Shown: positions 1-64,000, counted from the first letter of the stretch. The stretch is 64,000 nucleotides of DNA from Rebecca billardiae RCC1528 (GCA_965240325.2 OZ251239.1:1178001-1242000), one strand, 5' to 3'. A program made the numbers and translations. The notes: a model not told the origin generated them from the letters alone.

Positions 1-295
1 GGAGAGCGCGAGGCCGCGCAGCTCGGGCGGGCCGTCGAGGACGACGAGCTCGTGCGCGCCGCACGGCCGAGCCCCTGCCCACGCCGCCAGGGCGAGGGCG
101 ATCACGTGGGCGCCGCGCCCACGCCCGCTCATCCCTTGCTTCGTCGCGATTCTGCGCTAACTGGCGCGCACGAGCACAGCAAATTCGTGGGATGAATCGA
201 GATCCACAGCAACGACTTCTTTTTTAAAGCGGCCGTTAGCGTGTCCAGCGGCCAGATTAATTTTCGAAAAATTACTATGCGCTGCGCGCGCGCCC

Positions 296-3069
296 CTAGA
301 GGGCGGCGCGCGCGCGCGGCTGGTCCCCCCTGCATGCCCGCACCGTCAGCTGCCTGATTGCCGCTACCCAGCCCCGCTGCCGTCGCGCGCGACATCCGCG
401 CCGTAAATAATCACCGTCACCGAGCGGCCCGAGCGCGCCGCCATCAATTTGCCTCTTGAGTGCCGAAAACTCCTTCTCCGAAAGCCCAGCCTCCTCGCGC
501 AGGAGCTTGCGCGCCGTGATGCACTCCGCGATCAGGTCGATCGCGTCGGTCTCCGCCCTGCGCTGCCATTCGCGCTGCCGCTTGGCGTACTTCTTCAGCC
601 AGAGCCGCGGCACCTTGACCTTGTCGCCGAACTCCTCTGCCCACGTCGCAAGCGACACGCGGCGCACGAGCTGCGCGACCGTCGAGATGTGCGGCTCCGC
701 CGTCGACTTCTTCCCCTCGGCGTACTCGCGGACGAATGAGTTGAGTGACTTGCGCGCGTGCACGAGCGGCATCGCACGCTTGGTCACCTGCACGAAATGC
801 CCCTGCACCTGCTCGTCCGCGAGCTGCACGAGGCGCCCCCGCCGCCTGAGGCGAGACGCCGTCTGCGCCCGCCTCCGTGACCGCCCAGACGTTGAAGCGG
901 AGCGGTGGGACGTTGTGCGAGCCCTGGCCGGCGAGGCTGGCGAGCCTGACGTAAGCGCCGGTGTACGCCACGATGGCCTTCTGCTCCTCCGCGTAGTCGG
1001 CCGCCTCGGCGCCGCCGCCAAAACCGCCGCCGGCCGCGCTGCCGCCTGCCGAGGCAGTGCTGCCACCGAGGCCGCGCTGCTGCGCGCCGCCGCCGGCCGC
1101 GCCGCCGCCGGCCGCGCCGCCACCAGCCGCACCACCACCCGCACTGTCAGCCGCGCCGCTGGCCGCGCCACATGCCGCGCCACCGGCCGCGCGGACGCCA
1201 GCACCGGCTGTGCCGCCAGCCACGCCGCTGCCACTGCCGGCCGCGCCGCCCACGCCGCCGCCCGCGCCCGCGCCCGCGTTGCCAGCCGCGCCCCCGGCCG
1301 CGCCGCCGGCCGCGCCGCCGGCCGCGCCGCCGGCCGCGCCACCAGCCGCGCGGACGCCAGCGCCAGCGGTGCCGCCAGCCACGCAGCTGCCGCTGCTGCT
1401 GCCACCAGTGCTGCTGCTGCCGCCCGTACCGGCCGCGCAGCCGCCGGCCGCGCCACCGCCGGCCGCGCCGCCGCCGGCCGCGCGATCGCCAGCGCTGTCA
1501 GCCGCGCCGCTGTCCGCGCCGCCGGCAGCACCTCCGGCCGCGCCTCCAGCCGCGCGGACGCCAACGCCAGCTGTGCCGCCAGCCACGCCACTGCAGCTGC
1601 CGCCCGCGCCGCCCGCGCCGCCGCCAGCACCCGCGCCCGCGTTGCCAGCCGCGCCGCCGGCCGCGTCCGGCCCCGTCGCCGGGCGCACCGCCGCCTGGCG
1701 CGCAGTTGTCGGGCGTGCCGCCGTCGGGCGCGCCGCCACCGGGCGCGCCATCGCCCGCGCTGTCAGCCGCGCCGCCGGCCACGCCGCAGGCCGCGCCACC
1801 GGCCGCGCGGACGCCAACGCCGGCTGTGCCGCCAGCCACGCCGCTGTCGCTGCAGCTGCCGCCGCCGCCGCTGCTGCCGGCCGCGCCGGCCGCGCGCGGC
1901 CGTGCCGCCGCCGGCCGCGCCGCCGCCGGCAGTGCCGCCGCCGGCCGCGCCACCGCCCGCGCTGTCAGCCGCGCCGCTGGCCGCGCCACCGGCCGCGCCA
2001 CCGGCCGCACGGACGCCAGCGCCGACTGTGCCGCCAGCCACGCCGCTGCCGCTGCCGCTCGCGCCGGCCGCGCCGCCGCCCGTGCCCGCGGACGCGCCCG
2101 CGTTGCCAGCCGCGCCGCCCGCCGCGCCGCCGGCCGCGCCGCCGACCACGCCACCGGCCGCGCGGACTCCAGCGCCGGCGGCACCGCCAGCTACGCCGCT
2201 ACCGCTGCCGCTGCCGCTGCCGCCGCTGCCGCCGGCCGCGCCGCCGGCCGCGTCGCCGGCCGCGCCGCCTGCCGCGCCGCCAGCCGCGCCGCCCTGCCGC
2301 GCTGGCCACGTGCAGCGGCGGCAGCTGGCGGCGCCGGTCGCGGTGGGAGCCGGCCGCTCCGGAGCACGTCATTGATCCCGTCGGCGTGCGCACTCCATAG
2401 CTCGGGCATGTCCGAGTCCGGCCGCTCCGAGATGGCGATCGCCTCCGACGACGCGAGCGCAACACCCTCATCGTTGCGCACGATGGCGATCGTGGCCGCG
2501 CGCGAGTGCGCTGCGTTTGGCCCGTGTCCGCCGAGAGGAGGAGGACATGCGGCTGCCCGCGCGGGCGCGCGGACTTGCCGTAGCGCTCCAAGCGGTCCAG
2601 CACGGCGCCCACGGCCTGCGCCCACGGCCGCGCCGCCGACTCGCTGCCGATCATCATCACGCCCGCGCCCGCGTGCTCGCGATTGCGCAGCGCGCTCTCA
2701 CGTGAGCCAGCCACCGGCGGCGGGATCGGGTGGCGCATGCCCAGGTTGAGCCACGTCGAGATCTCTCGGGCTGGCGCGAGCCCACGATGCGCAGTGTGCG
2801 GTCCTTCTCGCGCGCCTAGTGCACGACGCCCTCGTCGTCGAGCGAGTGAAGGCAGGCAAGCCCGAGCGCGTCTCACTTGAAGAGCAGCAGCTTGGCTACA
2901 CGCAGCAGGTTGTTCTTCTTCCGCTCGGCCTTGATGGCGACGAGGCTGTTGACGCTGCGCTTGACCTCCGCCGGGTAGTTCTCGTTCGGCATGATCGAGT
3001 GGTCCACCTCGCTCCCCGCCTCGCGCGCGCTGACAGCTTGAGCATCTCGTGCGGCAGCGCCGCGGCCAT
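296..3069 (-). pseudogene. Spliced or frameshifted cargo gene of the CACAG element: N-terminal segment, long Gly/Ala repeat, helical C-terminal domain
   Basis: Protein-like segments lie in different minus frames: EVDHSIMPNENYPAEVKRSVNSLVAIKAERKKNNLL (~2880-3020), ATIAIVRNDEGVALASSEAIAISERPDSDMPELWS (~2390-2500), DYAEEQKAIVAYTGAYVRLASL (~930-1000), TVAQLVRRVSLATWAEEFGDKVKVPRLWLKKY...SEKEFSALKRQI (~440-690). Boundaries approximate. Confidence 0.45.
1030..2290. repeat. GC-rich imperfect tandem repeat, about 6 units of ~150-250 bp
   Basis: Motif GCGGACGCCA...GTGCCGCCAGCCACGC recurs at about 1191, 1350, 1554, 1807 and 2010, with a diverged copy at 2162, among GCCGCGCC runs. It reads GVAGGTAGAGVRAAGGAA on the minus strand. 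Confidence 0.85.
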
Positions 3070-4090
3070 GCGCAGCCGCGCAGATGCGGCAGAGACCTGG
3101 CGCCCGATGCGTTAGGCACCTTTGCGATACAGCTTGGACTTCCTAGGCTTCGCGCAGGAACGCTTGCCCTTGCCCACGGTGAGCACAGCCGTCGTCATTG
3201 CTGCGCGCGGCGAGCGCGGTGCGGCGCGGCCGGGCCGGCCGTAGCCGCCGCAAGTTAGTCTGATGCAAATTCCCGGTCACCCATGCAAAAGTAAGCGTTC
3301 CCGCTGCGCATGTGCGTGCATCACGAGTAACCCGCCGCCTGAATAACAACTCCGCGCCCCTCCATACACTTCCTGCATCCCCGCGCGCGGCGGCGTGCGG
3401 GCGGGCGCGAATTCGCACCGTGTCACGAACAGACCTAGCAAAGTAGATCGGCGTGGCGCGTCGGGACGCGGAGCGGGTGCGGGGCAGGCGGGGGATAGGT
3501 TGGGGAACACTCGCGATTAGAGCACCGGTGGCGCAGCGGCGACGTGGACGCCGCCACACGCGCACGCACGGCGCACGCGCGCACCGCGAGTCGAACGTCG
3601 GCCGCCAAGCCCTCCGACGGCGTCCGTGCGACGCCGAGCGGACGAACGCTCTCGGGATTTGGCCCGGACCACCAGATTCAGCCGTTAACGGCCGAAAATC
3701 AATTTGTTGGAGTTTCCTTAACGGCCGCTTTAAAAAAGAAATCGTTGCTGTGTCACGTATTATATCTCCGACCACGTTTCTGTGCAATTTGATAGCTCAA
3801 CCAAAGGAATCAATCAACCGATAAGCGCTCGCCCATACGACGTTATATCCCTCGGAGCAATCACGCCTCAACGGGGTCGTAGTCTCGACCGTACAGTATT
3901 GTTGGAAACGGCGCGAATGATCGCGGGTGTATACTTGCGCCAGCTGCGTCCTACTATGGTCTTTTCATATTACGATAGGATTATTGTTGCATTTCTACCC
4001 GCTCGGGGAGCACCATTTTTGGGATGGCACCCGTCCGCCCGGCTCAGGCAAAGAATCCGGGTACAAGTATCCAAGAACGACATCCACACG

Positions 4091-5089
4091 ATGGGGGCGC
4101 CGCGTGCACTCGTGCTGCTCGGGCTCGCGGCGGTGGAATGCACGCCCGGGCAGCGCGCCTCCGCGTTTGAGCCGGAGTGCACCGACCAGGCGCCCGAGTG
4201 CGCCGCGTGGGCGTCGCGCGGCGAGTGCGACGCCAACGCCAAGTACATGAAGGTGCAGTGCGCCGCCTCGTGCCGCTCGTGCGAGTGGGCCGACCCGAAG
4301 CGCCGCTGCGCGCTCGACCCGGACGCGATCTCGGCCGTGGCGCCCGGCGACATCGAGGCGATGTTCACACGTGCGGCCACCAGCCCCGACTTCGCCGCGT
4401 ACGAGCCGCGCGTCCTCTCGCGCGACCCGTGGGTGCTCGTGCTCGACCGGTTCCTGAGCGAGGCCGAGGCGGACGCGATCGTCGCCGTGGCGAACCGCGA
4501 GGGCGGGCGGCATTTCGGCACGTCGCAGGACACGCGGCGGGCGGACACGTCCGAGACGTCCGATCGGCGCACCTCCTCCACGCAGTGGTGCGCCGCCGCC
4601 GGCTGCGCCAACGAGAGCGCGGTCGTGGCGATGCGCGCGCGCGTCGAGGCGATCACCGGCGTCCCGCAGACGAACAGCGAGCCGCCGCAGCTGCTGCGCT
4701 ACTTCCCGGGCGAGTCGTACGCGCTGCACCACGACTACATCGCGGTGCAGCGCGAGCTGCCGTGCGGCGTGCGCGTGTACACCGCCTTCGTCTACCTCTC
4801 CGACGTCGAGGCGGGCGGCACCACCGACTTCCCCCAGATTGCAATCTCGGTGGCGCCGCGCAAGGGCCGGCTGCTGCTGTGGCCGTCGACGCTCTCCGAG
4901 CGGCCCGACGCGATGGACGTGCGCACGCTGCACCGCGCCGCGCCGGTCGAGCGCGGCGTCAAGTACTCGGCCAACATCTGGGTGCACAGCCACGACTTCA
5001 TGAGCGCGGCCGCGCGCGCGTGCGTCGGCGGCGTGCCCTCGCCGCCGCCGAGCGTCAGCGCGGAGCCGGAGGCTGCTGCCGAGTCATAG
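4091..5089 (+). CDS. Prolyl 4-hydroxylase (2OG-Fe(II) dioxygenase) with signal peptide and N-terminal ShK domain
   Basis: Signal-like MGAPRALVLLGLAAVEC; six-Cys ShK pattern CTDQAPECAAWASRGECDANAKYMKVQCAASCRSC; RRTSS; iron ligands HHDY and distal H in TLHRAAPV; GVKYSANIWVH. Confidence 0.92.
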   Translation: MGAPRALVLLGLAAVECTPGQRASAFEPECTDQAPECAAWASRGECDANAKYMKVQCAASCRSCEWADPKRRCALDPDAISAVAPGDIEAMFTRAATSPDFAAYEPRVLSRDPWVLVLDRFLSEAEADAIVAVANREGGRHFGTSQDTRRADTSETSDRRTSSTQWCAAAGCANESAVVAMRARVEAITGVPQTNSEPPQLLRYFPGESYALHHDYIAVQRELPCGVRVYTAFVYLSDVEAGGTTDFPQIAISVAPRKGRLLLWPSTLSERPDAMDVRTLHRAAPVERGVKYSANIWVHSHDFMSAAARACVGGVPSPPPSVSAEPEAAAES

Positions 5090-5159
5090 CAGCAGCGCAA
5101 TAACGATCGTATCATAGCAGGATATTACTATAGTGATGATGAGACCTAAAGGGTCATTT

Positions 5160-7010
5160 CACTATAACTGTCAGGCCCACGGCCCGCACGTGCGCGTGAG
5201 CCGCGCGTTGGCGACAGTTGCCAGTTCGGCAGTTGGCCAGCCCGCGACAGCGGGTCCGGTGAGGGGCTCCGGCTTCGGTTGACCCCTGCCAGTCCGGTCA
5301 TAGAAACCGGGCGTACCGAAAATGAAAACGACCTTCGCGAGGTCGCACGGAGGCGGTCGAAGGCTTGCTGGACTCGGGTTGGCGAGCTGAGCGCGAATCC
5401 GCACCGTTTGCCGCGATCGCTTGTTTTTACACGGCGCCAGAGCCCGATTTTCACCATTTCTACTGGGAGTCCGGGTACTTTTATTGGCCTTTTGCCCACT
5501 ATGGTGGTGCGGGCGCGGGTCGCGTTGGACGTGCCCATCGTGTTCGACACCGACGTCTCGGACGAACAGCTGGGAGGTAATCTTGGCGACCGCGATGCCG
5601 AGCACCTCTTTGCGGTCGCGCGTGACCTGGAGATCGTGCACACGGTGTCTGACACGACCTCGTCAGTGCACCACGGTCGGTGCAAGCCTCTCTGCACGTT
5701 GCGCCGTCTCCGGACCTCTGCAATCAGATCAAGGTGAACATGTCGAGGACGCACAACACGATGGAGCGGATGCTTTTCCATCTCGTCGTCGATATGCTCA
5801 GGCCTCTCTGTCTGGACGAGTACTTTGTGATCCTTACGCGCTCGACACTGCAAGTCGCGACGAGGGCGACTCACGAGCCCGAGACAAGCAGCAAGCGGCA
5901 GAAGGAGGCGGACGGGCAGTGGTGGACGATGGGGGGGCGAGTCTGATTTCAAGCGATACGCGCGCATGGATCTTGACCGGCGCTCGCGCGAGCTGGGCAC
6001 CGGCGAGATCGAGAGCGACACGATCGTCCGCGGCGTTGTCGTGCTCACGCCCGTGCAACCGATCACGCCTGACTTTCAGCGGCGCCCCAGCACGCGGCAC
6101 GAGGCGGAGGCACGCGGCAGCGGCGGCGGAGCGGCCGCGTCTGGCGGTGTACCAGCTGAGAGAAGAGCGCGGCACAATGCTATGCGCGCGCAGCTGACCA
6201 ACCAGAGCGCGCTCGCAAGTGCGGGGCGGTGAGCTGCCGTGAGGCGTGACATGGTCATGGCGTGCGTATCACGTCGATGCATGAATGGAATACAAGTTCC
6301 GTCAGAAATACCCGCGTCAATATGCATTTACCCATGTTTCGGATTTCGGTCAGATTTCTGTATGTGTCACTTATAAAAATTGAGCCTGAAACATATTGGG
6401 AGGTGGGTGTATGCTCAATGTCGCTTTGAAGTCATCAATCCGGGGTCGGGAGGGACCCGGCTATATAGTATATGGTCCGCTCGAGTGACTTCGACTCGGT
6501 TCTCAGAATGCCCGCCACTGGCAGGGGTCAACCGAATCCGGAGCCGAGGGTCGTCGTCCCCAGCCGCTCCGACGCTCTCTTGGGGTCCGCGCGGGCACTA
6601 CTCAGCACCCTATATATATATATAAGACTACGAACCCATATATCCTACTCGTCCACGGCGCCGGCCTCGCCGCGTTGAATGTTACAACAGATTGTGATTC
6701 GAGCCCCGTGCACTGGCCGCGGCACTCGCACTGACAGCGGTCCAGCGGCGCCCTGTGGGCAAGCGAGCCAAGAGGCGCAGCGAGTCCGGTGCGGCTGTAG
6801 TACAGGCCGAGCGCGACCCGCTGCTAGTCCCAGCCGCGCACGCGCCGCGCCGCTGGCGCCGGGCTCGCCCGGGGGAGAAGGCGCCGCTGCATTGCTCCTT
6901 CTGCCATCACGCGATCCGCCGGCAGGAAGACCCGGTGACTTGCGCCCAGTTTTGACAAAAACGATGGATTTTCAACTCCGCGCGCCCTGGGTAACCTGAC
7001 AGTTATAGTG
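5160..7010. mobile_element. Outer MITE-like element with 16-bp perfect TIR CACTATAACTGTCAGG, hosting a nested insertion
   Basis: 5160-5175 is the exact reverse complement of 6995-7010. AAGGG/CCCTT also match 6 nt further out (5149-5153, 7017-7021). No exact TSD found. Confidence 0.55.
5265..6545. mobile_element. Inner TIR element (29-bp TIR, 4-bp GAGG TSD) with a fragmented plus-strand ORF
   Basis: 5265-5293 GGCTCCGGCTTCGGTTGACCCCTGCCAGT matches the reverse complement of 6517-6545 with 1 mismatch. GAGG flanks both ends (5261-5264, 6546-6549). Coding-like segments at 5501-6232 (MVVRARVALDVPIVFDTD..., IKVNMSRTHNTMERMLFHL..., MDLDRRSRELGTGEI...). Confidence 0.75.
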
Positions 7011-7567
7011 GCCCGGCCCTTCAGTACACGGGGCCGGCTACTGACGAGTGCGCTACCATCGAGGCGACGGCCTTCATGCAAGGGCCGTAACTTCATGGGC
7101 GGTGACAGCCTTGGCGGGCGTCAATCTCGCCTGCCTGAGCTGTGTGCGTCTCTTATCATAATATTCTTATATTATAGTAAACTGAATGTTATTATTATAA
7201 ACTGTAGCAGACGAGGAGCAGTCGTATCCGCGTATCGTCGCGCGGTAAATTCTGCTGCTGACGACGCGGCGGGTATAGTTGACGGTGGTGCTGTGACCGC
7301 CGGTTATATATATATATAGGCTATTATTATTATATATACGGGTGCATGTGAGTCATCCGGTATATCATAGTCGCGTATATATATATATACTTCGTCTAGC
7401 CCTACTAGGAGTAGCGCACTGCTGCTGACTGCGGCATGCATCATCACGGCACCCTAAACGTCGTCCGGACAGATGACCGCGGCCGACGACCGCGCCAGCA
7501 GTCGATCGATCTGCGGCTGATGACGGCGGCACAGCACTCAGCAGCAGCATCCGATTCACATTACGAT

Positions 7568-7571
<4 letters not shown>

Positions 7572-7625
<54 letters not shown>
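7572..7625. repeat. (TA)n microsatellite
   Basis: About 27 uninterrupted AT units. Confidence 0.98.
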
Positions 7626-7629
<4 letters not shown>

Positions 7630-7907
7630 ATATCTGCGATCTCCTCAGCACCACCGCCCTCGCCACCCGCAGGCGGGCCGCGCCACGAGCAGCGCGAGCT
7701 CGGGCGGCGGCTGGGTGGGCTGCTCCGACTGCACACCGCGGCACACGAGCCTCAGCCTCGCTATGCTTGGGCTGTACGCGCGCGTGGGCTGCGTGGGCCG
7801 CCTGGCAGCCCACCGCAGCCCACTCGGCGCGAGGAAGGCGGCGGCGAGCACTCGCACGCCGCTCACTCCCAAGCCTGCGCAGCCAGCATCCACCAAGGGC
7901 CGTTCGC

Positions 7908-9340
7908 TCAGCGCGGCCCACAGCGCAGGGGCGGCAGCTGCGCCACGTGCTGCGTTGTTGGCTGCACTCCGCCATTGTCGCCCACGCCCAGGCCGAGCGC
8001 GCCCGATTGCATGCCGCACGCGTGCACGCCGCCATCCACTGTGACGTAGAAGGCGTGGCATACGCCGAGCGAGCAGTCGACCACGCGCGCATGCGCGAGG
8101 CCCTCCACCCGCTCGGGCAATGTGCGACTCACTCGGTCCCCCAGCCCCAGCTGGCCCCAGTTGTTGTACCCAAACGTGTGCACGCTGCCATCCGAGCACA
8201 CCACCGCGCTGGCATGAGCACCTGCGCTGGCGCGCACGGCACGCGCGCCGCCCAGTGCTTCGATGCGCGTGGGCACCAGCAAGCGATCCGCCTCGTCACC
8301 GTAGCCACGCGCGCCAACACCATCATTGGCTCCAAAGGAGTGCACGCCGCCCGCTACGTCCACAACCAAGTTGTGAACACCACCGGCGCTCACGTGCACG
8401 GCGCGCACGCCCGCGAGCGCCGCGATGCGCCGCGGCGTGCGCTGCCGCTGCTCGTCGCCGTGGCCAAGCCGGCCATGCTGGCCATACCCGCACGAGTACA
8501 CGGCACCACACGCCGAGAGCAGCAGCGTGTGCACACCGCCCGCGGCCACGGCGCCCACGCGCACGCCGTCCAGCGCCTCGATGCGCACAGGCTCCAGCCG
8601 GTCCTCACTGTCGCCGTGGCCGAGCTGGCCCCAGTGGTTGGAGCCCCAGCTGAACGCCGCGCCCGCAGACGTCTGCGCGAGGCTGTGACGGAAACCGGCG
8701 CCCATGCCGACGACGAGCTCCGCACCCAGCGCCGCCACCTGCACGAACGCCCGTCGCTCAGCCTTGTCGCCCACGCCCAGCTGGCCGTACTCGTTGTTGC
8801 CGCACGCGTACATGACGCCCGCCTCGCTCAGCGCGAGCAGGTGACCACCCCCGGCAGCCACTGCACGCACGCGCACCGCCTCCAGCGAGCCCACGCGCGT
8901 CGGCACGAGCACGGGCGTCTCCCAGCTGAGGTCGGGATGGCCCAACGGCAAGCCGCACGTGTGCACGCCGCCGTCCGCGTCTACAAACGCGCTGAGCGCG
9001 CCGTCAGGGAATCCACCAGAGGCTGCAATCAGCGTGTGCTCGTGTGCGAGCTCGAGATACCCTCGCGCGCGAGCAGCTCCTCCGCCCACGTGGACACACC
9101 ACCGGGAAGGGACGCTGGCAGCGCGGCCTCGTGCCTGCGCTCGCGCGCGCGCTCGCGTAGCGCGTGCTCGAGCGGCGCGCCGCGGAAGAGGCGCGCGGCG
9201 GCGTTGGCGGCGGCGAGGTCACGCGTTCCATCGAGGTGGACGATGATGCGCGCGACGAGCTCGGGCGGCAGGTCGGTGAGCCGCACGGCCGCCGCTGCCG
9301 AGCGCGCATTATTGGCACGCGCCCGCGTCGTCGGTGTCAT
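7908..9340 (-). CDS. F-box plus RCC1-repeat beta-propeller protein with an apparent 1-bp frameshift near 9060
   Basis: F-box-like RLTDLPPELVARIIVHLD (~9230-9285). About six RCC1 repeats (e.g. VAAGGGHLLALSEAGVMYACGNNEYGQLGVG, SWGSNHWGQLGHG, SCGYGQHGRLGHG, TFGYNNWGQLGLG). The two parts differ by one frame at GAG GG TAT. Start could also be 9388 or 9487. Confidence 0.8.
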
Positions 9341-9485
9341 TTCCTCGGGCGCGGCCGACGAACGTTGGCCGCGTTCGGAGAAGTCCATCACCGATTCACC
9401 TTGGTCAGCGCCCGGAGCGGCCGAGGATGGCCAACCGTCATCCCTCGTATCGCGCGCGGGCGCCCCGCCGCGACGAGGGCGGAGC

Positions 9486-12227
9486 ATGGCACAGGTGACT
9501 GCAGCGGCAACGGCGGCGGCGAGCGAGCCGGCGTCGCCGACGACGCCGGCGTCGCCGCGGGAGGGCGCGCGCGCGCGCAGGCGCGTGCACACCTGCTCGC
9601 GCGTCCGCCGCGTCCTCCGCACGGACGAGCCCGCCGGCGCATCCGACACGCCGCCCAGCGCCGCCTGCGGCGCGGCGGCCGCGCCGCATGCGACGATGCT
9701 TGCGCGCGGCTGGCGCGCGTGGGTGGCGGGGCTGCGCGCCGACGCGCGCGTGCCACCGGAGGCGCGCTGGTGGTCCCACGACGGCGCCTTCACCCGCGCC
9801 GCCGCCCGCCGACGAGTGCGCCGCGACCATTCTGCGTGCGTGCGCGCGTGGGCGGCGCGCGCTGATCGCGCTCGCGCGGCGCTTGCCGCAGCCGCTCGTG
9901 CGCACGGCGCGTGGCGTGGGCGGCAGGCGAGGCGCGCGCTGGCGCGGCTCGTGGCGTACGCACGCGCCCTCCGCGCGCGAGCACGCCGCGCCGCGCTCGG
10001 CAACGCGTGCCGAGCGTGGCGCGCGCGCGCGGCCGCTGCCCCCGCGATGGCGCTCCGCTGGCCGACAGCGGCGGCGGCATCGGCGGCCGCGGCGCGGCCG
10101 CGCCTCGCCGGTGCCGTGCGGCGCTGGGCGCGCGCGCGCGAGCTTGCCGCAACTGCCCGCCTCCACGCGCGCGCGCGCGCGCTGCGCGCGCTGCGCGCGG
10201 CGACGGACCGCGCGCGCGCGCCGGCGCCGCTCGGGCCGGCCGCGGCCGCGGCCGGCGCAGCCGCGGCCACGCGGCGAGCGCGGCGCGCGCGGCGCGCGCT
10301 GGCGGCGTGGCACGGCGCGGCTGCAGCGCGGCGCGCGCGGGACACCGCGGGGCGCGGCGTGCGCGCGCGTGTCGCGCTGGGCGCATGGCGCCGCCGCGCA
10401 CGCGCCACGCTGCCGCCGCCGCCCCGCATGACCGCCGCTGTCGCGGCCGCGGCCGCGGCCGCGGCCGCGGCCGCGCGCGCGCCGGCGCGCGCGCGCGCGC
10501 CGCGCGCGCCGCTGCGCCGCCTGGCGCCCGGCAGCGCGGCCGCCGTGCGCGCGCGCGGTGCGCTGGGCACGTGGTGCGCAATGGCGCTGGGCGCGGCCGC
10601 GTTCGCCGCGCGCGCGCACGCGGCCACGTGCGCGCTGGCGCGGCGGCGCGCGCGCGCCGCGCGTGCCGCGTGGCGGGCGCGCGCGGGCGCGCGCGCGGCT
10701 GCGGCGGCGCGCGCCGCGCGCGCCGCGGCGACGCACAGCGAGCGCGCGCGCCGCCGCGCCCTCGCGGCGGCGGCGGCGCACGCGCGTGCGCGTGGCGAGC
10801 GCGGCGTCGAAGCGGCCGCGGCCGCGCGCGCGCTCGTGCGCGCGGGCATGCGGCGCTGGTCGCAGGGCGCAGAGGCAAGCACCACGGCGGCAGCGCGCGC
10901 GGCGCCGGCGGCGCGGCGCGCGGCGCGCCATGCCGCGCGCGCGCGCGTGCGCGCGTGGTGCCGCCATCGCGCGACGCGCCGCGCCGCAGCGCTCGCTGCG
11001 CACGTGGCCGCGCAGGGTCGACTGACGTCCGCCGCGCGCCGCTGGTGCCGCCGCGCCGCCGCGCGCGCCGCCGCGCGCGCCGCCGCCGCGCGCGCGGCCG
11101 AGGTCGCCGCCACGGCCGCGGCGCTGCGCGCGTGGCGCGCGCACGGCGCACGGCGCGCGGCGGCGCGCCGCGTCGGCGCTCTGGCCGTGGCGGCGCGGCA
11201 GCGCATCGCGCTGCAGCGAGCCGCATCGGCCGTCCTCGCCACGCGTGCCGCCACCGCCGCGCACGCCGCCGCTGTGCGCCGCTGGCCCGTGCTGCGCGGC
11301 CAGGCGCGGCGCGCGCTGCGCGCGTGGGCGCGCGCGGCCGCGCCGCGCGCCGAGCGCGCGCGCGCCGCGGCCGCGCTGCGTGGCGCGCGCGCCATGCGCG
11401 CGTGGCGGGTGGCGGCGTGCGCGCGCGCGATCGTCGCACGCGCGCGCGCACGCGCGCGTGCGCAGCGCACGGCGCGCGCGCTTTGGCGCTTGGCGCGCGC
11501 GGCGGACGCGCACGCACTCGCCGCCGCCGTCGGCCGCGCCGGCACGCGCGCGCGCCGCAGCGCCGCGCTGTGCGCGGCGCGGCGCGCCGCGGGCGCCGCG
11601 GCCGCGGCCGCGCGCGCGGCGCGGCTGCGCCTGCTGCGCGCCGCGGCGCACGTTGCGAGCGTGCGCGCGCGTCGGCTCCGCGCGCGCGTGCGCGCGTGGG
11701 CGCGCGCCGCTCGCGCGCGCCGTGTGACGCTCGAGCGCGCGGCGGCGGCGGCGCGCGGTGCGGTGGCGGCCTGGCGCGCGCGCGCGCGCGCGCTCGGCGC
11801 GCTCGCTGCCGCCAGCGCGCGCGCGCACCGCGCGCGCGCGGCGTCCGGGCTGCGGGCACTTGGCATGGCCGCGGCGCGCGCGGCGCTTTCGCAGCGCCTG
11901 CTCGGCGTGCACGTCGCGAGGCTCGCGCGCGAGCGCGCGCACGTGCGGCAGGCGGTGCGCGCGTGGCGCGATCACCACACGCCGCCACCGCTCCTCCCCG
12001 CAGCGGCAGCAGCGGCAGCAGCAGTGCCGCCCGGCGCGCGCGACGACACCCGCGCAGCCGTGTGCGCGGCGCGTCGCGTGTCGCAGCGCCGGTCGCCGAC
12101 GGCCACCCGTCGGCGGCCCCCGGCGGCGCAGCAGCAGCACGCGGGCCCGTCGTCGCGCGCCGAGTCCCGGGGCCGAGCAGGCGGCGCGGCGCGCAGCAGC
12201 GCCACAGCGGGCGTTCGCGGGCCCTGA
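9486..12227 (+). CDS. Sfi1-like Ala/Arg-rich protein with periodic Trp repeats (putative centrin-binding)
   Basis: Many regularly spaced ..AL.AWR.. motifs (LARGWRAW, VRAWAAR, CRAWRAR, VRRWAR, LAAWHG, LGAWRR, LRAWRA, VAAWRAR). Retained Trp periodicity in GC-biased sequence indicates the true frame. Confidence 0.6.
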   Translation: MAQVTAAATAAASEPASPTTPASPREGARARRRVHTCSRVRRVLRTDEPAGASDTPPSAACGAAAAPHATMLARGWRAWVAGLRADARVPPEARWWSHDGAFTRAAARRRVRRDHSACVRAWAARADRARAALAAAARAHGAWRGRQARRALARLVAYARALRARARRAALGNACRAWRARAAAAPAMALRWPTAAAASAAAARPRLAGAVRRWARARELAATARLHARARALRALRAATDRARAPAPLGPAAAAAGAAAATRRARRARRALAAWHGAAAARRARDTAGRGVRARVALGAWRRRARATLPPPPRMTAAVAAAAAAAAAAARAPARARAPRAPLRRLAPGSAAAVRARGALGTWCAMALGAAAFAARAHAATCALARRRARAARAAWRARAGARAAAAARAARAAATHSERARRRALAAAAAHARARGERGVEAAAAARALVRAGMRRWSQGAEASTTAAARAAPAARRAARHAARARVRAWCRHRATRRAAALAAHVAAQGRLTSAARRWCRRAAARAAARAAAARAAEVAATAAALRAWRAHGARRAAARRVGALAVAARQRIALQRAASAVLATRAATAAHAAAVRRWPVLRGQARRALRAWARAAAPRAERARAAAALRGARAMRAWRVAACARAIVARARARARAQRTARALWRLARAADAHALAAAVGRAGTRARRSAALCAARRAAGAAAAAARAARLRLLRAAAHVASVRARRLRARVRAWARAARARRVTLERAAAAARGAVAAWRARARALGALAAASARAHRARAASGLRALGMAAARAALSQRLLGVHVARLARERAHVRQAVRAWRDHHTPPPLLPAAAAAAAAVPPGARDDTRAAVCAARRVSQRRSPTATRRRPPAAQQQHAGPSSRAESRGRAGGAARSSATAGVRGP

Positions 12228-12401
12228 CCCCGCGGCCCGCAGTCAGACTCAGTGACGACCGAGCGAGGTCGGCGGTTTTACTCACTGGTAAATATATCAT
12301 TGTCATCTAGTTCATCATCTGACTGATGATGATATGCGACGACGACTACGTATGACGCCGACGCAGCGCTGCTGCGCGCTGCCGTGGTCGGATGACAGTG
12401 G

Positions 12402-14351
12402 TAGCCTGGTCCAAACGCACTGGAGCACTTTCGGGGATTTTATCGCCAAATGAATGCGGGCCCCTAGGCGCGCGCTCACACCCGGAAACAGCGTAGCAAA
12501 TGGGCCCAGCCCGGGCGGAGCAAAAGTTTCGGCCTAAAAATCGCATCCGCGGCCCGTCGTGAGCGTGCGCGCGCGCGCCGCGGACAACTACGGACCATTT
12601 ACTACGGACACATAGAGAATCGTCAGTCTGAATGTGGGTAAGTACTTAGCCGAAATGAGCCCAAACGCACGAACTTACTTATTGGCGTACGTCGAGGCGA
12701 ACATGAACCTTGGTACAGGCCATTAGGATGGGCTCTGGTCTGTGCGCAAGTGGCCGTACTCAACTACTGCAAGATTGACTATATTACCCATTTGTACCCG
12801 CATAATATGGGAAATTTACCCGCATAAATATGCGTTCTGAGTCTGTGTAATTAAATGCCAGTATGTCGTTACATATTCGCCATAGGTGGGTAGCTGTCCC
12901 AGGCTGCACGATTAGTGCGGCGCTCGGGGTGCAGTGGTCGGACGAGGCTCCGCCTGGCCTTCCGCGCACTCCTGCAGACAAGAAGAGGGCCGGACTCCCA
13001 CCCGGCCAGGCGTGCGACAGTCGGTCAGGTGCTGGACCTGGTCTGGAGACCATCTCCTGCGTGGCGACTGGCCGATGTGCGGCACAACGCGCGCCGCCGT
13101 GAGCCACACGGCAGGTTCGCAACGGATCCGGATCGCGTGTCCATGGCGGCGTGCATCGAGTCATTCAAGCTGTCAAGTCGCGTGCCACGCCCGCCCTTTC
13201 ACTTGGGGCATCCGTACTGCCTACAACGACGACATGTGCGTCCTTAGACGAGGCATAATCGCGGTTCTAGCTGCTCGTCCAAGGGTCAGATCGCACGTCC
13301 TTGCTCGCCCGACAGCCTCAACGGCGGACTGATGTGATCCGCGGGTGACGATGCGACCGCTTCGAGTGCGCCTACGGCCACCACCGGGGTGGGGATCGTT
13401 CATGGGCACCCTCCGCGTGCCATGACATGCTCTGGCCGTGCGTGGTGACTTGACCCACCGCACGTAAACGGGGAAGACACCCGAGCACGTGCTTCCGAGC
13501 CACCCGAATGGCACAATGTGCCACCCATGGACACCAAACACGTGCCAAAGCGCGAGCCTTGCGTGCTGGAGTAGCCGCACGACACCAAGGAAGACGTACG
13601 AGCGCTCTCAACCATCTTCAAGCGACGACTCCGTCGACTCTGCCTCGCAGACCGCGGTACGATCCTCGACCTTGTGCTCGCAGCAAAGGCCACGACGGTA
13701 AAGCAGCACCCAGGGGATGGGAGTCAGCCGGCAGCCACTACAATGTAACTGTACATACCCAGCCCCGCAAGGCGAGCCGTCCTGATCGCCCCCAGCCCGT
13801 CATACAGCTCCACGAGAAGCACAAATCGACTGCCGCCGCCTTGGGCGACCCATGCGCAAACGTGACGGGACTGGCCGGATGAAGCGTTGGCGATGCGCAG
13901 CGCGCCCAACGCTGGTGGTGGCATCGAGTACATGCTAGGGGTAGGCGGTGCCCCATGCGAGCCGTCGCGTGCCGCGCATATTCCCGGAGGTGCCCCTTCT
14001 CGAAGGCGCAGCGCAACCCAGCAGCTGAGCGTTCGACGCGCGCCGTCGGGCGAGAAGTCGACCTGGCGACGGACCGCGGGCGGCGGAAGCAACGCAGACA
14101 TGTCGCTTAAGGTGTGCACGCACACCGCCGGGGCACCCGAACGATGTGTCCAGCACTACACCTGACATGAGGCGGCGCAGTCGTCCAGTCGAGGCTCTCG
14201 AGCCCCTTCCGACCTCGTCGCGGCGAGCCGTCGGACGGCCGGTGGCGATTTTTGACGAGCGCGACGAGCGACGAGAAAAATCGGGAGAAATGAGGCGCCC
14301 AAAATCCGAAAAAGGCTTTTTCAGTGGCGAAAATCGGGATGGACCAGGCTA
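12402..14351. mobile_element. Non-autonomous TIR transposon, TAG...CTA ends, 12-bp TIR, 7-bp TSD
   Basis: TAGCCTGGTCCA (12402-12413) and TGGACCAGGCTA (14340-14351). ACAGTGG is directly repeated at 12395-12401 and 14352-14358. Confidence 0.85.
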
Positions 14352-14413
14352 ACAGTGGCGCCAGTGACGACCGTGACACCGCCGTCACCGGTGAGTATAC
14401 GTCGTCGTATATC

Positions 14414-14469
14414 TATATATATAATAACTCATATCATATATATATATATACTACTATATATATATACAC

Positions 14470-14546
<77 letters not shown>
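14414..14546. repeat. (TA)n microsatellite, interrupted 5' part, pure from 14473
   Basis: Direct reading. Confidence 0.97.
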
Positions 14547-14551
<5 letters not shown>

Positions 14552-14881
14552 TGTTCGGACTCGGAGGCGACGGCCACGGCGGCACGGACCACGTCCATCG
14601 ATCATGCCATCGTGACGGACTGACACGGTGAGTCAGTGAGACAGTGACGACGACGCAACGCCGATCTGAGTAGACGACTCGCCACTCGGCCTCGGGCGCC
14701 CGGATGCCGCGGATCGGAATTCGGTCCCGCTGTCCGAGTGCCGTGCCACGATGCCCGGCCGGATAGCTACGGGCCGGATACGCCGTGCTGGCCCGTGCTC
14801 ACTCGGTCTCGCAGGGTCGTAGTGACTCGGCTCGCGTCTGGCGGCCTCGCCCCCGCGCTCCGCGGGCTCAGCTGCTCCGTG

Positions 14882-17271
14882 TAGGGGGTCCATGACAGCA
14901 GCCCACTGATTTGTGATTTTCGACAACCATGCGATTTAGGTGTCTGACGAGCGAGGCGCTTGCGAAGGCACCCACAAATATGTCCCGGAACCCAGCCCAG
15001 CCGTCAGAAGCACGCAAAACCGACTCCGCGTGCCGTCGCGCGGTCGTGCGCGCGCGCCAGCTGCGCCACTGTGTCACATACAGATTCAGCCAAACGTCAA
15101 CGACTTGTTATGGCGGCTACATGACGGTATATCGCCGAATAACTTACTTATTCATAACCGTTGCAACCCGCCCAAATAAAATTACGGCGGAATTGCTGAT
15201 TTTTAGAAGGCACGATGAGTGCGCGTAGAGGGCGAGGAAAAACTACTCCAAGATCGAGCATGTTACCCATTTAATTAGAGACACGTACCCGTATATATGC
15301 GCATATCTACCCGCTTATTATATAATGCGGGTGTGTTTTAAATATATATTCAGGGTGCTGTCAATATGAGGGTACCTTGTTCACTATTCGTGCTGGGTCA
15401 TCCGAATAGGCCGCGCCGCCGCGCGGAGACGGCGGGCTCATGCCACTCGAACCGTGCCGCAGCAGGCCCGGACGGACCTGATGCGGGCGGCGGGCTGCGT
15501 GCCGGAGCACACTACCAAGCCCACCTCTGAGCATGCCACCATCCCCATAGTCGTGAGAGAGTCCTCCGCCATCGAGGCTTGCGTGCGCAGACTAGCAGTC
15601 GCCGCCGCCGAGCTTGCCGCGGTCCGTTCGGCGACTTCCGTGCCCGTGCTCTGTGTCACCGGCGTCGTCGCCGTTCGTCGTACCCTAGCCCACGCGAGGG
15701 CGTCACCGGTCCACCAGTACTGCGGCGGACTGCGCGCGCTTCGCCGCGCGCTCGCCCTCGAGCTCCGCCGCTCTCCTCTCGCGCTCGAACTCGGCGCAGT
15801 CGGCAGCCATGGCAGCCCGCTCGGCCGCAGCTCGATCTGTGCCCCCGCTCGGTTGCGTTGGCGCGCAAGCTGGCGCGCGCAGCGTCGGCGACGGCGCGCG
15901 CGATCGCCTTGCGCGACGAGTTCAGCTCCACCTGCTGCTCCGTCAGGCGCACCTGCTGCTCCAAGATGATCGCGTGCTCAGCAGGAGTCACGCGCTGCTC
16001 GTGCAGCTGCACCTGCACGCGGCCTGCTGCGGACGCGCGCGGCGCGCTGGCGTCGGGGGGCGAGTAGAGGTCGCGGAAGGGGCAGCTGTCGTCGCCGGCG
16101 CCCAGCGACGTGTCGTCGACATCCAGCTCCGCCTTCCTCTCCGCCGCCGACGCGCCCTGCTTCCGGCTCAGGATGCGCTCCATGTCCTCGTGCTTGCCCT
16201 TCCACCACCTGTGCACGGTCATCAGCCAGATGCCGATCACCTCGAGCCGCGGCGAGTCGTGGCGCAACGAGATGCCGAGCGCATCCACGCAGACGAGCGT
16301 GAGCGCCTTGGGCTTCTTCGTCCGACCGTCGCGCGCGGTCTGGGCGCACGCAGGGGTGAACACTCTGACCAACGGCTTGTGCTTCTTCGAGTTCTCAAGC
16401 ATGAGCTCCACGAGACCACGAGCGTGCGGAGGAGGTCAAGGAGCATGAAGTCGAGCACCGATGCGTACCGCGGGCGAGTGCCGGCCACGCGCCAGCTGGT
16501 CGAGGGCTGTAGCACGTGGATGGCGCGCGCCGCCACCGCCGTCTCCTCGAGCTGCTGCGCGCTGACGTTGACGTCAGGCCGTAGCTCGGGCCTGCACGGT
16601 TGCTCACAGTCGAGGCCGTCCGCGGAGGAGGCGAGCCCCTCGGCGGTGCCGGCAGGGACCTCGGGCGGGTCGCACACACCCATGGGCACGCGTGCATCAT
16701 CATCTGCCGCGCCCTGGACCTCGTCATGCCCGGCACAGCGGTCCGCAAGTTGGTCGGCGGCAGCTGGCCCTTGCGGCAGAGGCGTCGCGGGCACGTCCGA
16801 GGGCGAGATGGCAGCGACGGGTGGGGAAGGAGACAGTGTCCAGTCGTTGTCGATGCCCATCCCACCATATTGCGCATGTTCGTCTCCGTATTGCTCTCCT
16901 GCACGTGCTCCTAGGACGCGCTCCTTGGTCGCGAGCAGCACACGTCGAGCACGCAGATTCAAATGATGAAGCACGAGCGTCGTTTGGCCAGCGACTCCCA
17001 GCGAGAGCCCGGTCCACACGAACCGTGGCTACGTGTCCGTGTCCACCGAGTCGCTCGGCGAGGCGCCTGCGCCGATGTGGGCGCGCCCAATGGCGAGCGG
17101 ACGGCCGTCGACGAGGGCCATCAGCCTTGCCGACCCCGTTCAGAGCTCCGCTCCCGCGCCGGGCCGAGCCGAGCGCGGATTTGGAATCTGCCATCGCGAA
17201 AACACGCCGAACAAGTTCTGAAAAGGAAAAGAAAAGAAATCAAAACTTGATTTAATCAGATGGACCCCCTA
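14882..17271. mobile_element. Non-autonomous TIR transposon, TAG...CTA ends, 12-bp TIR, 7-bp TSD, with a minus-strand cargo gene
   Basis: TAGGGGGTCCAT (14882-14893) and ATGGACCCCCTA (17260-17271). CTCCGTG is repeated at 14875-14881 and 17272-17278. Confidence 0.88.
15656..16411 (-). CDS. Exon or ORF of an unknown cargo protein inside the 14882-17271 element
   Basis: Protein-like stretch ELMLENSKKHKPLVRVF...LTLVCVDALGISLRHDSPRLEVIGIWLMTVHRWWKGKHEDMERILSRKQ followed by a Q/E-rich helix. No family recognised; gene limits uncertain. Confidence 0.4.
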   Translation of the reverse strand: MELMLENSKKHKPLVRVFTPACAQTARDGRTKKPKALTLVCVDALGISLRHDSPRLEVIGIWLMTVHRWWKGKHEDMERILSRKQGASAAERKAELDVDDTSLGAGDDSCPFRDLYSPPDASAPRASAAGRVQVQLHEQRVTPAEHAIILEQQVRLTEQQVELNSSRKAIARAVADAARASLRANATERGHRSSCGRAGCHGCRLRRVRAREESGGARGRARGEARAVRRSTGGPVTPSRGLGYDERRRRR

Positions 17272-18308
17272 CTCCGTGTGCTTCACCGACGGTACTGTTT
17301 GAGCTAGCTAGTTAGTGGCAAGCAGTAGTGACGCGGCGGCCAGCGCGTGTCGTCGTCGGGGCCGCCGCGGAGTGCTGTCGCGGACAGCAGCGGCGGCGGT
17401 GCGCGCCGCCGCGGCGCCCCGCGCCGCGGCCCGCGCGGGCCCGCGCGGGCGCCGCTGCGGCCGCGTGCGGGAGGCCCCTACTAGCCCTCAGGCCAGCCAA
17501 GGCCCGCCGAGCCGGCCCGGCTGGCCGGCCGCGGGCCCGTACGCGCCCGCCGGCCGGCCGGGCGCCCGATATCAGCTAGTTGGCACGAAAGCTGCTGCGA
17601 AACAGGCGGCACACAGCTGAAAGCAGCGCAGCTGAAAATCGAGCTCGGCTGGCTCGCCAAGCAGCCGGTGCGGGTGGAAAGCCGAGATCGAATCTGACGA
17701 GGCGGTAGCTTCGGCGAGCCTCTTTGGCGAGCGGATACTGCAGCTTCGTCGCCTGGCTGTAGCAGATGAGTAGACGAAAGCCAATCGATGAGCTGGAATA
17801 TTGCTGGACGACGACCGCCGAGTTTGTAGTCATTGATGAATCAAAGCTGCTGCTTGTATGATGCTTGATGGCGGAGAATGGTGAGCGCTCTCCGTTGTCA
17901 GCATGATGGCGGCCGGATTATTTGTATTCGCCATGATGCTGTATGCGCGAACAGGTATAGCGCTTCACCAGCAGTGGGCCAGCTCGGCTGGAGGCGTAGG
18001 GTACCGAGGCAAGCGGCTGCAGCAAGCGCGTTCGAGGGTGCGTTATTGACCTCGATGAGAGCCAACTGGTTCGCCCTGTACCGGTACGACGCTAGCGGGC
18101 AAAGTCGATCGGCGGCGGGTGGTATGGCCACGTACTTCTCGCCAGCGGACACAATCGATTCAGTATTGTGCCAATAACACCACATATAGTAGTGATGTCA
18201 TCGTCGGCGGGGCCATCCACTACTCACACTCGGCCTCGTCAGTTACTCATGCACGTCCGTGCCGGCGCCGCGCCCGATCACGGATGATATCGGCGACGGT
18301 CCGCCGTT

Positions 18309-21300
18309 CTAGCCGCCCATCGCCACGGCGTTCATGCTCTGCGACTCCGCGTGCGCGCGCGCACTGGCGCGCCGGGCGCCGACGGCCGGCATCAGCTGCT
18401 GTCGCGGCTGGGCCGCGCGGTCGGCCTCTGGCCCGTCAGCGGCTACTGCTTCGCCCCCCGGCTGGAACTCGGCCTCGAGCAGAGACTCGAGCGGCTGCGC
18501 GAGCGCCGCCTCGCACTGCGCCACGTGCGAGATCTGATCTCGGCGCCCGGCGCGGTCGGCCGCGGCGCGGGAGAAACAGGGGCGGGGCGGAGCAGCGCAG
18601 GTCAGCAGACAGACAGACAGTCCTCAGCGCGGCGCGCGCGCGGGGCACCCCGTGCCGCGTGCGCGCGCGGCGCCAGTGTTACTGAGACGGCCGATGCGCG
18701 CGCAGACCTGCCCTGCCCGCCCTCCCCGCACGCCACGGCGCTCGCGCGCGCGCAGCCGTGCGGTCCGCGCTCTCGCCGCGCGCCGCGCGCGCCGCCGCCG
18801 CACCTTCCTCGACAGCCCCGCCGTGAGCGTGGCGGCAAAGTCAGCGAGGGCCTCGCGCCACTGCTCGATGGCGGGCTGCACGGCGGAGGTGACGTGGCGG
18901 TAGCGCTCCGGCCGGCCGGCGGCGTACGCCTTGAGCCGGCCCCACAGCTCGGGCTGCTCATCGTTGAGCACCTGCCCGCGCGCGCGCTCCAGCCGTGTGG
19001 CCTCCTCCAGCAGCGCGCGCGCCGCCTTCGCCCCGGCCGCCTCGGCGGCGACCCACTCGCCGACGGCGCGCACGCTCGCGAGCGTCTCGCGCGTGCGCGC
19101 CAGCTGCGCCGCCTGCGCCTCCGCTCGCGCCTCCTCGAGGTGATCGACCGAGGCGGCAGCGTACGGCCTCCCCGAGCCGCGCGCCGCGCCCTTCGCCAGC
19201 AGCATGCTTCGCACGACCTCGATCTCATCGCCGCGCTCCCGCTCCGCGTCGTCCAGCGCCGTGTGTCCCAGCCGGTCCTCAGCATTCACCTCGAGCGAGC
19301 GCTCGCCGAGCAGAAAGTGGCACGCCGAGACTGCGGCGTTGGACACGGCGAGGTGGAGCGGCGTGCGCCGCCCCGCGTCGTAAGAGTTGACCGTGATCCC
19401 GTGCTCCACCAGCCGGCGCAGCGTGGCCACGTCGTCTCTGGCCGCCGCGAGGTTGAGCGCGAACGCGCCGTCGAACGAGCCCATGTGCCCGCCGCTGCCG
19501 AGCAGCAGCCGCGAGACCTCGGCGCGCTCGCAGCGGAACGCGTCGTGCAACGGCGTGTGCCCGCGCCGGTCGGCGGCGTTGACGTCGGCGCGGTGCGCGA
19601 GCAGCAGCCGCACGTTCTCCGCGTGGCCCGCCGCCGCGGCCATGTGTAGCGCCGTGCGCGCGTCCGCGCTGGGCGCGTTCACGTCCGCGCCGAAGCGCAG
19701 CAGGTTTTCGAGCGTGTGCGCCGCGCCGCCGTCGGCCGCCGCGTCGCACAGCTCGTCCGCGAGCTCGGCGGAGCCGATCTCACCGCCCGCCTCGAGCAGC
19801 ATGCGCGCCGTGTCGTCGTGCCCGTGGCGCTGCGCATCGTGCAGCGGCGTGCGCCCGTGCCGGTCGAGCGCGTTCACGTCGGCGCCCATCGCGAGGAGCG
19901 TGCGCGCGACGGCGAGCTGGCCGTGCGCGGCCGCGACGTGCAGCGGTCGCCTGTCGTCGTAGTCGCCCCGGTTCACGTCCACGTTCTGCGCGCGGAGCAT
20001 GCGGTGCACCTTGGCCACGTTGCCCGCCGCGCACGCGCCGCACAGCTGCACGGTGTGCAGCCCGTTGCGCCGCTTCTTGGCATTCGAGACAATCTGAGAG
20101 AGCGCGCGCGCGGACGAGAGAGGTGGCGGCGGCGGCGGCGGCGGGCGCGCGGAGGGGGCCGGGGCAGGGTGGGTGGCATTTGCGTGCGCGCGCGGGAGCT
20201 GGTGTGAGCAAGGGCGGGCACGATGGCGGCGGCTGCACGCGCCGCGGCGGCGGCGCGCGCGCACCCGCTGGATCGCGTTGAACTCCTGCTCGACGAGCGC
20301 CGTCACGCGCGTGCCGTCGGACACGGCCGAGACGGCCGCCTCCGACTGCTTCGACGCCGAGCGCGCCGACAGCCGCGAGCGCCCCGAGCGCGAGGTGAGC
20401 GCGCCAGAGTGCCCCGCCATCGCGTTGTCCATGATCACGTCCTCCTGGTTGGGGAACGCCTTGAGCAGGATGCGGTACTTCTCCGCCTGCGCGGCGCGGC
20501 GCGGCATAGCACGACAGGGCGCGGCGCGCGAGCGAGGGCGCACGCCGCACGCACGCCGCACGCGTCACAGAGCAAGGCGCGCGCGGAGGCCGTGTGCACA
20601 GCGCGGCTCAGGTGGCGCCGCCGCGCGGAGCGAGCGCGCGCGGCGGGCGCGCGCGGCGGGCGCGCGCGGCGGTGACGGCGGCGGCGGCGCGCGCGCCCGC
20701 ACCGAGAGCACGAAGAGGTGGGTCTCGATCTCGGAGGTGGTGCGCGCCGTCTCGATTTGCCGCATCGCGAACACGAACGGCAGCTCACCCACCGTCTCCC
20801 CGGGTAGCACGGTGTCGGCGCCGTCCGCGTCGGCGCCACCATCCACATCCTCAAACACGTCGACCGCGCCCGACTCGACGAGCAGCAGCTCCTTGCACGG
20901 CTCGCCCGTGCGGAACAGCACCTGCTCCGGCTCGACGGTGCGCTCGCGCATCAGCGCGGAGAGCCTGTCGATGAAGCCGTCCGAGCAGCCGCGCAGCAGC
21001 GCGGTCGACGCGACGAGCGCGCGGTTGGTCGAGCGCGACACCTCGACCTGCAGCACGATCGGCAGCGCGTCGTAGATCGTGTCGTCGCGCACGGCGGAGA
21101 GCGAGGCGTCTCTCAGCCGCGCGTGGAAGAAGGAGCCGATCTGCGCCTTGAGCGCCGCGGGCACGCGCACGTGCGCGAGGAAAGCGTGCACGAGCTCGAG
21201 CTGCGCGCGCTTCTGCACGATCTCGTCGTCCTGCTTCATCACGAGCGCAGAGATCTGACCGACCACCCACGCGTAGATGGTGAGGTTGAGCGCGAGCAGC

Positions 21301-24300
21301 ACCAGGGTGAGTAGCACCTCCGCCGCGTTGGCGGGCACCTGCGGCAGCCCGAGCGTCGTGAGCGACGACCAGACGAAGTACGCGCAGATCGCGTACTTGC
21401 GCACGAGGCGCTGGCCGGGCTCGGAGGAGAAGGGCGGCGCGCCGTCGGCGGGGTCGGTGCCCGGGTGCGCTGGCACAATCCCGCCCACCGCCGCCGCGTC
21501 GGCCGCGTACTGCTCCGGCCACGCGGGCGCGAGCGTCGCCGCGAGCGGGGAGTACCCGAAGACGGCGAACGCGCACGTGCACACGTGCGCCGCGAGCGCG
21601 AGGATCGTGAGGTAGTGCACCAGCCCGTTGAGTAGGTTGTCGTCCGCCTTGTTCCGCGTCCACGCGACGTACTGCCGCCGGATGTATCGGACGTTCAGCA
21701 GCCTCGTGAGCCGCAGCCCGAGCACGACGATTGGCGGCGCGCCGAGCGCGAGCGCGAACAGGTCCTGCGGCCACGCGGCGAGCAGGTCCCACGCGAAACC
21801 CTTCGCCATGTAGTGCTCGGTGATCTTCGCCGGCTCCCACACCGTCGCCGAGTTGGCGTTCACATAAGTCGTGCGGAAGCGGAGGCCAATGCGCAGCAGG
21901 TAGAAGGCGCTCAGCGCGTGGTTGTGCGGGCCGAGCCACCAGCCGAGCGCGGACGCCTCCTCGAAGAAGCAGAGCTGCACGGGCATGAGCAGCGCGTCCC
22001 ACGCGGTGAGGCAGAGGAAGAGCCGCTCGATGCGCACGCTCGCCGCGCCGTCGTGCCGCAGCACGAGGCACGACGCGCCGCGCCGCGCGCCGCCCGCCAG
22101 CTCGCCGCCGCCATCCTCGCCCGTTGGACCGCCGGCCTGGCGCTCCTCGGCGCGCAGCGCGGCCGCGCGAGAGCGCAGCGCTCGCACGTAGCCGGTCCAT
22201 GTGGTGGGCGGCGGCGGCTCGTCGTCCTTCGAGCCCTTCGAGCCGTGCGAGACGCGCTGCTGCGACGCGCCCGTCGTCGGCGGCTCGGGCCGCACGTGCG
22301 CGTGCAGCTGCTCCTCCGACCACGCCGCCCACGCGCCGTGCCACGCGCCCTCGGGCACGTCGGCGGGCGCGCGCGCGATCGGCGCGCCCGCCTCGTCCGA
22401 CTCGGCCACGTCGACGAGCGCGGCGGCGTGCACCTCGGCGCCACCCAGCAGCTCCCCGCCGTCGAGGCGGCGCTGCAGCGAGTCCACGAGCGCGCCGAGC
22501 GCCGCCGCCGAGCCCAGCGCCTTGCCGAGCGCGAGCAGCGCCGCCGCCGCTGCCTCCGCGCCGCCGCCGCCGCCGCCCGCGTCGTCGTTGCCCTTCTGCT
22601 GCTGGCCGAGCGACGAGGTCGACGACTCGGGCGCCACCTTGGCCGCGCTCGCGCGCGCGTGCGCCAGCATCGCCGACACGCTCGCCCGCCGCTTCGGGTC
22701 GGCGCCGCCGGCGCGGTTGAGCTTGCTCAGGTCAAGGACAAGCGACGCGTCGGCCTCGGCCGCGCCGCCGCCGCCGCCGCCGCCGCCCGCCGCAGAGCGC
22801 GCGCCGTCGGCGTCCGCAGCGGCGTCGTCGTCGTCCTCCTCGTCCGCAGCGGTGGAGAGCACCCACGACGCGGCGCCCGCCATGAACTGCGCCGCCGTGA
22901 GCTTCTTCAGCCGAGGCACGCGCACGTCGATGTCCACCTCCTCGTCCCTGCCGAGCGCGGACGCGAGCTGGCCGAGCGCAGAGGAGCGGCGGCGGTGGCG
23001 GCGCATGAAGCTGCCGCCGTCGTCGGCGTCGGCGCCGTCGCCGGCGCCGTCCGCTGCCGAGCGGCTGGGCTGCCGGCTGCGCCGCGCGCCGCCGAAGCCG
23101 TCGGCGACGTCCGCTGCCGAGCGACTGGTCTGCCTGCTGCGCCGCCCGCCGCCGAAGCCGCCGCCGTCCAGTCCGTCGCCGGCGACATCCGCAGAGCGAC
23201 TCGGCAGCCTGCGCCGCCCGAGGTCTGACGGGCTGACCTCCCTGCTGCCGTGCGCGCCGCCACGCACCACCGACGAGCGACGGCGCGCCTTGGCGCCGCC
23301 ACTACCGCCGCCGCCGCCGCCGCCGAGCACTCCGACGTCGCCCGCCGCCGAGCCGAGCCGCCGGCGCTCAAAGCGCGCGTCGGCGCGGCCCGCCCGCACG
23401 CGGCCCTCCGGAGTCGAGCTGCCCGCGCCCGCGAGCGACGCCAACTCGAGCAGGTGGCGCAGCAGCGACTTGATGTCGTCGCCGCCCATCTCGCCGAGCC
23501 GCCCCTGCAGCGAGGCGACGTCGCGGATGCGGATCACGCGCTCGCCGCGCCGGTCGAAGCAGACGAAGAGGTCGCGCAGGAAGGCCGCCGCCTCGACCAG
23601 CGCTGCGGGCGGCTGCGCGCCATCCGTCTGATCGCAGTCTGAGCTGCGCTCCGAGCGCGAGGCGCCGCGCATGGGCGCGTCGAGTGCGCTCGAATCGTCA
23701 TCGCACGTCGGCGGAGGCGAGGAGCCCCCCGCCGCCGCGTCGGCGCGCGAGCGCCTGTAGGCGCCCCAGAAGCCGCCGCAGCTCCGCCTCGGCTCGGCGA
23801 AGCTCCCAGAGGCGGCGTCCGACAGCTCGGCGCCGAGCAGCGAGCCCTCCGCCGCCGCCGGCGACGACTGGGCAATTACCGGCATGGTCTGGGCGGGACG
23901 TGCGCGGGGTGCGGCCGCGCACGCGCCGTGCACGGTGCGCGGTGCGGACTCGTCAGCGTCGGTCACGATGCGGCGGGACGAGCTCCCGCTCGAGTCGCCC
24001 GACGCGGTGCTGCTCGCCCGGGCACCAGCCGCCCGCTGCACGCCCGCCGCGCCCTCGCCTGCGCCGGCGCGGCCGCCCTCGCGCGCCGCCGCCGCGCTCC
24101 GGCGCCCGGCGGCGGGCGAGAGTCGAGCGAGCAGACCAGCCACCTTTGGCGAGGCCAGCGGCGCGGAGCCGCCGTCCGCGTCCGCCGCGTCGAGCGCCAG
24201 CCGCCCGCTCGCCGCCGCCTCGGCGCCGACGATGCGCGACGAGCGCACCGACCTGCTCGGGCTGCGCAGCCACATCGGGCTTGCCGGCGCGTCGGCCGCG

Positions 24301-26447
24301 CTCGCCGCCGCGGCGCGCGGGCGCGCGCGCTTGCTCGACTGACGGCCGGCGGCCGCGGCGCTCGACGTAGTGTCGGAGCGGCGCGTGAGCGCCGCCATGA
24401 AGGTCTCGGAGAGGAAGAGGCACACGTGGCCCACCTCCGAGAGGTAGAGCACCGTCCCCTCCTGCTCCGCGCCGGCCGTGGGGCCGGGCCCATCTGCGCC
24501 GCGCGCCGCGTCCGCCGGCTGCGCTCGGCCGAGCGGCGCCGGCGGCGCCGCCGAGTGCAGCTCGGCGGCGTTCGCGTGGCGCGTGGCGAAGAGCGGCGCT
24601 TCGGGCTCGGCGTCGTCGACGGCTTCCATGCTGATGGCTGGCACGCCGAGCGTCGCGCGCGCCGGCGAGCCGGCGCCGCCCTCCGCGGCCGCCACGCCGC
24701 CCGCCTCATGCCGCGCGGCCGCACCCTCGGCGGCTGGCCGAGCGCCCGCGCCCACGCCGACGCCGGCGACGCGCGTGCCTGGCCCGACGAGTAGGGTGAG
24801 CTGCGCCGCCACCTCCTCGAGCGTGGCGAGCGCGTCGACGCTCGAGAGCGCGCACACCTCGCGCAGCAGGCCGAGCGCCGCCTGCCGCTCGGTGTGCGCG
24901 CGCCCCGCCGCGCCCATCCGCGCGAGCCGCTCCGCCGGCAACCGGCGGCCAAACTCGGAGCGCAGCAACTCGAGCCCCGCCTCGGCGCGCGGCAGCCGCA
25001 GCACGAGGCGCGTGAACTGCTGCGCGCCCTCCGTCGAGAGCGGCGGCGCGCCGCCGGCGCCGCCGCCTCGCTTGCCGCCGCCCGCCGCCTCGCCGCCGCC
25101 GCCGCCGCCCTCCTCGTCCGACGAGCCCGAGCCGGAGCTGTGCGAGCAGGAGTCGCCGCCGCCCCTCCCGTCTTCGGAGTCGTCGTCGTCCACGTCCGAG
25201 TCCGGGTCGTCCTCATCTGAGTCCTGCTCGCGCTCGGTGGCGTAGTTGGCGATCCAGTCGTCGACGCAGCGGGGCAGCCGCTTGACGAGCACGGTCTGCG
25301 CGTGCTGGAGCGCGCTGAGCTGCGCGTCGAGCGCGGAGAGCGCGTGCCCCAGCTGCTGCTGGTTCGTCAGCGCCGCCTGCTCCCACTTGGCGCGCCGCCG
25401 CTTCCGCCGCCACAGGTTTCGGTTCACAGCAAACATGTCCTGCGCGAGCGCGCCGGCGAGCAGCGCGCCGAGCTCGGCGTCGTCGGCGAAGGCCTCGGGC
25501 AGCCGCGCCGCGCACGTCTGCGCGATCAGCGCCGCCACCTCGTTGTTCCGGCTCAGCGCCTCCACGAGCGGCGACGCGCCCCAGCGGTCGACCGCGGACA
25601 CATCGGCCATCGCGTCGAGCAGATACGCGACGGCCGTGATTGAGCCGGAGGCGGCGGCGACGTGGAGTGGCGTGCGGCCGTCGTAGCCGCGCGCGTCGAC
25701 GGAGGCGCCCGACTCGACGAGGAACTGCAGCTTCGCCGCGTCGCCCGACGCGGCCGCCGTGAACAGCTGCTCGGTCAGCGCCACGCGGTTGGGCACCGCG
25801 CCGGCGCGCACGAGCAGCTGCGTCACGAGCGTGTGCTCCGCGCGCATAGCCGCGTCGACCGGGCTGTGGCCCCAGCTGTCGCGCGCGTTGGCGTCGGCGA
25901 GGCGCGAGATGAGGTACTCGACGATGCGCAGGTTGCCCGTCGCCGCCGCGAGGTGCAGCGCCGTGCGCCCGTCGTGGTTCGCCGCGTTGAGGCTCACGCC
26001 GTGCTCGAGCAGCGCGCCGACGTGCTCGACGTTGCCGCTCGCGGCTGCGGCGCAGAGCGCGGCCGCGGGGCGCGCGAGCTCGGCGACGGCGCCAAAGGCG
26101 CGCAGCTCGTGCGCGACGGCGTGGTGCTCGCTGCGCAGCGCCTCCGCCATCGGCGTCGCGCCCCACCGGTCGCGCGCCTCCACGTCCGCGCCGAGCTGGC
26201 ACAGCAGCACCGCCACCTTGTCGTTGCCCTCGGCCGCGGCTAGGTGGAGGGTCGTGCGGCCATCGTAGTTGCCGACGTTCAGGTCGGTGCCACGGCGCAC
26301 GAGCGCGCGCACCGTCTCGACGTCGCCCTCGGAGGCGGCGGCGACCATCTGCGCGAGCGACTCCTCGTTGCGCGCGACGATCGCCGCGCGGATCAGCTCG
26401 CGCAGCGCCTCGTGCTCCTCGCGCTCCGCGTCGTCGAGCACGCCGCC

Positions 26448-26478
<31 letters not shown>

Positions 26479-28259
26479 CCGTCGGCCGCGTCCGCGCCGC
26501 TCGGCTCGAGTCCAAACCGGTGGAGGATGTTGCGCAGGATGAGCTCGGCCTGCTCGGGGTACGAGGCGATGAGCTCGTCGTACTCGGCGCCCGCGAGCAC
26601 GAGCAGCGTCACGTCGCCCGACGCCGTCGCCACCACCGTGTACGGCTGGTGGATGCCGAGGAAAAACGAGAGCTCGCCGACGACTGGCCCGGCGGTGCCG
26701 AGGTCGGAGCGGAGCGTCGCGACGTGCGCGTCGCCCGAGCGCACGGCGAGCGAGCCGCCGACGCACCAGAGGAGCTCGCGCGCGCCGTCGCCCTGGCTGA
26801 AGATGGTCTCGAGCGGCATCGCGTACCGCTCCTTGAGCACGATCACGATCTGGTCGAGCAGCTGCGCCGAGCATCGCGCCAGCACCCACGTCGCGTGCAC
26901 GTGCCGGTAGTGCTGCGCGGCGGCGACGCGCAGCTTGAGCGAGAGCGGCAGCTGCTCGAAGATCTTCTCGGTGCCGGAGGCGGCCTTGCGGTGCTGGAAC
27001 TCGAAGTGCGCGCGCATCTTGCGCACCACGCCCGGCGGGAGCGAGCGCTTCGCGCCGTACTCGTCCACCGCCTTGAGCAGCTCTTTGAAGTGCAGAGTGT
27101 TCTCGTCCACCCTAACCAGGTAGTGGAAGAGCGTGCCGAGCACGAACGCGTAGAAGACGATCTGCACGACGCAGATGAGGACGGCGAAGAGGAGGTCGGC
27201 GAGGCGCACGAAGGTGAGCGTGCCGTACCCCATCGCCGTGACGCCCGCCGACGCCATGAAGAGCGAGAGCAGATACCGCTTCGACTCGGACGCGGCGGCG
27301 GGCGCGAAATCGGGGTTGCCCGCGAGCAGCTCGAGCTGCGCCGGCCACGCGGGGAGCGTGTCGGCGCCGCCCTCGCTCACCTCGGCGAGGAGCCACCAGG
27401 CGCACGCGATCCAGTGCGGCACGGCGAGGAGCACGAGCGAGAACTTGAACGTCGCGAGGAACCGCACGTTCGTCCCCAGGTCCGAGTTGATGCGGCGCAT
27501 GTACACGAAGAGATCGTGCGCGCGCACGCACCGGAAGAGCTGCGCGACGAGCCACAGCGCGAGCGCGCCGCCGAGGAGGAAGTGCGCGCGGCCCGCGTGG
27601 AGCAGGCCGATCGTGAGCACGTCCAGCGCGAGCCGAACCCGCGTGAGCGACGCCTCGCCCGCGCCGTCCCGCTCGTCCGCGGCGGGCGCGGCGAGCGCCC
27701 TGCCGCCGCCCGAGCCACCGGCGGCCGCGCCGGCGCGGCCGCCCGCGCGGCGCGCGGCCGCGGAGCTCGAGGCGGAGGCGGCGGCGCGATCCGCGAGCGC
27801 CGCGCGCCGCTGATCGTACACCCGCGCGCACAGCGCCACCATCTCGAACACGTCCACGCCGACGTCGAGCGCGATGAAGAGCGGCGAGCCGAGCGGGAGC
27901 ACAGGGAACGCCACGCGCACCGGGATCACAAAGAACTCGTACGTGAGCTGCGGCAGGCGGAGCGAGCGGTAGACGGCGAGCCAGCGGCCGCGGAGCTCGC
28001 GCTCGCGCTCCAGCTGCGCGGTGCGCCGGGCGTCCTCCTCGCCGCCGTCGTCGCCGTCGTCACCGACCAGCTTCTCGCGCCACTTGACGCTCAGGTGAGC
28101 GCGCCGCGGCGCGGCGCCGGCGCGCCGCAGGATGCCATGAGGGCCCTCGTCGCGCGGCGGCGCCGCCGCGCGCAGCGTCGATGCCCGCCTCGCCGCAGCA
28201 GCCGCGCCCGCTGCCGCGTCGCGACGGAGCGCACCGGGCAAATGAAGGAGGGAGGGCAT
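18309..28259 (-). CDS. Tandem two-module cation/K+ channel: [6TM-pore-CNBD-ankyrin repeats] x2, AKT/Shaker-plant-like modules
   Basis: Module 1: S4-like LFRCVRAHDL, pore TAMGYG (27222-27239), CNBD IFSQGD...VGELSFF, ankyrins NYDGRTTLHLAA, NHDGRTALHLAA, GYDGRTPLHVAA. Module 2: S4 LRLTRLLNVRY, pore TTLGLPQ (21339-21359), CNBD LFRTGEP...VGELPF, ankyrins DYDDRRPLHVAA and others. Frame-preserving GT-AG introns predicted at 20487-20702, 20094-20264 and 18708-18803; the last intron (~18540-18673) is uncertain. Confidence 0.9.
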
Positions 28260-28893
28260 GATCGTCCCGCGGTGCAGTGCTTGACGGCTGCGAGGAGCCG
28301 CCAGTCGCGCGCCCACGGGCACAGGCGAATCTGCTATCGAGGATTATTGATTTTGACGAGTCGTTTCATACTGCTTGTACTCGACGATGATAAGGCCATC
28401 TGATTGGTGCCTGAGCCGAGTGTCCCGCGAAGACATACCAAGCGGCATTATGAATCACCGAACCTGAAACCCTTTTCTCTAAAAGTATTCTTTCGTCACT
28501 ATGATCATACTCGGTTGCAGAATTTAGAAAGTATCCGGTTGTCCGACTCTCTGAAATGGTGAAATGAGTGAAAGCTCGTCAAAAGTATATGGGGGTATGC
28601 AAAATCAGGCGGGTACATCCAGTGATCCAGAACGTCGTCGCAACGTGCACGCATATTTGTTTTGACGCGTGTCCCAGGGACGCGCGTCCCAGGACGACCA
28701 GGACCCTTTCGCTGAATATGAATGATGATTCACCAGCGAATCCCGGTTCGAGTGCACCCCTCTGTCGTCAGCCGGCGTGCTCCCTCGGGCAATGGATGCC
28801 GCGGATGCCGCGGACGACAGCCGCCAGACACCGTGCCGCCGCCCGGCCCGGTCACGGTTGAGTCGCGCCAGCCAGACGCCCGGGCATGATCGA

Positions 28894-29270
28894 TCAGCTG
28901 GACCCGCCAGGCTTCTTAGGCTGCTTAGGGCGAGGCTCGTCCGCCGGCGGTGCCGGTGGCGCGGCGGCGTCGTCCGCGGCTGCCGGCGACGCGGCGGGGC
29001 CCGCGGGCGGCGGCGGCGGGAGCGCACGCACGATCGCCTTGAGGAAGGCGAGCATGTCCTCCGGCCCGTGCAGCGCGTGCCGCGCGAGGCTCACGCCGCC
29101 GCCCACCTTGAGCGTGATCGCCTCCGCGCGCGCGGACACGGCCTGGAACATGGACTCGTCCGTGCGGTCGTCGCCCGCGACGACGATGTGGGCATACCGC
29201 CGGTCGGGCGCGGCGGCGGCGGCGGGGGCGCGCGCGGCGCGCGACGCGGGCCCCTTCGCGCCGCCCGCCC

Positions 29271-29302
<32 letters not shown>

Positions 29303-32067
29303 GCGCTGCCGCCCGGCGCGCCCGGCGGCGCGCCCCCGGCCGCGTCCGCCTCGGCGTCCGCGAGCAGCGCCTTCACGACCGTCCCCTTCTGAACGTCGAT
29401 GGCGGACACCTCGACGATCATCTTGCCGTGCACCACCTCCACCGGCAGCCGGCCGTTGGCCACGACGGACGAGAGCCGCGCGAGCAGCGCGTGCGCGCTC
29501 CCCTTGCCCGCCACGCCGCTCACGGCGGCGCGGTAGTGCCACACGAGCGACGAGCGCTTCTCCTCGACGTGTGTGCCTGGCGTGCGCCGCATCGAGTCGA
29601 GCATGGCGGCGCGCACCTGCGACTTCCAAGAGTCGTCGGCGGCGGGCGCAATGAACGTGGCCCAGCCGTCATCCTCAGGAGCGGCGGCGGCGCCGCCGCT
29701 GCCGCCGCCGCCGGTGGCGCTCGAGGACGAGGACGAGCGCTTGGGCCGGCGCGGCGTGCGCGCCGCGCTGCCGCCCTCCGGCGCCGCCGCGGCCGCGCCG
29801 CCCGCCGCGGGCTCGCGCGCCGCCGCCGCCAGCGCCGCCGCGCCGCGCGCGCCGCCCGCCGCGTCGGCGCTCGGCGCGGCCGCGGCCGCCTGCGCCGCCG
29901 GCCGCTTGATCAGCCGGCCGTGCTCCCCCACGAGCCAGAAGGTTCTGTACCGGCCGAGGTGGCGCTCGAGGAAGTCGGAGGTGCGGCCGGAGACAATTGC
30001 TACGTCGACTGCACGGCGGCGGGCGGGCGGGCGGCAGCGTGGGGGTCGAGCGAGTGGCGGCGTGGGCGTGCCGCGCGCGCGCGCGCGTGAGGGCACACTC
30101 AATCCATCCATCCATCGATGCCCGGCGCCGCGCGCGCCGCGCGGCGCGAGCGAGCGCGCGCGGCGCGCGCAGGCCGGGTCGCACCCTTCTCGCACTCGTC
30201 GAGCTTAGCCAGGAGCGCGTGTAGCGCGGCGGAGGGCCGCGCGGCCTCGGGCGCCGACTCAAACCCGCGGAGAGTCCCGTCGTAGTCGAGGTACAGCGCG
30301 ACGCGCCGGCCGGCCGCGACCGCCGAGCCGATCGCCGCTGCCCACGCGCGCAGCTGGCGCGGCGCGGCGGTGGGCGGGTCCAGCGCCACCGCGGCGGCGA
30401 GCGCCGGGCGCACCGTCGCCGCCCACGAGCGGAGCGCCTGTGGCGAGTCCGTGCCGGCGTCCGCGTCGGCGGCGGCTGCGCGCGGCCGGCGCGTGCGTGC
30501 CGCGCCGGCCGAGGGCGCGCCCGAGGCGACGGCGGTGGCGAGCGCGGCCGCGCGCGGCGGGTGCGCCGCGGCGGCGCTCACCGCCGCGGCCGCGGCGGCC
30601 TCGGCGCGCGAGCGCGCCGCGGGCGCGCCGCGCGCGCGCGCGTGCGGGATGGGAGGCAGCGGCGCTGGCGGCGCGAGCGCGGGCGCGGGCGCGTCGTTGC
30701 CGAGCGCGGCGGCAAACGCCGACTCTGCCGCCGCGCCCGCCGCGACGCGGTGCTCAGCGGCGGCGGCGGCGCGCTCCGCCTCCCGCACGTCCGCCAGCGC
30801 GTCGAGCAGAGCGAGCGCCTCCGTCTGCGTGTCCGCGCGCGACGCGGCCGCCGACGCGCGCCGGCCGACGCAGACGGTGAAGACATTCGCACCCGCCGCG
30901 CCGGCGGCGCGGCCGGCGCGCTGCGCCAGCGCGCCGCGCTCATCCTGCCCGCCTGCGCGCGCGTGGTGCAGCTGCGGCGCGGCGTGCGTCGTCACGAAGA
31001 CGTCGTCGTCGGCGACGGCGCAGTCGACAAGGGTCAGCACAAAGTCAAACTGCGGCGGCGGCTCCGCGCCCGCCGCCGCCGCCGGCTCGGCGCCAGCGGC
31101 CGCGGAGGAACGACCAGAGCGAGCGCTCAACTCGGCGAGGCCCGCCGCACCCGCGTGTGCGGCGGAGGCGACAGCGGCGCTGGTGGGACTGGCCCCGGCT
31201 GGCGGCGGACCATCGGCATCGGCTGTGGCCACCGCCGGCCCCGGCCTGCTGGGCGGAGGCGCCGCCGCGCCCTCCTCGGCACTCGCCGCCGTCGCCGCCG
31301 CGCCCGCCGCCGCTGCGCACCCGCGCTCCGCCGCCGCCGCCGCCTTGCTCGCGTCCGCGTCCGCAGCGCCGGCGGTGGGCACATCGCCGGCGCCATCGGC
31401 CGCACCCGCCTCGCCCGCCCCGTGGCCGCTCGCCGCCGCCGTGCTGCCCGCGGCGGCGGCGGCGGGAGCCGAAAGCCCCGGCAAGAAGCCCGCACCCGCG
31501 CCCGCCGCCTCCGCCGCTCGCGCCATCGCCTCCGCCTGCTCCGCCTCTCGCGCGAGCCGTGCTTCCGCGTCGGCGCGCGCCGCGGCCGCGCGGTCGTCCG
31601 CGTCAATCTGTCGCAGGATGGCGGCGAGCGCTCGGCCCTTGGACACACCGATGGCCTGCGAGGGGCGAGCACGCCGGGCGGCGGAGGAGGCGGGAGGCGC
31701 GGGTGTGGTCACGCGGACGCGCACGCGCGCGCGCGCGGCCGCATCTGCGCAGGCCGGCGGTGGCCTGGGTGTGGGCATACGGGGCAGGGCAGGGCGCGCG
31801 CACTCGCACGGACGGGGATGGCAGCAGGGCAGGCGCGGCGCGCGCACCCTCACGGTCACGGCGCCTTCGTCCCAGTGCACTTCGACCGGCAGGTTCGCCA
31901 GCAGTTGCTCCAGCGTCTGCACGAGCGATGCCGCGTGGACTTGACCAAGCTCGGCGGCCGCGGAGCTGCGCTGCTCCGCGAGCGCGGGGCCGGACGGGGC
32001 GGGGCCGACGCGCGCCGCGGACGCGCCCACGCCGCCGCCGAGCAGCTGCTCCTCAACACTCCCAGCA

Positions 32068-32099
<32 letters not shown>

Positions 32100-32290
32100 A
32101 CTGCCGGCCGCCGCGCCGCCGCCGCCGCCGCCGCCGCCGCCCTTGCGCTCAGTGGCTGCTGTCGGATAGTGCCAGGTGATGCACGTCTCCCGGACCTCCG
32201 TGAGCGATCCGGGCGTGCGCTCCTCGAAGTAGCGCACGACACGCGCCACGTTGGCGCGCCACCCGCCGCTGTCGCGCTCGGCGCCGCCCG

Positions 32291-32322
<32 letters not shown>

Positions 32323-35300
32323 GCCGTGGCACCGGGCGCGGAGGAGGGCTCGGCATTGCCAGCCGCGCGGCCGCCGCGCGCGCCGCCGCCGTACTCGTCG
32401 CCGCCGCGCGCGCCGCCGCCGCCGTCCGCGCCGCCGCCGTCCGCGCCGCCGCCGTCCGCCCACCGCCCCTGCAGCAGCTCGAGTGGCGCCTGCAGCAGCG
32501 GCGCCCATGTGCCGTTGCCGCGCGCGCGCGCGAACGCACCGTTCTCGGCACACAGCCAGAGGCGCGGCACCGCGGGAGCGAGGGGCGGCGGGGAGAGCTG
32601 CGCGTCCAGCCACGCGCGCTCGAGCTCTGCGCGGCGCGGCGCGCGCGCGCGGGGGGGCGGGCGCTCGGTCAACGGGGCGGCGGCGCGCAGGCCACAGCGT
32701 CGGGAGCTCGGCGCACGGCTCAGGAGGGTTAGGGTTAGGGTTAGGGTTGTGGTTGTGAGGGCGCGCGGGCCAGGGAGCGCGCTCACCAGAGACGACCACC
32801 ACCGTGTTGCGCGGGTCTGACGCGAGCCTGTGCAGCAGGCGCCGCGCGCCGCCGTCGAGCGGGTGGATGAACGCGGCCGCTGGCGAGCCCGCCGCCGCGC
32901 CCGCGCCGCCGCCGCCGTCCGCGCCGCCGCCGCCGCCGCCGCCGTCCGCGCCACGCGGCGGTCCGTCTTGCTGCGCGGCGCGCGCCGCCGCGGCCGCGGC
33001 GGCCGCGGCCGCGCGCACCTGCGTGCTCGGCGGCGCGAGCACGCCGCGCACGCCGAGCACGACGAGCCGCCGGCGCGCGCGGCCGTACGCGCGCGCCACC
33101 GCCCGCCCATCCATGGGCGGAGGCACCGAGTGCGGCGCGCGCGCCTCGACCGCCGCTCTTGCAGACGCGCCCGCCGGGTCCTCTGCGTCGGCGAACGCCG
33201 CTTCGGCCGCGGCCTCCGCGCCGCGCAGCCAGCCGCCCGACGCGGCGCCGAGCGCCAGCGCGCCCGCGCCGCCGCCGAGCGGCGCACCCGCCGCGCCCGC
33301 GCCGCGCCCCTCGGCCACGCCCTCGCCGTCGCGCGGGCTCGCGGCCAGCGCGGTCACGAACCGCTCCGCCCACGCCTGGGCGGTGTGCTTGGTGACGTAG
33401 GCGTATGCGTAGCCGTGGAGCTCGGCGCGCTCCTCGGGCGCCATCGTGAGCGCCTCGCTGATCGCGCGCACCACGTCCCCCGGGTCGTACGGGTTCACCA
33501 GCAGCGCGCCCGCGCCCAGCGCCTGCGCCGCGCCCGCAAACTCAGACAGAATCAGCACCCCCTTGTCGCGGTCGGAGGAGCCGTGCTGGCACGCGACGTA
33601 CTCGAACGAGACGAGGTTCATGCCGTCGCGGAGGGAGGTGACGAGCGCCGCGCTCGAGATGCAGTACAGCGCGCACAGCTCCTCGAACCCCACCGAGCGG
33701 TCGAGGTAGTGAATCGCCGCGCACTCGAGCGAGCCGAACCGGCCGTTGATCCGGCCGACAAGCGCGTGAACTGACGCCTGCAGCTGCTGATAGGAGGGAA
33801 CGTCCGCGCGCGACGGGATCGCTATCTGGAGCAGCACGACGCGGTCGCGCCACTCGCGCCGCGCCTCGAGGAAGCGCTCCCACGCGAGCAGCTTCTGCGG
33901 CAGCCCCTTGATGTGGTCCAGCCGGTCGATCCCCAGCAGCACCTTCCGGCCTGCGAACCGGCGCTGCAGGTCGATGATTCGATCCTTGACCGCAGACGAG
34001 CGCAGCGCCGACTCGAAGCGCTCCGGGTCGATGCCGATGGGGTACGTGTCGACCGAGACGGTGCGCGGCGGCGGGAGCCCGCCGGCCGGCGGCGCGCCCA
34101 GCGCCGGCGGCGGCGGCGGCAGCCGCCGCGCCGGCGGTTGAGCGAGCCCCGCCCTACGCGCGCGCGCGGACGCGCGCCGAGCCGCCGCCGCGAGCGGCGT
34201 GACTAGTGCGAGGCTGTCGGCATCGCAGCCGTCGTCGGCGTCGGCGTCGGCGTCGAGATCGTCGGCGTCGGCGTCGACGTCGGCGGGGATCAGGCCGAGC
34301 TCGCCCACGTCCGACACCTCGCCGTCGTCCTCGAACGCCCCGGCCGGCCGCGGGCCCTCCGCCCCCTCCTCCTCCTCCGCCTCCTCCGCCTCCTCCGCCT
34401 CCTCCGCCTCCTCCGCCTCCTCCTCCGCCGTGCCGGCGCGGCGCGGCGCGCGCGGCGGCGGCGCCGTGTCGGGCATGGCGGCGGCGACCTCCGCCACGAG
34501 CTGCATCAGCTCATCGTGCTCCTGCGCGCGCGGCGAGTAGAGCACGCGGTGCGTGTCCGCGCTCAGCCGCACCTGCCGACCGAGCACGGACGTGCACGCC
34601 TGCAGAAAGTGGCGCGCGTAGTCGTGGGTCTGAAAACCGATCGCGTCGGCGCCGAGCACGCCCGCGAGGAGCTCGCGGCGCATGGGCAGCGTGCGGAAGA
34701 CCTCGCTCGCGGGGAACGGCGTGTGCAGGAACCACCCGATCCGCGTGCCGCGCGGCGCGCGCGCGCGCAGCAGCGCGGGCACGAGCATGAGGTGGAAGTC
34801 ATGGATCCAGATACAATCTCCCGGCCGGAGCTCGCGCAGCACCGCGTCTGCGAACCGGATGTTGGCGGCGACGTACGCGCGCCACTGCGCGTCGTCGAAG
34901 GTGGTGTGGTCCACCATCGACGTGAGCATGTAGTGCAGCAGCGGCCACAGCACGCCGTTGCAGAAGCCGACGTAGTACCCAGCCTGCTCGGCGCGGGTGA
35001 GTAAAACGGGTACGCACGCGCGCTCGGCGCACGCCGCGTCGAGCTCGGCCGCGTCGGCGCGCGTGTCGGCGTCGACGCCGGGCCAGCCGATCCAGCGCAT
35101 GCTCAGGTGCTGCACGCCCTTCAGCGCGGACACCAGCCCGCCCGCCGACTCGCGCACCGCGTACGCGCCCGCGCGCGCGCCCGCCGCCGACGCCGACGGC
35201 CGCGCGCCGCCGCCGACGCGCCGGTCTGCGGCAGCGCCGCCGCCGCCCATCGGCCCCGCCGCCGCCGAGCCGGCGGCGCCGGCCCAGTCGGCCTCGTCGG

Positions 35301-35766
35301 CCTCGCCCGCCGTGCCTGCCGCGCGCGTGAGCGAGATCGGCAGCCGGTTCGCCACGACGAGGATGCGAGGCATTTTCTCGGCCAGCTGCAGGCGCTCCAG
35401 CTGCAGCAGCGCGCGGCGCGTGCGCTCGAGCGCGAGCTCGCGCGCGAGCGCGCCGAGGCGCGAGTCGTGCCACGAGGCGAGGCGGGGCTCGGCGTCCACC
35501 GCGCCCGGCTCCGAGAGCGAGAGCGCGCCCAGCTCGGGCGCCCACCGGTCGATCGCCTTGCGCGCGCCGTCCGGTCGCGCCGCGAGCCGCGCGAGCATGC
35601 GCGACGGCGTGTCGCGCACCGGCGGCGGCGGCGGCGGCGGCGGCGGGACGAGCGGCGCAGACGGCCCGTCGCGCGCCGCGCGGCGCGCCGGCGCCGGCGC
35701 CGCTGCGAGCAGCACGAGCGCCAGCAGATGCCGCACGGTGCGGCCGCGCGACGCCGTGACCGCCAT
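28894..35766 (-). CDS. Trehalose-6-phosphate synthase (GT20) fused to two HAD trehalose-phosphatase domains
   Basis: TPS motifs VVANRLP, SAGGLVSAL, GFCNGVLWPLLHY, WIHDFHL, GWFLHTPFP, GIDRLDHIKGLPQK, SLRDGMNLVSFE, LSEFAGA. TPP-1: VLGVRGVL, VVVVS, LCAENGAF, ERTPGS, WHY, GVSKG. TPP-2: LDYDGTL, IVSGRT, GEHG, RTPGT, WHYR, QKG, GDDRTDESMF. Introns predicted at ~32627-32786, 31656-31847 and 30009-30184. Confidence 0.92.
32725..32748 (+). repeat. Four telomeric units (AGGGTT)4 inside the first predicted TPS intron
   Basis: AGGGTT x4 followed by degenerate GTGGTT. Confidence 0.9.
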
Positions 35767-35927
35767 TGCTGCGCCACGGGCCGTGTGATGACTGGATGAC
35801 GACTCGCCAGAATCGCGACGACGGCGCCGCTGGGACACTCGACACTACCAGAATGTACAATTCGACTGTGCGTCTCTTATTAAGGTACAACTCGACAGTA
35901 CTGTGCGTCTCTTATTCTTAGTAAACT

Positions 35928-36538
35928 GTATGGAGCGCTCGTTGGAACTTGACGCCGGTTTGGCGCCCGCGCGGCGAGGGCGACGACGGGCGTACACGGG
36001 GCCTGCGGCGGCGGGAAGCGCGCGGGCGCGGCCGAGAACGGCACGGTCCGGACGCCTCTCGCCAGCCGCGGACGCGCACCGCGCCTCCTCCTCGCACGCT
36101 GCTAACTTGATCCGGGTTAAACGGTGGTTTTGCTGCCGACCAGCTCAAGTTCCACGGCTGGTCAAGGTTCGGCTTGCGACCTCGCCGCTGGTGCTTGCAA
36201 GAAGGTACACGAGTTAGTCGAACTCCCACGCACCCGTTCTGCGCTCGTCGACGCCCTCTGAAGGTGACTCGGGGTGCATGCGGGGCAGTGGAATGCAGTG
36301 GTTCGGCGTTGCCTCTCAGTCGTCCAGCGCGCAGGCCATGTAGCGCGGGTGTGGTGCGCGCATGGCCCGGTAATTCGGTCGCGGCATGTCTGTCTGGGCT
36401 GCCCAAGGCCTGCCGCACCGCGAAGCGAGCGCTCAGGAGCGTGTGCCGACCGTGCCAGCCCCGCCGAGATGGGGCACTTCGCTGGGAAATGCGGTGTCAA
36501 GTTCCACCCCCGCTCAAGTTCCAACGAGCGCTCCATAC
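35928..36538. mobile_element. MITE of ~610 bp with 25-bp perfect inverted ends; TA (or AT) target duplication
   Basis: GTATGGAGCGCTCGTTGGAACTTGA (35928-35952) is the exact reverse complement of 36514-36538. Internal TCAAGTTCCA copies near 36145 and 36497. Confidence 0.85.
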
Positions 36539-37771
36539 TCCCACATTGCTCGAGCAGCCCTCGCTCGCTCGCAGCGTGCCAAACAACAAAGCACAGGGTC
36601 TAGACGTCTAGTCCGCCGGTACCTACGCGAGGCCGTAGTTGTGAAGTGCGCCCTTTTGATTCAATATGCGGGCCTGCCTGCCTTGAAGAGCGGTCCTGGT
36701 GGGCCAGCGGGGAGGAGCTGCGGGGGGGGGGGGCGGGGGGGGGGGGGGGGCGTGCCGTGACGCAATCATGCGTCTCCGACTCTCCTCCTCAATCAACGAG
36801 CGCAGCCCTCGGTCCAGGTGGTCGACCGAGGCTCATTCTAAGCCATCTAGCACGCCCCCGTGTTGCCACCTCTCCCGCGCGCAGGCGCTGGCACGTGCGC
36901 GAGCTCCCAGCGCTTCTCGTCGGCATGGGCGGCTCGGCGCACTATGAATTCAGAATGCGGGTGTGAGACGGCGAGAGGCACTTGCGATGCGCCGAGCGGC
37001 AAGTTTACAAGTAGGCGGTTAGAGCGGCCGTGCAGGGGCGTGGCCGCATGCCCCAGCGCACGCGTCGTGCTCAGGTGCCCTGCTCACTCCGCACTCGCGC
37101 TGTGTTCGCGCAGCTCAAGCACTGTGCCTCGCTTCCGCAGTTCCCCGGGCATTACCGCCAGTATGGCTTGGCTCGGTGCCGACTAACCGTGCGCGCGTCG
37201 GACACGTGCGATGCGCCGAGCGTCAGGTAAACGGTCGGCCGGTGGTGTCGGGGCGTGGCCGCATCATCCCGCGCGCGCGTCGCGCTCACCGGCGCCTGCT
37301 TGCTGCTGTCCCTGTGTCAGTGCGCTGCGTCAGCGCGCTGCGTGAGTCAGTCCATTTGATCAGTTCGTTCGCCGATTCCTCGCGTCTCGAAGCCTCGAAA
37401 AGCGCATCGCGGAAAATGCGAAGTGCGTGTGTGGACCCTGAGCCCGCAAAATAACATACTCTCACTTGTATCGGAAGGAGTCGTGCCCTTGTGATTGGCC
37501 CGTCTGCACCCGTCGAGGTCGCCGGTGGGCGGGAGATCCCGAGGAAATTGATTGATTTCATGAATCAATACCTGGGGATTCCTAAGAATCCCATCCATCC
37601 AAAATGATTGCAAGTACACTTCCCATCAAAACCCCGCCACGAAGCGGCAGCTTCACGCGGCAGCAACCGCCCTTGATCAACATCAGACGGCGCACCCGCC
37701 CTCGCGGTGCTGGCTCCGCGGGGCGGGAACCGGGTACGTACGCCTCGCCACCGCGTGGAGGCTCGCCCGCC

Positions 37772-40195
37772 ATGTGGCGGGCGGGCGGTGCGACGACCTC
37801 GGCCGTCGAGATCAGCGCCGCGCTCGAAGCCTCGCTCAGCGCCGCGCGCTTCGTGCCCAACCGCGCCGCCCGCCGCTACGCCGTGCCCATCCTCGCGGGC
37901 ATGGCCGCGATGTTCGTCACGTACGTTGTCGACTCGGCCGTGACCGCGCGCGCGCGCGGCGTGCCGCTGGCGCAAGCGGCTATGGTGGACGACGGGCTGC
38001 ACATGCGTTTGCAGCTGTACCGCATCGTCGCGTTCGGCTCGCCTCCGCTCGCCGCCACGCTCCTGCCGCCCTCGCACCGCTTCATCGTGCGCATCCGGCT
38101 GCTCGCGGCGCTGGTCGCCATCACCGTCGCCGCCCGCACCTCGTTACGCCTGAACAGCGGGCGGCTCGGGGACGTCTTTCCGATCGCAGCCGTGTGCACC
38201 GATGCGCTCAGCGGGCTCCTCCTCCTCGCCTCCCTCGTCTCGAGCTGGCACCGGCCGCGGCAGCTTCTCCAGAGATTCTTTGCCGCCTATGGCGCTTCTG
38301 TTGGACTGGCGTGTACGCGCCTGGAGGCGCAGCTGGTGCTCAACCAGATGGCTCCGGAGCTGGCGATCGCGCTGGGCGATGATCCAAGCACCGTGCTGCG
38401 CAGCATGCCTTTCAGTCACGTCAGCGGCGCCATCGGCCTGCTCATCTCGGCCGCGTGCGTGCTGCCGCCCATCCGCAACCGGCTGATAGCTGCTCTTACG
38501 CACGGCACGCGAACGCCCAGCGCGCTCGCCGGGCTGGCGCCGCTGCTCGGCTTCGGCCTCGGGCTGGAGCTGGAGCCGCAGGAGCTCGTGGTGAGGACGC
38601 TCTCGCGCGCGCGCACGCACGTGCTCACCGACGTCACCACCGCCGGCCTCTTCGCGCCGAGCATCGCGCAAGCCGTCGCGACTGCTCAGGCGTTGCTCTT
38701 CCGAGGCGCGCCGCGCGACAGCTGCTGTGCCGACGGTGCGAGCACGCACGCGGGCGCGGCGTGTGGCGGGGCGAGTGGGCCGGCTGCCATGCCCCCCGCC
38801 GTGGCCACCACCTTGCCCAGCTTCGCCAAAACCTTCGCCGAGGCATCGCCCTCGCTCCGCCGCCCCGGGGGCGCCGCGTGCTCGCTCGCGCGCAGTGCGG
38901 CACCACCTGTTCACAGCTTGGCGCCATTCCGGCGCGCGGGCGGCGACGGCGGCGGCGAGGGCGGCGGCGAGGGCGGCGGCGAGGGCGGCGGCGAGGGCGG
39001 CGGCGACCAGTCGCGCGTGCCCGCCGATGACGCGCCTGATGGCGACACGCCGGCACGGCCGCAGCCGCCCGCGTCGGCAGGGCTGGCGCCCGCCTCTGCG
39101 CCCTCCGATCACGAGGGCGAGGGCGAGGGCGAGGGCGAGGGCGAGGGCAAGGGCGAGGGCGCGCGCAGCGCCGCAGGGGCGGACACGTCTCAGCAGGCCG
39201 CGCTCGCGCCGCCGGCGCCGCCGACCGTCCGCCCGTCGCGGGAGCTGCGAACGCTGCTTGCGCCGAGCATCGACGCGTACGTGCTGCACTGCACCCAGGA
39301 CTCGTCGCAGGCGTGCCGGCTTGCGCTCATCGCGTGGGCCGCCGACTTCGAGGCGCGGCACGGGCGGCGCCCCGTCGTAGTGCTCGACAGCGGCCGCCTC
39401 GACGGCGACCACGACGACGCGTTCACCAGTCGTCCGCGCGCGTCCGAGTGTGCTCCGCTCGCGAAGGGGGGCGCGGTGCACGGCGGCGACGCGGCGTACC
39501 GGCTCGCGCAGGTGCCGGTGCTCCTCGGCTGCAGCGCGCAGCTCGTGCTCATCGCCGGCCCGCGCCTGCTGCGCCTCGACATGCACACCCTCGTCGTGCT
39601 GTACGCGTGGCGCGCCCTGCACGGCGGCGTGGCGCGCGCTGACTTTGTCCCGGCCGGCACGTCGCTGCGCGAGCTGCACAGGCTGGCAACCATGCTGATG
39701 GGCGGCGTGGTCTCGGTGCAGCACGCGCCCGCGGCGCCATCGCGCGCGGAGGTACGCGCCATACTCGACGCGGCCGAGCTCGCCGGCGCGTGCAGCTTCG
39801 ACGCGGCAGTGGCCTCGTACGCGCCCAGGGTCCTCGCAGCCGTCGACGCGCTGAGGGGCGCACCCGGCGAGGGCGACGATCCTCCGAGCACGGTGCCATC
39901 GAACGAGTCGCTGTCGCCGCGCGCGCTCTTCTCGCCGCTCGGGCCGGCGGTGCGCGGGGTGCTGCGCGTCCCGAGCCTCTTCCGTGCGGGCGTGGGCGCG
40001 CTGCGCCGCGCCGGCACGCGCGCGCTCGGCAAGCACGACAAGCCAAGGCAGGTGCAACCAGCGGCAGCTGTCGGCGCGGCGGCGGGCGCGGAGGTGCAGA
40101 CGCAGCTGATGGGGCCACGGGGGCCAGGACGAGTCCTGCCACAGGCCGAGGCCGCGGGGGAGACGACGCCCGCCGGCATCGCATTGGCGGTGTGA
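37772..40195 (+). CDS. Multi-pass membrane protein with a degenerate C-terminal TIR-like domain
   Basis: About 5-6 hydrophobic segments in the N-terminal third, a low-complexity linker ((GGGE)n, (GE)n), then IDAYVLHCTQD...ALIAWAADFEARHGRRPVVVLD...VPVLLGCSAQLVLIAGP, resembling the TIR_2 pattern DaFlSHsw.D...WlD...S..LvvlagP..RlWC.E. Confidence 0.65.
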   Translation: MWRAGGATTSAVEISAALEASLSAARFVPNRAARRYAVPILAGMAAMFVTYVVDSAVTARARGVPLAQAAMVDDGLHMRLQLYRIVAFGSPPLAATLLPPSHRFIVRIRLLAALVAITVAARTSLRLNSGRLGDVFPIAAVCTDALSGLLLLASLVSSWHRPRQLLQRFFAAYGASVGLACTRLEAQLVLNQMAPELAIALGDDPSTVLRSMPFSHVSGAIGLLISAACVLPPIRNRLIAALTHGTRTPSALAGLAPLLGFGLGLELEPQELVVRTLSRARTHVLTDVTTAGLFAPSIAQAVATAQALLFRGAPRDSCCADGASTHAGAACGGASGPAAMPPAVATTLPSFAKTFAEASPSLRRPGGAACSLARSAAPPVHSLAPFRRAGGDGGGEGGGEGGGEGGGEGGGDQSRVPADDAPDGDTPARPQPPASAGLAPASAPSDHEGEGEGEGEGEGKGEGARSAAGADTSQQAALAPPAPPTVRPSRELRTLLAPSIDAYVLHCTQDSSQACRLALIAWAADFEARHGRRPVVVLDSGRLDGDHDDAFTSRPRASECAPLAKGGAVHGGDAAYRLAQVPVLLGCSAQLVLIAGPRLLRLDMHTLVVLYAWRALHGGVARADFVPAGTSLRELHRLATMLMGGVVSVQHAPAAPSRAEVRAILDAAELAGACSFDAAVASYAPRVLAAVDALRGAPGEGDDPPSTVPSNESLSPRALFSPLGPAVRGVLRVPSLFRAGVGALRRAGTRALGKHDKPRQVQPAAAVGAAAGAEVQTQLMGPRGPGRVLPQAEAAGETTPAGIALAV

Positions 40196-40461
40196 GGCCT
40201 AAGACTGTACGCGCGCGCCCCTCACCAGCCGGCTGCCGAGGAGCGACGACGTGATGGCAGAAAATGCGAGAGGAGTACCCGTCGCATCAGCCACTTCTCG
40301 TATCTCTTTGTTGGCCGAAGATACGCTAGCGTCCTTCCGACCACAAAATCGCGGAAAACGCCGCAATCGCTTGGTTTTCAGACCTCGGCCCCAGCGGCAA
40401 AGCAGTCGGATCCCCAAACACTACCTTTTGCCTGGTTCTGAAACCTTTCCGGACCGCCAAA

Positions 40462-40632
40462 CCTAACCCTAACCCTAACCCTAACCCTAACCCTAACCCT
40501 AACCCTAACCCTAACCCTAACCCTAACCCTAACCCTAACCCTAACCCTAACCCCTAACCCTAACCCTAACCCTAACCCTAACCCTAACCCTAACCCTAAC
40601 CCTAACCCTAACCCTAACCCTAACCCTAACCC
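40462..40632 (+). repeat. (CCCTAA)n telomere-type tract, about 28 units, running into the gap
   Basis: Direct reading; one CCCCTAA variant near 40550. Confidence 0.98.
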
Positions 40633-40832
40633 NNNNNNNNNNNNNNNNNNNNNNNNNNNNNNNNNNNNNNNNNNNNNNNNNNNNNNNNNNNNNNNNNNNN
40701 NNNNNNNNNNNNNNNNNNNNNNNNNNNNNNNNNNNNNNNNNNNNNNNNNNNNNNNNNNNNNNNNNNNNNNNNNNNNNNNNNNNNNNNNNNNNNNNNNNNN
40801 NNNNNNNNNNNNNNNNNNNNNNNNNNNNNNNN
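40633..40832. other. Assembly gap (200 N)
   Basis: Run of N; the round size suggests a placeholder. Confidence 0.99.
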
Positions 40833-42074
40833 AACACATGGCTGACCATTTATTCACAACCAGAATGTTTGGGCGTTCGACGTACCTTGCAGTACGCTGA
40901 GATACCCCCGCGCCGTTCTAGATTCCCGAGATTGTGGGAGATGCCTACTCACTATTCGAAGCCGTCTCATGTTTTGATGCGATTGTGTGCGGGAGAACGC
41001 GGGGGTGCCGTGAAACTTCAAACCAAGCACGGCAAGCGGGTACGGTGTGCGCCTCCGGACCTCAAGGGCGGGCTCGGGCGCTTTCAGCGCCCGAGCCTTT
41101 CGGCGTCCGAAACATTTCAGGATCCGAATTCAACGTCACACAACTGCGTTCAGCGACCTCGAAAACCTTGGGACCCGCTCGGGTTTGGGCGTCAGGTGCC
41201 GCAGGCGACCGTCCGACCGCCGGAACCGTCCAAAAGTCGAAGGACGCTAGCGTATCTTCCTTTCACCTTTTGAGGGTGCCGGTAGTACGCTAGCGCCGGC
41301 TATGTTCGAGACCTCAGAGGCTAAGACTTCAGCCAGAGGTGCCCCAGGAGGTGCCCAACATGATTGACTTAATGGGCAGCAAGCGCCGCGCACGTCAGAG
41401 AGCTCCACGACTGACGTTTTGAGAGACACGCTCAGGCTCAGCGACGCGCGGCGCGGGCTCGTCGTCGGACGACCAACAGCACTGAGGGGTCACTGCGACA
41501 GCACACAGGGCGGGCTAGTCGGCGGGACGTGCGGCATTCGCGACTCCATCAACCGTTGACGAGCGCGCGGTGGCAGCGGCGCGCTGGTCGCACCTGCAAC
41601 GCCCTGCTCAGGCACCGCGGCCACCGCGCTGCTGGCTACGCCCACGGCTCGCGCCGCAGCGGCCGCGCATAGCTTGCACTGGCGCAATTGGCGTGGCGTG
41701 CGGCAGCGCGGTGGCACTCGGGGCGATGCCGTTGACAATGATAAATTGCTCCATCGCCACAGCCCGCTCGAAGCCCTGCGCCGCGCCGCTTTCCTCCGCC
41801 TCACGCCGCGCAGCGCCGCAGTCATCCAAATCACGACCGTCGTCGAGCGCGGTCGCCTCTGGAGGGCCGTCGTCGGCATCAGAAGAGAAGGTCTCGTCAT
41901 GTGAGTTGTCATTGAGGTCCCAGGCATCAATCGCGCCCGCGGCCGCCCTCGCGCGCGCCCCCTACGCGCCGTCAGAGCTCACGCGCGCCGGGGCGCCATC
42001 GAAGATACGCTAGCGTATCTTCCCCGCGGCCAACAAAGAGATACCCCGGAACCTCCTGCAGTTTATCATAGCCG

Positions 42075-43161
42075 CAAGGGTGGTCAGGGTCGCCGACTCC
42101 AGCGGAGGCCGGCGCCGGAGGTTCACTCCCAGATTTTTGCAGCGGAGCGGCGCGCGGGGCCGCCGCCGCTGTGGCGGGCCGCCCGGGGCGTGCACGGCGT
42201 GGGCTCGTGCGGCCGCTGCCGCGCACGCCGAGCGATCTGGCGCGGGCTCGCGGCTTGTTGATGGCCTCACGCGCCGCAGCGTGCCGCGCGCCTTGCCTGG
42301 CTTCGCCGTTCTCGCGCCTCGGCCACCGTGCACGCATGCGACGCCAAACCGCAAGCTCGGCATATCTCTGAGCCGAGCGTGCAGGCGCCTTGCGCGACGC
42401 GACGCGGGCATTGCCGCCGGGCGATGTAGTCGTAGTGTGAGCACGCGCCGTGAAGCCTCAGCGCGGATCGAGAGCAATGAAATGATGCTGCTTACGCGCG
42501 TGGAGGCGTCTGTTCGCTGACCACCGATGAAAGCTTGACGACTGACTCTCTTGCCGGGGCAATCGTCCCGTCGCATCGTCACGCAAGGCCCACACGCACG
42601 TCGTGATGACGTAGGTCTTCTTGGCTATAGCGCTCGACTAGTCTTCACGAGTCTCAGCGTCGGGATCGCCCTTCGTTGAACGGACATGCCCATCGGAGGT
42701 TGGTGCGTCAGCAGTTTGAGTTCGGTCGACAGCTGACCGAGGCGTCAAAGGCGCTCTCGAGCTGCGCCGAGGTTTCACGGCGCGCGCTCACACTACGACT
42801 ACATCGTCCGGCGGCAATGTCCGCGTCGCGTCGCACAAGGCACGCGCACGCTCTGTAGCTTTGCTGAGCGGCACGCCGAGGCCGTGCTTTGGGGCCGCGA
42901 ACGTGCACAGCGGCCGAGGCGCGAGAACGGCGAAGCCAGGCAAGGCGCGCGGCACGCTGCGGCGCGCGAGGCCATCAACAAGCCGCGAGCCCGCGCCAGA
43001 TCGCTCGGCGTGCGCGGCAGCGGCCGCACGAGCCCACGCCGTGCACGCCCCGGGCGGCCCGCCACAGCGGCGGCGGCCCCGCGCGCCGCTCCGCTGCAAA
43101 AATCTGGGAGTGAACCTCCGGCGCCGGACTCCGCTGGAGTCGGCGACCCTGACCACCCTTG
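42075..43161. mobile_element. Foldback-type element with ~400-bp TIRs, CAAGGG...CCCTTG ends and 7-bp TSD (P/Galileo-like structure)
   Basis: 42075-~42475 is the reverse complement of ~42751-43161, near identical over the outer ~250 bp. ATAGCCG at 42068-42074 and 43162-43168. Confidence 0.9.
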
Positions 43162-43334
43162 ATAGCCGGAAGGTTCATGACTGGCCAAGTACGGGAGTGA
43201 CGGTTACGCTCCACCACCTATTGAGTGGAAGGGTCGGTTCGTGGAAACGCTGCTTAGGAACGACGCACGCGGGTCGCGAGCGGAGGGCACCGCGAGAAGC
43301 CGTCCCCGCTCGCCCCACGGTCGCAACACGCACC

Positions 43335-44426
43335 ATGCGCGCGCCGCTCCTGCTCGTGCTGATTGCCCTCACATCCGCGCTCTCGCTCGCCGCTCCCGTC
43401 GGCGAGCGGCGCCTCGTCGAAACAAGTGCCGCCACCGACGACGCCGGAACCGAAGAGCCCAGCGATCCTCATGCGTTGGAGACGGAGGGCGACGACGACG
43501 ACGACGACGACGACGGCGATGACGAAGCGCATGCCGCTCCCGACCACGACGAGCATGGCGATGACGAGGACGAGGGCGAGGATGATCACGACGGGTTCGA
43601 CGACAGCGACGCCTCTGACCTCGACAAGCCCACCTCCGACGAGGACGCCCCCCTCTCCGCCCTGCACGACGGCGGACGTGATGATCGCCGCGATGAGGGC
43701 AAGCAGCGCTCGGCACACGTTGAGGATGATGACGATGACGACGACGACGACGATGAGGAGGAGGATGACGCCTCTGACGACGACGACGCAGACCACGACG
43801 CCCACGAGGGCGACGACACCGACCCACGCGGCGAGCCAGACGCGCAGCAGCAGCAGGGCGTGAGCGCTGCGGGCGCGCGCGAGGAGCGCCGCCGCGGCAA
43901 CTGGTTCACACGGCTCTTCGAGATGGACGAGGACGCAGCGGAAGAGGACGAGGGCAGGGTGAACTCATCGGGCGCCCGCCGAGCCATCACGCGCCGGGTG
44001 CTGTGTCTCACCATCTTCTTCCTCGCCCTCTTCTGCTTCTGCGCTGTGTGCGCGTGTGGCGTGCAGCGTGCGCGCCGCACGCGCAAGCAGCGCACACCAC
44101 CCCCTCCACCCACGGAGACGGCTCACCCGGTGATCGTCGAGGTAGGCGCCGCCAAGCCAGCCCAGGGCCCAAGCGCACCGCCCATGTACGCCGCGCCGGC
44201 AGCTGGCGGCGCGGCACCCACGCACGTGTCTCAGCACGTGTCCATCGTGGTGCCATCAAGCACGGCAGCATGGCCGACACACGGACCCTCACCTCCGCCG
44301 TCCTACCGCCAAGCGGCCGCCGTCACCACTGGCATGCCACCAGTGGCGACGGCCGTGCCTGTGATGGCTGCGTCGGCCGCCCCGCCAGCGTACGCCGCCG
44401 CGCATGATGATGCCGCCGCAACCTGA
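43335..44426 (+). CDS. Type-I membrane protein: signal peptide, Asp/Glu-rich ectodomain, Cys-rich TM, Pro-rich tail with PPxY motifs
   Basis: MRAPLLLVLIALTSALSLAA; poly-Asp runs; VLCLTIFFLALFCFCAVCACGV then basic QRARRTRK; PPMY, PPSY, PPAY. Confidence 0.85.
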   Translation: MRAPLLLVLIALTSALSLAAPVGERRLVETSAATDDAGTEEPSDPHALETEGDDDDDDDDGDDEAHAAPDHDEHGDDEDEGEDDHDGFDDSDASDLDKPTSDEDAPLSALHDGGRDDRRDEGKQRSAHVEDDDDDDDDDDEEEDDASDDDDADHDAHEGDDTDPRGEPDAQQQQGVSAAGAREERRRGNWFTRLFEMDEDAAEEDEGRVNSSGARRAITRRVLCLTIFFLALFCFCAVCACGVQRARRTRKQRTPPPPPTETAHPVIVEVGAAKPAQGPSAPPMYAAPAAGGAAPTHVSQHVSIVVPSSTAAWPTHGPSPPPSYRQAAAVTTGMPPVATAVPVMAASAAPPAYAAAHDDAAAT

Positions 44427-45111
44427 TATCATATCATCATCACGCTCGTCAGTCAGATTCGATTATAATAATACGTACACGGATTTAATACTACCGGGAT
44501 GATGAGTCATGATGATCGATCGATCTGATAAGGCGCGAGTACGCGGAGTAGTGACGACCGACTAAGTTCGCGGTCAAGTCAATGCAGTACTGTACAGAGT
44601 ACGCGCGTGGCCGGGCTGACCGGCACGCGGGCGGCACTGCTGCGGCGCCGGGCATCAGCACTCGGTACTGCACGTCGCGCCGCGGACTGTCGCGCTCAGG
44701 CGGCCTGCGATCGGCCGGCCGAGGCCGCCCTGTCAGCGCGGCCGGCCTGCTGCGGCCCTGCCTGACAAACGGCCGCCTAGACCTAGTGCGCTCTTCAGGG
44801 CGATGAAGGCGCGGATGCCAGGCGGTACTGTAGTACGACTACTAGTCCGGACGTCGCAGCCCGCGCAGGCGCGGCCGCGGCCCGCCGGCGCAGGCTGCTG
44901 CTTATGATGCGCAGTGCTTCGTTCTGGATCACGCGGCTGGGCGCGGTGTGAACCAGTGCGGCCCCACTGCGTGTCGCCGGGGCTCACGTCACACCCGCAT
45001 GACCGCACCGCGGCGCCGAGTGTCCGCCCCCGGAGTGCCCTGCCACGCGGCCGCACGCCTGTGACTGCATCAGCCAGTTCAGCCACGTCAGGGCAGCGTG
45101 CGCGCGGATTA

Positions 45112-45292
<181 letters not shown>

Positions 45293-45582
45293 AAGCGCGT
45301 CTCGAGGGCCGCACGGCGGAGCGCCGGCCGCATCGGGCCATCATCGCCTCCGCGATCTCGCGGCCCCGCGGCGGCAGCGAGTGACGCCGCGCTGTGACGC
45401 GTCCGAGTATTCTCCGCGCTCGGCCTAGTCACGGTGGCACACTATACCGACTACAGTCACACTCTACGATGGGGCGCAGTAGTAACCGATGAGCAGCGCG
45501 CGCAGCCGACGACCGCAGCAACGCGGGCTCGGCGGCCGGATGAGAGTCCACCCGACTAACAGAGCCGCCGCACGACTCACCA

Positions 45583-47815
45583 TCAGCCGCCGAACGTAGG
45601 CTGAAGCTGATGAGCGCCGCCGGGGATGCTGGCTGCTGCGGAGAGCGTGTTGCCCGTGTCCAGCAGCCGGCGCAGGCTCCTACGCATCGCTCCGGGCGTG
45701 TCCTTGAGCGAGCGCCGCCCGCCGAGCTGCGGCGACGCCTCCTGCTCGTGCGAGACCCGGGCGCCGCGCACGCCCCCCATCAAGGGCGTGTCCCTGAGCG
45801 AGCGCCGCCCGCCGAGCGGCGGCGACGCCTCGTGCTCGGAGGAGAGCCGGGCGCCGCGCACGCCCCCCATCAAGGGCGTGTCCCTGAGCGAGCGCTGCCC
45901 GCCGCCGCCCTGCGAGCTTTCAGAGCCGATCGAGCGGCGGCCGCCGCTCGGCCGCGCAGAGCGGGTGCCGTTGCCGCCCACGGGCACGTTGGCGAGGTTC
46001 AGGCGCTGCTCGAGCGTGAAGGTGGCGGGCACGCCGCCAAGCTCGACGAGGTGCCCCTCGTCGACGCCTGCGCTCGCGAGCCCGGCCCCGGCCCCCGCCC
46101 CCGACGACCGCCGCGCGGCCCGAGCGCCGAAGTGGTTGGGGGCCCTTCTCGCGGGCGAGCGCGGCGGCAGCGCGCCGCTGGGCCGCGCTGGCCGGACGGG
46201 CGAGCCGTGCAGCGAGTGGCCGTGCAGCTGCTCGCCGCCGAGCAGCAGCTGGCCGTGCACGTCCTGGCTGCTGCGCCGCACCGGCTGCGCGCGCGGCAGC
46301 GGGAGGGCACGCCGCTGCGCCGCCATCGGCGAGCGCGCAGCAGCCGCCCTGGGCTCGTGGCTGCTGCTGCCACGCCTGCTGCTGCCGCGCCGCACCGGCG
46401 CGTGCAGCGGCTGCAGCTCGCGCCTGTACGAGCCGCGGCGCGAGTGCGGGTTGGGGCTGACGCGGCGCGAGCCCGGCGCCGAGCCCTGCCACGGGATCAT
46501 CTCGTCCTCGTCGTGCCGCACGATGGGCGGCCCGGTGCCTCCGCTGAGCGAAGCGTCGGATGAGCGCCGGTGCTTGCGCGCGCCCGCGGGGCCGTACTCC
46601 TGCGAGCCGCGCCGGTGGCCGCCGACGGCGCCGACGACGACGCCCAGCGCCTGGAAGACGTGTAGCCGCGTGCCCTCCTTCACCTGCACCGCCGCATCCG
46701 CCTCGAGCAGCGCCGAGTTGATCGAGAGGTGCTCGAGCTTGGCGTGGGAGATCCCCCACTGTCCCGAGTGCAGCTGCTTGAAGCCCTGCACCGTCTTTGG
46801 GAGCGACCAGGTCGAGGGGAGCTCGGGGGTCCTGCGCACGCTCCTCGCGGCCTGCATCACCTCCTCCGCCGCGGCGATCGCCTCGCGCTCCTGCCGCGCG
46901 ACCACCAGCCGCTCCGCGCGCACCTTCGCCGCCGCCACGAGGAAGAGAGCGCGCCAGCGCGCGCGCGCGCGCCGCGACGTCGCCTCACGCTCGAGCGAGG
47001 CGGCGAGGTCCTGCTGGTCCTCCTCGTCGCGTTGTGCCTGGGTGGCCTCGTCGTCGGCGTCGGAGGCGGAGCGCAGCGAGCACGTCTTGCGCACCTTGGG
47101 CAGGAACACCGCGTCCATCGCCTTCTTCGACGTCTGCCGCTGGTGCAGCAGCGCGCCCGCGGCGCCAAAGGGCGCCGCCGCGGCCGCGGCCGCGCCGCCG
47201 CCGCCTCCGCCGCTCAGCAACGGGTCCGCCGCCTCCCATGGGGCGGCCCAGGGCCCGGCGGGCGCGCCGGCGGCGCCGAGCGGCTGCGGCCCCTGGCTGC
47301 GCGAGCGCCCGCCGCCGAGCGCGTTCTGGATCTCGAAGCCGAACATGTCCACCGGCTCGGACGCGCCGCGCTGCCGGCCGGCGCGCAGCGCCTTTGCGAT
47401 GTGCGCGCGCCGTTCGAGGCTCGACTTGGCCTGGCTGCCGCCGAGCGGCCTGCCGGCAAAGCTGCCGCCGCCCATGCTGGCGCTGAGGCTGCCGTGGCCG
47501 TGAGCGTCGGCGAAGCTGCCGGGCGCCTCGCCCCCCGCGCTCGAGCCGTGGCTCGCCACGCGCGCCGCCGCCTTCGGCGGCGGCGGCTGCCGCGGGCCCG
47601 GGTCGCTGTGCGCGACTTGGCGCGACGCGCCGCCGGCCGCGTTGCGCGGCGGCGTGAGCATCGGGCTGAGGGCCGGAGCCGGCGGCTGCCCCGGGCGGCG
47701 CGGCGCGCCCAGCGGGCCCGTGACCACCGGGTTGGGCCCGCGCAGCGCCGGCAGCTCCGTGCCGCCGTACTGCGGGTTGGGCAGGTGCGAGGCACCAAGC
47801 GGCGGCTGCGGCTGC

Positions 47816-47848
<33 letters not shown>

Positions 47849-48726
47849 GAAGGCGGCGGCGGCGCGGCGGTGGCGGCGGGCGGCGCGGCTGGCGTGGCGC
47901 GCGGCGCGAACGGCAGCCCGGCGCGCGCCGGTGCAGGCACCGGGGCCACACCTGGCGGTGGGAGCGGCGAGGACCACCTGCCGAGCTGCGGCGCGGCGGC
48001 GCCCACCGCAGCGCTGGCGGCAGGTGGCGCGCGGCCCGCGCCGCCCGCGCCGCCGGCTGCCGCCGCGGGCTGCAACGAGTTGTGCGCAGGCGGCGGCGGC
48101 ACGGCACGCGGCGCGGGTGCGGCGTCGGCGTGTGCCTCGGCGACGAGCGGCGGCAGCGGCGACGCCTCGTGCCCGCTGAACCGCCCGTTCCCCGCGCCCG
48201 TCCGGCCGACGAAGCCGACGAGTCCTGTCTGCTGCAGGTGCTCCTCCAGCTGGTCGCGCAGCGCGCGCGCGTGCTGCGCGCGGGTCTGCCAGTGGGCGTA
48301 GCGCTCGCGCAGCTCGTCCTCGGCCGAGACGAGCGCGAGCTGCTGCTGCTGCAGCTCGAGCGTCATGTCCGGCTGCCGCGAAGCCTCGAGCGCGGCCGCC
48401 GCCTCGCCAAACGAGCGCGGGCCCTGGCCGGCCGCGCCCTCGACGCCTGGGACGGAGGTGTCGGCGACGGCGCTGACCTCCATCGAGCGCACGAGGGCGT
48501 CCCAGTCGGTCTGAATCGCCTGCTCGTCGCGCATGATCAGCTCGCGCTCCTTGAACAGCTGCTCCTCCATCAGGTCGAGCTGCGCGGCGTGCTGCACGAG
48601 CTCGTCGACCGAGCGGGCGGGCGGCGGCAGCACGATGCCGTCGTGCGGCTCCAGGGGGCCGGCGTCTGGCGTGATCGCGGGGAGCGGGTGCGCCCCGTGG
48701 AGCAGCGCCGCGCCAGCGGCTGCCAT
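45583..48726 (-). CDS. Hypothetical ~1050-aa protein with N-terminal coiled coil, Pro/Gln-rich middle and C-terminal 30-aa repeats
   Basis: Long ORF with LDLMEEQLFKERELIMRDEQAIQ and poly-Q. RSL(R/K)DTP recurs three times at a 90-bp period (45701, 45791, 45881). Confidence 0.7.
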
Positions 48727-49356
48727 CGCGTCCGAGGACCTCGCCCTCGGCGCGAGGCGAGCAGGGAGGGTGTATGCACCGAGGCCCCTGCCTGCCACTG
48801 GGCAGCCCGAACAGGCAAGCTCGCTCACCTGCGTGCGCCGTGTGGCGCGCTCCAATCAAGAGGGTGCTCGGTGGCCCCAACCAATCTCCCAATCGTGTGT
48901 TTGGGGTGGGTGTTGCGACCCAAGAATCTGGGGGTTAAGGTGAATCTCAAGCGAGTGCCTGGTAGCATCTGAGCGACGGGGGTTGAATTTGATTGAATGG
49001 TCTTCCAGTAGATACGACTGTCCGAGACGACGACGGGTGAATGATGAGCAAAATGGGGTTGAACTAATATTGAGCCGACGAAAACCAATCTGTGAACCGC
49101 CAGCTCAGCAGATACGGATTGACTTGATGGAAGTGAATCGGTAAATGACTATGAATCCGTATTGACGTATTTCATGAGCTGTGTGATCATCAACTAACTA
49201 AAGTTGGATTCAGTTCGAGCAGTGACACATCACTCGCATGGAATCTTGACGATGTGAACCCAGCCGGTTTTTTTTGGGGTCTGGGACTTGGGAGCGGAGA
49301 CCCCGCAGGCCGCACAACGCAAGCACTGCAGGATCGCCGCGCCGCGTCCATCCCAC

Positions 49357-50925
49357 TCAAAGTCCGCGCCGCGCGAGCAGTCGCCGCGCCGCGTCCATCC
49401 CACTCAGCGCGGCCCGCTGCAGCGCCAGCGGCTCGTCGACGCGGCCCGGCGCCGCCCCACCGCCGCCGCCCCCATCCTGCGCGGCCGCGGGCTGGGGCTC
49501 GGCCGAGAGCAGCCGCGCGAGGAAGTCGCCGCACACGCTCAGCTGCAGCCCCGTCTCGGTGGCGTCGAGCACGCCGGAGAGCGCGGGCTCCGCCGAGCCG
49601 TCGGCGTCCGGCGCGCAGAGCGCCGCGCCCCAGCGCTGCGCCTTGGCGCACACGACGCGCGGCCACGGCGCGCCGCCGCCCTGCGCGCCGCCGCCCCTCA
49701 GCCCGGCGGCGAGCGCCTCGAACTCGGCCACCATCGCCTCCGCGGGGTCGGCGCGCAAGTAGCCGTCCGCCTGCGGCACGTACTCGACGGCCGGGGCGCC
49801 GGCGCGCGCGGGCTCGGCCGCGGGCGCGCGCGCGCGGCTCATCCCCTCCTGCCCGAGGCACGCGCGCGCGAACGCCTCGGTGCTCACGAGGACCCACCGT
49901 TCAAATTCGGGCGTGCTTGCCTGAGTGCCTTTGCGGGCGTCGGCGTGGTCGGCGGCGGTGGAGGTGCCGGCGCCTGCGGCAGCGGCGGGGCCGTCCGCGG
50001 CGTGGCGGCGTGCGTGCGGCCTCGCGTCCTGCGCGCACACCCACTGCAGCACCTCGCTGCCGTGCACGCTCGCCGCGTCGAACGGCAGCCGTGCAGACCC
50101 GCCGCCCGCCGGCCGCTCGTACGCGACCATACACGTGAACAGCGGTCGGATGGCGCCGAAGCGGCGCGCGCCCTCGTCCCAGCGCAGGCGCGCGCGCAGC
50201 GCGCGCACGAGCTCGGGCGCGACGTCCTCCAGGCCGTCCAGGCAGCTCGGGTGCCACGCGGGCATGGCCAGCGCCATGTGGTCGCTCACGATCAGCTCGT
50301 CAAACTCGCCCAGGGCCGCGCGCCCCGCGGCCGCCGACTCGGCGAGCGCCGACGCGGTGGCGCGGTCATGGCCCAGCCCGTCTCCGCCGAGCGCCCACGC
50401 GCCGCCGGCGCGCTCGCACTGGGCGACGCGCGTGCCCTCGTGCACGCGCACGCGGCCTGGCGCGACGCGCTTCGCCCCTTCCACCAGCTCGCGCGCGAGC
50501 GCATCCATGCCGCCCGCCCCCACGAACCGCGAGCCATCCAGTGCGGCCGAGCACGCGCCGAAAAAGCCGCCGCCGCCGCCGCCGCCGCTCGGCGGCACCG
50601 ACGCGGGCGAGAAGGCGCCTCGCGTGAGCCAGCCGAGGCGTGACCGGTCGGGCGGCCACGCCACGAGCGCCGGCCGCAGGTACTCGAGCAGCGAGCCATC
50701 GGTGACGTGGCACAGCTGCGCGCCGTGATCAAAGCGCTCGCTGATCGTCCGGCCGTCGACGGTCGGCTCCGGCCGGCAACGGTGCGAGGAGCGGCCGCCG
50801 ACGGCGCGGCCCCAGTCGAACAGATCGACGTGCACGTGCGCGCACTCGGCGAGCACGCGCGCAGCCGCGCACCCGGCGACCCCGCCGCCGACGATGGCGA
50901 CACGAGTCACGCCCTCTGCCGCCAT
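49357..50925 (-). CDS. Renalase-like FAD-dependent oxidoreductase
   Basis: RVAIVGGGVAG Rossmann motif, DWGRAVGGRSSHR, FDHGAQ, FVGAGGMDALAR, AQRWGAA, CGDF, AALSG. Confidence 0.88.
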   Translation of the reverse strand: MAAEGVTRVAIVGGGVAGCAAARVLAECAHVHVDLFDWGRAVGGRSSHRCRPEPTVDGRTISERFDHGAQLCHVTDGSLLEYLRPALVAWPPDRSRLGWLTRGAFSPASVPPSGGGGGGGFFGACSAALDGSRFVGAGGMDALARELVEGAKRVAPGRVRVHEGTRVAQCERAGGAWALGGDGLGHDRATASALAESAAAGRAALGEFDELIVSDHMALAMPAWHPSCLDGLEDVAPELVRALRARLRWDEGARRFGAIRPLFTCMVAYERPAGGGSARLPFDAASVHGSEVLQWVCAQDARPHARRHAADGPAAAAGAGTSTAADHADARKGTQASTPEFERWVLVSTEAFARACLGQEGMSRARAPAAEPARAGAPAVEYVPQADGYLRADPAEAMVAEFEALAAGLRGGGAQGGGAPWPRVVCAKAQRWGAALCAPDADGSAEPALSGVLDATETGLQLSVCGDFLARLLSAEPQPAAAQDGGGGGGAAPGRVDEPLALQRAALSGMDAARRLLARRGL

Positions 50926-51000
50926 GATTCGTCACGACGACGAGTGCCGCACGTACTCATTCTATGATTTAACTCACCACGACGCGTTTGTCCGGGCGCG

Positions 51001-51048
51001 TCGGATTTCTCGCTCGATCGGATTCGGATTTCTCGCTCGATCGGATTC
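51001..51048. repeat. Two tandem 23-bp units upstream of the renalase-like gene
   Basis: TCGGATTTCTCGCTCGATCGGAT x2. Confidence 0.85.
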
Positions 51049-51206
51049 GTCGGTCGCAGTGGATCCCGCAAACGCTTGGTCACAAGGCTGACTTCCTCCG
51101 GAAGTCGCAGCGTCGATCGGACGCGACGTCCATCCAGCTCCGACGCGCTCCGAGTGTGAGAATCGTGTCACTGCTTGCAGCAGCTGCTCGTGACCCTGCG
51201 CGAGGC

Positions 51207-53009
51207 TTACTTGTCAGCAGCATCGTCGTACTCGTAGCCTGAAGTCGTCACGGCGCCGGCGGCCGCCGCGCCGCCGCGCGGGAAAGCATCGCGCGGCGCG
51301 AGCGTGAGCCGCAGCTCTTGCGCGAGCTCCGGCGTCAGCCGCCCGCCGCCGCGCGCCCCGCCGAACGCGCCCGTCTCGTACGCGAGCCTGAGCAGCTCGT
51401 GCCGAATCAGCGCCTCCAGCCAAGGCGCGGCCTCGGGCGCGGAGTCGAAACGGAAGGCCAGCGTGCCGCCCTCGCGCGTGCGCAGCTCGAGGACGGACTG
51501 GTCGACCGTCGCGAGCTGCTCGAGCTGCGAGTACGGCACGGCGACCCACGGCCCCCACGGCTGCGCGCGCGCCGCGGGCCCGGCGCCCGGCACGTACCGA
51601 ATGTGCATGTGCATCCCGTCGTCGTGCAGCTCGAGCACGCCGCTGCGCAGCGCGCGCTTCGCCGAGGGCGCCGCTGAGAGTCCGGCGATCAGAAAGCAGG
51701 TCAGCGTGGTGAGCACGTCGCAGCCCAGCGCGAACGGCTCGGGCCGCCTGCGCACCACCTCCACCCAGCTCGCCACCACCATCAGCCCGCCGAGCGTGGC
51801 GAAGCCCGCCGCCACCCAGTCGAGCGCGCGCGCTCCCCAGAGGCGGCGCAGCCCTCCGGCCTTGTGCCGAATGCTGAGCCTCGGCGGCCGCGGCTGGCCC
51901 GCGTCGCCACGCGCGCCGCCGTGCGAGCCCGCGCGCTCGAGCACGCGCAGCGAGGAGCCTGGGGGCGCGCGCACGGCGCGCATGCCCGGCGGCACCGCCG
52001 CCGCCCAGCGCGGCGCGACATAGGCGGCATCGGGCTCGAGCGCGCGCGCGCTCGCGCCCGGCCAGGCAAGTGCGTCGATCGCTGGGTCGCACGTCGCGAT
52101 GAGCGGCACGAGGACGAGGTGCGACAGCGCGAGCGCCACGCACGGCTTGGAGGGGACCCAGCGCCGACAGCGCGCGCGTGTGCGCGCCGTGCCAGCCACA
52201 CCCTCCTCCGCCGCGGCTGCCGCCGCCGCCGCCTCCTCCCCCGCGCGCGGCTGCAGGCCAGTGGCCGACCCGTCGCCGTCCGCTGCGTCCGATGCGCCGG
52301 GCGCGCGCTCCGCCGCCGCCGTCGCCTGCGCCTGCGGCGCGCGAGGCGGCGGCAGGAGCCGCTCGCGCTTGCGCAGCACGATCCGCGCGACGTCGAGCTG
52401 CGACGGCACGCACAGCCGCACGGCGACCCGCGAGCGCAGGGGTCTTGCAGACCGGGCTGCGCCGTCGTCGTCGTCGTCGTCGATCGGCTCGGTGGACTCG
52501 ACGAAGCACGCGAGCGGGTCGGCGTCTGGGTCGGGCGGGCGTGGCACGTCCCCGCGCCCCGCCCAGCCGTCCGGCACCGAGTCCGGGTGCACGTCCAGCC
52601 AGTGGCTCACCTCCCGCCGCTTGGCCCAGTTCACAAACAGGCTGCGTGAGAGCAGCTGGCGGTTGGTCAGCGGGTCGCGCGGGCGGCGGTGCGGGTTGGC
52701 GTTCCAGAAGCGGAGCAGCGCTTCGCGCTCGTACGTGTCGCCCGCCTCGGGCACGAACACGGGGTCGCGGTACATGACGCGCGTGATCGGGCAGAGCAAA
52801 GCCTCGGGCTCCTCACACCGCGCCGACGCAGCCGACGCGCTCGTGGCGGCGTGCGGGCCTGCTTCGGGCGCGCGTGCCTCGTCGTCAGTGTCGGTGTCGG
52901 CATCCGGGATCTCGACGGTGACGACTTGATCCGTCGCCGCCGAGCCCGAGCCGCCCGGCGGCCCGTCTGGCGGCACGGTGTGATGCACCTCGCGGACGGT
53001 CATCGACAT
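51207..53009 (-). CDS. U-box domain protein with transmembrane segments (putative membrane E3 ligase)
   Basis: PEALLCPITRVMYRDPV...GDTYEREALLRFW...DPLTNRQL...FVNWAKRREVSHW. Hydrophobic segments CVALALSHLVLVPLIA, VAAGFATLGGLMVVASW, VLTTLTCFLIAGL. Confidence 0.85.
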   Translation of the reverse strand: MSMTVREVHHTVPPDGPPGGSGSAATDQVVTVEIPDADTDTDDEARAPEAGPHAATSASAASARCEEPEALLCPITRVMYRDPVFVPEAGDTYEREALLRFWNANPHRRPRDPLTNRQLLSRSLFVNWAKRREVSHWLDVHPDSVPDGWAGRGDVPRPPDPDADPLACFVESTEPIDDDDDDGAARSARPLRSRVAVRLCVPSQLDVARIVLRKRERLLPPPRAPQAQATAAAERAPGASDAADGDGSATGLQPRAGEEAAAAAAAAEEGVAGTARTRARCRRWVPSKPCVALALSHLVLVPLIATCDPAIDALAWPGASARALEPDAAYVAPRWAAAVPPGMRAVRAPPGSSLRVLERAGSHGGARGDAGQPRPPRLSIRHKAGGLRRLWGARALDWVAAGFATLGGLMVVASWVEVVRRRPEPFALGCDVLTTLTCFLIAGLSAAPSAKRALRSGVLELHDDGMHMHIRYVPGAGPAARAQPWGPWVAVPYSQLEQLATVDQSVLELRTREGGTLAFRFDSAPEAAPWLEALIRHELLRLAYETGAFGGARGGGRLTPELAQELRLTLAPRDAFPRGGAAAAGAVTTSGYEYDDAADK

Positions 53010-53148
53010 GGCTGTCTGAAGCCCGCACGGCGCGCCGGCGCGCGGGCGCGCCCTGCTCGGCTTGCTCGCGGTAGAAAGGCGACCGGATCGGGATTCGGGA
53101 TTATTTTGGCGGCGACGAATTCTTGCGCCATCTTGTCATCTCACCAAC

Positions 53149-53706
53149 ATGGCGCCTGCTCTGATCGTGGCGACGATCGTGGCGATGACGACAATAGCTC
53201 CCCTAGCCGTTGGCCCTTGCCAACGCGCGGTGCTCGCCCGACGAGTGCCACGGCCGATGCTGCTCACGGCCTCCAGCGCTGGCCCCTTGCCCTGCACAGA
53301 GGCAAACGTGCTGGAGGTTCTCGATGAGTGCCGCGCCGCCGGCACGGACATGTTCGGATGCCACCCGGCGTGCGCAGAGGTGGGCATCACCGGAGACGTC
53401 GAGCTCGTCGACCTGGAGGGCCCGTTCGTGACCATCGCGCTGTCAGGCCGCTTCTGGCACCGACGACGCACCGTGCTGCAGCGCGTCGGCGCGTTCCTCG
53501 CCGAGCGCATCCCGGAGCTCGTTGAGGTCACGCTGGCAGACCCGGAGATGGCAGAGGACTTTGTGCTCGACGAGGACGGCAACCCGGCCGTCGACAAGCG
53601 CTCGCCTGACTTCAACGGGGATCGCGAGGCGATGTCATTTAACGGGTACGACCCCGACCAGCGTGGGCCTTTCCCCGATCGGAACGCGCTCAGCTTCTTC
53701 GTGTGA
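53149..53706 (+). CDS. NifU-C-terminal (NFU)-like protein lacking CxxC, with a bipartite-looking presequence
   Basis: TEANVLEVLDECR...GDVELVDLEGPFVTIALSG...VGAFLAERIPELVEV matches the NifU_C pattern. Hydrophobic N-terminus followed by an Arg-rich segment. Confidence 0.75.
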   Translation: MAPALIVATIVAMTTIAPLAVGPCQRAVLARRVPRPMLLTASSAGPLPCTEANVLEVLDECRAAGTDMFGCHPACAEVGITGDVELVDLEGPFVTIALSGRFWHRRRTVLQRVGAFLAERIPELVEVTLADPEMAEDFVLDEDGNPAVDKRSPDFNGDREAMSFNGYDPDQRGPFPDRNALSFFV

Positions 53707-54316
53707 CTACTGACTGGCAGCGACTCGATCAGACGCCGCGAGTACGGTCCAGACTCAAGTCGTGTCAGCGGAGTCGTGCGAGGCCGCGCAGACAGTATTT
53801 ATACCATTTACCGTGCCCCGCACTCCGCAGTGCCAGGCCCCATGCGCCCCGCGGCCAAGGCTCATCACGTCGGGCGCTGCCAGCCGTCAATAAGGCCTCC
53901 GCTGAGTCAGTAAGTGCTCCCCGGCGGGCCCGGGCCCCCGCCGCCACCCTGTTACAAGCTGTAAGCAGGGTACACCGGGCTCACAACCGGGTACAGGCCC
54001 GGCACAGCATCTGCTGCGTGCTGCCGTCATCTCAGCGCAGGCTCAGTCTCATCGTCATCAGCATATCAGCGCAGCATGCAGATATCATGCATATAGCAGC
54101 GTCAGGCGGCGCACTCGCGACAGCCACGACGCTGCCGGGCAGGGCCAGGCAACTCCGTGAACTCGTCGTCATCCGACGATAGCGCCCGGTCCGGCGCGCT
54201 CAACGAGGCTCCCCAGTCGTAGCCGCAGCAGTCACTCACGGCAGGTGGCTCCGCGCCTGGTGCTCGAAGGCTCCGCCAGACTCTGGAGAACACAGGCCAG
54301 ACCGGCTCTAGTGCCT

Positions 54317-57300
54317 TCAGAGGTCGAACAGCGCGAGGGCGGCGCACTGCGCTGCAAACACGCCGCCCAGGGAGAACACGGGCGCGAGCGCGTACGGCGC
54401 GATTCCGAGCAGCGGCCCTGCGAGCGAGCGCGCGGAGAGGCGCGGGGGCGGGGGGCGGCGCACACAGCCAGCGCGGCCGAGGCGCGTGGCACGCCGTGAG
54501 CGGCGCGCGCGCACGGAATGCGCCCGGCACGGCAGGACGCGCCGCCGCCGTCGCAGCCGCGCGAGCCGCGCGCCGTGTCACGGCCGCGCGCGCATCTCGC
54601 GCGCACCGCCCCGCAGGCTGACGTAGACGGCGCCCCACGCGCCCGCGAGGAGCGCGTCGGTTGAGATGGACTGCTGGCACAGGCCCCCCGCTGTGAACGC
54701 CTGCCGAGGCGGCGCGGCGCGGAGCGCAAGGGGGAGCGCGGCGGAGCGCGCGGCGCGATGAGCACGCCAACGCGCGCCGCGGCCGCGCGCCGTGCGCGGC
54801 GGCGGCGCACAGTCGGGTGCACGGCATGGGGCTCGGCGCCCGGCGCACGAGGGGGCGCGCGCGCCCGGGCCCCGGGCTTCGATGGACGGCGCCGCGCGCG
54901 CGCGCACACCTGCAGCAGCGTCGCCACCAAGCCGGTGGGCGGCGCGGGCGGCGCGGGCGCGCCAGCCACGGCGCCGGCCGCGCCGCCGGAGCGCGCCGCG
55001 ACGCGCGCCCACGCGCGCGCGGGGGCTGCCAGCCAGGCCACCGGCCGGTGCGACGCGCGCGGCGGCGGCGGGAGCATGGGGCTCGCGGCCTGCGGCGCGG
55101 GCGGCAGCTGCCACCAGATCACAGCGGCGGTGTTGGCGAGGTGCGTCGCCGCGCACGCGCACGCCAGCGCGCCGAACAGCGCCGCCTGCGCGCGCGGCGG
55201 CACCGCCGCGCCGCCACGCTCGCCCGCGCCGCCGCCGCGCTCGGCACCGCCCGCCGAGCCGCGCGCCGCCGCCGCGCCGAGGGCGCGCGCGACGAACGGG
55301 ACGGCGAGGATGGAGTGCAGCACGGCAAGGCAGACGGTGAACGCGCCGCGCGCGCCGCCGAGCGGCGCGAGCAGCGCCGCCGCCCGCGCCGCCGCGCCGC
55401 CGCCCTCCGCGCCCTCCAGCGCGAGCGTGAGTGGCAGCATGGCCGCCGCGCACAGCGCTAGGAGCACGCACGCGCACCCGAGGGCGTGCACCCGCGCCGC
55501 GCCGCCGCCGCCGCCGCCGCCGCGCGCCGCGGCCGCCTCGGCCTCGGCCGCTGCGGCGCGCAGCGCGCGCGGCGCCTCGCGCGCGCGCACGGCCACCTCG
55601 ACCAGCCCCACCGGGTAGCACGCCGAGATGGCGATGACGAAACCGCCGCACACGGCCGCGAGCTGATTGGACGGCGGCACGCGCAGCCGCCCGTACTCGA
55701 GATACAGCGCCGCGCTACCCACATTTACCCAGTTGAGGAGCTGCGCGGACCACCACCAGCGCGCCGGCGGGAGCGTCACCTCCGCGTACGCCTGCACGAA
55801 CGAGTTGCTCGACGCCGCCCAGCGCGCCGCGCCGCCGTCGGCCTCGCCCGCCGCCGCGGCCGCGCGCGCGCACGCGCCGCGCAGCTCAATAAACCAAAAA
55901 AGAATTCTCGACCAGGTGGCGCAGAGCGCGAGGACGCAGCAGACGGGCAGCAGCACGGCGGTCGCGGGCGCGCGCGCGGCGCACAGGCGCCACGGCACGC
56001 CGCCGAGCGCGCGCGCCGCGCACGCGCCCGCCAGCGCAAAGTACGCCGCCGACGCGACGCGGCCGGCCGTATCCGCGTCGCCCGCGAGCGCGCCGAGCGC
56101 GGCGCGCAGCAACGCAAGCGGCCCGCGCAGCTCGGATGGCAGCCGCTCGGGCACGAGGACGGGGGCTGGCGCGGCGTACGCGGCGGCGAGGGCGAGGGCA
56201 GCCAACGCGCTCGCGCACGCGAGGCGGCGCCGGGCGGCGGGGCCCACGCCGCCGCCTTCCGACCCGCCGCACCCCGCCTCCGCCGCGCCCGCCGCCGCCG
56301 CCGCCGTCGGCGCCGCCGCCTGTGTGAACCCGGCGTGCACTCCGGGGGGCGCAAGGAGGGTCTCTGCGGGCGGCTGCGCCTCGTCCGCGCGGAGCGCGAG
56401 GTCCTCGGCGGCGTACGCGGCGGTGCGCGCGGCCCAGGGCACGCGCACGCCGAGCGCGCGCGCCACGCGCACCGCCGAGATGCACGCCGACTCCTGCAGT
56501 GGGATGGCGTAGGAAGTGTAAGCACCAGCCATCCAGATGCCGCCGCCGCCCTGCGCGGCCGCGAGCTCGGCCACGGCCGCGCGCGTGTCGAGGCCGACGA
56601 CCGAGCGCTTGAAGACGACGGGCTTGATGACGGCGGCGTGCGGCGGCGGGGACGGCGTGGACTCGGGGGACGGCGTCGCCGTCTCGTCGGGCCCGCGCGC
56701 CTCCGCCTCGCCGCCTCGCCGAGCTGTGGCCGCCGCCGCGGCCGCGGCGGCCGCGGCTGCAGACTGCCCGGTGCGCAGAGCTGGCAGCGAGTCAGTCAGC
56801 GGCGCCCACGTCATGAAGAGCTCGGAGAGCTCGGGCTCGTCCGCCGCGCCGTCGGCGCCGGCGCTCGCGTCGGCGCTCGCGCCACGGCCGCCCTGCGCCG
56901 CCTCCGCCTCGGCGGCTGCGCGCACGGCGCCCCCGGCGGCGGCGGCCGCCTCGGCCGCGCCCGCGGCGGCGGCCGCGTCCGCGGCGGGCGCGACGCCGAG
57001 ACAGTCGGCGTGGTTGGTGTGCAGCGTGAACATGGCGCGGCTCAGGTCGGGCGCGAGCACGACCGAGGCGACCGACCAGTCCTCCCGCCGCGGCGGCATC
57101 ACGCACGGGTGCCGGTGCAGCAGCACCTCGCTACTCTCGTAACGAAACCGGCGGAGCACCGACGCGACTGCCGGCCTCGAGCGCGCGAGCAGGGTTGCGG
57201 ACACGTCCGCCGGCGTCGCGAGGACGACGTGGTCGAAGGGCTCGACGCGCTCGGCGGCGGCGCCGGCGGGCGTGTACGCGACGCGCGGCCTCGCCGCCTC

Positions 57301-58113
57301 GCCGCCCGCGCCCGGCTCCGCGCCCAGCACCGCCGACACCGCGCAGCCCAGCTCAAGCCGCCGGGCGCCGGCCGAGAGCCGCGCCGCGGTGTGGTCCGTG
57401 CCGAGCCGCGCGCGGTGCTGCGAGTGGCTCGAGAGCGTGGTGAGGTACGCGCGGAGCACGGCGACGGGGTACTCGAGCACCGCCTCGTACGAGCACGTGC
57501 ACACCATCGAGAGGATCGGCAGCAGCAGCCGCCGCGCGAACGGCTCGCCGATGTCGCGCGCGCGCAGGTACTGTCCGAGAGTGATGTCGGCGCAGTCCGC
57601 GGCCGAGTCGCGGCGGAGGTGGTAGTGGAAGCGGACGGCGTCGAGCAGCATGAACAGCGTGCTCGGCCGCAGCAGCTGCACCAGCGCGTACACGTCGTTC
57701 ACCTCGGGCAGCGACTCGAACTTGAGGCCTCGCGCGCGCGCGCGCGCGCCAGACGCCTTTGCGCCGCCGCCGCTGCTCGCGCCGCCCGAGATTCGGAGGA
57801 AGGGGCGCGCGGAGCCGAGGACCATGTACGACCAGGCCCACGACCACGGCTCGAGCGCGATGCCCGCGTCGCGGTACAGCGCGATCAGGTTCGGGTAGAA
57901 GGTCGACGAGATCGCGCGCGGCGGCGTGTCAATCCGGCGCCGGCCGGCGGCGGTGGAGACCTCGATCGACGTGGAGTCGACGCCGAGGCGCGGCGCGCGC
58001 TCGAAGATGGTGACGTCGTGGCCCGCGCGCGCGAACGCGTACGCCGTGGCGAGGCCCGCGATCCCCGAGCCGACCACCGCGACGCGCAGCGGCGTGCTCT
58101 CGGCGTCCGTCAT
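54317..58113 (-). CDS. FAD-binding amine-oxidase-like protein (COG2907-type) fused to a multi-TM C-terminal domain
   Basis: RVAVVGSGIAG, IFERAPRLG, IDTPPR...FYPNLIALY, FDHVVLATPAD, FRYESSEVLLH, QGGGGIWMAGAY...QESACISA, then 8 or more hydrophobic segments. Two short 3' exons predicted (AFTAGGLCQQSISTDAL..., GPLLGIAPY...LFDL*). Confidence 0.8.
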
Positions 58114-58354
58114 CGCCGCGCGCGAGGTCCGAGCTCGCCGGTTGCGCGCACGCGTGCGCTGCGCGTGCGGCGTGCGCGCCTGCGCGGCGAATTGCCGAAT
58201 TCCTTTTTTGCTCGGATCGCCGACCGGATTACCGGAACCGCCCCGCCGCCGCCGGACCACCGCCGTGCCGCCCGCGTCTCGGCTACTTGGACCGCGAGGG
58301 CGGCGTTGCGCTCTCCACTTCCCCGTTCGCGCACGCTCGCACGCGCGCGGCAGG
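58114..58354. promoter_or_regulatory. Probable bidirectional promoter between two flavoenzyme genes
   Basis: 241 bp between divergent ATGs, with a central AT-richer patch (GAATTGCCGAATTCCTTTTTTG). Confidence 0.5.
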
Positions 58355-61120
58355 ATGGCCTCCCGGCCGAGCGTGCGCTCGGTCTGCGTGATCGGCGCCG
58401 GCCCGTCCGGCCTCGTCACCGCCAAGCTCCTCGCCGAGCGGGCGTACGATGTCGTCGTGTTCGAGCAGGGGCACCGTGTTGGGGGCACGTTTGCGAACAA
58501 GACGTACGAGGACGGCCGGCTGGTGAGCAGCAAGTACCTCACGCCCTTCTCCGACCTGCGCATGGCCGAGCTGCCGCCCGCGCAGAACCACCCGAGCGTC
58601 GACGCGTACCTCGACTACCTCCGCCGCTACTGCGACGCTTTCGGTCTGTGGGCGCACATCCGCCTCTCGCACGCGGTCGAGCACGTGCGCGCGCTCGGCG
58701 GCGACGCGGACGGGTACGAGGTGCGCGTGCTCGACCTCTCGCGCGGCGTGCGATCCACGCACCGCTTCGACGCCGTCGCCGTGTGCAGCGGGCTGCACAA
58801 CGTGCCGCGCGAGCCGAGCATCCCGGGGCGCGACGCGTTTGGTGGCGTCGTCCTCCACTCGGCGCAGTACAAGGGGAAGGCGCAGCTGGCGGGGAAGCGC
58901 GTGGTCGTGGTGGGCACGGGCGAGACCGGGATGGACATCGTGTACCACGCCGTCCAGGTCTGCCCCGAGGTCACGCTCTCCATCCGGCGCGGCTTCCTGT
59001 CGGTGCCGGCCGAGGGCTGGGGCGGCGTGCCGCTGGACACCATCATCACCAACGCGTTCGAGCACTCGCACGAGCACCCGCTCGTGCAGAAGTACCGGAT
59101 GAAGTGGGCGGTGACGACGTACGTCATCCGGTGCGTGCGCGCGCCGCGCGCTGTCGCTGTCGCGAGCCGCCCGCGCCGCGCGCTGCGACGGCTGAGGCGC
59201 CCGCCACCGCGGCCGCGCGGCGCGGCGCGGCGCACGGCTGCGCGCGGCCACGCCCGCCCCACTCATCCGCACAGTCTCATGTTCCTGCTCAGCACGGGCA
59301 CGTGGCGCGGGTACAACCAGTACGTCGGCTCGGTCAACCCGGTGAGCCGCGGGTACCACATCCTGAACAAGTCCGTCGCCGCGATGCCGTACATCAACCG
59401 GCCGATCAAGCGCAAGTCGTGGCTGCGGCGCGCGCTCTTCGGCCGCTGGACGACGCCCTGGCTCGAGCCGTCGGTGCCGGGGGTGGACGTGACGTGCCGC
59501 CCGCCGATCGAGCGCGTGGACGGCCGCCGCGTGCTCTTCACCGACGGCACCGAAGTCGAGGCGGACGTCATCGTGCTCGCGACCGGCTACCGGCAGGAAT
59601 TCCCGTTCCTCAAAACGAAGCCCGAAGGCGCGGGCGCGGCCGAGACCGGGGCGGGCGGGGCGGCCGGAGCGGGCGGGGCGGCCGGAGCGGGCGGGGCGGC
59701 CGGACCGCCGTCGGCCGCGCGCGCGGCGCCGCCGGCGTGCGCCGGCGACGACGCGGCTGCGGACGCGCGGCCGGCGGCGGCGGCTGCCGCCGCCACGCCG
59801 GAGCTGTCCGCCGCTGCGCCGGCCAACGGCAGCGGCGCGCACGGCCGCGCGGGGCCCACTGCGCCGCGCGGCGGCACGGCTGACCGTGCACCCACCGGCG
59901 TGGCCGCGGACGGCGGCGACGGTGGCAGGGGGCACGCGGCCGCGGCCGCGGGCGCGCGCAAGCCCGCGGCCTCGCGCGCGCGCAGCCGGCGGCGCAAGGG
60001 CAAGGCGAAGGCGGCGGCAATCGCGGAGCAGCAGGCTGCCGGCGCGGCCGGGGGCGCCGCGGCCGCGCAGCCGCCGCCGCCGCCGCCGCCTTTGGGCGCA
60101 GCGGCGGACGAGGCGGCTGGCAGCGCGCGCGCCAAGGCGGCTGGCGGCTCGCCCACGCCCGCCGTGGGCGCCTCGCCCCCCGCCAACCGCGCGGCCGATG
60201 CCGTCTCGCCAGCCGCGCCCAAGCCGGCCGCTGCGGCCGCCGCTCCGCCCGCCCCGACCGCCGCCGCCGCTGCCGGGCCCGTCCTCACCGCTGCGCGGCC
60301 GTGCGGCGCCGCGCGCGGCCCGTCTGAGGCCTTGCGCGGCGGCGGGCTGGGCAGCTGCGAGCAGGGCGCGCCCTCGACGTGCCCGTGGTCCGAGGAGGAC
60401 CCGCTCCCCTCGCTGCACTTCATCTGCGAGCCCGAGCGCACCACCCTGTCGTTCATCGGCTTCGTCCGACCCAACGTGGGCGCCATCCCTCCCATGTCCG
60501 AGCTGCAGGCCATGTGGTGGCTCCGCTGCCTACAGGGGAAGCTGCTGCCCGAGCGCGCGCAGCAGCCCGGCGCGGGCGCGGCGCCGAGGCCCGCCACCGA
60601 GCAGCCGTACATGCTCCTCGGGCGCAAGCTGCCCTTCGGCGTCGACTTCGGCACGTACATGCACATCGTGGCCGAGGAGATCGGCGCCGCGCCGCGCGTG
60701 CTCGGGCCGACCTGGATGCTGTTCGCGCCGCGCGTGCTGATCGCGTGGGCGCTCGGCCAGGCGTACATCTCCTTCTTCAAGTGCGGCGCGCGCGCTCGGC
60801 GCGGCGCGCGCGTGCCGAACCCGCCGCCCCTCGCCTCGGCGCCGTCCGCGCACTGACCCGCCGTACCCACCTTACCCGCCGTACCCACCTTACCCACGCA
60901 CCTCGCCCGCAGGCTGTCAGGGCCCTATCGCAGCGCAGACGCGTGGACGCTCGCGCGCACCGAGCTCTGGTCGACCGTGACGAAGCGCGGGCTCGGCTCG
61001 AACCTGATCCTGCTCGCGACGGTCGCGGCGTTCGGCATGCTCTCCCTCGCCTTCTACGCGCTGGACGCGCTGCTCTGGGCGCCGCGCGCGCTGTGCGGCC
61101 GGCGCGAGGGTCGGGACTGA
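58355..61120 (+). CDS. Flavin-containing monooxygenase (class B FMO) with C-terminal membrane anchor
   Basis: VIGAGPSG, VGGTF, FMO fingerprint FGGVVLHSAQYK, VVGTGETG, ATGY, IGFVRPNVGAIPPMSELQA. Introns 59131-59274 and 60781-60912 restore ...FFKLSGPY and a hydrophobic tail ending at TGA 61118-61120. Confidence 0.92.
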
Positions 61121-61930
61121 CGCGCCAGCACGACACTGAGAGCTCCACTCCCGTCTCGGAATGAGAAGCGCCGTGCCTGTGACATGGCTGCAACGACGTG
61201 CAACTGCACGCCGGTCTTGGACTTGCGATGATCTTTAATACAATCACATGCGGACTCGGATATGATACTGCACCAGTCAGCCAGGCTGCTGCTGCGCCTG
61301 CTCCGGCGGGGGCCGGGGTGAGTGGGCGGGGGCGCTTATCACCGCGCCCGGTGGCCCCGCGGTCAGTCCCGCGGAGCTGCGCCGGCGCTCAGCTGCCGCG
61401 CGGACTCGGCGGCTCGGGCCGCACGTGCCGGCCGTGCCGTCACCGGCGTCAGCCGTGTCGCCGGGACCGCCCCCGGGACAGACTCACAGACGCTGCCCGC
61501 CCGCCCGTGTCGCGGGGCCAGTGCCGAGTGCCGGCAGGGCCGGCCCGGGCCGCCCCGGCTGGTGAGCCCAGCACTCTGGCCCGAGCCGCGGCGCGGCCGG
61601 CCGAGCGCCGCCGGCGCCGGCCCGGCCCGGCCCGGGGCAGCAGCTGCTAGGAGCAGCTGCTAGTGTCAGCGCGCAGCACAGTCACTAGTGGACTCCCATG
61701 CCACACGTCACGTGCGCGAGGGAGCGTACTCCCGACCGTGCTCACATCAGGCCAGCTCAGACCCGGCCTGGCAGGTGCGGCCATCGTGCCTCGAGGCGAC
61801 TCGTTTGGACTTTGGAGTTTGGCGCGCAGGCGCGGGGCGCACAATGGCGGCCTCGCCTCAGTAGCCATCAAGACCTTCACTTCCCTTTCGGAGGAGCACG
61901 GTATACGCTACGTGGCTGACGCGCGCGAGG

Positions 61931-63067
61931 ATGCCCAGCACGTGCGGCCGAGCTGGCTGTGGCAAGTATGCTTCCTTTGGCAAGCCGGGTACACGTGCCA
62001 GCCGCTGCGCCACGCACAAGCTGGCCGGCATGGTCAACGTGGTCAGCCGCAGGTGCGAGCATGCCGGCTGTGATAAGCAGCCGTCCTTCGGCATGCCGGG
62101 CGACACACGTGCCAGCCGCTGTGCCACGCACAAGCTTGCCGGCACGGTGGACGTGCAACACAGCAGGTGCGAGCATGCCGGCTGTGATAAGCAGCCGCAC
62201 TTCGGCATGCCGGGCGACACACGCGCCAGCCGCTGCGCGACGCACAAGCTGGCCGGCATGGTCGACGTGAGGAGCCGCAGGTGCGAGCATGCTGGCTGTG
62301 ACAAGCACCCGTGCTTCGGCATGCCCGGTGACACACGCCGCAGCCGCTGCGCCGTGCACAAGCTGGCTGGCATGATCAGCAAGCGCGCCTGGTTTGAGCG
62401 CAAGCGGGCTGCAGCCCCTGAGCCTCAGCAGGGCGGCAGCGCAAAGCGCAGGCGCGTGCAGCGGAACGGTGGCGGCACGACTGCAGCAGCTGCCGCTGCT
62501 GCCAGCTCGCAGCCTCAGCCGCAGCCACCGAGGGCCACGGCTCGTGCCGAGGCTCGCCCACCGCGTCGCCCTGACGTCGCGAGCGGCAGCGGCCCGCGCA
62601 GCCGCGGCGATGGGCCGGGCAAGCGCGCGGGGCCGAGCAGGGCGCATGCAGCGCGCGCACAGCCCGCCCTGGGCAGTGCCCCGCCCGCGGACGAGCCAGG
62701 CGGTGGAGGTGGCGGGGAGCACGTGGCAGATGCTCCGCTGCTCGGCCAGCTGGTCGAGCCTGCCTTGGGCACGCGGCACGCCGACGCTGCCGCCGAGCTC
62801 GCTGCCGAGCGCGCCGCCACCGAGCGCATGCGCGCCGAGCTCGTGCGCGCGCGCATGCGGCTGCGTCTCGCCGAGCAGGCGGCCGACCCGTCGCACCTGC
62901 GCGTGCTGCGCTTGGTCATGGAGGGCGAGGCTGAGCCCCTTGGCGCACTTCTGACGGGTGTTGATGCACGCTGTGACCCTGCGACTACACGAGATGAGAC
63001 TGAGCGCCATGCCACGCTGCACTACCTGCGCGAGCTCGAGGCGCGGGTCCGCGAGCCATCCGACTGA
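61931..63067 (+). CDS. EsV-1-7-like Cys/His repeat protein (4 repeats) with low-complexity C-terminus
   Basis: 38-aa/114-bp units CEHAGCDKQPSFGMPGDTRASRCATHKLAGxVDV at 62051, 62165 and 62279, plus a diverged first copy (C-x4-C...C-x2-H). Confidence 0.85.
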   Translation: MPSTCGRAGCGKYASFGKPGTRASRCATHKLAGMVNVVSRRCEHAGCDKQPSFGMPGDTRASRCATHKLAGTVDVQHSRCEHAGCDKQPHFGMPGDTRASRCATHKLAGMVDVRSRRCEHAGCDKHPCFGMPGDTRRSRCAVHKLAGMISKRAWFERKRAAAPEPQQGGSAKRRRVQRNGGGTTAAAAAAASSQPQPQPPRATARAEARPPRRPDVASGSGPRSRGDGPGKRAGPSRAHAARAQPALGSAPPADEPGGGGGGEHVADAPLLGQLVEPALGTRHADAAAELAAERAATERMRAELVRARMRLRLAEQAADPSHLRVLRLVMEGEAEPLGALLTGVDARCDPATTRDETERHATLHYLRELEARVREPSD

Positions 63068-64000
63068 CTACCGAACTCCGCAATCCGAACGTCGTATGCG
63101 GTATGGCCCCGTCGGCGTACTGTCAGTTGCGTCAGAGACTGAGAGAGTACGTCCGCCCGGCGCCTGGCTCCAGCCACAGTCAGGGACGTCCACTGACCCT
63201 ATGGGGGGGGTGCATTTAGACGAACCCCTGGGAGCCAGGGAGCGATGAGGGTACCAATCGAAAGATCTCCGGGGGCGGCGGACGAAGCCGCAGGTTCAAA
63301 ACCGAAGCCGCAGACGATTTCGTATGTTTCTTTGTCCTTGAACGCGTCGTCACAGTCGAACACGGAGGACTCCGTCGTGCTGAACTTTTTTTTGGGCTCC
63401 CGGACCGGTCTCTCGCACGATGGAGCTCCGCCGAGCGGGCGAGGAGACGAGACGCCTTGGAGGCCTTGATCCGGGCGCATCCCCTGGTTGGCCGCGGCAC
63501 CCTGTCGCGCTCGCGCCCCGGGTGCACCTTCGTGCACTGAGAGTCACCGATGGGCGAGAAGCTGCTCGTCGACTCGAGCAAGCTGCGCGCTATCCGCGTC
63601 GAGCTGCTCGCGCCGGCGGCCACACCTCGCGGCGGTGCGGGCGTGCGCATGAGCTTGTCGGCTTCTAGCTGCTCGCGCCCCGGGCCGCGCCGTCAGCTCG
63701 TGGTGCCACGGGTATGCGCACGAGCTCGTGCTTGGCTGCAGCTCCTCAGAGGACTGCCACAGCTGGCTGGCTCAGAGCTTGTTCGCGAGTGCTGAGGTGC
63801 GGCGTGGCCTGCGCGGTGCGCCGCAGCGGTCAATGCGTTGCTCGATGATCCTGCACTGCGCTACGTCTTGACTCGCGAGGGAGGCGCCGATATCGGGGCT
63901 GTGTGTAATGCGTCATGGCATAGCACATAGCATCATATGATGCGCTGCTGATGCTATGTACTGCTACCGGCGGACCGTATATATTTACACACAGCCCAGA

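Follow-up and report, generated by a model that had tools for sequence, protein, structure and literature searches.

Textbook channels of the CNBD family (HCN, CNG, KCNH and the plant Shakers) assemble from four single-repeat subunits and owe their selectivity to four identical filter strands. In every tandem P-loop channel that we know to be characterised (K2P, TOK, TPC, Nav/Cav, CNGK), the repeats together form a single pore. In AKT1-AtKC1 and CNGA/CNGB (PDB 7wm1, 7rh9), one pore combines two kinds of CNBD-family subunit, one of them modulatory or non-canonical, but each kind comes from its own gene and the stoichiometry is variable or 3:1. CNGK is a four-repeat K+-selective CNG channel of sperm (PMC4749565). 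Tandem CNBD channels with two repeats were reported from dinoflagellate and oomycete sequences in 2020; that study found them in SAR lineages only, with TVGYG-like filters in both repeats, and ankyrin is unmentioned (PMC7576140).

We analysed a window of 64,000 nt from the GC-rich haptophyte alga Rebecca billardiae RCC1528 (GCA_965240325.2 OZ251239.1:1178001-1242000). A single gene in this window codes for a chain of ~3150 residues that contains two ion-channel units, each complete and different from the other, a conclusion that is strongly supported. The layout is 6TM-pore-CNBD-ankyrin, a linker of ~1080 aa, and a second 6TM-pore-CNBD-ankyrin. The features are as follows.

18309..28259, minus strand: whole gene, three exons of 2519 + 561 + 74 codons, about 3154 aa (the sum of the exon codon counts, exons counted singly)
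20703..28259, minus strand: exon 1, with repeat 1, the linker and repeat 2 to the beta-roll of the CNB-homology domain
27105..27947, minus strand: repeat 1 transmembrane domain S1-S6, with a low-complexity insert between S2 and S3
27222..27239, minus strand: pore 1 selectivity filter, TAMGYG
26460..27104, minus strand: repeat 1 C-linker and CNB-homology domain, PBC GELSFFLGIHQPYTV, Arg absent
25410..26417, minus strand: ankyrin block 1, Pfam Ank_2 at 2.6e-43
22140..25379, minus strand: inter-repeat linker, ~1080 aa, in frame, mostly low-complexity, weakly constrained
24930..25019, minus strand: linker island 1, F.RLVLRLPRAEAGL..L
23400..23579, minus strand: linker island 2, a degenerate EF-hand-like element (LFVCFDRRGERVIRIRDVASLQGRLGEMG..IKSL)
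21225..22052, minus strand: repeat 2 transmembrane domain S1-S6, Pfam Ion_trans 4.3e-8, Arg-rich S4 (LRLTRLLNVRYIRR)
21339..21359, minus strand: pore 2 filter, TTLGLPQ
20703..21224, minus strand: repeat 2 C-linker and CNB-homology domain, exon 1 part, PBC GELPFVFAMRQIETAR, Gln at the key Arg position
20487..20702, minus strand: intron 1, GT..AG, 216 nt, missing from transcript contig L001
18804..20486, minus strand: exon 2, with the end of CNB-homology domain 2, ankyrin block 2 and a conserved C-terminal region
19242..20096, minus strand: ankyrin block 2, Pfam Ank_2 at 4e-41, five Ank matches
18534..18803, minus strand: intron 2, AAG/gtgcgg ... atcag/ATC
18309..18533, minus strand: exon 3, 74 codons and the TAG stop, with TAG at 18309

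Like the 2020 tandems, this protein has two 6TM-CNBD repeats per polypeptide that are less than 30% identical to each other, first repeats group apart from second repeats in the tree, the branching of one group mirroring that of the other, and it is known from sequence only, with no electrophysiological recordings. Unlike them, it has a haptophyte host with relatives in Rhodelphis and green algae, an ankyrin block on each repeat, a linker of about 1000 aa, TAMGYG in repeat 1 and a conserved non-GYG filter in repeat 2. No dinoflagellate or oomycete sequences were identified among our matches, and the tandems of PMC7576140 were compared by description. It thus appears to be a new tandem CNBD variant, with ankyrin on both repeats, a non-GYG repeat 2 and a host outside SAR. 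The first-pass annotation knew of no characterised example of this architecture; the class had been described, but from sequence alone.

The minus-strand frame 28322..20565 runs for 2585 codons without a stop, with an ATG at 28259, and the stop-free frame annotated earlier from 28259 to 20703 holds (2519 codons). GC3 is 0.89-0.97 along the whole length of exon 1, compared with a GC2 of 0.40-0.75. GC of 0.45-0.60 is seen solely outside the gene bounds (17.6-18.2 kb and 28.2-28.8 kb) and never within 18309-28259. The next ORF after the exon 1 frame (18624-20561, minus strand) encodes five ankyrin repeats (Pfam). Both of the introns that had been called clean were found. Intron 1 has its donor after 20703 (CTCTCG/gtgcgg) and its acceptor before 20486 (...cgcgcag/GCGGAG), and its GC by codon position is flat (0.89/0.85/0.82). 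It is supported by comparison with L001, a transcript contig of a relative (MMETSP cluster mates): the spliced reading HLFVLS/AEKYRILLKAFPNQED agrees with the uninterrupted contig (HVFVLSLESYKVLLKTFPQQED), and exon 2 is colinear with L001 ORF residues 2002-2519 at 38% identity. Intron 2 is less certain, as the evidence for it consists of splice motifs, the frame and a weak match to the C-terminus of L001.

Long spurious ORFs are frequent in the window, and a single transcript is shown only in relatives since no RNA run is listed for this alga. Both points would fit two neighbouring paralogues that are transcribed separately, with the stretch between them open as a by-product of 79% GC. We consider this highly improbable. 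The linker (3240 nt) has 0 stops in frame while the other five frames have 6, 7, 4, 6 and 14, and 500 composition-matched shuffles gave a mean of 11.6 stops and a minimum of 3, with no zero-stop case. Linker GC3 is 0.89-0.95 against a GC2 of 0.60-0.75, whereas intron and upstream DNA are flat; there is no GC dip, and the linker contains conserved islands. Its frame is also open at 63% GC in L001 and in D. lutheri, where a 2674-codon open frame in the genome covers both repeats. L001 carries both repeats without intron 1 and has an AT-rich UTR at its end. Both repeats read in frame in MMETSP P0011, and P0026 (2647 aa, Met start) and P0167 (3020 aa) contain both in each. Among the paralogues, 8 of the 20 fetched have both S6 motifs in one uninterrupted frame, 1700-2025 codons apart. 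The two-gene explanation is therefore largely refuted. The linker frame, Pfam and the relatives' transcripts bear out the earlier claim of one polypeptide with two complete, different modules; these transcripts cover both modules in one ORF, not the separate transcripts that would have argued against it.

The Pfam scan of the linker (residues about 1000-2050) gave no family match. Its dN/dS against the closest paralogue is 0.66-0.75, a rough figure because extreme codon bias lowers dS and the linker cannot be aligned with certainty. The long flexible linker does not force both repeats into the same pore. Four conserved islands in it were seen in paralogues and other species. Island 1 is kept in 8 paralogues, D. 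lutheri P0003 and MMETSP P0011. Island 2 aligns with a Pfam-recognisable EF-hand in the linker of the Bryopsis homologue (pairwise E 0.002); EF-hand scores are sub-threshold for P0003 and P0011, and Pfam gave none in the window linker. A long, low-complexity and weakly constrained linker might be cleaved in its disordered part, releasing equimolar repeat-1 and repeat-2 subunits that form ordinary heteromers or homomers, and the fusion would then guarantee 1:1 stoichiometry. However, domain searches found no protease site or processing domain, and the conserved islands suggest a function of the linker itself, so such processing is very unlikely.

Both repeats have the S1-S6, P-loop, C-linker and CNBD-fold domain of the CNBD superfamily, by Pfam, phmmer against the PDB (E 2e-22 for repeat 1, 9e-23 for repeat 2) and Foldseek (E 5e-17 for repeat 1, 7e-21 for repeat 2, about 460-515 columns). 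The S4-S5 connection is predicted to be short, as in the non-domain-swapped type, with a gap of about 5 residues in the AF2 secondary structure of repeat 1 (H140-165 / H171-200) and of repeat 2 (H126-153 / H159-186).

Module 1 has Pfam matches to an Ion_trans_2 pore (residues 325-382), cNMP_binding (482-567) and ankyrin (about 615-950). Its best sequence matches are the plant Shakers SKOR/GORK/AKT1 (PDB 8jec, 9l9u, 7t4x), whose fold both repeats match. The AF2 model of repeat 1 (maa0b9c021536, pLDDT 77) has six TM helices and a pore helix, and aligns with GORK/SKOR/AKT1 over about 500 columns. Repeat 1 and the plant Shakers have in common the GYG filter, a PQPYTV-type PBC without Arg (GELSFFLGIHQPYTV resembles SKOR GEISILCNIPQPYTV) and a C-terminal ankyrin domain, and the assignment of repeat 1 as plant-Shaker/SKOR-like is strongly supported. 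GYG is present in 16 of the 19 genome copies with a readable filter, the window copy counted. The protein as a whole is not a plant Shaker: those have one repeat per subunit, form tetramers and carry a KHA domain at the C-terminus, whereas here two repeats are joined in tandem, S4 in repeat 1 has few charges (LFRCVRAHDLFVYMRR) and no KHA domain was found in any piece (Pfam, E <= 1).

Module 2 has Pfam matches to Ion_trans (residues 2078-2337) and cNMP_binding (2440-2514), and its best solved relative by phmmer is hERG/KCNH2. The AKT/KAT-type comparison made by the first-pass annotation thus suits module 1, which is AKT/SKOR-like, but not module 2. The AF2 model of repeat 2 (m4926c9347cb2, pLDDT 83) matches GORK/HCN1 at about 1e-19 to 7e-21 in Foldseek. 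Repeat 2 resembles KCNH/hERG and HCN (PDB 5va1, 5u6o) in its Arg-rich S4, its short S4-S5 linker and its C-linker plus CNB-homology domain; it differs in that a PAS/eag domain is absent, ankyrin is present, and the unit is fused behind another channel unit. When TTLGLPQ is aligned to hERG TSVGFGN, the second Gly becomes Pro (SVGFG in hERG, TLGLP here). The K+-selective signature T-[VIT]-G-[YF]-G is therefore on the repeat 1 strand only, and translation upholds the mismatched pores (TAMGYG and TTLGLPQ) reported earlier. Selectivity cannot be read from sequence, since HCN has GYG and yet is weakly selective (PMC7576140).

The repeat 2 filter has a family consensus of G-x-x-Q-x-P-x-N, with G in 20/20, Q in 17/20, P in 20/20 and N in 17/20 paralogues. 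The dipeptide at the 'YG' position is hypervariable, with 13 variants in the 20 paralogues (LP, LG, LT, SG, MP, IS, LS, LV, AG, AA, TA, VF, VV). The second Gly is kept in three of them and lost in 17. GLP, the conservation of which was to be checked, is thus not fixed, and the closest paralogue has GLG. Such a loss of the canonical G[YF]G, with two positions differing among paralogues, might indicate a decaying duplicate with an unconstrained pore, but this is scarcely credible. TM+pore dN/dS against the closest paralogue is the same in repeat 1 (0.34) and repeat 2 (0.35), although both values are rough for the codon-bias reason given above. There are neither stops nor frameshifts, and high conservation of the flanking G, Q, P and N and of the S6/C-linker extends through the 20 paralogues and to other lineages; no part of the protein is more conserved than the repeat 2 S6/C-linker stretch YAWvVGqISaLVMKQDDEIV.KRaQLELV. 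Filter conservation and dN/dS refute decay, and no sign of the unconstrained pore 2 that would have spoken against the earlier proposal was seen. It is strongly supported that repeat 2 is a KCNH/HCN-like unit with the non-K+ filter T-T-L-G-x-x-Q-x-P-A-N (x-x is LP here).

Neither repeat has the functional-CNBD signature G-E-x(8)-R-[ST]-A with its Arg (GELSFFLGIHQPYTV, GELPFVFAMRQIETAR). The Arg position is one that we presume from ungapped comparison with HCN2 and PKA. In repeat 2 this position is Q here and H in the paralogues, and an Arg lies one residue earlier. The two CNBDs claimed earlier are both recognised as cNMP_binding by Pfam, but since both lack the canonical phosphate-binding Arg, cyclic-nucleotide gating of either repeat is doubtful.

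The R. billardiae genome contains at least 34 such tandem loci. Members were also found in Diacronema, Rhodelphis, Cymbomonas and Bryopsis, so the algal search proposed earlier did recover the same architecture; those from Rhodelphis, Cymbomonas and Bryopsis each have ankyrin behind both repeats. By sequence comparison, the family is common to other Pavlovophyceae, Rhodelphis and green algae. In the tree, first and second repeats form separate clades; all 17 first repeats clustered together (SH-aLRT 98) and the second repeats mirror their branching. Some single-repeat proteins are inside the repeat-2 clade, and many of them are fragment-like. The four-repeat CNBD proteins P0032 and P0049, among the distant matches, are in a separate clade outside the R1/R2 family. 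This pattern indicates that the tandem is old, the R1-R2 order having been strictly kept from a time before the copies in haptophytes, Rhodelphis and green algae separated.

In CNGK and in TPC/K2P/TOK, internal P-loop repeats in one chain form a single pseudo-symmetric pore. CNGK has four 6TM-CNBD repeats where there are two here, with GYG in each and no ankyrin, and TPC, K2P and TOK have no CNBDs. With TPC, K2P, TOK and CNGK as precedents, we slightly favour an arrangement in which two chains surround a single pseudo-tetrameric pore and repeats of the two kinds alternate around it. The inner T-x-x-G ring would be kept by all four strands, while the outer Y-G carbonyls would come from the two repeat-1 strands only. 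The resulting filter would be two-fold and is expected to be cation-permeable with reduced K+ selectivity. The main gate would be the repeat 2 voltage sensor and not cyclic nucleotide, and the ankyrin blocks might be docking or regulatory platforms. We put forward more tentatively that this is a hard-wired 2:2 heteromer with a two-fold filter in which the repeat 2 dipeptide may act as a tuning knob for the selectivity or conductance of the paralogues.

Each repeat is a complete 6TM-C-linker-CNBHD-ankyrin unit, the ~1080 aa linker is mostly disordered and weakly constrained and thus imposes no geometry, and single-repeat proteins exist inside the repeat-2 clade, though many look like fragments. 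Four chains might therefore assemble with the repeat-1 units forming a K+-type GYG pore and the repeat-2 units a CNG-like non-selective pore, an unlikely outcome; that the linker merely co-localises these two pores is equally unlikely. We know of no characterised tandem P-loop channel that behaves so, the hypervariable 'YG' of repeat 2 is easier to tolerate if repeat 1 gives the outer filter, and the ancient R1-R2 order also argues against it.

Repeat 2 might instead be a built-in silent subunit like AtKC1 or CNGB, contributing no ion-coordinating filter to a heteromeric pore. The loss of the second filter Gly in most paralogues fits this, and the closest hits by structure include the AKT1-AtKC1 and CNGA1/B1 heteromers. 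The inner T-T-L-G and the Q.P.N motif are conserved, however, and the repeat 2 pore region is as constrained as that of repeat 1 by dN/dS, which makes a silent repeat 2 quite improbable. It is just as improbable that repeat 2 shifts gating and trafficking and does not set selectivity; all strands of a four-strand filter face the pore, so the line between 'silent' and 'selectivity-changing' is hard to draw.

Unlike in AKT1-AtKC1 and CNGA/CNGB, fusion here would hard-wire a 1:1 ratio, so that the heteromeric stoichiometry is genetically fixed and two strands are systematically different. If the repeats share one pore as we propose, these channels are a natural experiment on how far two of the four strands can lose their K+ filter. 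If the dipeptide is indeed a tuning knob, the 34 or more paralogues would differ in ion selectivities or conductances, a way of diversifying filters for which we know of no description in the CNBD family. Current annotations as 'hypothetical protein' or 'cyclic nucleotide-binding domain-containing protein' mask a distinct channel class. The family is large in this alga and occurs in haptophytes, Rhodelphis and green algae, and its channels are therefore likely to be a major part of membrane excitability in marine phytoplankton that has gone unstudied.

The window has a GC content of 70-80%, and its minus strand carries an open frame spanning 28322-20565, in which an ATG stands at 28259. A Pfam scan found pore or Ion_trans, cNMP_binding and ankyrin families in both of the channel modules described in the first-pass annotation, and the introns that had been read as adding a second ankyrin block were borne out, the second less surely than the first. 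The gene model has 2519 + 561 + 74 codons, and in the sequence searches the references were taken exon by exon.

Features of the tandem channel gene
Residues 325-382, minus strand: pore 1 domain (Pfam)
Residues 482-567, minus strand: cNMP_binding 1 (Pfam)
Residues ~615-950, minus strand: ankyrin repeats, block 1 (Pfam)
Residues 2078-2337, minus strand: Ion_trans of repeat 2 (Pfam)
Residues 2440-2514, minus strand: cNMP_binding 2 (Pfam)
20703, minus strand: end of exon 1, donor CTCTCG/gtgcgg
20486, minus strand: start of exon 2, preceded by the acceptor ...cgcgcag
18624-20561, minus strand: next ORF, with five more ankyrin repeats (Pfam)
18803-18534, minus strand: second intron, followed by the final exon
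18309, minus strand: end of the final exon (74 codons)

Reading across intron 1 gives HLFVLS/AEKYRILLKAFPNQED, which is colinear with an unbroken stretch of L001, a transcript contig of a related alga (JGI Ga0186485_100016). The ~1050 residues after the first ankyrin block matched no Pfam family. Both repeats are, as modelled, full 6TM-C-linker-CNBD folds. Inside the gene GC was always at least 0.64, and it dropped to 0.45-0.60 just beyond 18309 and 28259. Across the flanks 17600-18200 and 28200-28800 the fall was from ~0.75-0.85 to 0.45-0.60, and in the R. billardiae genome dips of this kind seem to be serviceable as a sign of intergenic DNA.

The two mismatched filters claimed earlier were exact on translation, TAMGYG from 27222-27239 (pore 1) and TTLGLPQ from 21339-21359 (pore 2). 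The reading of repeat 1 covered 20 paralogous loci and that of repeat 2 covered 19, or 20 when the window is counted; of the 33 paralogous pairs found, 19 were covered over both repeats. The repeat 1 filter was T-A-[ML]-G-Y-G in 16 of the 19 readable genome copies, the window included, and GYA, GYT or GYV in the remaining three; Rhodelphis and the green algal members have GY[DQI] or GNL. When repeat 2 was aligned with hERG (SSLTTLGLPQVPAN vs SSLTSVGFGNVSPN), the second filter glycine was seen to be replaced by proline. Among the 20 paralogues, the first glycine (20/20), Q (17/20), P (20/20) and N (17/20) of repeat 2 were conserved. GLP is not a fixed motif: the two positions after the first glycine, corresponding to YG, were occupied by 13 different dipeptides, and GLG is found in C1, which at 79-87% identity is the nearest paralogue.

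Against C1, dN/dS was 0.34 for the TM and pore region of repeat 1, 0.35 for that of repeat 2, 0.29-0.45 for the C-linker/CNBD and ankyrin regions, and 0.66-0.75 for the linker between the repeats. The best-conserved stretch of the whole protein was the S6/C-linker of repeat 2. An unconstrained, decaying pore 2 in homologues had been put forward as one outcome that would refute the proposal; we found constraint instead, and rejected decay because dN/dS in repeat 2 matched that of repeat 1 and the G, Q, P and N were retained across the paralogues. Far from decaying, pore 2 is specialised.

In the aligned S4 segment, repeat 1 has four R/K residues and repeat 2 seven, the core LRLTRLLNVRYIRR accounting for five of the seven. 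The canonical arginine, its position assigned by comparison with HCN2 and PKA, is absent from the phosphate-binding cassettes of both repeats. The repeat 1 cassette, IHQPYTV, is like those of plant Shakers, and that of repeat 2 has Q at the arginine position (H in paralogues). The S2-S3 loop of repeat 1 (27600-27800, residues ~170-235) carries a low-complexity Ala/Gly/Arg insert of ~60 aa in the voltage-sensor-like domain. Most homologues have a gap at this insert, and AF2 models it as disordered (pLDDT <50 at model residues 84-110).

A rival reading would assign the two modules to two neighbouring genes rather than to the one polypeptide first proposed. The 3240-nt linker has no in-frame stop, compared with 6, 7, 4, 6 and 14 in the other five frames and a mean of 11.6 (minimum 3) in 500 shuffles. 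Its GC3 (0.89-0.95) and GC2 (0.60-0.75) follow the pattern of the domains, unlike the intron, where GC is flat by codon position (0.89/0.85/0.82), and the upstream DNA, which is flat too. Eight paralogues keep four islands of the linker (residues ~1081-1110, 1561-1620, 1785-1800 and 1921-1950), as do Diacronema lutheri KFE25_007711 and P0011, an MMETSP protein from a relative. Separate transcripts would have favoured two genes, but transcripts of relatives carry both repeats. L001 (63% GC) runs from repeat 1 through the linker into repeat 2 and ankyrin block 2, then reaches a stop and closes with an AT-rich tail, and its protein clusters with MMETSP transcripts at ≥90% identity. Both repeats also lie in the MMETSP proteins P0026 (2647 aa, Met start) and P0167 (3020 aa), and in one 2674-codon open frame in D. 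lutheri. On these grounds we rejected the two-gene reading: the window gene is real, and it is one tandem gene. A single mRNA over both repeats is present in relatives, and we infer one in R. billardiae. The frame of L001 is broken only once, by a 14-nt insert, ATACATCTATTTAG (nt 1235-1248, ending ...TTTAG), which lies in repeat 1 where S6 gives way to the C-linker. P0011, the protein of its sister contig, is without the insert and stays in frame there (AAKRRLPAAV). The insert appears to result from an alternative 3' splice site, which would make L001 a non-productive isoform.

The 72-Mb genome of R. billardiae was searched in six frames with repeat 2, giving 95 matches. At 34 loci, the window's included, a strong repeat 2 match was paired with a weaker repeat 1 match on the same strand, the match starts lying ~4.3-7.9 kb apart (~5-6 kb in most). 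Open frames of 2000-3400 codons hold most of these tandem loci, and the S6 motifs of both repeats share one unbroken frame in 8 of the 20 paralogues read. Two paralogous loci (L014, C8:1488299-1489678, and L015, C8:1555324-1556655) have repeat-2-type matches, with the filter TSLGLTQLPAT, in unbroken frames of 12,933 and 13,615 codons, far longer than in any other paralogue; possible explanations are giant genes, either of low complexity or rich in repeats, and an artefact of GC content. CNBD-channel matches at C32:598837-600003 and C25:852522-853043 have no repeat 2 partner nearby and possibly represent superfamily members with a single repeat.

Word-based protein searches gave only 8 matches each, all Pavlovales-like, and the wider distribution comes from an exhaustive search (3756 matches at E ≤ 0.001). 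The architecture, for which a search of algal proteomes had been suggested, was found in Cymbomonas tetramitiformis, Bryopsis sp., D. lutheri and MMETSP transcripts; these and Rhodelphis marinus share the order of repeats 1 and 2, with ankyrin after each repeat. In a tree of S5-to-CNBD cores, the 17 first repeats all grouped in a single clade (SH-aLRT 98). The second repeats lay on the opposite side with mirrored branching, and four-repeat proteins fell outside the family. Since the clades are separate and mirrored and the order is shared across lineages, the fusion is old. Two D. lutheri genes that neighbour each other on one contig encode variant architectures: KFE25_012279 combines two modules of the repeat 2 type, in which the filter is shortened (TTVG-GMPPSN), and KFE25_012280 has a repeat 1 reading GYS, with no CNBD or ankyrin detected for that repeat, followed by repeat 2.

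Because of this strict, ancient order and the precedent of TPC, K2P, TOK, Nav/Cav and CNGK channels, two chains would, by analogy, form one pore in which the repeats alternate. The main alternative, two homotetrameric pores tethered to each other, is one that so long and flexible a linker would permit. A predicted complex of two S5-S6 segments of repeat 1 and two of repeat 2, folded without alignments, scored 0.04, with partner pLDDT <50, and was given no weight on either side.

Pfam found no family in the window linker or its islands, and no EF-hand motif in island 2 (23400-23579), where the calcium ligands are substituted. The linkers of two homologues gave sub-threshold EF-hand scores. In a pairwise comparison (E 0.002), the linker of the Bryopsis homologue has a recognisable EF-hand opposite island 2, which faintly suggests an EF-hand in the island too. 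That protein (GMH40854.1) has near-threshold EF-hands at residues 987-1010, the one aligning with island 2, and 1139-1191 (EF-hand_7 at 5.7e-6), and thus the ancestral linker may have been calcium-sensing.

The first-pass annotation took the architecture to be uncharacterised. It is indeed not known to have been tested functionally, but two-repeat tandem CNBD channels were described from sequence in dinoflagellates and oomycetes in 2020 (PMC7576140). That paper reports TVGYG-like filters in both repeats, does not mention ankyrin, and detected no such channels among the remaining SAR groups that it covered; none were reported from haptophytes. Here, in contrast, the host is a haptophyte, ankyrin follows each repeat and the repeat 2 filter is not TVGYG-like. 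Other multi-repeat matches, among them those from Montipora and Platysulcus, could not be connected with the 2020 channels, and nothing on this two-repeat ankyrin family was found in the further literature that was searched. Thus the kind of channel is already known, and by its sequence the window gene is a variant of it with mismatched filters. The point of interest is this filter asymmetry, which is family-wide.
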